Translations under genes and position numbers: made by a program
The notes under the pieces: model-generated
What the model saw: the letters and a program-made list of their open reading frames with translations, nothing else
The model's database searches: none
Told to the model about the DNA's origin: nothing
Assembly: GCA_024704765.1 (NCBI GenBank)
Contig: JAKMXF010000030.1
Span: 1 to 64,000 of the forward strand
Source of the DNA: Oopsacas minuta
Taxonomy: Eukaryota; Animalia; Porifera
Direction of reading: 5' to 3'
Length of the DNA: 64,000 bases
Shown: positions 1 to 64,000 of the stretch, in pieces
How the letters are laid out: every line of letters begins with the position of its first letter
How positions within the stretch are numbered: the first letter of the stretch is position 1

Positions 1-1055
1 CCCCCGGTTCACCCTTTTCAGCTAGAATCCAATCAAACGCCATCCGCCTACATTCATCTACTTGAAATAACCTTTAAGTCCTCCTCTATGGTTCAGTTCA
101 TAACTAATCAAGTCAACACTCCGATCAGCTAGTCAACTAGCACAGAAATCCACACAGCCGTCCCCTTGGTTCACCCTTTTCAGCTAGAATCCAATCAAAC
201 GCCATTCCAGCCGTCCGCACTAGTACCTACTTTCAAACACACTCTCCTGGTCCCGCCGTTCAAGTAATAACTAGTCCAGGCAAAACGCCACTTGCCCTGA
301 AGGCCTTCACTGGTATCCATTTGAATGATTTGGTTACAGCATCCATCAGGGCCTTCACTACTAGAACATCAGTAAACACTGGCCATCGTTGTTGTTGTTC
401 ATTTTTCTATAACACTAGGAAAAACACTCCATAACTCATCTTTGAAACAAAAAAATCAATCCTTCACTGCTACCCATTTAGTCTCTCGGCATGAATACTC
501 TCATCCACTCACACCCCTCAGATTCTTCTACAATCACATCAAAATCGTTCACTCCTATCCATAAAGTCTACTCAAATGCACTGCTTCCCAGTTCAAGCGA
601 TACTATCATCAGTCCATGAGATTGAGTAAGCTTCCTGTCCAGGCTCGCTCGTCCATATAGTGACTTACAGCTTTATCTGTCAGCTTAAAGGGAACGTCAA
701 CTGTATTCCACCTTGATCTTCAGACATTACCATCTAGTATTACAACAACAGCTACTATTGACAATAGAAGAATTGATATTCTTTCTTGATCAAACTTGCA
801 AAGCCATCAGCTAACCACAGTGACAATTCGTCAATTTGCAATGGAGATTTCTCAGCTATGATCCAATCAAATACCACAAGCAGTTATCCAAATAGTGTCT
901 TAGCAATCCTCATATCTTCCGCTATTCCAATCTTGGAAGCTAAAATAACATATTTGAAAGCATTCTAATAATTGGCAATGGTTTTAGGATGGAGTACGGA
1001 TAGGCTATGCTAATAATAAAGCAATAATTCTTATAACATTTCATAGAATACATTC

Positions 1056-1826
1056 TTATTTACAGATTAAATATCCGTTAGCTCTGTCTATTTCTTCCAT
1101 TACTTTTGAATAACTTTCTCTGTTTCGAATATCAAAACTTTTAAATGAAACTAAACTGAAGTTTTGTATTAGATCTGTCAGACGTTTGTTGAGGGCTCCG
1201 TACTTCTCAGTGAGCGGATGGTCATGTAGGGTGTCTAGTAGATATGATAGGTCCAATACCTCTGTGTACATGTCCTGTCTCATGGTGTTAGCATTATCAA
1301 ACAGGTCCATTTTGGATAGGATATTAACATGGGGGAGCTCCAGCTGTAACATGGTGCATAAACTAATCATAGTCCCGCTTATGAACTTGGCGGGATCGTT
1401 ACAGAATTGGCAGTCCATCAGTTGAACAGCTGTCAGTTTCAGGCCGTTATCTACCAGTAATTTACAAATATTCCTAATTGAATTATGATGTGTGAATAAT
1501 TCTATCTGTCCAGGACAGTCTATTATGTAATAGCAATTCTTCTTCTCTTTGATCTTTCCTAGCAGCCAATCAAAATTAGCCTCGAGGAATTCAATGCAGT
1601 AAATATAGCTACCATTTGGTCCGATACCTAGCTCTCTCATGACGTCATCATGGGTGACAAGCTCACTAATACTGATCCTGCTCTCATAGGGAGTGCGTTC
1701 ATTGGCTGGATCTAGATTAATCACTTCTACTTGTCTCCCTCTCTCCGACAGATACTCAGACATAAATTTACAAAATGTACTCTTTCCGCTTCCAGGCAAT
1801 CCGACTACTATTTCTCCGTAACTCAT
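1056..1826 (-). CDS. GPN2: GPN-loop GTPase 2 (single exon)
   Basis: P-loop GLPGSGKST, GPN loop IGPNG followed by YCIEFLEANFDWL, DCPGQIELFTHH and NILSKMD, matching the recalled GPN2 pattern. Intact 256-aa ORF. Confidence 0.9.
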   Translation of the reverse strand: MSYGEIVVGLPGSGKSTFCKFMSEYLSERGRQVEVINLDPANERTPYESRISISELVTHDDVMRELGIGPNGSYIYCIEFLEANFDWLLGKIKEKKNCYYIIDCPGQIELFTHHNSIRNICKLLVDNGLKLTAVQLMDCQFCNDPAKFISGTMISLCTMLQLELPHVNILSKMDLFDNANTMRQDMYTEVLDLSYLLDTLHDHPLTEKYGALNKRLTDLIQNFSLVSFKSFDIRNRESYSKVMEEIDRANGYLICK

Positions 1827-1958
1827 AACTCTAATAATGGAATAATTAGTGTGAATAATTGTAACCTGAACTAATATTGATTTAATCTCTCACACTTATA
1901 CATACAATAACAATCTAACAAGCTACTATTTATAATTCAGAGCTATACATTCGTGAGC

Positions 1959-2670
1959 TCATTGATCCTTTTTGGGTTCCTCCATGGCAGATTGTGCCTC
2001 TTTGCTCGCGTTATTCAAGAGGTCACCCGCCAGCTTGCTGGTGTCAATTGCCTCTCCCTTAGACACGGATTGCATTGTAGATGAGACTGTCTGGGAGATT
2101 ACATTGCCTGCCCTTGAGGTTACGTCACTAACAACCTCCTGCATCGCATCTTTTCCTTTATCCAGAACTTTATCAATCTCACTCGAATACTTAGTGACGT
2201 AGGGGAATATTATGTTCCTACAAACATTTGATATAAATAGATTTGTGACTAATAATAGAACAAATAACTTACTTGTAAATAATAGAAGAGCCGTTGTTTG
2301 GGATTGGAGCCATGCACCAAATCAGGAATCCGCACTTTAGCAAATAATAGAAAGGAATCCAACTCAGGAAAATGTCAGCGAAGAATTCTGCTAATCCAAA
2401 GAATCCATACACAACCCAGTAGGTTAGCCACTGAGTGTCGTCTGCGGTGTCCTCAGATTCGATAGCAAACACGCTCCTGTAAGCGGGGTACACAAACCCG
2501 ATAAGCATGGCTAAGAGACTGGCGCCTGGTCCAAACAGGAGGTATACAGCTAGAACCGCAGCTGTTATGAGGAACAAGTAGAACTTAGGGACCTTGCTGT
2601 GTGTCTCCGCTAGAGTGAAGATTTTCCCAACAGGGGTGTCAGGTTCTAAGAGTTTGTTAATCTTCTCCAT
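1959..2670 (-). CDS. REEP5: REEP5/6-like TB2/DP1/HVA22 ER-shaping protein, 2 exons (2670-2273, 2217-1959)
   Basis: GFVYPAYRSVFAIES..DDTQWLTYWVVYG..WIPFYYLLKCGFLIWCMAP is the TB2/DP1 signature. A 55-bp GT-AG intron joins in frame to KNIIFPYVTKYSSEIDKVLDKGKDAMQE. Confidence 0.88.
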
Positions 2671-3389
2671 AACTAATACGTCTATAATAATGCAATGTAT
2701 AGCTATTACAAGTATATATCTGCCTAATAAAGAAATGTATAGCTATAATATAATTAGTGTATACATCTGCCTATTAGTGCTGGATATAATGTGTATTGAT
2801 TCTGTGGTAGCAGGACTAATTTAATTATAGAAATAAGAAACTTAATTAGTTCACATTAAACGGGTTCAACGCATCAACCAATCAAAATCATCGAATTACT
2901 CACTCTCTAAGTATTCACAAAATCTGAATGAATTCCATATGCATAATTAAATACATTCTTTTCGTCATGATCGTTGTTATGATAAACTCAGCAGATTAAT
3001 TAATACAAATAAGGGAAAATATTAATTGTTTGAATTAAAAGAATTATTGCATTTGAATACTAAAAAGAAATAAAATTTGGATTATTCTTAATCTGATAAT
3101 TAAATTATAGAATAGCTTAGGGACATAATCAGCTGATAATTCATGACGTATGCAGAGTACCTACAGACAAATAATTTCATAGAAGTATACTTAATTAGGT
3201 AACCATGGTTTAGACCTGGATACAACATTAGCCATAAGATATGCTCGTTATTCAATGAATTAGTCAGATTAAAGCTATGACGTAATCCATATTATACTGT
3301 TACTAAATATAGCATCATCATATATTATACTATTGTATATGTGCGATATAAGTACATTAATAGACCAAATAAACATGACTAAGTTCAGA

Positions 3390-4877
3390 CTAGCTATCTA
3401 GGAATTCTTGCTGGAACAAAAACAAATTGTTCGTCGCAGCGATCGCCAAAATGTTTTCGTCAGGGTGCCAGCTCGCGTGGAGAATCTTCCGATTAAAATC
3501 CAGACTTTCGAGAGGAATTTCGTTGGAACTGTCAAATTCCAAACCGTCCCTTCTGGGTTTCCGCGTCCCACCAACCGTTTTAGGTTGAAGAATGTGTCCT
3601 AGTTGTTGAGTATTCTTTGACGCTTCGTAGCAAACTTCTGCGCGAGACTGGAAATCATAAATTCTGAAAAAGTTGTGATAAGAACCAGTCATTATGCCTT
3701 TTGACGCGCCACCCCATCGACACTCAAACTTGTCAAATATGCAATCATTCTCGTAGAGGGAGCAAAGTCTAGACTTGAGGTGATCATGTACTGGGAAAGT
3801 GCATAAAGGGTGTGATTCCATGTTAACGTCCCATACCTTGATATTCAGGTAGTCTCTGGAGAGAATATACCTACCAGTACTGTTAAAGTGCATATCTGAA
3901 ATTGAAACTATTACCTCTGAGAAGAAGGACTTATTGGCAGGATCCTCTGTCTCTTGGAACCATTTGGCGTGCTGGTCGCAGAGGGCTCTAGACCTCATGT
4001 CACACAGTCTTATCGCCCCGGTGGAGCTGGAATAAATAAACTCGTGACAGTTATGCGGGTGGAATTGAGCAGAGGTGATTACTTCTGATAAGTCCTCCAT
4101 ATTAGCTGGCTTTATATCCACAACATTGAATGATTGGTCAGTACAGTTCAGGTTCCAAACATTAACACGTAGATCATCAGCTGATAGAAATGTTTCGTCA
4201 TCAGAATTAACTGAGATAGAGTTTATGTGATAAGTATGTGCATTAGAAAATATCCGCCGGGGAAGAGCTTCTACAGAAAAGTCCTTATCAACACAAGGAA
4301 CCTTCAAGAATTTAGAAAATGCACGCGTGTTCCCTTCGTCTGAGATTAGATTCAAATTTCTAGTCCGCGGCCTTCTTTCCGCGATTTTCCAGAGTTTGAT
4401 AGTTTTGTCATTTGTGGTTAGCAAGTAAAGCGAATTGTTCGGTTGACGAATCCATTTGATTTTATTTATTTTCTCTTCGATTTCCAAAGACTTCAGATAA
4501 TCAAATTCAGCTTCGTGAGATTGGAATGTACAGTACACATTATAGTCACAGAGGATCGGACTGTTCCTCTTCTGGTGTCGCTTGAATATAACCACACGGC
4601 CCCCCTTGTCCCCAGTGGCCAAGTACTCTCCGGTAGAATTGAACTCCACAACTGATATGATGTCTGCGTCTGTTATATCGTCATCCATGGTCCCTTTTAT
4701 TTGAGAAAATGTCCAAGGAATTTGTGTAGCGTCCTCGGAAGACGTGTATTGGTAACTGGGAGAATCGGATCGGATGGATATACCTCCGTCAGCTCCTTTG
4801 GATAGAGGTGGATCCAGATCCATTGGGTCAGGACCATCATCATTAGAACTCATGCTAGACTGACTATTCTTGCTCAT
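3390..4877 (-). CDS. PPP2R2: PP2A regulatory subunit B55 (WD40), single exon
   Basis: [66 protein letters not shown] and [11 protein letters not shown] are hallmark B55 motifs. Confidence 0.97.
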
Positions 4878-5683
4878 TGACTAGCTGTAGCAATAATTTA
4901 CATTAAAATTTCTTTGCTAACAAAATATTAAGGAAAACAAGGAAATTCAGAAATTCAATTCTTAGAACTGAAACCAATACTAATGAACAGCAGTCTTATC
5001 AAATATCGATAATATTAGGTGACAAATAGGTACAACGGGTCTAGCTCTCTCATTTAAGAGACAGGCTTATGTCCTGTAACATAATCACAGGAATTATGAG
5101 TTATGAGGTGAGTGAGAATAATTATATTATTCAGACATACTAATATTTCTATAAAAGTGGATAAAATAAATAATAATTATTGATCTCTCTAAACATTCAA
5201 TCGTTTGTAACCATGGCAACCTTATGAGCAGAGGTGTAGTTATAAATTCCTATTTGGGATTGCTGACAAATGTCCTGACAGTCTAACTAAGATCTCATCC
5301 GGGAATTTCTAGTTTTTGCAGGATCTCTCATGGGATTAGATTTTCTTGGACGGTAACAGATCTGTAAAAATTTTGGTCCTTTGTCGCTGCTGAACTGACA
5401 CATTTAAGTGTCCATTAAGCGATAAATAAACCCCAAAGTAAGGTGACAAAAATTATAAATAAAAGAATCTACCAAAGTTAATATAATTATTATCAAAACA
5501 GAAAATAATTCCGCTGTTTGGAATTTTGTAATTGCCACACACAAAACAATAACAACAACAAATAAAGTACAATAAGCAATGATAGGGAAATTAAAATAAG
5601 ATCAAATAAAATGGGAACTCCCATTGGAACTGAATTTTTACAAATCTAACAAACAAACAAACAAACAAATAATCTCTAATAAC

Positions 5684-5941
5684 CTAACAGAGTTGTACCA
5701 TAGGATTCTGAATAGGTACGGCATTCCTATGTAAGTCCTCTTTAACATCCATTCCTTGTATGTATCCTCCCTTAGAGGACATAACACCTGCTATCTGATG
5801 AGATCCCCCGGGAACTTCATCCGATCCTCCGTGTGCTACGTGTTTGAAGTCAGTAGGTATTCCAATCATGTTCTTATCGATCAGGACTCTCCTCTGGGGG
5901 TGTTCCTCCTCCGGGTGTAAACAAATTAGAGAATTTCCCAT
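5684..5941 (-). CDS. CDC42SE: CDC42 small effector (SPEC) with CRIB motif
   Basis: 85 aa. N-terminal Cys and basic patch, CRIB IDKNMIGIPTDFKHVAHGG, and MSSKGGY, as in CDC42SE1/2. Confidence 0.8.
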   Translation of the reverse strand: MGNSLICLHPEEEHPQRRVLIDKNMIGIPTDFKHVAHGGSDEVPGGSHQIAGVMSSKGGYIQGMDVKEDLHRNAVPIQNPMVQLC

Positions 5942-7625
5942 GCGTTATGTGTAGCTAATTAGTAAATAAGTAAATAACAACAAATAACGAGTCTTCTAAT
6001 CCTATAATTATGAAATTTGACAGAATAATTCAATCAGAAATACTAATTGAATTAATTCATACTTGTAGAGTGAAACCACAAACTGACAGAAGCGGGAATA
6101 TTTCCAAGAATAATTTCTGTAACTAACAGAACCTTAAATATAGAAGTTTTCCTAATCTATAATAATTATAGTTTGAATAGAATGAGCATATAAGGTATCA
6201 GATTATTTCTAGATTATTCCTATAGTTATTTTGAATATTTGGTTACCTGTCAAGGACACCCTAAGGGGCTAGCCAGATAACACCTCATAATCTAACCAAT
6301 TCCACATACAGTCACTATTTGGCGAGCTAAACTTTCCTGAAGTTATATTGATATTATAAATTAGTCATCACAGCTGATATGATTAATTATAACACCTAAG
6401 GAATCAGAGCATTAAGTGCTCCTCATTTTATGGAGCGCGCTCCACCTCTGCTACTTACTCAGAAAAGGAGCGCTCCAATTCCGCTCCTTTTCATTCTTTC
6501 AGATTTAAAATGTGAATTATATAAAAGTGTCCTAGCATCGCTATTTATAGCAAAAATACTGAATTTTATGCAGAATAACTATAAAATTTTTAAATTATTT
6601 GCAATGAAATGAGCGCGCTAAACCTCTGCTAATTACTCAGAAAAGAGGCGCTAAATTAATTCACTTTTTACGTCTCAAACAACTTATAACTTCTGTAAAC
6701 AATAATACCAATATTTGTTTACAAATATCCATTGTCTCCAGATCTAATAATCTTAGAATTATTCTGATAAAAGAAATCTGAGACGAATAATTATATTTCT
6801 AATATTTCCTACTTTTCCTTGGTTACTGAAAGAATTTGCATTTTATGAATTATATTTATAAACAAAGAGACTTATGGAGCTTCTATTTGTATGTTAGCTA
6901 TATATATCTGTCACAGCTGTAATTCCGCACTATTCTGTTATAGGCGCGCAAAATTAACACCTTTCAGGTCATAAAATGATAATAATATAATATAATATCT
7001 TATTTGTTCTATAATTAGCTCACTTAGAAGTACACCTATGCACACAGCTGTCTTTCTGCTACATTCCTGACCTCTAATATATCACTATGGCAACCAACAA
7101 AAAGAAATTCAGTGTTGGCGGGAACACGCATAACGCAGTCCCGCAAATAATAGAAGCACAGAGAGCGGGTTAGTAATTATAATTTAATATTAGTCAGCTA
7201 GCTATGACTCTAGAATTAATCAGCTGATTATTTGTTATCTGCAGCCCTGTAGCCGGCTTTATCAGGTCCAGAGGTCTGTAGATAGTTTGATTAAGCTAAT
7301 ATTTGTCAATTCTGTAACTTTTAGGGTAAATTCCAAACTCAAATAATAATAATATTATAAATTTGCAATTATTCATAAGCATTATATCATAATTATTATT
7401 TGTAAGGTATCAGACCTGTTACTGAATATGGAACTATTCTGCGATAGAACTCTAGTTATTTCTAACATAGAATATACAAACCAATCCATGGTTCTAATAG
7501 CTGTTAGTTCCATTAATTAGTGATTGAATCGATTTAATCACTCGAATATTAAATATTTTAAGATTTCCTTTTCGTTAAAACAAAGGCTTCCATTTTATGA
7601 CGTCATATCAATTCATATCTATAAT

Positions 7626-9539
7626 ATGCCTTCCCTCGCGATTACTCAAATATTATTCCCTGGATATAGTAAGTACTGATTGGAATGTCACTGATACCAC
7701 CTCCTTCACCTAGCATAGGTGTTAAAGTGTACGGGAGCTACTCAGGTCTGCAATTATATTATCATAAACTGTATTTTGATTGGTTAATATTTGTAGAAAT
7801 GAAGAAACAGCTGTCCGAGCAAACCTCGCGATTTGATTTGCGGACAGAAGCTAAGAGTTTTCTATTGAGTGAATTCTCTGAATATTTGAGGAAAAGAGCA
7901 GATTTAGAGTTTCAGTACGCTAAAGATTTGGAGAAGATAGGTGATAAACTTGAGAGGAATCTGGCTAAAGAGGCTCAGGTATAACACATTCCTTACCCGT
8001 ATATGGTTGTCAAGGTATTATTTATTATATCACCTTTTAGGTCAAGTATTTCCCCTCAGTGACTGGCTTTATTCACCAAATTTCTGCTCAAACTAAAATT
8101 ATTTCCCAGCAACGGATGGCGTACACAGAAATGCTCCAATCAGATTTAGCTGTCAGATTGGAATTAATGGCGCGTGACGCTAAGTACATAAATTCAAAGG
8201 TTTGTTTATTTATCTACTTATTTGCATATTTGTTTATTTGTTTGTTTAGTTGTTTATTTGTTTGTTTACAGATGAAAAATGTTATCGTGGAAATACATGA
8301 TGATTATTTGAGACAAATCAGAGATCTACATGAGGTAGGAATTCGAACTATTTTTTGTTTACTAGTTTGTTTACTTACTTGTTTACAGACTGCTCGTGAG
8401 TATTCTCAAGTAAATGACACCTTCCAGAAGTGTCAAGATAAACATCAAAGAGCTAAACAATCAAAAGACAAAAATCCAAATAAGAAAGGAGTAGCTACAC
8501 GTGAAGAGACGGTTAGTAATTAGCTGACTGTTCTATCAATAGATTATATTATTGATCATGTGTGTAGCTATACAATCTGGTGATAGAGGCACGTAACAGG
8601 AAGTTAAAAGCTAAAGTAGATCTGGAACTATCCATAGCAGATGTTAACTCTACCTCCAGCTGTTACTTCAATGAGGGTATACACCAGATACTTGAGGTAA
8701 TCTGATTGGTTAATTCTATTCCTCTCTCTTCTATTTCTGACCAATCAAACTCCAGGTTTTAGATTTGGATTTCCACGAGGGATTAATCCGATTGGCTACC
8801 GCTCAGCACCAGCTGGAGTTTTGGTTATATAAATCAGCTGGTTCCGCTGTTGACAAAACTTTAAGCTCCTCACACTCAATTTCCTTCGCTGACGACGAAA
8901 AAGAATTTTTGTTTCACAATTCAGAACCATTCAAACCTGCGTTACACTTCGCTAACGAAGCAGCCAATCAGGAAGAGTTAATGGTAATATTTACATTATT
9001 ATAAGTGAATAACTATGGTATATACGTGTTGCTAGGCTGCAGTAAGTGATGTTCCTACATACCAAGAGATGTACAGGAAGTCTGTGGAGAATCTGAGACT
9101 ATCTAATGTTACTATAGAAGAGGTGATAAATATTTGTTTGTTTATTTGTTTGTTTATTTTATAATCTTTTTCAGGAAAAGAAAACATTACAATTTATGAA
9201 TTCAAAGAATTTGTCAGAAGAGAGGCACGTGTTCCTCCCTAAGCCTGCTCCCCTCCCTGATGGGTCCAATCCATATCTGCTAGATATACCCGGACAAGGA
9301 CCCCAGGGGGACGCCTGGAGACAACTCAATGAGTCCAAAAAGGACCAATTTATGGAGTATTACTTCCAAAAATTACGCGCCTTCCTTATGCATAAAGATT
9401 TGAATTGTAGAGTTAAGCAAAGAGTTGGAATACTGGAGACAACACTCGGTTAGTTGTTTGTTTATTTGTTTATTTGTTTGTTTATTTATTTGCTTATTTG
9501 TTTAGAGAATAGTGGAGCAAGTCTGTGAGTTACATCTGT

Positions 9540-9616
<77 letters not shown>

Positions 9617-11607
9617 GTTACCTGTGTATATTTCCTGTTTAGTCAATTAGCTAAAGTTCCTACCTCTGAGATACCTGAACTATTCAAGGGACATATACAG
9701 AAGTACATACAAGTAAACAAATAAATAAACAAACATTTATTGTTGTTATTATTTGTTCTATTTATAGATAACAGGGTGTCAGATCCCGCCTATAATCCGA
9801 CACTGTGTGGAGGCTATACTCTCTCAGGGATTAGAGCTAGAAGGACTCTTCAGGATACCGGGACCTGCCGGAATTATCGATGAGTATAAAATGGAATTTG
9901 AAGTAAGAATGGTTGCTATGGTTACGAGTATTGGTATGTTAAATATTCATTTTAGGCGGGACTTAACCCTCTGGCATTGACTGGTAGCCCTGAGAGCTTA
10001 GACCTGTATGCTGTAGCCGGGGTCTTAAAGGCATATCTGAGAGACCTGAAGGAGCCCCTGTTCCCCTGTGATGATTATGACAACTTTCTGAGTTGTTGTA
10101 GAATCGTAGAATTAGAATCAAGAGTGTCTGCCATTAAGGAATGTGTCAGTAAACTGTCACGAGAGATTGTTCGAGTGATGGCTTATCTATTCACATTCCT
10201 AGCTAAGTATGTTACTATAAATAGATCTTAAGGCGTTAAAACATTATTAATTATTCCTTTTTAGAGTTGCTTCTTACAGCTACGCTAATAAAATGAATTC
10301 TGTAAATCTAGCGACTGTATTCGGTCCAACCCTCTCCAGAGCACCCCCAGGTACCAATTACCTCCAACAGCAGATGGATATTGTATTCCAGAATATTCTA
10401 ATGCAGACTTGTATTGATCACCACTTGGACATATTCCCTGCTTCCTCTCTGACAGGGGACAACTCTACTAATAATAATAATGTTGATGAGACCGCAGATA
10501 TAATTAGAGAACCTCCACACAGTCAGCTGATTAATGAAGGTTAGTTCTATAATTAGCACAACAGCTGATTCATAATTCTAACATTTGATTGGTTGATAGA
10601 TGTGAAAAGAGAACCTGTTTTGTCAACAAATACAGAAATATCAGCTGTTAATTCTGAAAGAATTCCTCAATCAGCTGATGGTTAGTTATATGTTCTATTT
10701 ATAGAAATATTTTAATTTGTGTGTGTATAGCAGAGGTTGTGATTGGTCAGGAGGCGACAACTGGTGATCCAGAGGCTATAGAGGATAATATATTCCCAGC
10801 TGATCAGGACAATAAAGGTGTGAAAATATGAATATTTAATTGTTTATTATTAATATGATATATCCCAGTAGACAGTACATCATCTTCAGGATCTGAGGAA
10901 ATTGACATTGACAGTTTGAGGACTGCGAGAGCTATTTATAATTTTACCGCCAGGAATGACAAAGAGCTGTCAGTTAAGAAAGGAGACATTCTTAAAGTTA
11001 TATCTCTAACACCTGACAATAACTGGTGGGAAGGAATAATAGGTGACAAAAGTGGATTTATACCCAGCACATATATAGTACTATTGGATGAGGTTAGTAG
11101 ACTATAAGCTATTATATGATTGGTCAATTAATATATTATTCATAGGAATCAGCTGATTTGACAGAACAGATTCCGATTGGTCCAGAAGAGGTAGAAGACT
11201 TCACAGGAACAAGTGAACCACCTCTACAAAGCGGCAGTTTAGAATCAGGTGTTGTCAAGAATATGGCTAGTCATATGGCGCTTAAAGGAGCAGATGATAT
11301 GAAATCTCTTCCGATATCATTCCCCGCCCAAAATGTTGGGGTCTCCCCGCACCAAGCAAAGTTCTTTATGGGAGAAGTAGCACAGACTAATAAGGTAAGA
11401 TTTCATTGGTCAATTAATTGCATAACAGCTGATTATAAATTCTATTAATAGATTCCCCCGCCTGTCCGCCAGAAGCCCAGTCTCCGGGACAAGAAGCCTC
11501 GGGCCATGACGTCCACAACCTCCCCCAAGCACCAGATCGGTCTCCTGCAGGAACACGCCCAGCTGGTGGAGAAGAAGAAGCAATTGAGACATGAATCTGA
11601 CTCATAA
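7626..11607 (+). CDS. SRGAP: srGAP-family protein (F-BAR + RhoGAP + SH3), multi-exon
   Basis: F-BAR start EMKKQLSEQ..EYLRKRADLEFQYAKDLEK. RhoGAP GLFRIPG, VAGVLKAYLRDLKEPLF and MNSVNLATVFGPTL. SH3 ARAIYNFTARNDKELSVKKGD..WWEG..GFIPSTYI. Last exon ends with TAA at 11605-11607. Start codon is approximate. Confidence 0.85.
9540..9615. repeat. (ATT)n microsatellite in an srGAP intron
   Basis: Direct reading of the sequence. It explains the poly-Ile ORF. Confidence 0.95.
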
Positions 11608-11898
11608 TTGTGTATATTGACTGAGTGCTGCTGGTGTGTTTATTATTATTATTATTGTTATTGTTGCCTTGTATAGAAACGGCGATAGTTCCTATTTTGT
11701 TATTTATTAATACACTCAGCAAATACTAGTATAAAGGTGTGGAAATATTATTAATAGAGGATTCCTCTAACATTCCTATATATGTATATGGTAACCAGGG
11801 TAGATACGGATCATGTGTGTTATTTGGAACTTTGAATACAACATTGATAGCTCATGTCATTAAACAAACAAACAAACAAACAAACAAACAACAAACAG

Positions 11899-14800
11899 TT
11901 ACTGAGTAGCGGCGATAGATCCCAGTACTTGTGATTTGCAGTAGACACAGGCTCCTGACTCTTGGACTAATCTGTCCGCACAGCTGAGACAAGCGACAAG
12001 ATGATTACAGGGCTGTAGGAGTCTAACACGTGACCTCTGACCGCAGTAGAGACAGGTAGGGGTATCAGATGGTACCGGCGTAGTGTCCGATATGTCCTGT
12101 CTCCAAGGATTAGGGTGCTCTAGTTCATTACTACCTGACGGGAACCTATTTGATATATATGAATAAATTCACACCTCTATAGACTAATCAGAATAGAGGT
12201 GTTACTTACCCTGTGACCTCAGCTGATTGAGATTGTTTGACTAAACTCATTTCAATTACATCCATACGTCTCTTCATGTACTCTACTGTCTGTTGGTATT
12301 GGAGACAATTGGTCTCTAAGTGATTGATCCTCTCCTATAAGTATGCATATATGATACCAAAAAGGTGTTAAGATATGATTAATTCTTACTCTAGCTTGCT
12401 TGAGCTGATCTCTTAGGATTTCATTTTCAATACTATTCAGGGAATTAGCGCCTGGACTAGTAATTAGATTACCAGCTGTAGATAACAGCTGATTTCTAGA
12501 CTGATTGATTAGTGTTTGAGTAGTCATATTAAGAGAGGATTGAGAACCATATTTCTCCTCTAACAGACTGTCCAAGAGGACGTGATCTGTTGGATGGGCC
12601 GGAGCACTGGTACTTAACAGGTCTGCTTGTATTCCTACAAACATAAAAAATTGTTTCTTTATTTATTTGTTTACAAACTTTTAAGATTCTAGCTTATATC
12701 ATTTTCACACCTCCAGAGCTTATGTATAACTAGAAATTAATTAAATTACCAGCAGCTGATTGGTCTGAGAGGTGTATGAAGGGAGTAGCTATAGATGAGG
12801 ATCCCTCTGTCCCCGCTAGGAGAGGAGGGAATGTTTGGTGTAGCTCTGTTAACCTGTTATATAAATATGATTAATTATTCACACCTATTAGCTAAAAATA
12901 TGACAGAGGATATGTCTCCAGAAGTGTTAATGGATGAGACTACAGGTGGAGAGACGCTAGCCAACTTCCTGTCGTCTCTGGAGGAGATTACCCCAACTAT
13001 ACCAGACTCACTGACAAGTTTGTTTACAAATATTATTGTATACATATTATAACACCTGTATTTATATAGGCTATTATCTACAGAGGAGCGGATTCAGCGC
13101 TACGGACCCCCGAGTGGTGAGACTGATCTCCCTCGCAGCTCAGAAATTTATCTCAGAGGTGTCAAATGATGCGCTACAGCACTGTAAAATGACTGGCATA
13201 GGTCAAACCTCCAAAAAGAATTCTAAAGATAAATCCTACTGTTTGACTGTAGAGACTTTACAACCCGCACTAACTGATTACGGAATAAGTGTTAAGAAAC
13301 CACCTTACTACTCATAGCAACCAGTTGGGTAAATGAAATGCGGAGTGTATTATTGGAATTTGTAGCTGTGTTGTTTGTTTTATTAATCAATATATAACAC
13401 CTTCTTAACTAACCTCTGGTTAGAGTCCAAGTGTCTGTCTGATGAGATTGAAGAGGCTTCAGAATCTAACAGCTGATTCGTCAGCTGATTACCAACACTC
13501 ATAGCATGCATTGCTTGTGTCAGTGACTCATGAGCAGTTTGTACTTTTATTGATTGGTTAGGAACCTTGAGAGGAGAGGTGTTTTGGCGTTTAATAACTT
13601 CATAAGCATGAGTAGGAGCAGAGGTAGACATATAGTCAGGCATTAAGGGACCCTGAGGTATCTGAGAGAAGGTTTGTAGGAATTTCTGTGCTGCAGGGCT
13701 AGTCGCTAAGATAGGCACTTTAGATTCTAAATAGACCAATCAGATGTTAGAGTTACAGCTGTTATTCTCTTATAAACTAACCATTCAAAGCTTCAGAGAA
13801 TGGGAACCCTTCAAGTTCAAATTCTAGAGAATTGATATCCTCCGCGGTAGGAGCTGTCCCTCCCTCCTGAGTGTCAGATAGGGAGCTAGCTACAGATCCA
13901 GAGTGCTTGGGAGACACCCCTAGGGCCAGTTCATCCTCTAAGGGGTCCTGTTTGAGATCAGATCCATGTGGCATAGATCCGCTAGAATATCTATAGAAAT
14001 AGCCAATCAAATAACAGAGTTATAATAGTATATAGAATACATACGCTATTCCGAGGTGTGAAGTCTTGTTACCGATTGGTTTGGGGAGAGAGGAAGGTGC
14101 TACTATGCTCCTGTGAGACACAAACTCTCCCTCTGTCTGTCCGTTGAGGTCTAGAGAGACAGGAGTGGAGAGTGGGGCGCTAGTTAGTTCTCTGTGAGCG
14201 TTAAGCTCTGCTTCGTTATGAGCAAAAGCGCAGAAAGCTCCTCTAGGACAATATCTATAAATAGAACAGATAGAACAAATAGAACAAATAGAACAATCAT
14301 TACGTTACCCAGTTTGCTGTACATCATTACACTTAGTAGATTTATAAATCTCTACATGGAACTGTTGCTCTGTCCTTGTGTGACAATACAGACACTGATC
14401 AGACCCCTCACAGTGTCTGGGGTCTCCCCATTCGTCGTTAACCTTAACGCTAGGACAGGGGGTAGATCTGTACTTGTGTGGCTAAATAATCAGCTGATTA
14501 GATAATTAGATTAGCTATTATAACAGCTGATTACCTTAGGGCTCCTTCTCTTGTCCTTATTATTATGGAAGAAGGGGCAGGCGTAACCCTGTCTACAGAG
14601 CTTGGGAGGTTTAGGGCAAGGTTCTGTCTTATAGTAAGTCAGAACAAAGCTGGAGTTCTGCCATCTGGGATCATCTGTCAGATAGCCTTTCTCCCTCTCC
14701 AGAGACCCGAAGAGACCTAGTGATAACCAATAAGATAATATTCTTTACATTCCAATGAACCTATTCCCTCACCAGGTCCCGCCTCCTCCTCGTCCATATT

Positions 14801-15459
14801 CTGTATCTCTCTGACGTCACACTCCGGTTTCCTCATGTCATGAGTCCCGTGAGCAAAAGCACAGTGTACTCCATTCTTAACACAATTACCCCTAGCATCT
14901 GTCTCGTGTACACAAGTACTCGTCTTATAGTATCTATTTATTGTATCATAAATATTATAGGTGATAAAATAATCACATACCTGAGGTGATATCTCCTCTC
15001 TGTGTCTCCAGCTGTCCTGTGTAAGAAGGTACACTCGTCTCCCTGAGGACAGACCCCTGTATTCTCATCATAGAGGTTACAATAGTTATCAGCTGAGTGA
15101 TTGAAGTGTCCGTCCTTACGTCTGATGGGTCTTCTCCTCCTCTGGTTCTGGAAGTGCCAGAAGAAACAGGTAAAGGGTCTTGAAAGGTGTGAAAATATGG
15201 ATATAAAGGTGATAACTTATAAATATAATACATACCTGTGTTGGGAGCATTTGTGCTGAAGAAATAGAGTGCATTGCTCTACTCTAAATTCTGTCAAATA
15301 TTTGTAGTGAAAAGGTTTCTCTAGGGTAAGAGAGGGTGCAGGGATGAGGGGAGAGGAGCTGCTGGTGGGACTCCCTATGGTTAGGGGTCTGTCTATGCCT
15401 CCAGGGATCAGGGGAACAGATTTGGTGAGGAATTGGTCCTGAGAAGGAAATAGGCTCAT
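11899..15459 (-). CDS. UNK: Unkempt-family CCCH zinc-finger / C-terminal RING protein, multi-exon
   Basis: N-terminal [23 protein letters not shown] and [29 protein letters not shown]. Phase-consistent splicing 13414 > 12853-12750 > 12634-12390 > coiled-coil exon > final exon with C3HC4 RING (CLYC..PCNH..CLSC..CVYC), stop at 11899-11901. Confidence 0.9.
12900..13317 (+). CDS. TAF10: TFIID subunit 10, 2 exons (12900-13017, 13070-13317), nested in an Unkempt intron
   Basis: [82 protein letters not shown] is the TAF10 histone-fold signature. 52-bp GT-AG intron. Confidence 0.95.
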
Positions 15460-15647
15460 AATTGTAAATCTAATTCTAAATGAAAACCAGATATTTATAA
15501 CTACAACAGCCAATCAGATTTCTAGCTGAAATACTGCTGGATTTATGTTTGGAATTATTACAGAGGTGTTATGTGATTAATCTTATTAATATAGCACCAT
15601 AGCAACTAATTGGTATGTACATATGCTATTTATATAATAAAGGAATT

Positions 15648-16121
15648 CTAGTTTGCTTGACAACAGAACCTCTTCAAAGGTATGTGACTCTGTAACCATT
15701 TAATATCGCCATTCCATTCCTTCAGGAATGTAACTACATTCTTATTGGTCAGGTCGGGAGCTTCGAGTCCAATCGTAGAGAATAATTCCATTTCTCTCTC
15801 AATTGTCATTCTAGTACCATCTAGTTTACAGCTGCTCTTATATGAATATTTAGGTGTTAGTTCCGGTTTAAGTTGAGTGTCAAATCTTAGCAAATATCTC
15901 TCAATCAGCTGACATATTTCTGAGATAGAAAACACCTCTTTTGATTGGTCCATTTCTGTCTGAAACCATTTGAGTTTGTTTACAATAAAGGTGTTAGAAA
16001 TATATTTTGTTTGTTGTTGTTTTTCTTGTTTATTTTTGTGAATAATTTTCTTACTAAGCTGTTTAAGCTTCCTGGAATGTGGATGTAATTGTTTGTTTGT
16101 TTGTTTACCTTTATTTCCCAT
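15648..16121 (-). CDS. TMA16: Translation machinery-associated protein 16 (single exon)
   Basis: LHPHSRK..KLKWFQ..LIERYLLRF..MTIERE..GLEAPDL..FLKEWNGD matches the recalled TMA16 pattern. Confidence 0.85.
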   Translation of the reverse strand: MGNKGKQTNKQLHPHSRKLKQLSKKIIHKNKQEKQQQTKYISNTFIVNKLKWFQTEMDQSKEVFSISEICQLIERYLLRFDTQLKPELTPKYSYKSSCKLDGTRMTIEREMELFSTIGLEAPDLTNKNVVTFLKEWNGDIKWLQSHIPLKRFCCQAN

Positions 16122-16332
16122 TTAGCTATCAAATACAAATATTATCAGCTGACTGAGGTGATTAATCATAAAAGAATAAATATATTTAATTATTAGAATT
16201 ATTAGATTTGTTACATTCAAAACTAAAATACAAAATACACAAATACACAAATAAACAAACAAATAAACAAATAAACAAACAAATAAACAAATAAACAAAT
16301 ATTCACACTGTTTGTATTCAGTAATCAACCAA

Positions 16333-17625
16333 TCACTTTTTTTTCTTGTTTCGTAATTTTGACGGGGACGTACCTGAGAAGGGAGGAGGTGGTACAGGGG
16401 TCAATTCTGATTGGTCAGGGACAGGGATAGGAACATCCCTGGGTGTTAGTTCCGGAATATCTGTGATGTTAAGTAAGGAATCTGATTGGTCAGATTCTGA
16501 GGTACAACTTATCGTATCAGAGGCACAACTCATAGCTTTTGATTGGTCGATACAAGAATAAGCTGGAGGTTCTGGTCTATAGTTTGCATCTAATTGGTTA
16601 ATACTAATCTCTCTTTCCTTAAACAGCTGTTGATCAGCTGCTGTCTGTAAGAAAGGGTGTCCTACCTTGGGGACAGATCCCATACTGATGGTCTCACGGG
16701 CTGGCACCTCTCGGATAACTGACTGGAGAGAAGGATTTGATTTTTTGGCAGTCATAGGATGAGGTCTCGGTTTCAACACAGGAGATTCTATTTTGGTACT
16801 AAATGTCTTAGACTTTGACATAGGGGGCAGTTCCTGTGAGACAGGGGGTCTACCCAAATTACCAGACCCTGTCCTATTCAATGGGTAGGGGTTAGGATCT
16901 ATAACAGGCTTAGTCAGAGACCGAGCCAATTTTAAAGAGGACAGTTCTCCCTTAGCTACCTCCTCCTGATGATTTGCTAAGCTCTTGTCCTCTTTCTCCT
17001 GTAACATAGCTGCCATTTCTTCATCCTGGAGCTGTTGTGCTAACTGATCGTCACTTCGAAGCTCCTGAATCCTAAACAACCAATAAGAATAAAGAGTTTA
17101 TACTAGCTGGACCAGGGATATGTTACAACAAAATGCCAATATTTCACATTACATTCCAGTGTTACCATGGTTACTACAGTATAGTAATGATATGTGTTCT
17201 ATACATGTATTATACCTATTTTTGGTGTGATTGAATCCGATCAGTTCTCTGGATAACCAAGTCTGTACTCCTGTAGTATCTCCTGTCTCTTTGTCCTGTA
17301 GCTTATTAGCTAATGTCATATCCATCTCCTCTCTCTTCAAACGCTCAGTCTCTGAGAGTTGTAAACAAATAACAAATAAACAAACAAACAAACAAATAAA
17401 CCACTAACCGACTATTTTGTTAATGGTCTCCTCTTGCAGTGCCACTTTAGCAGCCACTCTAGACCCAACAGTCACATTTTGGTGTCGTGTCTGAGAAGAG
17501 GACACATTAGCCCCCTTGAGGGCAGAGAACTCATCGGTCTGTAATCTCTCAGCAAATTCAGAATCGGCGATTTGTTGGAACTTTATTTTAGCCTCAGAGG
17601 GGCTAACTATCTCATCAGTAGACAT
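16333..17625 (-). CDS. CCDC50-like protein with repeated LA(Q/N)xLQxxE helices, 3 exons (17625-17409, 17351-17216, 17071-16333)
   Basis: Repeated motifs DSEFAERLQTDE, DMTLANKLQDKE and DDQLAQQLQDEE..MLQEKE resemble the CCDC50 N-terminus. Splice phases are consistent. Pro/Ser-rich tail. Confidence 0.55.
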
Positions 17626-17727
17626 AAGCTAAGAACCAATCAAATATCAGTTAATAGACCAATAGGATCAGATTAGTACTCATACAGTAATCTAATTATC
17701 TAATATTAGAGAATTCTAATCAATAAA

Positions 17728-19718
17728 TTAAGAGATAGAACAATCTGGTTTGGTACGACCACTTCGTGTCTGTGACACTTTGGTTTCTGCCACTTCTGTG
17801 CCATATTTATTCCTCAATAAGTGAGGTGTTAACAGCTTAACCTGCTCCATAACCGCGTGGAATGAGTCTCTAACACATAACCCAGTCTTAGCCGAGGTTT
17901 CCATGAATGGGGACCCAATCTTTGAGCAGTACTCAATGACCTCATCGACAGGAACCTCCCTGTACTCGTCAAGGTCCTTCTTGTTACCACACACAACCAT
18001 TGGGATCTCATCTGGATGTTCCTAGAGGTATAACTAGTAAATAACAACAAATGAAGTATGTCTGGGTTATGACTATAGTTCATATGACGTCAAATAGTAA
18101 CCAATCAGATTTGAGGGTATAAAAGCGGAAATAGGCATAAAACTCATAATTGGATTAGTCAATTAGAGGTGTGAAATGGCGGAACAAGATTTCGAATACG
18201 AAAATTTCAAACAGTTACATTCTTCTCAAAGTATGAGTGATAAAAAGTGTCGATGTGGCGACCCCCTGCGGAGGTGGCGGGTCCTAAAAGACTCCCCAAA
18301 CAGAGGGCGGGTGTTCCTACAGTGCCAAGGGGCCTGGCCACAAGACCCGAGCGGTCTGTCCGCTTTCTGTCTGGATTGGCACTGGGAGGATGAGCTGGAC
18401 CCTGTACCAGATGTATTCTCTTTCAGAGAGGAGTACCTCCTACATCCAGACGCACGGGCCTACTTCTACTCTCAGGATTATATGAAGAGGAATAGAATTA
18501 AGATTCTAGACCTGACAGGATCAGACGGTTAGTTCTATTCACATTACAATCAATCCCCAATAATTTCTATATATTCGTGTTTCATATTATATCAGGAAAT
18601 TACTGCATACTTTCCAACTGTCCCGCCAAAACTATGTTATGGTAATATATATATTTATATTTCACACCTCTGTAGTGTCAGAAAGAGGCAATATTGGAAT
18701 AGTGAGAGCAATGGTCCATAGGGGTAAGAGATACAGTTGTCACACACAGACAGAAATTACCCTAATGGATGGGTTAGATGAAATTATTGACTTCTCTCTG
18801 AGATTGACACCTCAAGAGTCCCCTAAGGCGTCACCTCTCTCCTCTCGTTCCTCCGCAAGGTAACATTCTTATACTATTCATAATAACCTAGCAACTGACA
18901 GGAATGTGTGTTTAGATATACAAACAGGACAGATTCAGGAGACGAGGAGATTAGTGTAACAGATTACGGCGGGGACTCACAGACTGAAGACCAGCTGGAT
19001 TAGAGAGAGATCTCATTGGTCGATGATAAGAATAAAATATTGATACTATTTTTAGATTTGTCACTATTTATAGAATTGTAGTTTAGTTTGTTACAGTACA
19101 CAATAAACGATTAATTGGTTGCTATGGTTACACAATATAATAAGTGTTACATATTTGTTGTTATTTACCTTTTCCTGCTCAATCTTTTTCCTCAATTCTT
19201 TCAGCTCCAACCAGGAACTAAGAGAATTAATTGAGTATAGTGCTAGATAGGCATCTCCCTCAGCCAATGAACTGTCTCTGTATTTAAAGAATTCCTCCTG
19301 TCCTGCTGTGTCTATTATTTCTATGTCAAATACTTTACCAGAATGTGAAATTTCTGTTACATATTTCTCTTCTACCTATATATACACATTTGTAACACCT
19401 CTTAAAATGTTATTATACCAAGGTGGAGACAGAGGTCTTGTCGCCTAACACCTTGACTAATATAATTAATGTATAATAATCTCTGTTATACAGAAATACC
19501 AGCTTATATCTAAGTGTGAATTTGGTTATATGGAACTGATATCACGGTCCCTTGTGCTTCTATATAACTGAAGTATAATTAGAGGTGTTACTTACTGTAG
19601 GATCATAGTACTCAGGGAACCTGTCCTCCAGGAACCGGATAGTCATAGAACTCTTCCCGACACCTCCTGACCCTACTACACAGACACATAGCCTGGGGTT
19701 AGGATAAGGTGTAGCCAT
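17728..19718 (-). CDS. Ras-family small GTPase, 207 aa, 3 exons (19718-19596, 19375-19169, 18021-17728)
   Basis: G1 GSGGVGKS, G2 YYDPT, G3 DTAGQEE, G4 NKKD, G5 ETSAK and C-terminal CaaX CSIS. Both introns are phase 0 with canonical GT-AG. Confidence 0.9.
18176..19003 (+). CDS. Small GRF-type zinc-finger protein, probable exons 18176-18527, 18676-18859, 18916-19003, nested in Ras intron 2
   Basis: CRCG..VLKDSPNRGRVFLQC..C.DWHWED fits the zf-GRF consensus. GT-AG sites give an open frame ending in an acidic tail (DSGDEEISVTDYGGDSQTEDQLD*). The downstream exon structure is inferred. Confidence 0.7.
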
Positions 19719-19733
19719 CTAATAGATAATGAT

Positions 19734-19771
<38 letters not shown>

Positions 19772-20066
19772 CTACAAATGGTGATTATACACATATTACG
19801 TAAATAAATATAAACCCAGGAAATATTATAAAAACACAAACAATAAAATAATTAAGAAATTCAGTCAAAAATTCGGAATCTACAAATCCAATAGAAAGTT
19901 TGTATAAACACTAATACAGAGGTGTTATGTCTACTACAGTAGTAAATAGGAATCCTTTAGCTTATGACACACATCTCTATCTGTAAAGGTAAACAATAAT
20001 AAAAACAAAATAGACTGTATTTCCCTGAATAAGTTCCCGCTGGTTATTCAGGGAAATATTGTACTC

Positions 20067-20943
20067 CTAACAAACAATTACATACATGTAATTCTTAGAA
20101 AGAGATTGCATTTCTAGATTTTCCCAAGCATCGTCTTGTTGCTTACTTTCCTCCTCGTCTAGTAAACAAATAAATAAACAACAAACAAACAAACAACTAA
20201 ACAAACAACTTACATATAGCATCAACAGACTCTAGCTTAGCATCTGGTACTTTTTTCATTATAGCATCATCCACCTGTTCTAACCTAGCATATGCATCTT
20301 TTAGTACTCCTTCTATTGATTGCAGAGCTGACATATACGCATGTTTATAATCTGACAGTTCTCTCACCTCTTGAGTTAACTTCTCTACCATAACCTGTAT
20401 ACAATAAGCTTAATGTATATACATCATTATATGAGTAATTGTAACACCTTCAATCCAGTCTTCCTGTGCTGTTTGAGTTCCTCTTTCTTGGGTATCAGCA
20501 TATACTCCAGAGATGATATATTAGTCTCAAGTTCTTGGTTACGGAACTTACACGCAACTATTCTACCAACCAGACAATTCCTGTACAGCTGTAGGCTCTA
20601 ATAATTATTAATAATATCATAAATATGTATAAACCCTCAAATCTGATAGGTAGACACATTAGGCGCTTATGTGAGGTTATATTGTCTATCTATAACACTA
20701 ATGAACCATGGATAATCTTACCTTTACAGCTAATGCATTTAGGTCAGATAGATATGTCTGATGCACTTTATAGAAATCATTAGTAATCAATCCTGCACAT
20801 TCCTGAATAAGGTCTATAACACTAGAAGTGTGTTGTGTCTGATTCAGCTGTCTATTTATCTTTTCGTCCCAATTAATCACATTATCTCTTGACGCCTGAT
20901 AAGCCTTGTCAACTGTTTTCTATAATACACACGTGTAAACAAT

Positions 20944-20976
<33 letters not shown>

Positions 20977-22528
20977 AAAAATATGTAAATAACAAACATT
21001 ATGTTTCGCAGCTTCTTTTCTTTGTAAATCTATTTTCTTAGCAGACTCCCTCAGCTGTAATAATCTAGCTTCTAATTCTTCTTGTTCATTTCTATAATTA
21101 AATTCATATATTTAGCAATTATTAGTAATAAAACAAATAAACAAGTAAACATACTTATTCTTCCGCAGCTCTAAATTCTGTTCCTCATCTAACTTCTCAT
21201 AATGTTCCTTAGATTTATTGTATACCTTATCCAGAGTGTTTGTTGATTTCTCTATTCGTGACAGATCATCACGGCAGTGATTCTATAAATCAGAAGTAAA
21301 TAACAATAATTAACACCTGTATAATTAGAATAATACCATGAGGATATTAATCTTATTCTTCTCTGTGTCAAGAGTCTCACTTATTTCTTTCTCAAACTTC
21401 TGTACAGTTATATGTCTATTCGTGCGAGCTACTTCAGTGTATCTCTTCTCTGCTAGTGATTTTTGTTGTTCTGCTCTACCCACACTAACCTCTGTAAATA
21501 ACAACAAATAATTATCGGTTTTTTATATTAGCGGGCAAATTACTGGATAATAACAAAATGTTAATATGTAAACAAGTAAACAAAAATTACCAATCTTCTC
21601 CATAGCGTCACTCAAACACTTCTCAGCTGTATCCAGGTCTCCATTCTGTAAACAGGCTTGTCTCTGTTGCCTACACATATTAGCCTCCTTCAACAGTTCG
21701 ATGGAGATATAGGATACATCCACCTGATCTCCAGAGTAGCTGTTAGTTTCCTGGAATATTGAAGACAACTTATCGAATACAATGTTTGAGTTATTCAGAG
21801 ATGTCTCTCCACTCTTTGCGATCAAGGCAGCATTATTAAGAATATCTGTAAACAAATAAACAAACAAATAAACAAATAAACAAATAAACAAATAAACAAA
21901 CAAATAAACTTACCCAATAGGTTCTGAGCTTTCTCCTGCTGTATTTGATTGCCCTGATGACTGACAACATATTTCAGATATTTTACAAACTTCCTGAATT
22001 CCTCATCTACATAATAAGGAAATAAATACTGACACAATTCTAACACCTACCTACCATTTGCAGAGGTAGCCTTTACTCTATCTTGAGAGGAGGCCAGCAG
22101 CTCCTCGTTCTGGAAGAAGAGGGTAGCCTTCATCAGCTGGGGAAGACTCTTTATCTAGAAATAGAAATAAAGATATGTTAACTAAATTTCAATCTTAGAA
22201 TTCTCCAAAAGATTAGAAATTCTTGGAGAATACCATAGCAACGTAATCTATGTATTGGTATGTAGCTTACAGCTGAGATATCTTTCCCCTCATTCTCCTC
22301 AGGGGCTTGTAGGGCTTGTGTGTACTCATCGTAGGTACAGGCTGGCTTCCTCTCCTCATGCCATTGATCCAGTACAATCAGCTGATCATTAGTTGCTACC
22401 TGCTCCCCTGCTGTATCCCTGGTGGTACGAGGGGTGGGTGTAGGGTGAGAGGGCTCGCTCGTGCCCTGAGACTGTCCCTCAGGAGTCTCTACTAAAGTGA
22501 ATTCAGACGTCTCTAATAATTCTGCCAT
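20067..22528 (-). CDS. Multi-exon coiled-coil protein of unknown family
   Basis: A series of helical, charged minus-strand exons with GT-AG boundaries from MAELLETSEF to an acidic last exon EEESKQQDDAWENLE. No family recognised. Confidence 0.65.
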
Positions 22529-23259
22529 CTATCAGGTGCTAAGTGAAATAACGACACATTAATAAGTAGGAATTTCACAAATATGATTACTATAAATTTC
22601 CAGCGCCAAAAATATAAGAATAATAAGATGATTAGTTTTGTTGCTATGGTAGATGGAATTTGATATTACAACTCTCTGAGCATATAATGTGATAATTATG
22701 TAATATTGTAAGTAATACTCTAAATATAGAACTATGTAGCTATTAGTTCTGGTTATATCTCCTGGGCTAACACCTCTCCTAGCTGTGAGACAACAAGCGA
22801 GACAGAGGGGGCAAGAAAGGGTACCAATTCCAGGGAATTATTTTCAGTAACTAATAAAATTATTATAAGAGTTCTCTGTACTTCCTTATAAGGAAATATT
22901 CAAATAAACTAAGCCACATTCCAGAATATCACGTTAGTAACCAAGACCTGATATATTTGTGAACAATTATTGTCCTGGTCAGACATAATTGGAGTACACC
23001 TGGTTTCCATAGCAACCCATAAAGAATTTCAAATCTATTTCTAATAAAAAGTATATTTTCTCTACAAATACTGAAAATTAACCTATCACCATTTTGACAC
23101 CTTTTGGAAGTAAAGATATTCTAATCGTAATTCCTTAGAAACGACCGATTACATTCCACAGGTTTCCATGGTAACGCAAAGGTTTCTTAGATAAAATTCT
23201 TTCAATTATTTCACTGAAATAATCGTTTGGCTTCCAAGGTTATGCTTAGAATATAAATA

Positions 23260-23378
23260 TTAGTGGCATAATAGTGTCGAAATATCTATATTTTAGTGGC
23301 ATAATAGTGTCGAAATATCTATATTTTAGTGGCATAATAGTGTCGAAATATCTATATTTTAGTGGCATAATAGTGTCG
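23260..23378. repeat. 33-bp tandem repeat, about 3.6 copies
   Basis: Unit TTAGTGGCATAATAGTGTCGAAATATCTATATT. Confidence 0.95.
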
Positions 23379-23851
23379 AGTCAGGGGTGTACATCCAGGC
23401 GGGGGTATGCTCTATGTAACCCTCTCCCCTGCATTTTACCTTTTGAGATTTGTCTAACTGATTTTTGCTCTCAAATATTTTGAGTTTCTTGTTTTATTCA
23501 AATTACACAATTCTCGAATCTGAGGTGTCATTTCTTAGCTGTTGTTATTATTGTTTATCTTTTGTCGAGTCAGGAACTTTAATAAATACGATTATGGAAT
23601 ATTCATATTTGTCATATCTAGAAAGGTGTTAGTTACAAATTCTCCATCCCAACACAAAATCTTATATGATTGTATCTGTCATGGTATTTGCATTGAATCA
23701 TTGTGACACAATACGAGATCTGCCACCTGTACCACTTCGATATATCACACTACTTATTCACATTAACCTATGACTATATTGCTTATCTTTTGACTTATAC
23801 TATTTGCATGTATATGACACTAATTAACACCTTATAGTTCTGGTACTAGCT

Positions 23852-26800
23852 ATGTCCTTATGCTCCCACAAGCTGAGATCACACTCCCCTGATATTTCTG
23901 TAAACAAGGAGAACAATTCCTTTATTAGATCTAACAGCTTTTCTGCTAAAGACAGGAAGATTGAGAGAAAATTAGCAGGTGTTACAATATTAATATTATG
24001 ATCATTAGGGTGTGTAGTCTCACAATCAATAAATTTACAATCTCATTCAGGTGTTAAAATGTGTATATGCCAGCACTTCGGTAAACCCTCACTTCTGACA
24101 GGTGGACACATTTCATACCTCAGAGATATATAGACTTGTTGTTGATACATTTTCTTTATTTGTTTGTTTGTTTGTTTGTTTGTTTAGAGAAAGAATCAAA
24201 AGAGACTTGTTTATGGCTAATTGCAGCAGGCTTCCCACAGTATGTTCACATGTTTGAAGGTTTGTTAATCATATTTGTTTGTGTTTATTTGTATTTATTT
24301 TTTGTATTTTTAGAAGGAAGATTCCCAATAGAATATACATTATCAGATCTGAGTAAGGACCATGGATTCTTAGACACGTCATCACTTAACTCACTAATCA
24401 AGTAAACAGGTTATAATCTATAATTGTTTGTTTGTTGTTTGTTTGTTTGTTTGTTTGTTTATTTGTTTATTAGACGCTTAGAAGTATTAAATGAATGTTC
24501 TACGCATAACTTACAGTCTAATAAACTATTCGTAAGTTTATATTATAAGAATATTATTATTAATATGGAGCCATTACATTTATAGTTCCAGAATATAAAT
24601 ACATATCTCTACAGTTCCTATTGTAACTGGAACTATACCGTTAACATTCCATCAGTTATAATTAGTGTCTATTAATAGCACATTACTCCTGAGGGAGGAC
24701 AGCTTAACCCTCTCAGTACAGTATGGCAGTATCATGAGAACACTAGAAGTTGGTCACGCAGGGACAACAGTCCAAGGAGTATAGCATACCCTGACAACAC
24801 TTATGGTAGAAAGGTATTTATTATTTAATTCACGTTTATAGCCTATTTTCACAATTTTTTGTTTATTTGTATTTTTAGGCGGGAAGTATGGATTTTCTCT
24901 CCCAAACAGCATCAACAGATTGTCTCAATAACTTATCCCCTGTTCCTCTCGCCCCCTATTCATCAACAAAATCAGTATCTACTTGCAGTTTATCTACAAT
25001 AGCATATACAGACTCTATCGTACTTCCAGTTAAGAGCAGGAATACATGTATGTATTGTTTGTAATATGGTTGTGTTTGTTTACTGTTTATGTTATAGCAA
25101 CACTTGGTAAATCAACAGAGAGACGGCCTAGAACTCTGCCACCAAACAATACCACAATTTTGTCACCTAATCTCTCTTACAAGTACCAATCAGATTCCTC
25201 TCTTAACACTAACCGATTCAACCAATCAAATACCAGTATTACACACAAACTGACACCTAACCAGCTGCCTGATAGACAGGTGTCACAATCGAATGTGCTA
25301 CAATCAGCTGACGCATCTTATCATTCTTGTTTTGATTCTCTTCCTCTCTCTCTTAACACCTCTGAGAGCCTCCCGTTAGTTTATAAGAACATTCCTTTAT
25401 ACCAGATTAATCACTAGCTAATTTAATAGACATAACAATATAAGAGCTATAATTCAACCTAGCAACGGTATGGGAAGAGAGGAATGTACTCAGAGCCTTG
25501 ATAACTCTATGGAGATCAGTGACCAATCCGATTCTATCCTCAGGAGTTCATCAAGTATAACTAAGAGTGTAGATTCTCTTCTCGGACACACACAGGCCAA
25601 TTTTGATCCTACATTCAATGCCAGAGAACACGTTACCATGACAACAGAAGGAATGTCATCTCCTTTGCCTGGTAGTCAGACAGTAATGAAACCACTTCCT
25701 GTCACTAGGTAATTATTTATTGAACAAATATATGCGTATGTGATTACTTGTGTAGGAGAGTGAGAGAATACCGATGGGAGGCTTCCGTAACCAAGGAGAT
25801 GGAAGGTGCTAGGTAATTAATCATATGATTATTTAATAGTACATATTGTTATTGTTTATTCTGTTGTTTAGTTGTTTACCAATTTATGAGTTATCAGTCA
25901 ATCAGATGGTTATTCTAAAGAAATTATCTCTTCTGAAACTAACAAGTTTGATAGAAGAATATTCCTCTACCTCCAAGGCAAAACTTAGTCTGTCAGTTTA
26001 TTCATTTGTTTGTTTGTTTGTTTGTTTATTTGTTTGTTTGTTTATTTGTTCGTTTGTTTGTTTGTTTATTTGTTTGTTTAGAGTATTAACTAATCAGCTG
26101 TTTTTTTAGGAGTCAGCTGGTAAACGTAAACAAACCTTATAAACAACAACAACAAAACAAATGTAAGCTATACATTCTTAACCCGTTGTCATGGAGATAA
26201 TATACATTGTGTTTAAATGCTATAGCAACCAAAACGGTTCATAGGAATTGTATTTCTTCAGCTAATCAGATATTTGGTGTGCCACTTACGCAGGTGTTAG
26301 AAATGACAGGACAATGTGTACCACAAGTAATTCTATCAGCTATGAAATATATACTAGAGGAAGGTTTGTTATTATTGTTAAAAGGTGTGAAAATAGTCAC
26401 ATTAAATATATATATACCCGAGGTGCAAACTACACCCCTAATGTACCCATGTACCAATTATCATGACTATTGGACCAACAGATTTCCCAGGATAGCGAAC
26501 AGGAGGGACGAAGCTCCAACCCTCTATTTCTTTCTGATTATTTGCATAGTGATTGGTTCGGTATTTAGGTATGTCAGTACACCAATCAGATTGTATGTAG
26601 TTTGAATATTGGCGCCTATTTCTGTTGTCATGTGTGTATATTATACATTCCTTAATTACATAATTATTGGTTATTTCTGTAGCTAACGATTCTGTGGGAT
26701 TATTCAGGAGATCAGCTGCTAAGTCAAAACTGGATGCTCTCAAGTCTCTGTGTGAATTTAATAACAGTAAGTTATACATTCTAATAAACAAACAGACAAA

Positions 26801-29066
26801 CAAATAAATAAACAAACAAATATTATCCTATATTTCCAGATAAAATAGATTTCAAAAGGGTAGCACCCTACGAAGCAGCTTCTCTCATTAAGAATTACTT
26901 CAGAGAATTACCAGAACCTCTTATCACATATGAACTATCACAGATACTACTCGGCATATTTACAAGTTAGTTCGTTGCTAGGTTACAAATTGTATGAATT
27001 GGTATGAAATTATTACACCAAAACGTGAATAATACTCATTGACCCCATAGGGGGCACATCTATGCCCCATTTTAGTGCCACCAGGACACATTTCTATAAT
27101 TCATACATCTCTAGGTATTCCATCTACTGAGCATATAGAGGCTATCCAATGTGTATTATTATTATTACCAGATTGTAACAGAGAAGCATTACACACCTTA
27201 CTGTATTTCTTACAAGGTGTTACAGAGTCACAACTAGTTAATAAGGTATAGTTCCTGTTATATACTCATATGATAGGTATAGTTCCAGTTATAGGGAGAA
27301 TCTAGGGGAGCAAGGACTGCATTGCCCCTAAAGTTGTTGTCTTCCCTAATAGATTATGTCATTTGTTTGTTTGTTTATTTATTTGTTTACTTTAACAGAT
27401 GAACGCATATAACCTTGCTGTTTGTTTCGCGCCTACTCTGTTTGCGTTTTCAAGTCAGGAATGGGCGCCAAACAAAAAAACACGCGTGAAATGTGGTACA
27501 TACTTCCCAGCCACTTCTGACCTAATGAATACTAAGGAAGTAATACAGAGCAAAGTAAGGATAGACCAATAGGATTATTAATTAATACTCATATGATTAA
27601 TTCACACCTTTCTAGGGTTGTACTGAGTGCCTCACCTCTCTCATAACAAACAGTCACCTCATATTCATGGTGAGAATATATCATATGATCCTATCGCCCC
27701 TTAAGTCACACCTGTCCTCCCTTATAGGTACCAGTAGACCTCATGAAGAGGTGTGAATCAGCTGATAACATGTATCCCTATATCTTGCCTCCTGTTCCTG
27801 TGAAGAAGGACCCTCCAATTGAGACTGTTCCCTTCTCAAACAGACTCCATTCTGAGTACAAATCTTTGATTACTAATAAAGTACAGCTGATGCTTATGGT
27901 AATTATTTAACCATATAACATTCCTGATTCTATATTTGGTTGCTAGGACCGAATGCACTGAGTACACACTCTAATCTGATAGGTCAAAATATTTTGCAGA
28001 GAGTTAGATATATCATAGCCGATATGCATACAAAATCAAAGTAGTTGTTATTATTGTTGTTATTGTTGTTGTTAGGACTCTAGCAGTAAGAGAAGTGGTT
28101 GGAAATTATACAAGAATGGAGATGGCATAGAAGTGGCATACAGGTCGACACATGACACTCTAATTCCTCTCTGGAGAGCTGTCACTACTGTTCACACCTC
28201 GCAGGAATGTTTGCTAAAGAGAATTCTAGAAGAGAGGTAAGAATTGTTAATTCAATTAGTGCTGTGTGTTACTGAGTGTAATTATGTGTGTGTATAGGAA
28301 TATGTGGCATGAGGACATAGCAAGATGGCAGGTTATCCCTCTTGACCATCAGACAGAGGTGTTTAGGTATGCTACACATTCCATGTACGGGCCGCATCCT
28401 CCCAGAGAGTACTGTGTAATCAGGTGAGAGATTTGATTGTTTGTTTGTTTGTTGTTATTTACGAATATTCACACCCTCATAATCCCCTCTATAGGAGCTG
28501 GCATCTTGACACCTGTAGTGGCTCAGTTGTCCTTCACTCGATGTCTATTAAAGAGAAGAAGAGACAGAGTTGGTCTGAGCTTACGAGCATTAAGGCCGAT
28601 TTGTTAAATGAAACTTTTATTATTCAAAAAATATCTCAAATGGAATGTAAATTGGTTTTATTCTCTCAGATCGACACAAGGTTTGTATGCCACTTTTCAC
28701 ACCTTTATAATTTGATATTTCCAATACAATAGACACCACTTAATAGTGTCACATCGGTACCAGGCAATTTCGAGGTGTCGCTGTGAATAACAGGTGGCTG
28801 TGTTAAGTGGTGTCTACTGATTATCTTATATCACACAAATTCACAGAGTGATCATATTTTCACACCTTTGGGGATAAACTTATCAACATTTCCTGCTTAA
28901 TAACAGTTTATATACTTGTGTATTATTGTTGTTGTTATTGTTGTTTAGAGGAAGGTGTCCAGATTTCTATCTTCACTACGGTCCTTACATCATAAACAGT
29001 GTACAGCTGTTAAGGAATTCATTCTCTCATAGAATTCATAGAAATTGTATAGAAACTCAGGTGTAA
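23852..29066 (+). CDS. STARD13: DLC1/STARD13/STARD8-like RhoGAP (SAM + RhoGAP + START), multi-exon
   Basis: SAM ETCLWLIAAGFPQYVHMFE..DHGFLD. RhoGAP IFGVPLT, VGLFRRSA, IKNYFRELPEPL and NLAVCFAPTLF. START LWRAV..RNMWHEDIARWQV..SQIDTRGRCPDFY..LLRNSF..ETQV*. The 5' start is uncertain. Confidence 0.88.
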
Positions 29067-29993
29067 TATATTATAGTCAGCTGATTTGTAAATTTATTGT
29101 TCTTATCTTTAAAATTCGTTCAATATGGAACTAAAACTATTAGGGTACTGGTAGTTGAAAACCCACCGCTCCCATCACACGGATGTCTTGAAATACCCGC
29201 TTATAACGAGGTGTGATATGTATAAACATGGTCCCAATAGTATCATATTTATCATTGGTTATATGGAATTAATTATCAGCTTCGATTCAATAGGAATTGA
29301 CTGTACTCAGCTAATTGATGTATTAGTTCCAGTAATTATCACTTATAAGAAGCAATATATGATAACAGTTCTCCAGAGGATGGTTCTTTATTTACGATAC
29401 CCACTGAAAATAGGACAATGGAGATTACTATCAGGAAGGGGGACACAAAGTGTCAGGCCTCATATTCTCATATCAAATTTGAGTTTATTCATTTTAACAT
29501 TTCTATGAATACACCAAATTACCCCTTGACACGTCACAAAATAATGAGAGAACCGCCCGCCTGCCAACTGCTTCAGTGGATCTGGAACAAGTTTATCATT
29601 AACACTATCCTTAGTTCCATTTATTAACACCTAATAATTCGATTAATCGAGACAATTCATAGAGTTAATAATATTACAAAACTGAGCTAAAAATAATAAA
29701 TATTAATTACAGATAATCTAATTATGAAATTTGATATTTGTTATTTGCAAATTATACGAAATAAGTTTACTGAAAAAGAACTTTCAACCACATTCCTTAC
29801 AATATCCTAGCAACGAGACATAATAACATACACCTGCATAACCTCGTGTTTATTCTAACAAGAAATATACTCACATCATCTGATTATTGTTGTTTGTTTA
29901 CTTGTTACAAACAAATCATATTACAGCTATAAATACACAAGATTATCCCTAGCAACCAATTCATAGCCAACTATTCCAAAATTCATCATCAAA

Positions 29994-31204
29994 ATGGCAG
30001 AAAGATACCCAATCACCTCACAGGGCGTAGACCCCATAGAGACACACATTAACTACACTATCGATGGTCTCATAGGGCTACTGAATGTCCGTAGAGTTCA
30101 GTTGTTAGAGCTAGCCAGCAATATTCGCGAAGAGAAGAGAGCCTCAGAGATCGCTCGGCAAGAAGCTATCGCCCAACTGAACGAGGCTCAGGAACACCTC
30201 CAAGGAGACTTAAGAGAGAACATCCTCCAGTCCATGCAGGAGAGAATTGTCCGAGAAATGGAGGACAGATCACGAAATCTCCAAAATAACATTCCCGTAG
30301 AGACCCGATTAAAGTGGCAGTGCGACACACGTGACCTAGAAACGTGTATTTCCCGTCTAGGAGAGATCGTACAAGTACCAGTAGGAGCACCAGATTATGC
30401 TAAATTCCAAACTTTCACTGTTGCTACTGGGAGGCAAGGTAGAGGTTCTGGCGAGTTGCTTGATGCATTAGGTGTAGCTATACATGAAGATACACACCAA
30501 ATATTTATAGCTAATAGTTACAATGAGAGAGTAGAGATATTCTCTGATACAGGAAAGTACCTCAATCAGCTGGATGATCTATACGGTATAGCTATATACG
30601 GAGGAATGTGTATGTCAGCTGCCGGGGAGATAGCACTGTAAACCAATTCACACTAACTGACATGAGTCTTGTTAGGAAGATAGGAGGTAGGGGATCAAAC
30701 AACGGACAATTCACCTATCCTTGTCAACTAACAACAGATCCCATCGGTCACGTGTTTATAGCAGATAGCGGTAACGACAGAATCAGCGTACACGACACAG
30801 ACCTGAACCATCTCCGTAACATTACTCATCAGTCAATGAGAGAACCATATGATGTTAAAGTGTCACGTGACCGCGTGTACGTACTGTGTCCATGTAACAA
30901 CCCGTGTATGCTCGTGCTAACCCTAAAGGGAGACAAGCTACACTCCTTCATTACTTGTGGACCAGGATTGGATGTGTTATGCCCTTTCTTCTTCTGTCTA
31001 GATCCACTTAACAACTTTGTTATTAGCGATAGAGACTCCCATTCAATCAGGGTATTCTCTCCAGAAGGCAATCTCCTACACACGATAGGAACTGAGGGAC
31101 ACCGCGGAATGTTATATGAACCCCAAAGAATCGCTATAACTCCAAACGGGAGATTAGTTTGTGTGACAGGGAATGAGGGCTTCGGTCTACAAATATATTA
31201 CTAA
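29994..31204 (+). pseudogene. Coiled-coil + NHL-repeat (TRIM2/3-like, RING-less) gene with a 1-nt frameshift near 30603
   Basis: Two overlapping ORFs (29994-30641, 30608-31204) together form one NHL beta-propeller protein (GVAIHEDTHQIFIANS / NVYVSCRGDSTV / GHVFIADSGNDRI / FVISD..HSIRVFSPEG). The frame changes in GGA GG AAT GTG TAT. Confidence 0.75.
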
Positions 31205-31604
31205 TTTGTTTGTTTGTTTGTTTGTTTAGATTAATCATATTCACACCTATTAAAATTAGTTCCAATTATCTCTTTGTAGCAGTGAGCCTCAAATATACAC
31301 ATAGTTCTAGTTTATCTATACCATTATTGCCCTATTAACCAGAACTATGTTTGGTTCTGGTTTCCCCAGTGTCATAATTGCTTGTTATTTGTTTGTTTGT
31401 TATTCATTTTCCGTTATATAATCGTAATTATATCAAAGCTAATTAGATTAGTAAAGAATCTTTCTTTAGTATTCTAAGACTTTATTATTAAACAAATAAA
31501 CCAAAAAGTGTTTGTTTATTCTATTCAAAATAACAATAACAAACACTTTCATTATTCTACACACTACATTCATTAGTAATACATTCTTTTGTTGAATACA
31601 TGGG

Positions 31605-32030
31605 ATATATGCATATAGTGGGTATATATGCATATAGTGGGTGTATATGCATATAGTGGGTGTATATGCATATAGTGGGTATATATGCATATAGTGGGTA
31701 ATATGCATATAGTGGGTGTATATGCATATGGCATATTATATGCATATAGTGGGTGTATATGCATATAGTGGGTATATATGCATATAGTGGGTATATATGC
31801 ATATAGTGGGTGTATATGCATATAGTGGGTATATATGCATATAGTGGGTATATATGCATATAGTGGGTGTATATGCATATAGTGGGTGTATATGCATATA
31901 GTGGGTATGTATGCATATAGTGGGTGTATATGCATATAGTGGGTATATATGCATATAGTGGGTATATATGCATATAGTGGGTATATATGCATATAGTGGG
32001 TATATATGCATATGGTGGGTATATATGCAT
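31605..32030. repeat. 19-bp minisatellite, about 22 copies
   Basis: Unit GCATATAGTGGGT(A/G)TATAT. It generates the spurious repetitive ORFs at 31466-32073. Confidence 0.95.
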
Positions 32031-32158
32031 AATGTGTCACAACCCATAAAAGTATTTGTGTTTGTATTATCATTTATGGATTGAATTCTATAAAAGTGTA
32101 TTTTAGATATTTATGTGATTCTGGGATTATTCGTATTTAAGTGATTAAAATGGCTAAA

Positions 32159-32215
32159 TTGTGTCCTATTGTGTCCTATTGTGTCCTATTGTGTCCTATT
32201 GTGTCCTATTGTGTC
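32159..32215. repeat. 10-bp tandem repeat, 5+ copies
   Basis: Unit GTGTCCTATT. Confidence 0.95.
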
Positions 32216-32593
32216 ACATAACTGCTCTCATATTCCTGTTGTTTATCACATCTATCAAATAGGTGACAATATTTAACCATACGAGCCTTTGGCTCGTCGC
32301 TTCGCGATTGAAAGTATGATTCTACCTCTATTTTGAAATTTGTTTACTTTATATTCATAAAAACAACAATGAATTTACATATGATTAATCCAAAAGTGTG
32401 AAATAGGATTCAGCATGTTTGATATTTTTAGTGAAGTTTTATTGAATTCTATTTACTTTCTTGATAAACACGATAAGTACATACCTTAAATCCTTTCCTT
32501 GACAACAGATAAACAAACAAACAAACAAACAAACAACAATTGAGCTTTAATAATTTTGATTTCAGTTTGCTATCAGCTGATTCTATTATACAG

Positions 32594-35500
32594 ACTGGAG
32601 GGTAATTGCGGGAATTCTATCGGCTCCCAGAGTCCCCGAGACCGTGAGAGGTATCCTAGTTCTACTTCTGTCCAATCAAATGATTCTTGGCTGGATCCCG
32701 CCTTTCCTAGAAAATCAGCTAATCAGATTGATGACTTGCGTAAACAACAGCTGGCTATTGAGTACCTGTCAAGGTTTATATTATTATTATTATTATTTGT
32801 TGTTTGTTGTTTATTATTATTGTTTACAGATTAGAAGAAGCTCGCGTCTGGCTGTCTCAATGCTTAGAAGAAGAAATGCCCGAACTAACGGACCTGGAAC
32901 TATCACTAACTAATGGTGTCACTTTAGCTAAAATAGCACATTTCATATATCCAGATACTTTCCCTCTGTCTCGCATATTTGACCTATCTCTCGATAGATA
33001 CCGTGAGAAGCGATTGGAATTCAGACATACAGATAATATCAATTATTGGGTACAATGCATGGAGAAACTTGGCTTACCGAAACTATTCTATCCGACCACG
33101 ACAGACCTGTATGATATGAAGAACATGCCAAGGGTAGTATACTGTATCCATGCACTGAGTATTTATCTAGCTAAGCTAGGGAAAGGACCGGTCATGCAGT
33201 CTGTTACAGGTTAGTTACCGAAAGAATTCTGGACGACACATTTGACACCTGATTCATCTTTAGTGTCAGTTCTAATTGAAATGTGTCTACCTATCAGATT
33301 TGAGGGTTTGCCCTATTGGTTAAATCAGTACTTAACTTGTAATTTGATTGGTTAATATTTTAGAAACTCAATTCACTAAAGAACAGATCGATTATGTTCT
33401 GAGAGAGTTTGAGCGGACAGGAATAAGAATGCCCGCCTTTTCTAAGATTGCTGGATTATTGAGAGAACAGCTGACTCAAGATCAAGCAGCTGTTCACGCA
33501 GCTGAAGTAGCTGTATACGAGGCTTTGGAACAGAAATCTGAACCAAGGGTGTTAATAGCTCTGGGTAACCCTGCTCTTGGTCTAGAGGACATCATGTACT
33601 CACAAAATAACAATTCATACTATAACTCCCTACAAGCAGCGAGGGAGATTAAACTACACAACCTGGAGGCCAATGCGGAACCAGAACTGAAACTAGAGGA
33701 GCTAGATGCATATGATTATATCCTGTCCTGTGAGGAGATATGTGATCTGATCAGTGAGACGAACAGACAGCAAGATATACTCTATCGGGCAGAACTTAGG
33801 ATACAGATTGTCCATAAAATCCATAAGGTACTGGCGTTAGATACACCCTCAAAGGAGCAATTGTTATACGAACTGTTAGCCAATCAAGATTCAGGGTTTG
33901 TTGATGTAACAGCTGATAATTCCATGTGGTATTATGACGTCATCTCGCGTGCAAGGGGTGATAAAGAGTGTGATTTATTTTGGGAGGAAATCAGAGACTT
34001 AATTGAGATTGCAAACTCAGTGGCAATAAACTCTAAAAATACAGAAAATTCTCTGTTAAAAGTTGATAAAGCTTTGAATCAAAACTCACATTCCAGTCTA
34101 CTGATTGCGTTGCGAAGTGAAGAATTGTTTTTAACAGCTGTTGAACCTGGGAATATTGAAAATTATTTTGATATATTGTCAGGATTGAGAGAGAACAAGA
34201 GGGAAGTTTCCGGTGATATTAGCCAAATCCTGAATGAAGTAGATATTCAAGAGGCAGTTAACTCAGCCAATCAAGTGGTGAGCTTAGAGGTGTTACATTC
34301 CTTAGCTATACAAAATATAAATAACTCACTTCTAAGTGAGGATGTGGATCTAACACTTAGTTATTTGGAAGATGAGAATTCTCGGATAACAGACGTGAAT
34401 CCAGAGTTTAGCTGTGAATATAAATCGTCTCTGTCAGACCATTTTAGGTCAAAGTCTGGGAAGTTTATGACGAAAGATGAAATACAAAAAGTTGTCAATA
34501 GTGTAAATATTGAAATTTCTGTGCTGAATAGACTCAAGGAATTTATCAGGAAGGGTGATGAAGATTTTCACACCTTTCTAGAGATTTTGAAAGAACTTTT
34601 CCAGAAAAATTGCGGGATAATTGTAGAGAATAATCTACCGCACTATTTTGATATTCTCGGGCGAGCATTCAACCAATCAGAATCACGTATTTTGGGTGCC
34701 ATTGACATTCTAGAAATAGTCTCAGACGCGAATGAATCAGCTGATTTGTCGCTTGAACTATCCCGCGCCTTAATTGAATTAAACACTTATCTGGAGACAG
34801 CATTTGACCCAGCTGATACCCTCCAACACCTCCTAAATCCTCAACTTAAGTTCCATAACATATCTGATATATGTGCCATACAGTACCATAAGGAACTGAC
34901 AAGATTGCGTAATAGGAACATTATCTCTCCCTCGCAACCAGATCTATGGCTGGAATGTGAATCTATAGATCTATACCCATTCTATTTCAATCAAAGCACA
35001 GACAAATACAGCTGGAGACAACCAATCAAATCAGAGAGTGGAAATGACGTAATTGACTCATCCTATCTGTCAAATAGAACTGTTCAATCAGTGATCAGCT
35101 CTTTGACGTCTATGAATGACAGACAGCTGTATTTCAGTCAGAATATTGATTCTATTTTTAGAATACAATCCAATCTCAAAGTGATATTAGGACGCCGGAA
35201 GTTCCTGTCTACCCAGGATCACTACGGGTCACCCATTCCTGACATAGTTAGGGTATAGTCCGTTGTTAGGTGCAAGTTAGCTATGAAATCTGACCACCTT
35301 ATTATGACTGCTCTGAATCCACCTATTAGTTCCGTTAGAAAATATTTAGTTCTGCTAGAACAGAGTGACAGAGATGTGCAAGAGGAATTAGAACTAACTG
35401 AGCTTAAATCGGAACTTGTTACTAAAATTAGATACAACAAACAGCTGGAAGAAGATCTAGACAGCTGGGACACTAAAATCGGCTTATTGATCCGTAACAG

Positions 35501-37718
35501 ACTTAACGTGATGGATGTTGTGCATACTTCTTCTAAGCTAGAGAGGAGACGATTGGCTGCCAGGAACCAATCAAATAAGGGCCTACAGCACTTCACTAAA
35601 GAGAATAAACAGATGTTAGAAGGGTATGAGAATTTGTTCTATCTTTTGCAAACTAATTCTGACTATTTTGCTAAACTTATATTTGAAATGCCGAGCGGAA
35701 AAACCACCGCATTCATGCAGGACGTGATTCTAACCGTATTCAATTACGCGTCAACTAATAGAGAACATTTCCTACTGTTACAGCTGTTCGAGACAGCTCT
35801 GCTTAAGGAAGTAGAATCTAAAGTGGAAAGGATTGATGACGTCATAACGGGAAATCCCACTGTCATAAAGCTTATCATATCATTCACACGTCGGATGGAT
35901 TATCAGCTGCATTCTCTTAAGCTTATCCTTGGCCCGTTAGTTAGAAAAGTACTTCAATCGGAGGATAGAATCAGTTTGAATCCTGTGGACATCTACAAGG
36001 CCTGGCTGTCTCAAACAGAAATAGACACCGGAGAATCGACCAAGCTTCCATATGAAGTATCAATTGTACAGGCATTGGACCACTTAGAGGTCAGAAATAG
36101 ACTCAAAGATGCCATGGAGATAGTTAAGAACGCAGCTGATGAATTCATGGATGCTATATTCAGTAATATTAATAATCTGCCTTATGGATTGCGGTACATG
36201 GCTTGCAAACTCAAAGAATTCTTAGAAAACAAATTTCCATCAGCTGATCGAGAAGATATCAGTAAAGTAGTAGGAAATCTATTATACTACAGATTCTTGA
36301 ATCCTGTGATAGCTGCTCCTGACGCTTTTGAGATTGTAGAGCTAGAGGCAGGAGAAAGTCTAGAGAACGAGCAGAGAAAGAAGCTGGGTAGTATAGCACG
36401 TATCCTACAGCATGCTGCTTCTAGGAAACTATTCGAGGGCGAATACAACTGTTTAGATGATCTGAATCCTTACATTATTAAGAGTTACGCACGCTTCATG
36501 GAGTTCTTCTCCCAATCAGCTGATGTTTGTACCGCAGAAGAGAAGTTTGGTATCACCGAGTACTCAGATCTAGTAATGCTATCTCGACCTGTTATAAATA
36601 TCAGTGCTAAAGAGGTTATTTCTACTCACAAGCTCTTATTAGCACATCTTAACGCTATTACAGAGGAAAATGATCCTCTTAGAGAGGTGTTAAAGGAGCT
36701 AGGAGACACCCCGGATATACGAGACCTCTTGGGGGACATAGACGATAAGAATATACCAGCGGAGGAGGCGCAGGAGAGATGGATCGAACTAGGGAGACAA
36801 GAAATAATGCTAACACTAATAAATAAATTCGAGAACATTCCAAAGGACAATCACTCCTTAGATACGAACGCTAAGTTCCTGGAGACAAAAGGAATGATAG
36901 TAGACCTCATGAAGGTACACCCAGGGGACACTTTACCGGAAATTGTCACCTCTGTCCACACAACTGAAACTGAGAAGAAATATGATTTAATGATTGAGAA
37001 ATTTGAAAGTCAAAACAACTCAGAAACAAATTTGCTTAAAAACTCTAGTCACAGTCATCACGGTAAGGTATATACCTTATCGGAACTAAAGTATATAGTT
37101 CGTGAGAACCTTGAATTCCTGGACGAACAAGGCGTTGTCAGGGGCGAGGATGGGTATCAGAATATATTGAATGCGATAGCCAGAGATATCCGTAATCAAC
37201 ACAGGTATAGGAGGGAGAGAAGGTGTGAAAAGGACCGTTTGAACCAAGCTATTTCCCAGCTGGATAATAAACACGTGTTCTTAGAAGAACAATTTGAATA
37301 TTATCAACTGTATGTACGTACTGCTACAGCTAATATGTCCAAGACAGGACACAAAGGAGCCCCTAAGAAAGATGTACAAGTTGTCACTTCTCCTGTGGAC
37401 AGAGGGGACACTTTCACACCTAAATCAATCCGCTACACAGCTCAGAAACTATTCGAGAAAGGAATCCTGATTGAAATAGAGGGCGTTTCCAGGACACAAT
37501 TCAAGACATTACAATTTGAGATAGTTAGTGTCAGTCACGGGAGTTTTGACATAAACGCTAAAATGTTTGGATTAGCAGCTGAGAAAGTCAACTTAGTATT
37601 TGAAGATTTGTTACAGCTGAGATTTGAGAATGTCCAAATAATGAAAATCCTTGATCGTGTCAAAGTGAACGTCAATTTGTTAATTTACCTGCTAAACAAG
37701 AAATTCTACGGACGATAG
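32594..37718 (+). CDS. IQGAP: IQGAP-family scaffold (CH, repeats, WW, IQ, RasGAP-related, RGCT) with an in-frame TAG at 35256-35258
   Basis: CH LEEARVWLSQC..FRHTDNINYW..DLYDMKNMPRVVYCIHALS. WW LWLE..FYFNQST..SWRQP. GRD GNPTVIK and LLYYRFLNP. RGCT C-terminus KVNVNLLIYLLNKKFYGR. Exons about 32594-32772, 32831-33209 and 33364-37718. The true 5' start was not identified. Confidence 0.93.
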
Positions 37719-38334
37719 TCCCCTGTACCCCTCCTCTCTCTCACTTGTGACCAATTTTCTATCTTGTATTGTTAGAATAGCTACTATTATCACTCAATAT
37801 TTCTCTTAATATATTCTTGTATTTTACTTATTAATTATCAACAGCTCTCTAATCTAATTATAGACGTGTATAATAGGTTAAGACACCATTTTATCACCTG
37901 GTGGGAGGTAGCAAATGGTCCCATTTAGGACCTGTTGCACCCTCTTAAAATCCTGGCAACCATATAGACGCTTTGGTATGCGTAAACTAACACTTATGAA
38001 TTTGTTATAACTCAACAAGTAAATTATTTGAATAAACCCTTGCTTGGTTTCTTGATCTTTCTTATATAGGTATTCTAATTGGAACTAATATAATTATTGT
38101 GTGGTTATTATGCAATATATGTATGTGTTAGTTCTTATATATATAATATTTGAATAATAGCTGAAGAGGGGATTTAGGGTCATAGAGTGCGAATAGATAT
38201 TATCACACCTTTTCGGATGCAAATAGGAGACACTTTTTAGACCAATACCTTAATTACTAGCCTACTCTAACACCTCTTAATGTTAGTTCCAATTGTAACT
38301 ATCGTTGCTTGATTTTAGGCGCGTAATATATAAA

Positions 38335-41300
38335 ATGAGCGCCATACTTAGTGGCGGTTATTTTACTACATGGTATATAAATAACAACCAATCATATTCA
38401 TTGCTTGTAAACTGTTCTAAAATTAGAATAATGTGTGAAAAATTTCCCTCACAAAATCTGGAGATTACTATAGTATATCAGAGGATGGATGCCCCCCGTC
38501 CAGAGATCCAACTCCTGTCTATACAGGTCCGTGAGGTGCAGGACCATCAACTGGCGTACTCCAGATTCAAGTCGTCTGTCTGTCGGTTATTTCAGCTCCC
38601 TAAGTCGACCCCCTTCATGATAAAGGATACTGTCTCTGGAGCTAAAATGACGCGAGATAGATTCTCAGAATATTTGAAGTCGAAATCATTTCCGTTAGTC
38701 TGGCGGATGATAACAGCTCTCCCGGGGGAGGAGGGTGTTAATAAGATCACCCTCTCACAGATGGACTCTTGTGCAACAGGGACAACAGACTCATCCACCA
38801 ATACCCTAGACCTGTCCCCTCAACAGACACCCAAGACCATAATAGATACAAATCAGTTACATTCCATTGCTCGTACTTTATCACTAGGGTGGAATGAACA
38901 TACAAATACTTACGGTTTGGAAACTAAAACTATACAAATTCCTAACTCAGGGAAACAGCTGATATTCATATCAAAGCGCGCCCAAAACCTATCAGTTTCC
39001 CCGCCACCAGCTGGCCAATCATCTCTCTCAGTCGGGGACCTAATTCTTAAAATAGAAGGGAGGTCTGTGACTGATATGAGTAGAGAGGAGATAGGGATTC
39101 ATTTGAACTACCCCTTGGCTAATTTGAGGTCCATTTCTCTGGGTATTGTCCCTTGGACAGAGACCCCTCAGGACATTAAAGATATCATATCAGAGGCTAT
39201 TGGATATGAACTAGAACCTACTTCTAATCAGGGACTAACACCTAATCAAGTGGATGTAACCGAGAGATTACCTACTACTAATTCGGAACCTAATTTCTGG
39301 ACAATCCCTGTATCCTCAATAGATGATCCTATATCTCCTGAACCAATCAAGACTCCTAACACCTCTCCTCGCAAGAGAAAAGCTAGATATCCATTCTCCA
39401 CTGGATCAGCTGTTGAGCTAGTTTCACAGAACAGAAGTCCAAATAAGAAAATGGGTATTCTAACCGGAACTAAAGGAAGAACCAGGGCTCTGTCCTCTTG
39501 TACCCGATCAGATTCTTTCAATTATATTCCTTCAGATCCGTTGTCATCATGTCCCGTATCAGAGCCAACTGTACCTCCTCCTGAACAGCCAATTAACACC
39601 TCTGATATTGGATTGTTAGCTAGTTCCACTGAAAATATCCCTAAACTGCTTTCTGATACTAACAACAAACAGGAACTATCAAATACCTCCTCTGATGGTC
39701 AGAATCTATTCAAAGATGACTTCTTACTGGAACCAAATCAAATATCAGCTGATACCAATGTGGAACTAACTTTAGTACCAAGTAGGGAGTTACTAGTGGA
39801 TTCTAACCCAGAGGAAACTACAATTGCTCATCAGCTGATTAGACAAGAATTATCAGCTGATATCAATCCGGAACTAAGTGATGAACCGGAACTCCCAGAA
39901 GTGCCCGATAATTCTAAACCAGAACTAAATGAAATACTGGATGATACAGTACCTGAAGTTACCATGACACATTCTGAAGTATTTCCACAACTAACTTTAG
40001 TTCCATTTGACATGAATCCAGAACTAATATCAGCTGATACTAAATTGGAACTAAGTGAGAATTCAGCTGATATCAATCCGGAAGTGACTTTAGTTCCATT
40101 TGACATGAATCCAGAACTAATATCAGCTTATACCAAAACGGAACTAAGTAAGAATTCAGCTGATATCAATCCAGAAGTGACTTTAGTTTCATATTTACAG
40201 AATTCAGACCTTGATCACTCCCCTGTGTCCAATTTAGACCCCTTCCCTTCTCCCCCACAACCTCCTATCAGGATCAAATTGTCCCCTCTTGGTCCGAAGT
40301 TCTCTCGCTCAGCTTCTGACAGCAAAACTAACCGTTTAATGCTCAGACAGTTTGGTTCTGGTTCAAGTTCCTCTGACATGGATACAGAAGATACGACAGG
40401 AATGCATTATGTCACAGATCCACCAAATGTTGAAGAGAAGTATAATATACTTAATCACCCCTTCGAGCCATTTGACGACACATTTCAGCCACCTAAAACC
40501 ACTTCACACCTCAAGGTTTCACAGAAACAGCATAGTTCCAGAATGACGTCACTAGAAAAATTCGATTCATTCCGTAGATTTCTAACAAACTCTAAATCAG
40601 AGAATTATGACTTGTCAGCGAATATGCCAATTGTGTCAGATCTTAACACCACAATTGTGTCCAATTCTTGCACGGAATTCATTAACCCAAGTTTCCAGGG
40701 ATCTGTCCATGGGGTCTACCGGTCCTTTGATATGACAGAAAAGTCACACCCTAGGAAACCATCCTCTAAGAGGCGAGTTTCACACCTTGAGGCATTCGAA
40801 ATGGACACTTTTAAGGATGTACAATCTACCAATGATATTGCATATTATTCAACTGATGAATCTGATTATGAGAATGATGATTCACATTTTCACACCTCTA
40901 GACACATGACCGCTGTACCCATTGGTCTAATCACCCCAGTGAGACCCCGAAAACTTGCCGTCAATCGAGACCCTGACCCCAGACCGCTTTCAGGTACCGG
41001 AATCCCCCGCTCAAATTCAGAGGCCTCGAATTTGAGCGGGGGATTCTATGAAGATGAAGCTAATGGCGTCACAATCCGAGCCAGACTCATGCGTAAACAG
41101 AAAGCCATGTTGTCATCACCTCACGTAACAGCTGATAGCATGGATTACTTTAACACCCCTGCCTCTCCTCCCCAACTACCAAATGGTAACAGAAGGAATT
41201 TCATCTCAGAGACTGTTAAAGTTAATAAATCAAGTTTGTACTCTGGCAAACCTTCTGAATTTGTACACCCCGCATACCGTCCATACCAGTCAATCGGTAA

Positions 41301-42963
41301 CATGGAGATTACTGAAAGAATGTGTGATAAACTGAGGGAGAAATTTCAACCAATCACAAACGGGCCTCTCTCCAGAAAACATGAGTTCGACGGTCGTAAT
41401 AGACGAAAAGCACAGGACAGGAGTTGGAAGAACCTCTATGTCCAACTTCATGAGTCTGATCTGATATTCTACAAGTCAGAGGCAGCGTATAATAACGACA
41501 AACCAAACCTTAAGTCCCTGACACGTGACAGAGGTGATCACCACTTCCAATATGACCACATTGTGTCGCTACACCACGCTAAACTATACATTCCAAACGA
41601 CTATATGGCTGTCAAGCGTAACACTACAAGTTATGTATTCAGAATACAGACAGAGAACACGAGTACCTATCTCATACGTGCTCTCTCTCTCCCCCTCATG
41701 TTTGGATGGATTCTATCATTTATTGAGGCTCGTGTCCTCCCTCCTACAGACCATCCGCACTCAATTGGTCTCTTTCAGGACCTAGACAAGCGACAAAAGA
41801 ACACCATTGAGGGGGCGAATAGGTACATACAGCGTATACAACAGAAAATGAGATCTAAACTATTTACACGCAGAGACTCTGAGATCTCTCTGGAACCAAT
41901 TTTCGGACCTTCCATCTTGAAATGTGCACACGCGCGTGAGAACGAAAAAATACCTCTGTTTGTTGAGATGTGTGTGAAGGAGATAGAGGAGAGGGGGATG
42001 GAATCTGATGGGATCTATAGGGTGTCTGGGACAGCTCGAAACATCAAATCTCTCCGTGACGACATGTCTCGTGGAGTTGATATAGATCCAGATGATGAGA
42101 GATGGGCAGATGAGAATAACATAGCAGGCTTATTCAAATTATTCTTTAAGGAACTAACAGAACCATTAGTATCAGCTGATCTCTACAATTCTCTAATTGG
42201 TACTATAAGCAAAACACTTGATTCACAAGGTCAGCTGATTAGAGAGGTACAAAGGTTGATACAATCAATGCCTGACACAAATCTTAACACCTTAGACTAC
42301 GTAGTGGCACATTTGTGTCGTGTGGCACAATGTTCCACTAAGAATCGCATGAGTGTCAGGAACCTAGCAATTGTATTTGGGCCTACTCTGATAACACGGA
42401 GAGACCTGACTAGTATCGAACTTATCAGCCAAACAAATGCCCAGGTATGCATTATGGAACTATTGATTCTACACTATGACCATGTGTTTAACTGCAAACC
42501 AATCAAAGATCAGCTGTTCGATTCCAAAAGGTGTCCGAGTTCTCTATCCACTCACTCAATTGTCCGTCAGTCACGGAATTCTACTTCTGGGTTTCCAGGT
42601 GATAAGATCCGCCGCGTGTCGAGTACAGATCCTCCTCTCCCTTCTACAACACCTCCGCCCCCCTATCCTGATCCTCATGAACCCCTGGATTCCAAATTGT
42701 CCCGCTCATGGAGCGAGGAGGTACTGACGAGGGTAAATATAATCGGTGAATCATTCGGGAGTGAATTATTCAGGGGCAGCCCAACCGAAGCCATTAACAC
42801 CTCTTCAACTCTCCCCAGAGGACGCTCAGGCCACTCCCCAATAGAGCAGACGATCCCCCATCCCCTCAGCAACACCCACTGGCACATCCCTCTTGATCAT
42901 ATCCCTCCATCTATTGTCCGAATAGATCGCTCCAATTCTAAAAAGAATTCTACATTTTTCTAA
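38335..42963 (+). CDS. ARHGAP21: ARHGAP21/23-like RhoGAP (PDZ + PH + RhoGAP), single long exon
   Basis: PDZ LSVGDLILKIEGRSV. PH GPLSRKH..DRSWKNLYVQLHESDLIFYK. RhoGAP IPLFVEMCVKEIEERG..GIYRVSG..W.D.NNIAGLFKLFFKELTEPL..NRMSVRNLAIVFGPTL. Start could be 38335, 38431 or 38485. Confidence 0.85.
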   Translation: MSAILSGGYFTTWYINNNQSYSLLVNCSKIRIMCEKFPSQNLEITIVYQRMDAPRPEIQLLSIQVREVQDHQLAYSRFKSSVCRLFQLPKSTPFMIKDTVSGAKMTRDRFSEYLKSKSFPLVWRMITALPGEEGVNKITLSQMDSCATGTTDSSTNTLDLSPQQTPKTIIDTNQLHSIARTLSLGWNEHTNTYGLETKTIQIPNSGKQLIFISKRAQNLSVSPPPAGQSSLSVGDLILKIEGRSVTDMSREEIGIHLNYPLANLRSISLGIVPWTETPQDIKDIISEAIGYELEPTSNQGLTPNQVDVTERLPTTNSEPNFWTIPVSSIDDPISPEPIKTPNTSPRKRKARYPFSTGSAVELVSQNRSPNKKMGILTGTKGRTRALSSCTRSDSFNYIPSDPLSSCPVSEPTVPPPEQPINTSDIGLLASSTENIPKLLSDTNNKQELSNTSSDGQNLFKDDFLLEPNQISADTNVELTLVPSRELLVDSNPEETTIAHQLIRQELSADINPELSDEPELPEVPDNSKPELNEILDDTVPEVTMTHSEVFPQLTLVPFDMNPELISADTKLELSENSADINPEVTLVPFDMNPELISAYTKTELSKNSADINPEVTLVSYLQNSDLDHSPVSNLDPFPSPPQPPIRIKLSPLGPKFSRSASDSKTNRLMLRQFGSGSSSSDMDTEDTTGMHYVTDPPNVEEKYNILNHPFEPFDDTFQPPKTTSHLKVSQKQHSSRMTSLEKFDSFRRFLTNSKSENYDLSANMPIVSDLNTTIVSNSCTEFINPSFQGSVHGVYRSFDMTEKSHPRKPSSKRRVSHLEAFEMDTFKDVQSTNDIAYYSTDESDYENDDSHFHTSRHMTAVPIGLITPVRPRKLAVNRDPDPRPLSGTGIPRSNSEASNLSGGFYEDEANGVTIRARLMRKQKAMLSSPHVTADSMDYFNTPASPPQLPNGNRRNFISETVKVNKSSLYSGKPSEFVHPAYRPYQSIGNMEITERMCDKLREKFQPITNGPLSRKHEFDGRNRRKAQDRSWKNLYVQLHESDLIFYKSEAAYNNDKPNLKSLTRDRGDHHFQYDHIVSLHHAKLYIPNDYMAVKRNTTSYVFRIQTENTSTYLIRALSLPLMFGWILSFIEARVLPPTDHPHSIGLFQDLDKRQKNTIEGANRYIQRIQQKMRSKLFTRRDSEISLEPIFGPSILKCAHARENEKIPLFVEMCVKEIEERGMESDGIYRVSGTARNIKSLRDDMSRGVDIDPDDERWADENNIAGLFKLFFKELTEPLVSADLYNSLIGTISKTLDSQGQLIREVQRLIQSMPDTNLNTLDYVVAHLCRVAQCSTKNRMSVRNLAIVFGPTLITRRDLTSIELISQTNAQVCIMELLILHYDHVFNCKPIKDQLFDSKRCPSSLSTHSIVRQSRNSTSGFPGDKIRRVSSTDPPLPSTTPPPPYPDPHEPLDSKLSRSWSEEVLTRVNIIGESFGSELFRGSPTEAINTSSTLPRGRSGHSPIEQTIPHPLSNTHWHIPLDHIPPSIVRIDRSNSKKNSTFF

Positions 42964-43237
42964 TTTGCCACCAGAGCATGTAAATAGCAGATAAATCTGT
43001 AATATTTTATTCATTTAATTATGACAGTATGATATACTTATTATGGGTCTATTCACACCTGATTTTGGTAATATACAAACTGTGTTTGTTACAAATATAG
43101 ATATTATAAAATAAACGACAATATCTAGTGATTAATAACATTCCGAACTCAATTAATAACTTCAAAAGTGTTAATCATAATTATATAAACTAATCTTGAT
43201 GGAATCCATGGTCCAAATTTGAATTATAATTATATTA

Positions 43238-43427
43238 CAGTGTATACCGGTATAAATATACAGGAATATATGAGAACCCTCTTCCAGAGGATGGTGCTTA
43301 TAACCGGTATAAACCGTCTTCCAGAGGATGGTGCTTATAACCGGTATAAACCGTCTTCCAGAGGATGGTGCTTATAACCGGTATAAACCGTCTTCCAGAG
43401 GATGGTGCTTATAACCGGTATATACTG
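43238..43427. mobile_element. pogo/Tc1-like MITE copy with internal 37-bp tandem amplification (about 4 units, 43275-43422)
   Basis: Begins TA-CAGTGTATACCGG and ends CCGGTATATACTG. Unit AACCGTCTTCCAGAGGATGGTGCTTATAACCGGTATA. Homologous to 53497-53610. Confidence 0.7.
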
Positions 43428-43596
43428 TGTTTGTGATTATTTGATACTATCCATAGTCCATACAGATTATGATTTAATTTCTCGAATTCCGCTCTCTCAG
43501 ATTTTGAGCCATTTGTGTCAAGCCACTTTACGCCACTTTATACTTTCAAGTTTATTCGACACAAAATTATTTGTCAAAACAGTTCATAAATACGCA

Positions 43597-43863
43597 AACT
43601 ATAAACAGCTGTTTGCTATTAATCTTATCCATATATAGCGACACAATTCTAACACTTATATATTTCCTCTTAACTTAATTAACTCTGTAACAAACAAACA
43701 AACAAATGTTCTTATCTTATACTTTAAAACAATATAATCATATTTTCACACCTTCGTCATTTCTAAGAGGACACATGAATACTCACAGATATCACTTATC
43801 GTATTCATGATTATATAACTATTCTAAAGGTGACAAGTTAATTGGTTTAGTTCCAATTTAAAT
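43597..43863. repeat. 267-bp inverted duplicate, copy 1 (copy 2 at 51019-51285)
   Basis: The reverse complement aligns by eye along its length, with few mismatches, to 51019-51285. Confidence 0.9.
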
Positions 43864-44044
43864 CTAAACTCTGGTAACATTTGTAAAGATTCTCTTATAC
43901 TTTTGTCTCTGATTAACAAATAATAATTGAAAACCAAATTTTGACACTTAATCATAATTTTACGCGGGGATTCGTATATATTATAATTACAAATATTTAA
44001 TTGTGATCAGAGGTCAGATAGATTAAATAATAATAATAATAATA

Positions 44045-44291
44045 CACTGCCTGGCCAAAAGTATTGGAACACTGTTTACAACTTGTGCACAAGTGGCATT
44101 AGATGAGAATATGTTGAAAGATTCTATGGATATTCCAGAAAGTAGAACAATAGCTTGTTATCATTCGTTTTATGATATATTTATGTTCAAAATTTTTGAA
44201 ACCATCTTTAGCTTATACAACTATGGTAGCATACCCTTTGTTTCAGGTATTAATTGTGGCAGGGTGTTCCAATACTTTTGGCCAGGCAGTG
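44045..44291. mobile_element. Tc1/mariner non-autonomous MITE, 247 bp
   Basis: Perfect 28-bp TIR CACTGCCTGGCCAAAAGTATTGGAACAC (44045-44072 / 44264-44291) flanked by TA on both sides. Confidence 0.9.
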
Positions 44292-44636
44292 TATGTAACG
44301 AATACCTGATATACCCGCTTAAAATTATAGATCATGTTCTCCCGCTTATATATTATCATTTTGGCGCCTTAATTGTATATATTCCTCTCATAATTCATCG
44401 TTTTAGCGCCTATAATTTTGTCTAATTCTATCTAGAGGTGACAGACAATTGCTTCTTAGTCCAGACCAATCAAAGTATACATTATGCTTTATGGACTCCT
44501 GGCATGTAGGTGTGAAATTATATTATGGAACTATAACTAATCATATTCAAGATTTTACTTAACAACCATATCCATCTCAAGAATTCGAAGATTGTACAGT
44601 TTCTTGGCTATGAGACAATTATCCACAAACCTGATA

Positions 44637-44721
44637 CAATGAAACCTCGTTAATACGTACTCCGGATAAGGAGTACAAATCTCGACGGTCCCTTGGTGTA
44701 CGTATTGACGAAGTTCTACTG
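44637..44721. mobile_element. pogo/Tigger-like mini-MITE, 85 bp
   Basis: Imperfect 24-bp TIRs CAATGAAACCTCGTTAATACGTAC / GTACGTATTGACGAAGTTCTACTG with TA flanks. Confidence 0.7.
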
Positions 44722-47350
44722 TAATATGATAAATCACCCAAATAGGATAACCGCCCATAACACATCCTTATTAAAGATATATAACTATTCTTGCATTTTG
44801 TTTGAGTGTAATTATTGTGTTGAGGGTTGTAACAGGTGTGAGGTGGTTTGTAGGTGGAACAGATATTAAACCTGTGTTTACCATCAAAGATAGGAAATTG
44901 CTTTTATAAAAGAAGTTAAAAACATAACTGAAAAACAAATGTGTATGTGCATATTAGGCGCGTACTTGTACATGTTAAGCGCATCTTTTATATTTTAAGC
45001 GCGTACTCAATAGTTTAGGCGCGCTAATTAACTCTGATTGAATGGAAATTTATTCAAATTTGAATCAATAATTCTTCCTTGTATTCTTGTGTGTACAGAT
45101 TACACACCTTATCGTATCGTTATCAATAATGGATTATTTGTTTTGAGACAACTGGTACAGCTGATTCGAATGATCTATTCGTGTTTGTCTGGTATGCCCT
45201 GTAAACAAATAGTGATACAAATAAACAATATTGTTAAGTGAATTGATATAAGGGACAATACGATAATAAGGTTAAAGTCTGTTGTGATTATTTACAAAGA
45301 ATGTTACAGATAGTTCCAGTACACAGCAACCAGAATTTTTGCAATAGAGCAAAATTTGAATATTTACCCGCGCAATTTCTGAGAAAACTGCCGTATATCT
45401 TGCCCAATCAGATTAGAGGGTCTACCTAATACTTCTAAGCTGATATTCCATTGGTCAATTGATTCCATAGTACACGTAATACTAAAAATTCCTAATTGCT
45501 TATCCTACATATTTTAAGGTGTCATATAAATCTAATTATAGTATAAGCTAAAATTCTGTAATATATTCTGGAGAATAATCTCTGGATTGTGGCCACACCT
45601 ATCATTTATGACTCATATCATGTAACATAAAGTCTGCTGTCGATAATTTGTGAATTTTAAGCATTATTATATTGCTCCTATGTTTCTTCGATTAATTGGT
45701 TCCATGTGGAACCAAGATGCCGTCGGCATTTATACATTGTCCATACCTCCCCTGTCTGGACTGGAGGAGGAGTTTGATAGGAACTTCGCCCTAACCGTCC
45801 GCACAGGGCCGTCATAGTCACAATTCAATTGTTTCTATCTGTATAGTTAATGAATGAATGAATTATAACATGTGGCAGTGCCACAATATGCCACAATTTC
45901 GATGGGTTCCTTTTCATCTATAGTACCGAATAATAGATGGTTTCAATATGAATATGTGTTAATTGAATTTATATGACAGTTCAGTGTTGTTACATTGTAA
46001 AGAGTCGTTTAACTACTTGACAACCAGTTTGGAATGTTATACGCGTTCCTACGTATTATATTGGAGTAACACGAATTCTTTCGTGGTAACTAAGCAACTG
46101 CTGCTATTTACGTAACTGCGAAGATTTTAAGCGCCGAAAATTGTAGTCTTTATTATTGACAGTCAGCTGGTTTATAAATCAAACAGTTGACTAGTTAATT
46201 CATTCATTAACTACTGAATAACACTTGATTATTCACACCTAACGGAATAATAATATTTCTTTCTTCTTCTGAAGTTCTGAGGTTATGGTTTCGAGCGCAA
46301 AACTAATTAAGTTTGATTGAAACTACCGCACTTTTGTCTATCATTCTTTTATCTATGCTGACATCATAGTTCCAATTGTAACTATAACGTGTGATGATTT
46401 ATATGGTCCCTTTGTGGGGGAAATTCTAAATTCTGGATTTGGAAATGTTTTCAATATTTATATTCAATTCTAATCATTTTCAAATCGTAAATTATATATC
46501 CATATATGGAACTATTTTATATACATATGGAACTATAAATTGCCTTCATTTCTGCTGATAAAACACCAATCAGATACCTTTCTTTAGTTCCAATCCACTT
46601 GTGATAATATTTCTAATTAATATACAATTATTAAGGACCTTTATTAGGACTCACACGAATTAAACCTAGATATTCAAACTGAAACTATAGAACACCTGCA
46701 TTCAGTTAGTTCCTATTTAGGGGAAAGTTTGTAACCTGAGGGCCACACTTGTGATGTCGGGTACACAAGGACAATGGGCGTAGCAGAACAGGATGTAGGG
46801 ATGCACAACCTGTCAAATTCTAAGGGGGGCAGGTCTCATACGTATCGTGGGATCATAAGGGCTCCATGGGGGCAAGATATTGGGTACAATATAAGGTCTA
46901 TTTGTTCCAAGAATAAAATGCTATTTCCAAAACATTTTTCTCGCTTTTTGCCGCGTCATACAGGATTTTGGCGCTCAGAGATAGCTTATACTGAGAAATA
47001 TTTTCCAATTTTCGGCGCCAAATAGATAATTCAGGCGCTAAACTGAACTCAGCTTCTTACAGGAAAATAATTTGGTATTATAAGTGGCAGCTTATGATTA
47101 AATTGTGTCAGATTACCACTATTAGGAAATAATTATAGGAATTATTGAATTCTCAGAAGTGGCAGAGATAATCTTTTGTGACTCCAAATGGTTGCCGACA
47201 CATTTTGCATTCCTAAGTAGCATCTTAACGACGTAATATATCAGCTGATATGAAGCATTTGCAAAATGTAAACACATTTGATATAAATATATTAATTACA
47301 TATTTAGAATTAGGATAATATTATGAATCAGCTGGAAGTAATGTTTAAAA

Positions 47351-49923
47351 CTAGAAATAGACCCGGTTGGCGTTAAGCATTATCCCTTCGTCTGTACTTA
47401 GAGAGGACCGTCCAGAGCTCTCAGAGGTCAAGGAACAATTACTGGAGTTACTCTGTGGGTTTTCTCGCTTTATTTGTTTGCGCACAATTCTGTTTTTGCA
47501 AGTTCTGTTTGTATTTATATGTTTGGGTTTATGCCTAACTCCAACCGAGCTTTTCATTGGTTCATAGTACTCAGAGCTAGAAGTATTGGTACTGCTATTA
47601 GCCGGGAGATTTAATAGTTCCATAGATTTAGAATGGACATCAGGAATGCTGTAGAGGTGTTCTGAGTCTGTAACTCTGTCAATCAGCTGATATCGGAGAG
47701 GATTTAGGCGCTGATCTGTCCCATGTCCCCTTCCTGAACTTGGTTCTCGTACAAATTGCTCTATACCACATCTCACACCTTGTACAGGGAGGGAACTTAA
47801 ATTTCTTGGAAGTGAATTGGCCTTCGAGAAATCCTGTTGAATTTTCAAATTATTAATTTGGGCGGGGTTCAGCTGGTGACTCAAGCTGTGATTTGATTGG
47901 CCAGCTGAGCTAGAATAGGGAGAAGAGCTGTAATTTGATTGGCTCAAAATTTCAGACATGTCACTCGTATCAGCTGATGACAGCTGTTGCCATTTTGATT
48001 GGCTAGTTAGCAGAGGGGTTCTGTTACTATTACTAGCCACATCCAAGTTCTCTAGACTAGCTGCAAACTTTAAGTGGCTATTTTTAGGCATATAAGTGTC
48101 AGGAAATTGAATCTCAGCTAAACAGGGCTGTCTTATTGTTTGTTTGTGCGTATGTGAGTAACTGTTAGAATGCCAATTCTTAGTCTCATCCAGAGACTTT
48201 TTGAAATTGGACACATTTGGCTTGAAGGTGTCAAGTACAGGGGTACCTATCCTAGGGTGAGAGGACAGGGACAGACTACTGTACTTTCCTGTTTCTATAT
48301 TCACATTCCTTCCTGGTGATATCATTGCTATCTTGCTGTGATTTACTGGACTACTATTGAGTGACCGAATATAGTTCTGGTTTTGTGTTCCCAGACTATT
48401 TGCCCGCCCATTTCTAGGCATTGAGAAGGTGTTAGGGGACCCCGTGTACCCGTTATTAATCTTAGGAGTCTTTAAACTAGAATTTTGTAATATTTCTTGT
48501 TTTGTTTCCATTATTCTCCTACACATATGTGGGACTCTGTATACATCACCAGATATGTTCTTTTCATGTGTAATCACTGCCCCTGGGATATCAGCGTATA
48601 AACTGGATATCCTGTCCTCCATTGTACCGATTATAAGGATAGAGGTCTGGAGTGTTACCTGTAGATTATATGTAAATTTTATAACCTAGTAAATATGAAC
48701 AGAATAATTAGTTTCGTATTAGTGAGATATCTGTAGCTCTAGCCTACAACCTTCGGAACAATTTCCAGAGGTTGTAGGCTAGAGCTACAGACTTAAAATT
48801 TGGTAGATAAGTGTGAAAATATGTAACTAATAATATTCTCAAATATCTAACGAAAATATTCACAAATCTACAAGAAAAGCGCAAATAATAAATCAGCCAA
48901 TCAAATTCACGCTCACCTCTTGTGTAAATCTTCCCGCGCATTTACTACATTTTGAGCAAATCACAAAGGAGAATTCTGATTGGTCAAACACGAATGACAC
49001 TATTTGGCTTAGTTTCCATGACAGTAAAGTCTCTTCTGTGATTGGATGAACAAACGCGATGCAATTATTGGTCAAATATATGTTTATTATTGATTGCTCT
49101 TTGAATTTGTTTGCTTTTGTTATTCCGGCGTAAACATCTAAATAAGTAAATAAATATAAAGTGGGGGATTGTCTATTAGCAAGTAGGATTTTTTGCACGA
49201 ATTTCCATTGCTAATACATACTTGCAATCACACAAATACTACATACAGTTAGCTCCTGTTATATCGAAGCTCAAGGGGCGGTCACAATTAACAGATGAAA
49301 ATATATGTTACACTTCGAAGGTTTGGGACCATATTTGTACAATTTGACACTTCTATATATCCGTGTTAGATATAATGGGAGTTGATTGTATTGGTGACTC
49401 ACCATAGAGTGTAGCTTCCCTTAGCTTCGATATCCATCTCTCCAAATAGTCTTTTGTATCAGTACTGAAATGAAAGGAATCATTATCATCACACCTTATT
49501 TGGAAATAATATCCCAGAAAAAATTGTTTATGTTCTCCAGAAGTTATATGCATACTGGCTGGGATTGTTAAAGTACCCTTTAGCTTGCTTTTGGTATCAT
49601 CTTTGTACCACGTGAGGACATATTTCAGGTCTGCATTAGTTGGATTGTGAGTTAGCACAAAATAATATTTCTTCATTTCTGCCTGAATAATTGAAAGAAT
49701 TGTAAATTTTGTTAATTATTGCAAACTTTAAACTTGGAAATTTGATTGGTTGTTTGTTGTTATAATTTGTAATTTATAATGTTTGTTATTAACCAATCAT
49801 TGCAAACATATAACTTGGAAATTTGATTGGTTGTTTGTTGTTATAATTTCTAATACATAAACAGATATAACTAACCTTCCAAAATCTCAGAGGGCCTTTC
49901 TTAAACGTGAGATAACCTTCCAT
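47351..49923 (-). CDS. DOK/IRS/FRS2-like adaptor (PH + IRS-type PTB + tyrosine-rich tail), multi-exon
   Basis: PH MEGYLTFKKG..KKYYFVL..LTWYKD..ERWISKLREA. PTB-like IYLTNNCIAFVHP..LLSWKLSQIVSF..FSF..KC. Tail motifs LYADIP, VYRVP, LYSIP and YYEPM. Confidence 0.65.
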
Positions 49924-50642
49924 ATTATAAATGTATACTTGAGTTAATTTCTATTCTCTTATATACTCTATACACATCAGCATAGTAGACATACATTACT
50001 TTTGGCTACTCAACAGCTATCTTTATTATTACTCAAATATGAACTAATTAGCATGGACAGATTGTTTAGTATTGTTAATACGCGTATTGAAGGTTGTTAA
50101 TGGTTTGATTATTCTAATAGAGTTTAGTGAATATTATTTGTTAATATAATTAACAATATACTCTACTGACATACTTCTATTCTTTGCGAGGCAACATTTC
50201 TACCCAAATAGGATATTAGTCTTATAAACTGGGTAACACTCAATTCTGATAGGTCAAGGATAAGTAAGTATGTATATTTAGCGCCTAATTTGAAGAAACC
50301 CGCATTTTCTCGCCTGAATTTTAAATCACCCGCTCGTATAACCTATTTTATAAATATTTGCGCGCCTAATTTGCAGAAAACCCGCACTTTTCCCGCCTAA
50401 AATACACTTATAAAATTATAAAATCACGCGGGCATCATAAACCCATAATAACACCTCACAGAGCTATATATCATAATAAGAAATATAATATACACAAAAG
50501 ATGACTTTAATTAAATTACAAATACGCCTCTGATAAGATAGTCACTCCTCAAACACAAATATGTAAGGTAATATCCTTATGTAATATATACACATGAGTT
50601 GTATACATGACCTCCTCACAACCTTGTAACTAGTGTGACACT

Positions 50643-50796
50643 CAGAGCATTTAAAGTGCTCCTATTTTGAGGAGCGGGATCTGGAGCGGAGGTGGAAGCG
50701 GCGATCCAAGAATGAGTAGCGCTTAATGCTCAGGGGCCTTATTCACTAAACTACTCGAACTTAAGTATTGCTAACATTTAGTGAATAAGGCCCCTG
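50643..50796. mobile_element. Two abutting tiny inverted-repeat elements
   Basis: 50643-50733 has imperfect termini CAGAGCATTTAAAGTGCT / AGCGCTTAATGCTCAG, with a related left end at 6405. 50731-50796 has a perfect 20-bp IR CAGGGGCCTTATTCACTAAA/TTTAGTGAATAAGGCCCCTG. Confidence 0.6.
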
Positions 50797-51018
50797 ATGA
50801 CACAATTTCTAATTATATACAGGTTTAACAATTGTATTATTCGTTTTTTAACAAATGCTAGTGACTTGAAATTTGGTATGGATGTAGAATATTATTAATT
50901 TGTTGACACCTATTAATATCTGACGAAAATATGCACAACTCTCCGAGAAAAGGTGACGAATATTATCAACTAATCATGTTCGAGGATTTACCAATGGATT
51001 TATATGGGAATAGTTCAT

Positions 51019-51285
51019 ATTTAAATTGGAACTAAACCAATTAACTTGTCACCTTTAGAATAGTTATATAATCATGAATACGATAAGTGTTATCTGTGAG
51101 TATTCATGTGCCCTCTTAGAAATGACGAAGGTGTGAAAATATGATTATATTGTTTTAAAGTATAAGGTAAGGACGTTTGTTTGTTTGTTTGTTACAGAGT
51201 TAATTAAGTTAAGAGGAAATATGTAAGTATTAGAATTGTATCGCTATATATGGATAAGATTAATAGCAAACAGCTGTTTATAGTT
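51019..51285. repeat. 267-bp inverted duplicate, copy 2
   Basis: For example ATTTAAATTGGAACTAAACCAATTAACTTGTCACCTTTAG is the reverse complement of the 43824-43863 end of copy 1. Confidence 0.9.
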
Positions 51286-51760
51286 CATTTACCTGAATAA
51301 ACATCAGTAGACTCCGTATAAATGAACTACAGGCTTGTCTCCTTATTGTATTAGTACACCAAGGATAATTCCTATGTAATTGGAATTAGAATCTGTGTAG
51401 GAATATTTGAACTATGAATTTTGGAAAAATTATATTATATTTTGATAATGGCGCACTTTTGGCGGGAATTCCCGCATTTTTGCACACATCTTTAGCGCTA
51501 TTTCCAGCTCAAACGGAGCGATAAGTAGAATCGACACTCTTAAGAGAGATAGCCCCCCTGAAATACAACATCCAGTACTCGCGATCTTCTCTCCTCTGCT
51601 TGACATATATGTACATATAAATTGGACCAATTTGTTCGCCGCCCCCCGCATACTATTTCCCCGCGCAAACATCTTCCCTGGTTACCACAAATATTCACAT
51701 TTTATTAAAGTTTTGATTTCAACTCTAAAATATACAAAAAATCGAAAATATTTATTTCAA

Positions 51761-52646
51761 TCAACAACAAGCAATATCTTTATTCGATTCAGTATTAGTA
51801 CCATTTAACTTTACAATATTTTGCATTCCTTCCTGCCTACCTCGTTGTCTAGCAAAGCTCTGAGTCAATCTATTACCCATTAGTCTCAACAGCTGATTGA
51901 ACCCTTCTTTCACACCCTGTCCTGTAATCGGATTTACTTTAAAACACGCTATATTCCTTGCTACATATTTGTCCAAACACTCACTGAACATTCTTTCATT
52001 CAACTGACTCTCCTCAAATCTGTTAGCAAATAGTACAACAGCTGGATACTCAATGTCCAAATAGTAATGTCTCAAGTCCTCCTCCCAGGTCAACAGGTTA
52101 TCGAGGCTCTTTCTGTTAGAACAGTTCCAAACCAAAATCACACCATCCTTCTTTCTAAACATAAATATGGAAATAATAGTTCCAAGCTGTGGCCAAATAC
52201 CTACCCCGTAACCATGGTTACCGAGCCCTTTAGAATTTTCCCAAGAATTCAAATTATATAAAATATCAAGAGTTTCCCCTTGGGGTAAGACGTGTAACCC
52301 CGGGGGTGAATTCTCCCTTTGAGTTTGTGAATGAACCCATCAGAGGCGCCGAACCCCCCCCCTCTTACCTATAATAACTAGAAGTTAATAATCCATTACT
52401 CTCCATTCCAGAGGTATCGCTTAGTTCCACATTCATCCACACCTGCTGACCATCAACAGGTAGAGGTGCACATTTAATGACACTATCCCGAAACTCAAAG
52501 GGGTTTTTGTCTGACAGGGCCAACTCATTTCCCTGCCATATCCTCTTAAGAATTGTTGTCTTACCACTTCCAAGATCTCCTAGTGCTGTCACCTGAACTA
52601 TATTAGATTCTATTTCTTTATTGTGCATTCCATTCGTACTTACCAT
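51761..52646 (-). CDS. Divergent Rab-like small GTPase, exons 52646-52369 and 52154-51761
   Basis: G1 GDLGSGKT, G3 DTSG, LTSSYYRKKDGVILVW and a C-terminal CC. G4 and G5 are degenerate (NRFE, VNPI). Confidence 0.75.
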
Positions 52647-52821
52647 TGCTAGGAACATATTTATTGGAATAGGGAATGATGGTGCTCTTAACACCTTCCC
52701 TGTTGCCCCTAGGGGGACACAGGACCCATGCGGTAAATAATAAACAAACAAATAACAATATGATCTATAATCTCTCAATAAACTATGCTAATTGGTTTAC
52801 TAAACAAATATATTCTATTTA

Positions 52822-55594
52822 CTAAATAACAGAACTCATAGCAGATATCTTTGAGTAATCACTGTAGAATACCTACACAATACAATTGTATTTGTTTACT
52901 AAATATTCATGTAAACAATGGCAGTATTGTTTCACTAGAGGAGTGTAACCTCCGTTTGCGGGCTGCCAGAGACGTTTATGGCTGCTACACTGCACATACC
53001 AATACGGTTGTTTGGTAACTAAGGATTACCTTGAATGCTCTTGTCATATGCAGTAGAGAACTAGTACAACACATCTCTCTTATGGAGTGCATGCTCAAAG
53101 ATGGTCCACCTACATCCACACCCTTGACACCCAGTTTAGCTGATATCAGGGGGCCTACCGTGGTACCACAGGGGGTGTCATTCCGCACCACGTAGGGTTG
53201 TAACGGTACCCCTGCTCTGGTGCATACGGTCTTGAAGATACTGGAAGTAGCACCTGATGTTGAGTACCTCTGATTATGATTAATCTTTAGAACTATTCCC
53301 TAGTGAATATATTGTTTGTTTGTTTGTTTGTTTGTTTATTTACTTGTTTATAAATTTGGACCCCGTTGTCCCCACTGAGGACAATAGTACCCAGTGAATA
53401 TATTTGCATTTATGAATCTATACCTTATGAAATTCAGGTCTATGTTTCACTTCATGTTTATCACTAGAGAATAAATAACACCTAAATGTGCCGATACTGT
53501 GGATACCGGTTTTAAGAACACCCTTTGTATGTTCTTATAACCGGTATAAATATACAGGAATTTATGAGAACCGTCTTCCAGAGGATGGTGCTTATAACCG
53601 GTATATCCTGTATAACAAAGAACATACCATAGGCACCTACCTGTAGTTAGGGTGTATAGCATGAGCTTGATCACTAGACAGTAAGAATGAATTAGCTAAT
53701 GCTAGTTCGTAATCAGCTGGGTTAGGATTGGTGTTGGGACATGTAACCCTCCTTATGAGAGCTTCTAACATATTTGATAGAGCTCCTTGATAACTACCAG
53801 ACCCACATTCCTCATTATCAAATAATGCTACTACCCTAACTATAGTATCTGTATGGAGAGATGATTCACTGGCTATTAGTCCCTAAATATAAACAGATAT
53901 AAGGGTTTGTTTGTTTGTTTATGTGTTTACTAGTTTGTTCATAAGGCCTACCATCGAGGTAACGAGAGTACATATTAACCGATCACAGGTGCTGAGTTAC
54001 ACTTTAATGATGTCATAAATGCACAAGTGTCCGCCGGTATTTGTTTATCTGTTTATTGTTTACATAATCTAACCTTAACACCTGTGAAACAAGCCACCTG
54101 ATTATCCAACCTTCCTGCAAACACAAATTCCCTGTGTAATCCGCCTAAACTAGCTGGTTGTGTATCAGCCAATGAGATGTCGTAGTCCAGAATAGAATTA
54201 GGCGGGCAACCTGTCTCATTAGATAATAGGCTTAACAGGGGGTCTGTACCGGTACCTCCCAGCTGATTTTGTATCTCTTGTGTCGCCAATATTGGCAAAC
54301 TAACAAGAAATAATTTAGTCATATTCGTGAAAATATTAACAAAACAAAAAAACAAATTCCCCAATAAGGAACCCTCGATTCTGATTGGGCTAAACATTTA
54401 TCACCTTCCCTCAGAAAGGTGTGAATATTGAGGTTAGATCACACAGACACAAATTGCAAGTCTGTAACCAATTCCTCAATCGGAAAGTTGAAATTTTTGT
54501 GTATTTTAACTTTTCAAAAGTGGTTCCCAACATTTTCCACCCGTGGACCCCTTCAATGAATGAAATACAAATTTTGAGATCCTGTGGACTTCCCTGTAAC
54601 CCCAAGGGCCCCCAGGTGTGAAACCGCTACCATGCAAGAATTGTAACTAACGTATGCATTTCTTTATTTGGAGCAAATTTCTCTCTCTCCACAGAGTCCT
54701 GTAGATGAATACAGAGGGAGGAGATACGTAGAATTGGTCTCTGTACGTGTACAAGTTTATCTTTCAAATCACCATCATCTCCCTATCACAATTAATTCAA
54801 CTAACACCTTACTATTTGTTAAATAATTAAACAACACCTTGTATACAACTCTTCCTGCTATAGTCAAATCTCTGTCAAACCAAGAATGCCATATTCCACC
54901 ACCATAAGTACTAACACCTAAACAGCTGTAACCTAGCTTGCTCTGTTTACTATCCGGTTTAACCTATAATTAGCATTCCATTACATGCATGTAATCACTT
55001 GGTAACTTTCGAATCTGATAGGTCAGAAACATCTGTCACCTTTTCTCAGAAAGGTGTTACTATTTTCGAATACTTTTATAGTATGTTCATATAAATATCA
55101 CACCCCACACACACATACCAAATTTAAGCCCCCTGGGTCTTAACAGTTCCTCATAATAGTACCTTAAAGCAAGGACTATCCGTGTGTCCCGCTATAATAG
55201 CAAATCCATTACCAGATTTGTACTGTCCTCCTACACTGAATGCCACAAGGCTAGAGTTATTCCTTGCGAAGAAATACTACAGAAAATTATTGGTTAGAAT
55301 TAGGAATATGCTTATGTTTGTTGTTATTTACTTTTCCGTTAGGTTTTATATCCCAGGGATTCTTCTCTAACACCTCAGTATATCCAGCTGTTAGCAGCAT
55401 TCCACGACACTCTGCCACTACTAAAGATAAACAAACAAACAAACAAACAAACAAACAAACAAACAAACAACAAACAAACAAATAAACAAACCATGGAAAG
55501 GAGAAGGAGACGCATCGGAGAATGTCAGATATTCTTTAGCCAATGAATCTGCTTCATTTAGCTTTGACTTAATGTCAGCTGTCTGATTAGCCAT
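52822..55594 (-). CDS. DNPEP: Aspartyl aminopeptidase (M18), multi-exon
   Basis: [56 protein letters not shown] and [21 protein letters not shown]. Last exon [16 protein letters not shown]. Confidence 0.95.
53497..53610. mobile_element. pogo/Tc1-like MITE in a DNPEP intron
   Basis: TA-flanked. Termini C(T)GTGGATACCGGTT..AAGAAC and CTTATAACCGGTATATCCTG. Shares about 70 bp with the 43238 copy. Confidence 0.65.
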
Positions 55595-55724
55595 GTACTA
55601 TAAATAGAACTAAATATGCACATAAAAACTTTAATCAAATTCCTTCTATCACGCAAAAGTCGCAAATAAATGTAATCTCATAAAAATAAACAACAATAAA
55701 TATACAAATAAACAATTCGTAGTT

Positions 55725-57170
55725 CTAACAACAATTAGGTTCCTGACCATCCATCACTTGTTGCCTCTCACTTAACTCAAAACTTCCGTCACTTGGTCCC
55801 ATTTTATTTTTGCTGTCACACTTTTTGATATATCTCTCTGTAAGAATTCTACAGAATATCGCTTCTAGCTTATCGATACCTAAATATGGATACAATATTA
55901 AAAAGTACAGTAGAATATAGGTCAGGGGTTCCCAACCTGTGACCCATCGACCCCTTGGTGTCCCACAGACTATAGCAGGGGGCAAAAAATGTGTGCCGAC
56001 CTGCTAATTAGGGGTAAACAGGAACATATAATTCCATTCTGACACTTTCACATGTCTACAGGATTATTTAGTAGAATATTTTGCCTGAATAATCCAGTGT
56101 AATAAATACAATCAAATGGTGTCTGCACAGGCTGTAATTCGAAATTTGCTGTACTATATCAACGCACAACATTGGTGGCAAACATTTCCGTGTTCACTCT
56201 CCTGTTCACTCTCCTGTTCACACCTTTAGAGAATAAGACGGGTACAGTGGTGATGCCGGTTATAAGAACATCGTCAGGAATTGCATATAGATGTTCTTAT
56301 AACCGGTATGTTCTGTATGTGCACCATATCATCCTCTGGAAAACTGTTCTCATGTATTGCTACTCCCAAGGGTGTTATTATAACCGGTATCCCCCGTATA
56401 TATATACACACACTTACCCGTACCGTCCCGTGACGTCTTAACATTAGGATATTGTTTGTACTTCTCCTTACACAGATTATATTCATTATCATTCCATGAT
56501 TCATCACACTTATTAGCACATAACACTATTTGAGGAGGATCAGGATTCTGCGAATCTGTTGTGTTTGTTATGGAGATTAAGTTTTCGTTAATTTTCCTGT
56601 AAGATTCCATATCACTTAACGACCAGACCAACACGATTATGTCCCGGTTCCTAGTAATGAGATATAGGTAACACAACCATAATTACGAGGGTGAACTAAT
56701 CTACTGATTAGGTGTATGAATATTTGAGAGGAGGAGCAATAGGAGTGTCCACCGGTTAATCGGGTCACTTCTCCAGAAACAGAACTATACAAAGTGTTAA
56801 AATACTCTGCTTAATCTGGCCTGATGTGACCCGATTAAGGAGTCTACTTGAGATCCAGGAAACACAGTAAGTATACATTCCTAATACACGAAATGGTTGC
56901 TATGGAGCTAGAGAAATGTAGAGATTATACTTACCTGTATATTGAATTAGGGGAACCTCCCATTTCGAATTGTTGGTCACAAAGTCGTACCATAATGGTC
57001 TCCTTATTAGGAGGTACTCCTATACTCATCTTTCTTTCAATGAAATCAGATTTAATTGTGGGTCTCGATGCTCCATTGTCCACTTCAATGCCACTCATTT
57101 TCTGAATTAAAGAGGTTTTTCCTACCCTGCTGTTCCCGACAAATAAAATATGAGGAACATATGCTACCAT
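55725..57170 (-). CDS. Atypical Rab-like GTPase paralog A, exons 57170-56935, 56650-56418, 55879-55725
   Basis: G1 GNSRVGKT, switch I PTIKSDF, DQQF in place of DxxG, G4 NKCD and C-terminal NCC*. Splice phases are consistent. An alternative start is possible at 57194. Confidence 0.8.
56245..56396. mobile_element. pogo/Tc1-like MITE in intron 2 of Rab-like paralog A
   Basis: TA-CAGTGGTGATGCCGGTTATAAG ... TTATAACCGGTATCCCCCG-TA, with an internal perfect 17-bp inverted repeat CCGGTTATAAGAACATC/GATGTTCTTATAACCGG. Confidence 0.65.
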
Positions 57171-57518
57171 AGTTCTAGACATTCTATCGTACATACCATA
57201 ATCACATAATGGTTGTTATGAAGTTTATTGTAAGTATAACGATATAGGTTAAGGCTGTATGTTAAGGATGTGATTAATACGGACCTAACACATCACTTTG
57301 CGTCCTTCGTGGGTGCTGAATTGGCACACTAGGTGCGCGCCAAGTACCTATGTTAACCCCTAGTCTATATACTGGGAGAACCCTCAAATCTGATAGGTCG
57401 TTGAATATGAGAGCTGGTCATACAGGACAGTAAACAATAATAATAGTTATAAACATCACAAGCGAAAAATCACAAAATATATCACAATAAAATATCAAAA
57501 TAATTCCAAATAATAACA

Positions 57519-58723
57519 TCAACAACACCTAAAGTCTGGTCTAGGTATAGGGCCGATAGATACTGTGACTGAATCAGTTTGTCTCTCTTCAGAGATAATA
57601 TTGAACCTTACTGCTAGGATCTTACATAATTCAGACTCAAGGAGATTAATCCCTAAAAATAGAACTAATAAATAAGTTCATGGTACCGGTTCCCAAATTC
57701 CAGGGGTAGAGGGAGCCCTTTTGTGATCCAAGTATCTCTACAAGCACTAAACTATAAGGAACCAAATGAAACTAGTAGTATTTGGCAGCACTGTCCTTAG
57801 TCCAGTCTGATTAAGTGGAGTCTTACACATGACTTACCAGTTCCATCTCTAGCAGAAGTCTTAGCTACAAAATGGATTTTGTATTTCGCCTTACACAATT
57901 TATATTCATTATCATTTCTGGAGGCGTCACATTTATTAGCACATAACACTATATCAGGTCGGTGGTGTTTATGGCTGTCATATATATTGTAGATGGACTT
58001 TAGGTGCTCATCAATACTTCGAAAGGTTTGTGTGTCATCCATGGACCAGACCAATATTATTATGTCACTCTGTCTACAAGATGAAATAAAAGTAACTACA
58101 CTGTGCCCTCTCTAATTGTCCGATTTGACCCAATTGCCAGCTGGTGGACAATTAGAGAGGACCACTGTATAGAACATTTCGTAACTTTTATCAAAGGTTT
58201 AGATATACGTACAAGCAAGCTTCGTATTCTTGCACTGTGCAGTCAGCGAACACTACGTATGCGTGGATAAAGCAGGGATTATCTAGGTGCTAAAAGTATC
58301 AGTTCAGTAGCCATGAAGGACACAATGTGACGATCATGAGAGGGTGACATATTGACCCCTGTAATTGGTACAAGGGATCAATATGTTACCCTCCAAGACA
58401 GTCCCAACCGAAAAATCCCTGTATAAACCCTTGCCAGATCCACAAACACTATATTGTGTCAGTAGACAGTTGTTACAACTAGTATTCCACCTGAATATTG
58501 ATCGGGGGCTTGCAAACATATCAAACTGCTGATCATACAACCGAACATTAACATCCCTTCTATCCTGGCCTGAACCAATAATCAGTTGTTTATTCACATA
58601 ATCTGATTTGATTGTAGGCTTTGTGTTCTCTGTGTTTACATCATGACCGCTCAGTTTACCGATTAAGGTAGTCTTCCCTACTCCATTACAGCCGACGAAT
58701 TGTATGTAAGGAGTATAAGCCAT
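57519..58723 (-). CDS. Atypical Rab-like GTPase paralog B, exons 58723-58491, 58073-57838, 57652-57519
   Basis: G1 GCNGVGKT, PTIKSDY, DQQF, NKCD, G5 TSAR and C-terminal RCC*. Same intron positions and phases as paralog A. Confidence 0.8.
58099..58167. mobile_element. pogo/Tigger-like mini-MITE, 69 bp, in intron 1 of Rab-like paralog B
   Basis: TIRs CACTGTGCCCTCTCTAATTGTCC / GGACAATTAGAGAGGACCACTG with TA flanks. Confidence 0.7.
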
Positions 58724-58763
58724 GTGAATACTTTCTAGTTGCTATGGTAACGAAATTCCTGTA

Positions 58764-58835
58764 CAGTAGACTCTGCTTAATAGGGTCACATCGGGACCAT
58801 GAGACCATTTTGCCCCGTTTAAGCAGAGTCTACTG
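58764..58835. mobile_element. pogo/Tigger-like mini-MITE, 72 bp
   Basis: Perfect 17-bp TIR CAGTAGACTCTGCTTAA/TTAAGCAGAGTCTACTG with TA flanks. A related degenerate copy lies near 56744-56849. Confidence 0.85.
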
Positions 58836-59061
58836 TACACACACTTTCTTGAATATTAACATACGAAGTTACGTATTGTCTCTTGTACCAATTGCACCCA
58901 TAGGTTAGGGACTTAACACCTTTCAATAATTTCACCCCTGGGGGCGAGTCAGAGGTCAAATAACCAACATGGTCCTATCCTTATCATACCAAAGTTTCTT
59001 ATAAGAAATTCAGTCCGTAAGGGTTGAAGGGGATTGGAAAATTGCAAAGTATAAACAGTGC

Positions 59062-59110
59062 AAATAAACAACAATAAACAACAATAAACAACAATAAACA
59101 ACAATAAACA
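59062..59110. repeat. 10-bp tandem repeat (AATAAACAAC), about 5 copies, downstream of the aGPCR stop
   Basis: Direct reading of the sequence. Confidence 0.9.
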
Positions 59111-59154
59111 ATTCAAAAATGTAATCAGAGCCCTTAGGTGTTAAATATTCACAT

Positions 59155-62100
59155 CTAATCTACAAAACTATCATCTTGTACAGGAGTGTTTTCCTTTAGT
59201 TCCGGTTCTGGTTCCTGATCAGTTGTTAAATCAGGAATATTGACGTATTCTGGGTCTTTTGATTTCTTATTAACCTGACTGTAAATGGGCTCAGGTTGTG
59301 TACCCTCTGTTCCTGTTGTTTGTTTGTCAGATAGGTTGGAGTAAGATGGTTCTATTAATAGTAACGTTAATTATAAATTAGTTTCTGTATATAGTTCCTA
59401 ATTAATTAACGAATTAGAGAAACAAAAAATGCAAAAAGAAAGAGAAAATTCCGCGAACTTAGAAAATTTTGGCGGGAAAATCATATCCCCGCTCAAATGC
59501 AGAATTCACCCGCTTCCTTGATGCCTAGATAAATGTTAATATGCTATTTCCCGCTTAAAACCATATACCCACTGGAGATGAGGTGTTAGTTTCAATACTT
59601 ACTTACCTTCATTAGTGATTTCATCTTGAGTTGGGAGAGCTACAAATCCTTCTTTTGTCCTAGCCTGTTTGGGTATCGGTTGAGGAAAATCCCCTATTTA
59701 CATACATCAATAATGCAAACGTAAAGGGGTACATGGGTACAAATTGGACCCCTACACCCTGGTTACGAACAAATATACAAATATGCAACTTACCAACAGA
59801 AGACCTTGGAGATCTGGTGTCTCCTATTTCCATGCTATCTCCTAATGACTTCCTCATGCCTGATTCTACATATGAATCAGTTGTCCGTTGTTTTTTCAAA
59901 CTATATTTGGAAGAAAGTCTGCCCTGTGAACTGACATCGGTTTTGTCACCTCGTCTGAGTGTAAACATCCATTTTGTGAATCTTCCAGATCTCAGAGATT
60001 TCCTTATCTCATTATTCCGCAGAACTAACAGGAAGAAAAATAATATCCCATTCGACGCATTCAAGAACACAAACATCCATTCGATAATAATACTATAAGC
60101 AGATACACCGAACGTAAACAATAACAACAACAACCAGGGGGTGTTTAAGACTGGTAACATGATAGCAGCACTCAATAGGGAGACTCGGAGCCCACGTAAT
60201 CGATCCTTATCGAAACTAGACATGGACATGAATATCTTAACGGTACTCATAACTAATAGGATCATATTAACAAGGAGGATAATCAAGATTGGACCGATAA
60301 ATGACCAAATTAATCCTCTCTCCTGTGACAACCAACAGTGATCCTCCCCTATGCGTATATAGTATGCGTTAGCTGTCCCAGCTGTGATGGCCACTACGAC
60401 AATAGGTGACCCCCAACCGAGGAACATCAGATACCAAGAAATCCTCCTCTCACTAAAAACGAAAAATATCTTATAGAAGAGCATAATAGCAATACACATA
60501 CTCCAAGCGAATACAGCCAGCCACGTGTAGTGCATAAGGACAGTAACTACGAAACACCCTGGGTGGCTGTTAGTAGCCGTCTGTATACCGAAAATAAACG
60601 TCCCCGTAGCGAGGAATAACGCGATGGCATAGTTAAAGTGTACGATGTTTCCTTCTACACGAAGTGTCAACTTATATGTAATCACATAGAGGATTATTGC
60701 TATTGTGAGGAGAATTAGGGAAATACTTAAGAGGAGATACGTCACCACCGACAGAGCCAAATTTTGTTCCCTAGTGAGACCAGCATCGAAGGGACGAACC
60801 AAGACACCGAAGCTGGTGAAATGATTGGTCTCACAGTTCACACCTGTTGGCGTTACATGTGTCAGTATGCCACTTGTGTCCCATTTATTTAGTGTCGTAT
60901 TGAAGAAGACACATTCTTGGTTCATGCCAGAGGATTTGTTAAACATAATCGTAGCTGAAATATCCTCATTTCCGGTGTTAAGATTAAAATTATGAATCTT
61001 ATCAGAGAAAATGACGTCATTTGAAGAACCTGTGTCCTCTGGGGTAAGAAGAGGATTATCTATTTGTACATGAGACAACATTCTTGGAGAATTAACACTT
61101 AGCATCAAAGGCCCTAACTCGATCTCCCCTGATTCTAATCTCATTACGGTTAAGTGTAAATTGTCCGATTCCAGAAATGTAGATTCCATAGGAGCCGTAT
61201 CCCTCTTAACATTGCTATTATATGTGAATTCAGTGTATAAGATGGAGAGAACATCGATTATACGAAGGAAATCTGCGTAGTTCTTTGAGGGAGAGACCGA
61301 TTGTCCTTCGTTAGGAAGGATACCTGTCTCCCAGAGGAGCGATCCTGCCTTAATTGCATCTTGGAAATAGGATTGATCGATATTAACAGACTCATTGGCT
61401 TGTTTAACACTTTCTAGAGATCTGGACAGAGATTCTACTAGAATGCTAGTTTGTGTGGGAGTTATGCTAGTTTCATTTGGTTCCTTATTGTTTAGTGCTT
61501 GTAGAGATACTTCCAATATTATCACTGCATCCTGTATTTCTGGGAGATCTTTATAAGGATCTATAAGTGTTAGATTATAGAAATTATTCTTGGAAAGATA
61601 GGGGAACTTTCCTTACGGTAACATAACGATAATTTGAGTTCAATGCTATAGGCAGTGCTGCCAAGTCTCCGTAAAATTGACTGCTATCTCGTATCTACGT
61701 ATTTCTAGCTTACATGTACGTGTAATACTTTTTGTTAACGATGAAGGTTAATATTAAAAATTCCTCAATGTTTGTACCGACCTCAGATATGTACGAGTTA
61801 TTTCTCAAAGAATGTATGTATGTATGATATCAAATAGTTCTTTGATAGTTTGTCGCATGCTGATAGTCATTATAGCTTATTGTTTACAAACGCGAAAGTG
61901 ATTATTTACAAAAATTTGTTAGCTAATGGCATTTGTAAAGCAAATTAAGGCCTGTTGGGGGTCATTAGGGGTTTTAAAATGCTCCGTAAAAATTTGGTTC
62001 CCACGTAAATTTTCTGAATTCACTTGGCAGCACTGTTTGAGCCTCACGGTCTGTATTTTGTGACCTTCATGGCTGCCGAACTGACACTCCTAGTCTTAAG

Positions 62101-62420
62101 TGTCACTGAAACATGCTAATAGAGGTAATAACTACTGTAAAGTGTAAATAACTTACTAAGCGTGATATGTAGAATTGCTTCCGGTCCTTCTCCTATCTGG
62201 TTAACAGCCCTAACAGATATCTCTAATTTGACAGCCTCTTCATCTCTCTTAATATCAATAAAGGTGTCTTCTGTTTCTAACGTCACATTTTCAGTATCTT
62301 TACGATTGTAAATATTTACTATTTGGACGATGTAGTATTTGATTATTCCATTCTGATGAATGATAAGAGGACTCTCCATGTTAAGTGTGTCCTTTCTATC
62401 AATTGTAGTGATTCGGGAGT
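59155..62420 (-). CDS. Adhesion-class GPCR (FN3, GAIN/GPS, 7TM family B2, long cytoplasmic tail); 5' part incomplete or degraded
   Basis: GPS CVFF..WDTSG..CETNHF|TSFGVLV followed by seven hydrophobic segments (HYTWLAVFAWSM, GWGSP, CWLS..GLIWSFIGP). The FN3 exon splices in phase 1 into the GAIN exon at 61560. Two further 3' exons end with TAG at 59155-59157. Confidence 0.85.
61653..62035. mobile_element. hAT-like non-autonomous element in the aGPCR intron, 383 bp
   Basis: Perfect 14-bp TIR CAGTGCTGCCAAGT / ACTTGGCAGCACTG. No clean 8-bp TSD is visible. Confidence 0.6.
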
Positions 62421-62988
62421 GCTAGATGGTACTATTGAGATAGAAAATATACATGTGATTAAACCTCAATTATTGTTAGGTCCGTTGTCAAGGAAAGGAT
62501 TTATGGTATGCAATTTTGAATTTGTTGGAGTTTCTGGATAAGACAGGTCCTTACAATGATTATACAATTGGTATCACTGCGGATATAGCGGACAAATTGT
62601 GACTGTCCGTTGCTGTTCATACTAACGAAGTTACACTATAGACTCTTATCAAATGGAATTGTAAGTTACTTATTGGAACTAACAGGTAGCTTTCTGGAAC
62701 TAACCAATTTGTGTTTGTACCACACATAACTTGTAATTCAATTTGTTATATCACTAATCTGATTAGCCAAGAACAATTCACACCTTTTCACAGACATTTG
62801 TGAAGATTTCGTTCCGGTATTTGGAACAATTTTATGTTGACAAAGAGTCACTTACATGCCAATTCCCAAGTTGGTAACTATGCTCCGCCGTGTGTAGAAT
62901 TCTCTATACATAATATCGACCACATTGCAATATGATACTAACAATACTTTAGATAAATAGACAGTATATTGTCTATACAGCATATTCA

Positions 62989-63750
62989 ATGGTGAGTATT
63001 GTCAATTTATCTATTGTTTGTTTATTGTTTGTTGTTTGTGTTTGTGACAAGAATTTGGCATATTTTAGTTATGAACAACATGATTTAGAGGATGGAGAAC
63101 ATCTCACAAACATTCTTCATAATCCATTCCTTGAAGGAGTGGTGGATAGGGATGTTAATAACATTCCAGAAGGATCTATTCATCACTATGTTAAGAAAAG
63201 AGAGATATTTGGAGAAGATGATAGAAACGAGGTAGATAGAGAATCGATTTCCGCTGAGAATAGACTAGCAGAGCTTTCTACTGTAAGTTCATATGCTTTC
63301 GTAATACAGTAGGCCCCAGCAGGGGGTTCAAACCTAGGGTCGATGAACCGCTTGGTGGTCTACGGAGGCCAGCAGGGGGCAACAGGATCAATTGTGGTCT
63401 ATAGAAGGGGCCCACGGATGGAAAAGGTTGGGACCCATTCTAGTAGACCCTCGCTAATCCGAACAGGTTATGCAACCTTTCGAAAATATAACTCTACGCG
63501 TAGTTCATATGCTATTATTAGCAATCATATTCACATATTTACAGGTGTTGATATCAGTTGGTTGTACAGGAATGTTGGTGACTAAGGAACACGTGTTAAC
63601 TGCAGCACATTGTATCCACACAGAGGGATATTTTAAGAAGGGTTATAGCAGCCTAGAGGTAGGGATAGAGATGTCTTATGGGATAGAATGGAGACAAGTT
63701 TTAACTATGTTCCTACCCTCTAATTGGACCAATCCCGGTTTGTTTAAGTT
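62989..63750 (+). CDS. PRSS23/PRSS35-like secreted trypsin-fold protease; 5' exons only, 3' exons not resolved in this window
   Basis: Hydrophobic N-terminus, furin-like KKR|EIFGEDDR, and SVGCTGMLVTKEHVLTAAHCIH (catalytic His motif), resembling PRSS23. Confidence 0.75.
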
Positions 63751-63857
63751 GTATTGAGAAATTTGTGTCAGTTTTCATAGTTTGCAAATATTTATGAGGA
63801 ATTTGGTTGCTATGGTGATGCCAGAAATGTGTTTTTCAGAAGTTCTGTGCAGGGGAT

Positions 63858-63997
63858 ATTTCTTGCAGGACCTCTCCTGGGATAGCACTTCTTGGACGGT
63901 AACATATTGATCCTCTACTTGAGTCTCACGGTTGGTACTAAGTGTCCTTTATGACTGCTGAACTGGCAATTTTAGGTGTCCGCCAAACACCTAGATA
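63858..63997. repeat. Dispersed repeat family member (other copies near 5312-5413, 58271-58325 inverted, 62057-62106)
   Basis: Shared blocks TTGCAGGA(T/C)CTCTC.TGGGAT..TTCTTGGACGGTAACA and GTCCTTT...CTGCTGAACTG.CA..TTTA.GTGTCC. Confidence 0.65.
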
Positions 63998-64000
63998 CAC

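Follow-up and report, generated by a model that had tools for sequence, protein, structure and literature searches.

The window, a stretch of 64,000 nucleotides from Oopsacas minuta (contig JAKMXF010000030.1), carries two adjacent small-GTPase-like genes on the reverse strand, gene A (55725-57170) and gene B (57519-58723), whose models were built by hand from the DNA and then translated. Gene A has three exons and a TAG stop codon. Its exon 1 (56935..57170, with the ATG at 57170) encodes GNSRVGKT, PTIKSDF, DQQFEM, and SPNS and ends in a phase-2 donor; exon 2 (56418..56650) encodes DIIVLVWS, CANKCD, and KTS-RDGTG and ends in a phase-1 donor; and exon 3 (55725..55879) encodes a C-terminal helix and a tail closing with GQEPNCC before the stop. 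The three exons of gene B, which ends in TGA, follow the same plan: exon 1 (58491..58723, ATG at 58723) encodes the P-loop GCNGVGKT, the switch I segment PTIKSDY, DQQFDM, and SPRS and closes with a phase-2 donor that splits an Arg codon; exon 2 (57838..58073) encodes DIIILVWS, CANKCD (G4), and KTSARDGTG (G5), with a phase-1 donor at its end; and exon 3 (57519..57652), which starts at the junction also used in the NCBI model, encodes a C-terminal helix, a hypervariable tail, and a final CC. All four introns are of the GT..AG type, and in both genes their phases are 2 and then 1. The model of gene B is identical to database protein P0001 (exon 1 corresponds to its residues 1-78). The two proteins share 48% identity over exon 1 and 60% over exon 2; they end in NCC (gene A) and RCC (gene B), and the G5 motif of gene A (KTS-RDG) is one residue shorter than that of gene B (KTSARDG). 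The first-pass annotation had ascribed to both copies a three-exon structure with shared intron phases, along with the motifs GxxxVGKT, PTIKSD[FY], DQQF[ED]M, NKCD, and a C-terminal CC, and the models, the translations, and P0001 agree with it on each count.

At the site of the G3 motif DxxG, both genes encode D-Q-Q-F-[ED]. The four codons lie on the reverse strand at 56967..56978 in gene A (D65-Q66-Q67-F68, located from the sequence and an alignment) and at 58523..58534 in gene B (D64-Q65-Q66-F67, read directly from the sequence). Neither DxxG nor the catalytic Gln is present, and no Gln follows the Phe.

Genes A and B are spliced and expressed. Depth in run X4 has an RNA-like profile over both genes, high in exons and low in introns, and contigs of this run have joints that match three of the four predicted introns to the base (56650/56935 and 55879/56418 in gene A, 58073/58491 in gene B). 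RNA support for intron 2 of gene B is weak, with a loose end at 57837. RNA sequencing was part of the O. minuta genome project. A word search with full-length P0001 matched P0001 itself only; a recorded gene A protein of 110-350 aa would have been listed by it, and gene A appears to be absent from the protein databases searched. NCBI labels the gene B protein "Rab-9B" on the strength of ~25% similarity, and this label is misleading. The O. minuta genome contains only two loci of the family, A and B. Allelic differences in gene B are confined to exons and are mostly nonsynonymous; a retrocopy is an unlikely source of them, because the genome has just these two loci.

Other divergent Rab-like genes lie nearby. 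Gene C (51761-52778, reverse strand; open reading frame bounds rather than an exact coding sequence) has two exons and encodes DTSGME, NRFE, and a C-terminal CC, and its intron occupies the same phase-2 position as in A and B. With P0017 (LOD99_10354) and a locus at C30:71418-72286, the contig carries five such genes in ~21 kb, so that the previously proposed cluster of noncanonical Rabs, the NRFE gene included, is real and larger than claimed. The three neighbors resemble A and B in having a phase-2 intron in an Arg codon after "..YYR," a β4 strand of the form "..LVW/LTW," no catalytic Gln (DTxG-ME or DTIE-LE), and a C-terminal CC or CCN. Unlike A and B, they have no second intron and a degenerate G4 (NRFE, NKCE, or NKAE versus NKCD), and two of them retain the G3 Gly (DTSG, DTAG). 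Their identity to A and B is ~28-37%.

Closer relatives of A and B were found as exon fragments only, in five unannotated assemblies with sponge-like DNA, where they are arranged as tandem pairs or as a five-copy array; one arrangement has conserved synteny. Among 1.84e9 (1.84 billion) representative proteins there were 258 matches at E ≤ 1e−3. Those below 1e−10 were family fragments only, and no full-length relative was better than E ~1e−8 or above 33% identity. A pattern scan detected DxxG in 137 of the 151 matches listed (query counted), a number that includes a few family fragments with chance DxxG strings downstream. A literature search for DQQF together with GTPase returned no description of such a family. 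The proposal of an undescribed, lineage-specific family is supported by the restriction of the relatives to sponge-like assemblies, the literature search, and the low identity of the best full-length match.

We aligned 12 copies from five assemblies, among them gene A (OmA), L003, L004, L012c1, L012c2, L008P, and five L011 copies. A MAFFT alignment of P0001 with the exon fragments misplaced exon-3 pieces and SPxS tails and was not used as a profile. Residues D64, F67, S72, P73, and S75 (D-x-x-F...SPxS) are invariant in 12/12 aligned copies, as are G11, G16, and K17 of the P-loop, where GK[ST] is kept; within exon 1, no segments are better conserved than the P-loop and switch II. The Thr/Ser of switch I is conserved across the aligned copies, CANK[CS]D (G4) is found in 12/12 exon-2 copies, and SA of G5 is kept in all exon-2 copies except gene A and L011c5. 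The position of the catalytic Gln holds D, E, S, T, or A. Every recovered C terminus (A, B, and nine others) terminates in CC, most of them with the ending P[ED]P[NSK]CC. The per-exon similarities form a mosaic in which one-to-one orthology of A and B with the two L012 types is not resolvable. Since none of the 12 copies in the five assemblies departs from D-x-x-F, its presence in both A and B is more than chance.

Synonymous sites between A and B are saturated (pS 0.83) and a dN/dS ratio for this paralogous pair is not computable; for this reason, orthologous pairs were used, and their dN/dS is 0.14-0.27. These ratios indicate that purifying selection maintains the substitution, in line with the selection that the first-pass annotation had inferred; it had also named absence of transcription and neutral evolution as findings that would speak against it, and the spliced RNA in run X4 and the orthologue ratios point the other way. 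Could A and B nevertheless be decaying or neutrally evolving duplicates that lack a separate function? The family does evolve fast, with paralogues only ~50% identical, one recent L011 pair has an omega of ~1.07, and most allelic differences in gene B change the protein. Yet in no copy is the reading frame broken, the splice sites and their phases are preserved throughout, spliced RNA is present, orthologue omega is low, and the switch II residues are invariant in the 12-copy alignment. We regard decay as highly improbable, and we reject a pseudogene reading of A and B.

The fold is that of a small GTPase. P0001 scores 47.6 bits against the Pfam Ras family (PF00071, cutoff 21.6), and exon 2 of gene B alone matches it at E = 1.7e−5. 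The AlphaFold2 (AF2) model of P0001, computed from an input alignment that contained some misplaced fragment rows, has a pLDDT of 90.2 and the six-strand, five-helix order of the small-GTPase fold; in it, β3 is predicted to end at residue 66, with D64 at the strand end like D57 of Ras. In a Foldseek search with this model, every top match was a Rab or Ras protein at a probability of 1.00, a result in which Rab and Ras are not separable, and an Atlas feature search gave generic or atypical-GTPase leads only (e.g., IFT22 and NKIRAS). Among proteins of solved structure, Rab9A gives the best sequence match (E = 1.3e−9), with K/H-Ras close behind (~5e−7). A profile of family exon 1 searched against solved structures retrieved Rab/Ypt proteins in 57 of the 60 matches listed, the others being two EhRabX3 and one GTPase Der; the two alignments displayed reach only to profile position 52 and thus do not extend to the G3 region. 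By these sequence comparisons, A and B have more affinity to Rabs than to the rest of the small GTPases. With Rabs (the closest solved are Rab9A/B, Rab6, Rab7, and Rab11) they share the G-domain fold, a Rab-like P-loop and switch I (TIxxDF, compare RabF1 IGVDF), NKxD, SA, and a C-terminal CC double-prenylation motif behind a hypervariable tail. By eye, RabF1 (IGVDF) agrees with the family's IKSDF or IGGDY at 3-4 of 5 positions, and RabF2 through RabF5 are weakly recognizable or absent. Unlike Rabs, A and B have no DTAGQE, Gly being replaced by Phe and Gln being lost, and RabF3 and RabF4 are unrecognizable; across the family, switch II is shorter by two residues and closes with the invariant SPxS, and the Trp of RabF2 is replaced by Tyr, Phe, or Cys. 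The Rabifier criteria assign proteins to the Rab family by greater closeness to Rabs, at least one RabF motif, and a C-terminal CC/CXC geranylgeranylation motif, and require ≥40% identity for a subfamily (PMC3192815). Because the identity of full-length relatives (≤33%) falls below this cutoff, we class A and B as "RabX." The Rab9 subfamily was rejected on the same grounds, and the alignment to Rab9A is weak and gapped over switch II.

RGK proteins, which carry long extensions at both termini and are not known to be prenylated at a CC motif, are atypical small GTPases that also depart from the canonical G3. Their signature (Rad, Gem/Kir, Rem1/2) is DxWE (PMC4081519), compared with DxxF in the A/B family. 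Membership of A and B in this group was rejected, the motif being DQQF[ED] and the C terminus being different, and no sequence similarity specific to RGK was found in the family. The G3 loss in the A/B family is independent of, and convergent with, that of RGK proteins.

We consider it reasonably probable that A and B belong to a lineage-specific, Rab-derived "RabX" family that binds guanine nucleotide through a G-domain whose switch II has been rebuilt and whose canonical hydrolysis and switching are impaired. The two genes would represent O. minuta in a family that is confined to sponges and duplicates in tandem. Their C-terminal CC is probably doubly geranylgeranylated and would anchor them to membranes. 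The conservation of GK[ST], the Thr/Ser of switch I, the Walker-B Asp, NK[CS]D, and SA makes it probable that A and B have kept the ability to bind guanine nucleotide and Mg2+. With the G3 Gly and Gln lost and G1, G2, G4, and G5 kept, they have the sequence pattern of a nucleotide-binding but inactive pseudoGTPase. Proteins such as CENP-M and the pG domains of p190RhoGAP represent another type, the class I pseudoGTPases, and A and B could likewise be nucleotide-free scaffolds in which the G-domain is only a fold for protein binding. Loss of the G3 Gly and catalytic Gln, the one-residue deletion in G5 of gene A, and the degenerate G4 of the neighboring paralogues would fit such scaffolds. However, nearly all 12 copies retain GxxxVGK[ST], the Walker-B Asp, NK[CS]D, and SA despite saturated synonymous divergence, and since proteins without nucleotide binding are expected to lose these motifs, we view this explanation as unlikely.

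In the nucleotide-binding RabX reading, switch II has been rebuilt by replacement of the γ-phosphate-sensing Gly with an invariant Phe and of the catalytic Gln with D, E, S, T, or A. Three aligners disagree on DQQF, placing its Phe on the Gly, on the Gln with the Gly deleted, or on the RabF3 Phe with AGQE deleted. A backbone NH is available at any residue, so contact with the γ-phosphate may still occur in A and B. A different interpretation is that the proteins still cycle: a shifted G3, [DE]xxG, four residues downstream would sense the γ-phosphate, a TBC-type GAP would give the Gln and Arg, and DQQF would be an insertion-like extension of β3. In line with it, [DE]xxG follows DQ[QP]F in six of the seven copies of the QQ/QP type (OmA, L003, L004, L012c1, L012c2, and L008P), in the variants DMGG, DLAG, ELAG, EMGG, and EMRG, and the Thr/Ser of switch I, the P-loop, and NKxD are conserved, as a working switch predicts. 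But gene B has DMFA at this position and thus lacks the Gly; in the five L011 copies the acid position is occupied by S, T, or A, and just one of them has the Gly. Furthermore, D64 and F67 are invariant and the downstream acid and Gly vary, the model puts D64 itself where Ras has D57, and switch II would shrink to ~7 residues. We therefore judge a shifted G3 to be possible but doubtful.

What the rebuilt switch II may do in RabX proteins is suggested by the G60A mutant of Ras, in which the G3 glycine is replaced as it is in A and B. This mutant still binds GTP, its intrinsic GTPase is drastically impaired, and it adopts an effector-incompetent "state 1" (PMC4867591); it is described as dominant negative in Ford et al. 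2005, as cited in that paper. G60A, however, is a single engineered substitution, whereas A and B have a bulky Phe fixed by selection in a remodeled switch II. From the loss of the motif and the behavior of G60A, we infer that intrinsic GTPase activity would be very low and that the GTP-bound form would lack the canonical active conformation of switch II; on the same grounds, A and B may be the "pseudo-GTPases" or "locked" switches suggested by the first-pass annotation. Hydrolysis aided by a GAP may occur and could outlast the loss of the Gln in cis, because TBC RabGAPs provide both Arg and Gln in trans. In the cell, A and B might act as membrane adaptors that are constitutively nucleotide loaded or noncanonically regulated, with the conserved DxxF...SPxS surface as a putative partner-binding or regulatory site. 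The Entamoeba proteins EhRabX10 and EhRabX3 are comparable in being lineage specific, Rab derived, and noncanonical in G3. The pseudoRab EhRabX10 has DTQDME at G3, no G2 Thr, and altered G4 and G5 (PMC8514894); in contrast, departures in the A/B family are limited to G3 and switch II, with G1, G2, G4, and G5 retained, and the lineages are unrelated.

More speculatively, and with low confidence, we propose that A and B are prenylated, nucleotide-loaded Rab derivatives specific to glass sponges, in which an invariant D-x-x-F...S-P-x-S module replaces the GTP-sensing Gly and the catalytic Gln. Their activity might be set by an input other than hydrolysis, such as proline-directed phosphorylation of the switch II Ser-Pro, or they might serve as natural, G60A-like traps for exchange factors. 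If true, natural selection would here have produced a substitute for the canonical switch II mechanism.

Few residues in all GTP-binding switches are as conserved as the G3 glycine, and to our knowledge few natural families replace it (RGK proteins and some pseudoGTPases). A and B are a new example among atypical and pseudo small GTPases, alongside RGK with its DxWE. An invariant Phe in place of this Gly, with the other nucleotide-binding motifs under purifying selection, amounts to a natural experiment on the requirements of a working switch II. Glass sponges are syncytial and have a compact genome without several metazoan core genes (PMC10280926), and the A/B family adds to the evidence that they evolved their own regulators of membrane traffic.

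Genes A and B, a tandem pair of Rab-like GTPase genes on the minus strand, were modeled by reading the sequence from 55400 to 59100 and translating it. Gene A consists of exons 57170..56935, 56650..56418, and 55879..55725, and gene B of exons 58723..58491, 58073..57838, and 57652..57519. All four introns have GT..AG borders. In both genes, intron 1 is in phase 2, within an Arg codon after "..SI[YF]R", and intron 2 is in phase 1, within a Gly codon after "DGT". The encoded motifs are GNSRVGKT, PTIKSDF, LCDQQFEM, CANKCD, KTS-RDGTG, and ...EPNCC in gene A and GCNGVGKT, PTIKSDY, LYDQQFDM, CANKCD, KTSARDGTG, and ...FRCC in gene B. Upon re-reading and translation, the exon structure, intron phases, motifs, and CC ends described in the first-pass annotation proved right in every particular. 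The G5 motif of gene A (56419-56430) is one residue shorter than that of gene B (KTS-RDG versus KTSARDG), whereas other family members have SA at this site. Our gene B model is identical to the NCBI protein P0001, named "Ras-related protein Rab-9B [Oopsacas minuta]" in NCBI and UniRef. In a word search, P0001 matched no protein other than itself, and, therefore, gene A seemingly has no recorded protein of 110-350 amino acids.

The stretch is present in four sequencing runs, all from one study. Depth is flat and DNA-like in three of them, while in the fourth (X4) it is ~400-4900 on predicted exons versus ~12-85 on introns 1 of both genes. Contig joints in X4 (55879|56418, 56650|56935, and 58073|58491) match exactly introns 2 and 1 of gene A and intron 1 of gene B, whose plus-strand ends are CT..AC. 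Intron 2 of gene B, which is used by the NCBI model, has a weak loose-end hint in RNA. According to the genome paper, RNA-seq belonged to the same BioProject (PMC10280926). Given the depth pattern and the exact joints, genes A and B are transcribed and spliced as modeled.

To find relatives, gene A (exon by exon) and gene B (as P0001) were searched against other sequences. The exhaustive search of 1.84 billion representative proteins yielded 258 proteins at E ≤ 1e−3, only six of which have E below 1e−10, all of them short fragments. The fragments are single exons that prokaryote-style gene finders predicted on ENA assemblies, and the contigs behind them hold complete three-exon genes with intron positions as in genes A and B. 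One family copy is found on L003, one on L004 to L007, one DQPF and one DQQ copy on L008 to L010, five tandem copies (DSQF, DSPF, and three DSHF) on L011, and a tandem pair on L012, where it lies downstream of a 7tm_2 gene. Because this 7tm_2 gene is 62.5% identical to the adhesion-GPCR ORF of the window, the location of the L012 pair represents conserved synteny. Introns, metazoan-type neighbors, and synteny indicate that these contigs probably come from other sponges. On L005, L008, L009, and L010 (ENA ERZ26869290), the GTPase gene pair is repeated in head-to-head/tail-to-tail palindromes, most likely a long-read assembly artifact and not a true copy number. The searched assembly of the glass sponge Oopsacas minuta (61 Mb in 365 contigs, in agreement with PMC10280926) has exactly two family members, genes A and B. 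A literature search found no paper on a DQQF or DxxF GTPase family, and the family is apparently undescribed.

The first-pass annotation had attributed retention of the substitution to selection, and comparison across the family upholds this: DxxF is kept in 12 of 12 copies, and ω between orthologs is 0.14 to 0.27 (Nei-Gojobori, exons 1 and 2 summed; L003 versus L004, 0.27; L003 versus the first L012 copy, 0.18; L004 versus the first L012 copy, 0.14). The second L012 copy and the DQPF copy of L008 differ by pN of 0.11 and pS of 0.78, and ω among recent L011 paralogs ranges from 0.32 to 1.07. The dN/dS comparison of genes A and B that the annotation had proposed is saturated (pN = 0.29, pS = 0.83). 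Exon 1 has 12 invariant columns across the 12 copies (F9, G11, V15, G16, K17, L20, G50, D64, F67, S72, P73, and S75; gene B numbering), and its best-conserved segments are the P-loop and G3/switch II, with five invariant columns each. Eleven of the 12 copies have T or S at the switch-I Thr position, exon 2 retains DI[IV]V.VWSL, CANK[CS]D, and SA, and all 11 recovered C termini end in CC, mostly as P[ED]P[NSK]CC. Among the matches listed of the exhaustive search (query included), a pattern scan found DxxG in 137 of 151, a count to which a few family fragments contribute only because strings such as DLAG occur downstream by chance. The remainder are family members, exon-2 fragments without the P-loop, and five sporadic proteins.

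Two further patterns of variation were observed. Similarity of genes A and B to copies on L003, L004, L012, and L008 is a mosaic of "PTIKSDF"-type exon 1 and "ASIGGDY"-type exon 2, which suggests that tandem copies underwent conversion in the past or that duplications occurred independently. In addition, seven positions (57874, 57888, 57953, 58545, 58555, 58634, and 58635) read differently in runs X2 to X4 than in the window, and all of them fall in the first two exons of gene B (N30R, D57N, V60A, A140E, H145Y, and one synonymous change). Introns, intergenic DNA, and gene A have zero differences, though spanned by single contigs; the chance of this exon-only pattern is ~1e−6 if differences are randomly placed. 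The pattern could reflect gene conversion or alleles under diversifying selection.

Individual exons have weak Pfam Roc and Ras matches, while full-length P0001 is above the Pfam Ras cutoff (47.6 bits versus 21.6). The AlphaFold2 model (96-row alignment, pLDDT of 90.2) has canonical small-GTPase topology, and Foldseek matched Rab and Ras structures equally. When the family exon-1 profile was compared to solved structures, 57 of the 60 matches listed were Rab or Ypt, mainly Rab6, Rab7, Rab11, and Rab21, and the others were EhRabX3 (two) and GTPase Der (one); both displayed alignments end at profile position 52, upstream of the G3 region. By sequence, the N-terminal half is Rab-like, and genes A and B would be "RabX" by Rabifier criteria (PMC3192815). 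We reject the "Rab-9B" label as orthology, because the best full-length relatives are at most 33% identical (E ~1e−8).

In the AlphaFold2 model, β3 reaches residue 66, placing D64 in the position of Ras D57 and F67 at the start of the switch-II loop; the switch-II helix comprises residues 73-77 only. Alignments differ in what they set opposite the G3 residues: F opposite Gly and [ED] opposite Gln when ungapped, Gly deleted and F opposite Gln in HMMER against Rab9A, and AGQE deleted with F opposite the RabF3 Phe in MAFFT. In all three, the family lacks both the G3 glycine and the catalytic glutamine and has a switch II that is shorter by two residues. Alternatively, a [DE]xxG downstream of DxxF, present in six of seven QQ/QP-type copies, might serve as a shifted G3. 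However, gene B and most L011 copies do not have it, and we therefore retain a shifted G3 only as a rival to glycine loss.

The first-pass annotation had counted three non-canonical Rabs within 7 kb; the cluster is larger, with five divergent Rab-like genes within ~21 kb of the contig (C30). Besides genes A and B, these are gene C (51761-52778, minus strand; DTSGME, NRFE, C-terminal CC) and, beyond the window, P0017 (LOD99_10354; C30:69597-70664, L025:5597-6667; DTAGME, NKCE) and a fifth gene (C30:71418-72286, L025:7418-8286; DTIELE, NKAE, C-terminal KCCN). Gene C is without the catalytic Gln, and its guanine specificity is doubtful because NRFE replaces NKxD. It is 32-37% identical to P0017, whose relatives are found in sponge assemblies only. 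The fifth gene, apparently similar to P0017, has Glu in place of the G3 Gly. In all five genes, the "..YYR" Arg codon is split by a phase-2 intron and the catalytic Gln is absent, and most other small-GTPase loci of Oopsacas match as single open frames. These observations suggest loss of Gln in a single local family, followed by loss of Gly in the A/B branch.

Repeats are also present in this region. Short MITE-like elements are located at 58762-58842, 56749-56850, and 56202-56435, with DNA-run depth 5-20x baseline and many chimeric joints. One, ~40 nt upstream of the gene B ATG, is a perfect pair of 21-nt terminal inverted repeats (TGTACAGTAGACTCTGCTTAA...); a piece related to that element lies within intron 1 of gene A, and another repeat within its intron 2. 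The gene pair has (CAAA)n/(TTTG)n microsatellites on both sides (55430-55490 and 59060-59100), and these are found again within an intron of the L012 ortholog (L012:8122-8319).

The G3 glycine is also lost in RGK proteins (DxWE; PMC4081519) and Entamoeba pseudoRabs (DTQDME; PMC8514894), both unrelated to the sponge family. Because GK[ST], T/S, the Walker-B Asp, NKxD, and SA are under selection, guanine nucleotide and Mg2+ are probably still bound. In a laboratory analog, Ras G60A, GTP is bound, the protein remains in "state 1," and GTPase activity is drastically impaired (PMC4867591); the mutant has also been called dominant negative (Ford et al. 2005, as cited in PMC4867591). Given this analogy, the invariant Phe, and the lost Gln, we predict a nucleotide-loaded protein without canonical hydrolysis or switching, while GAP-assisted hydrolysis may be retained. 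The strong conservation of the DxxF...SPxS surface suggests that it would have its own function in partner binding or regulation, and, from the CC end, we predict that the proteins are doubly geranylgeranylated, as Rabs are, and anchored to membranes. We conclude that this is a real, expressed, and selectively maintained sponge-specific family of atypical Rab-like GTPases.
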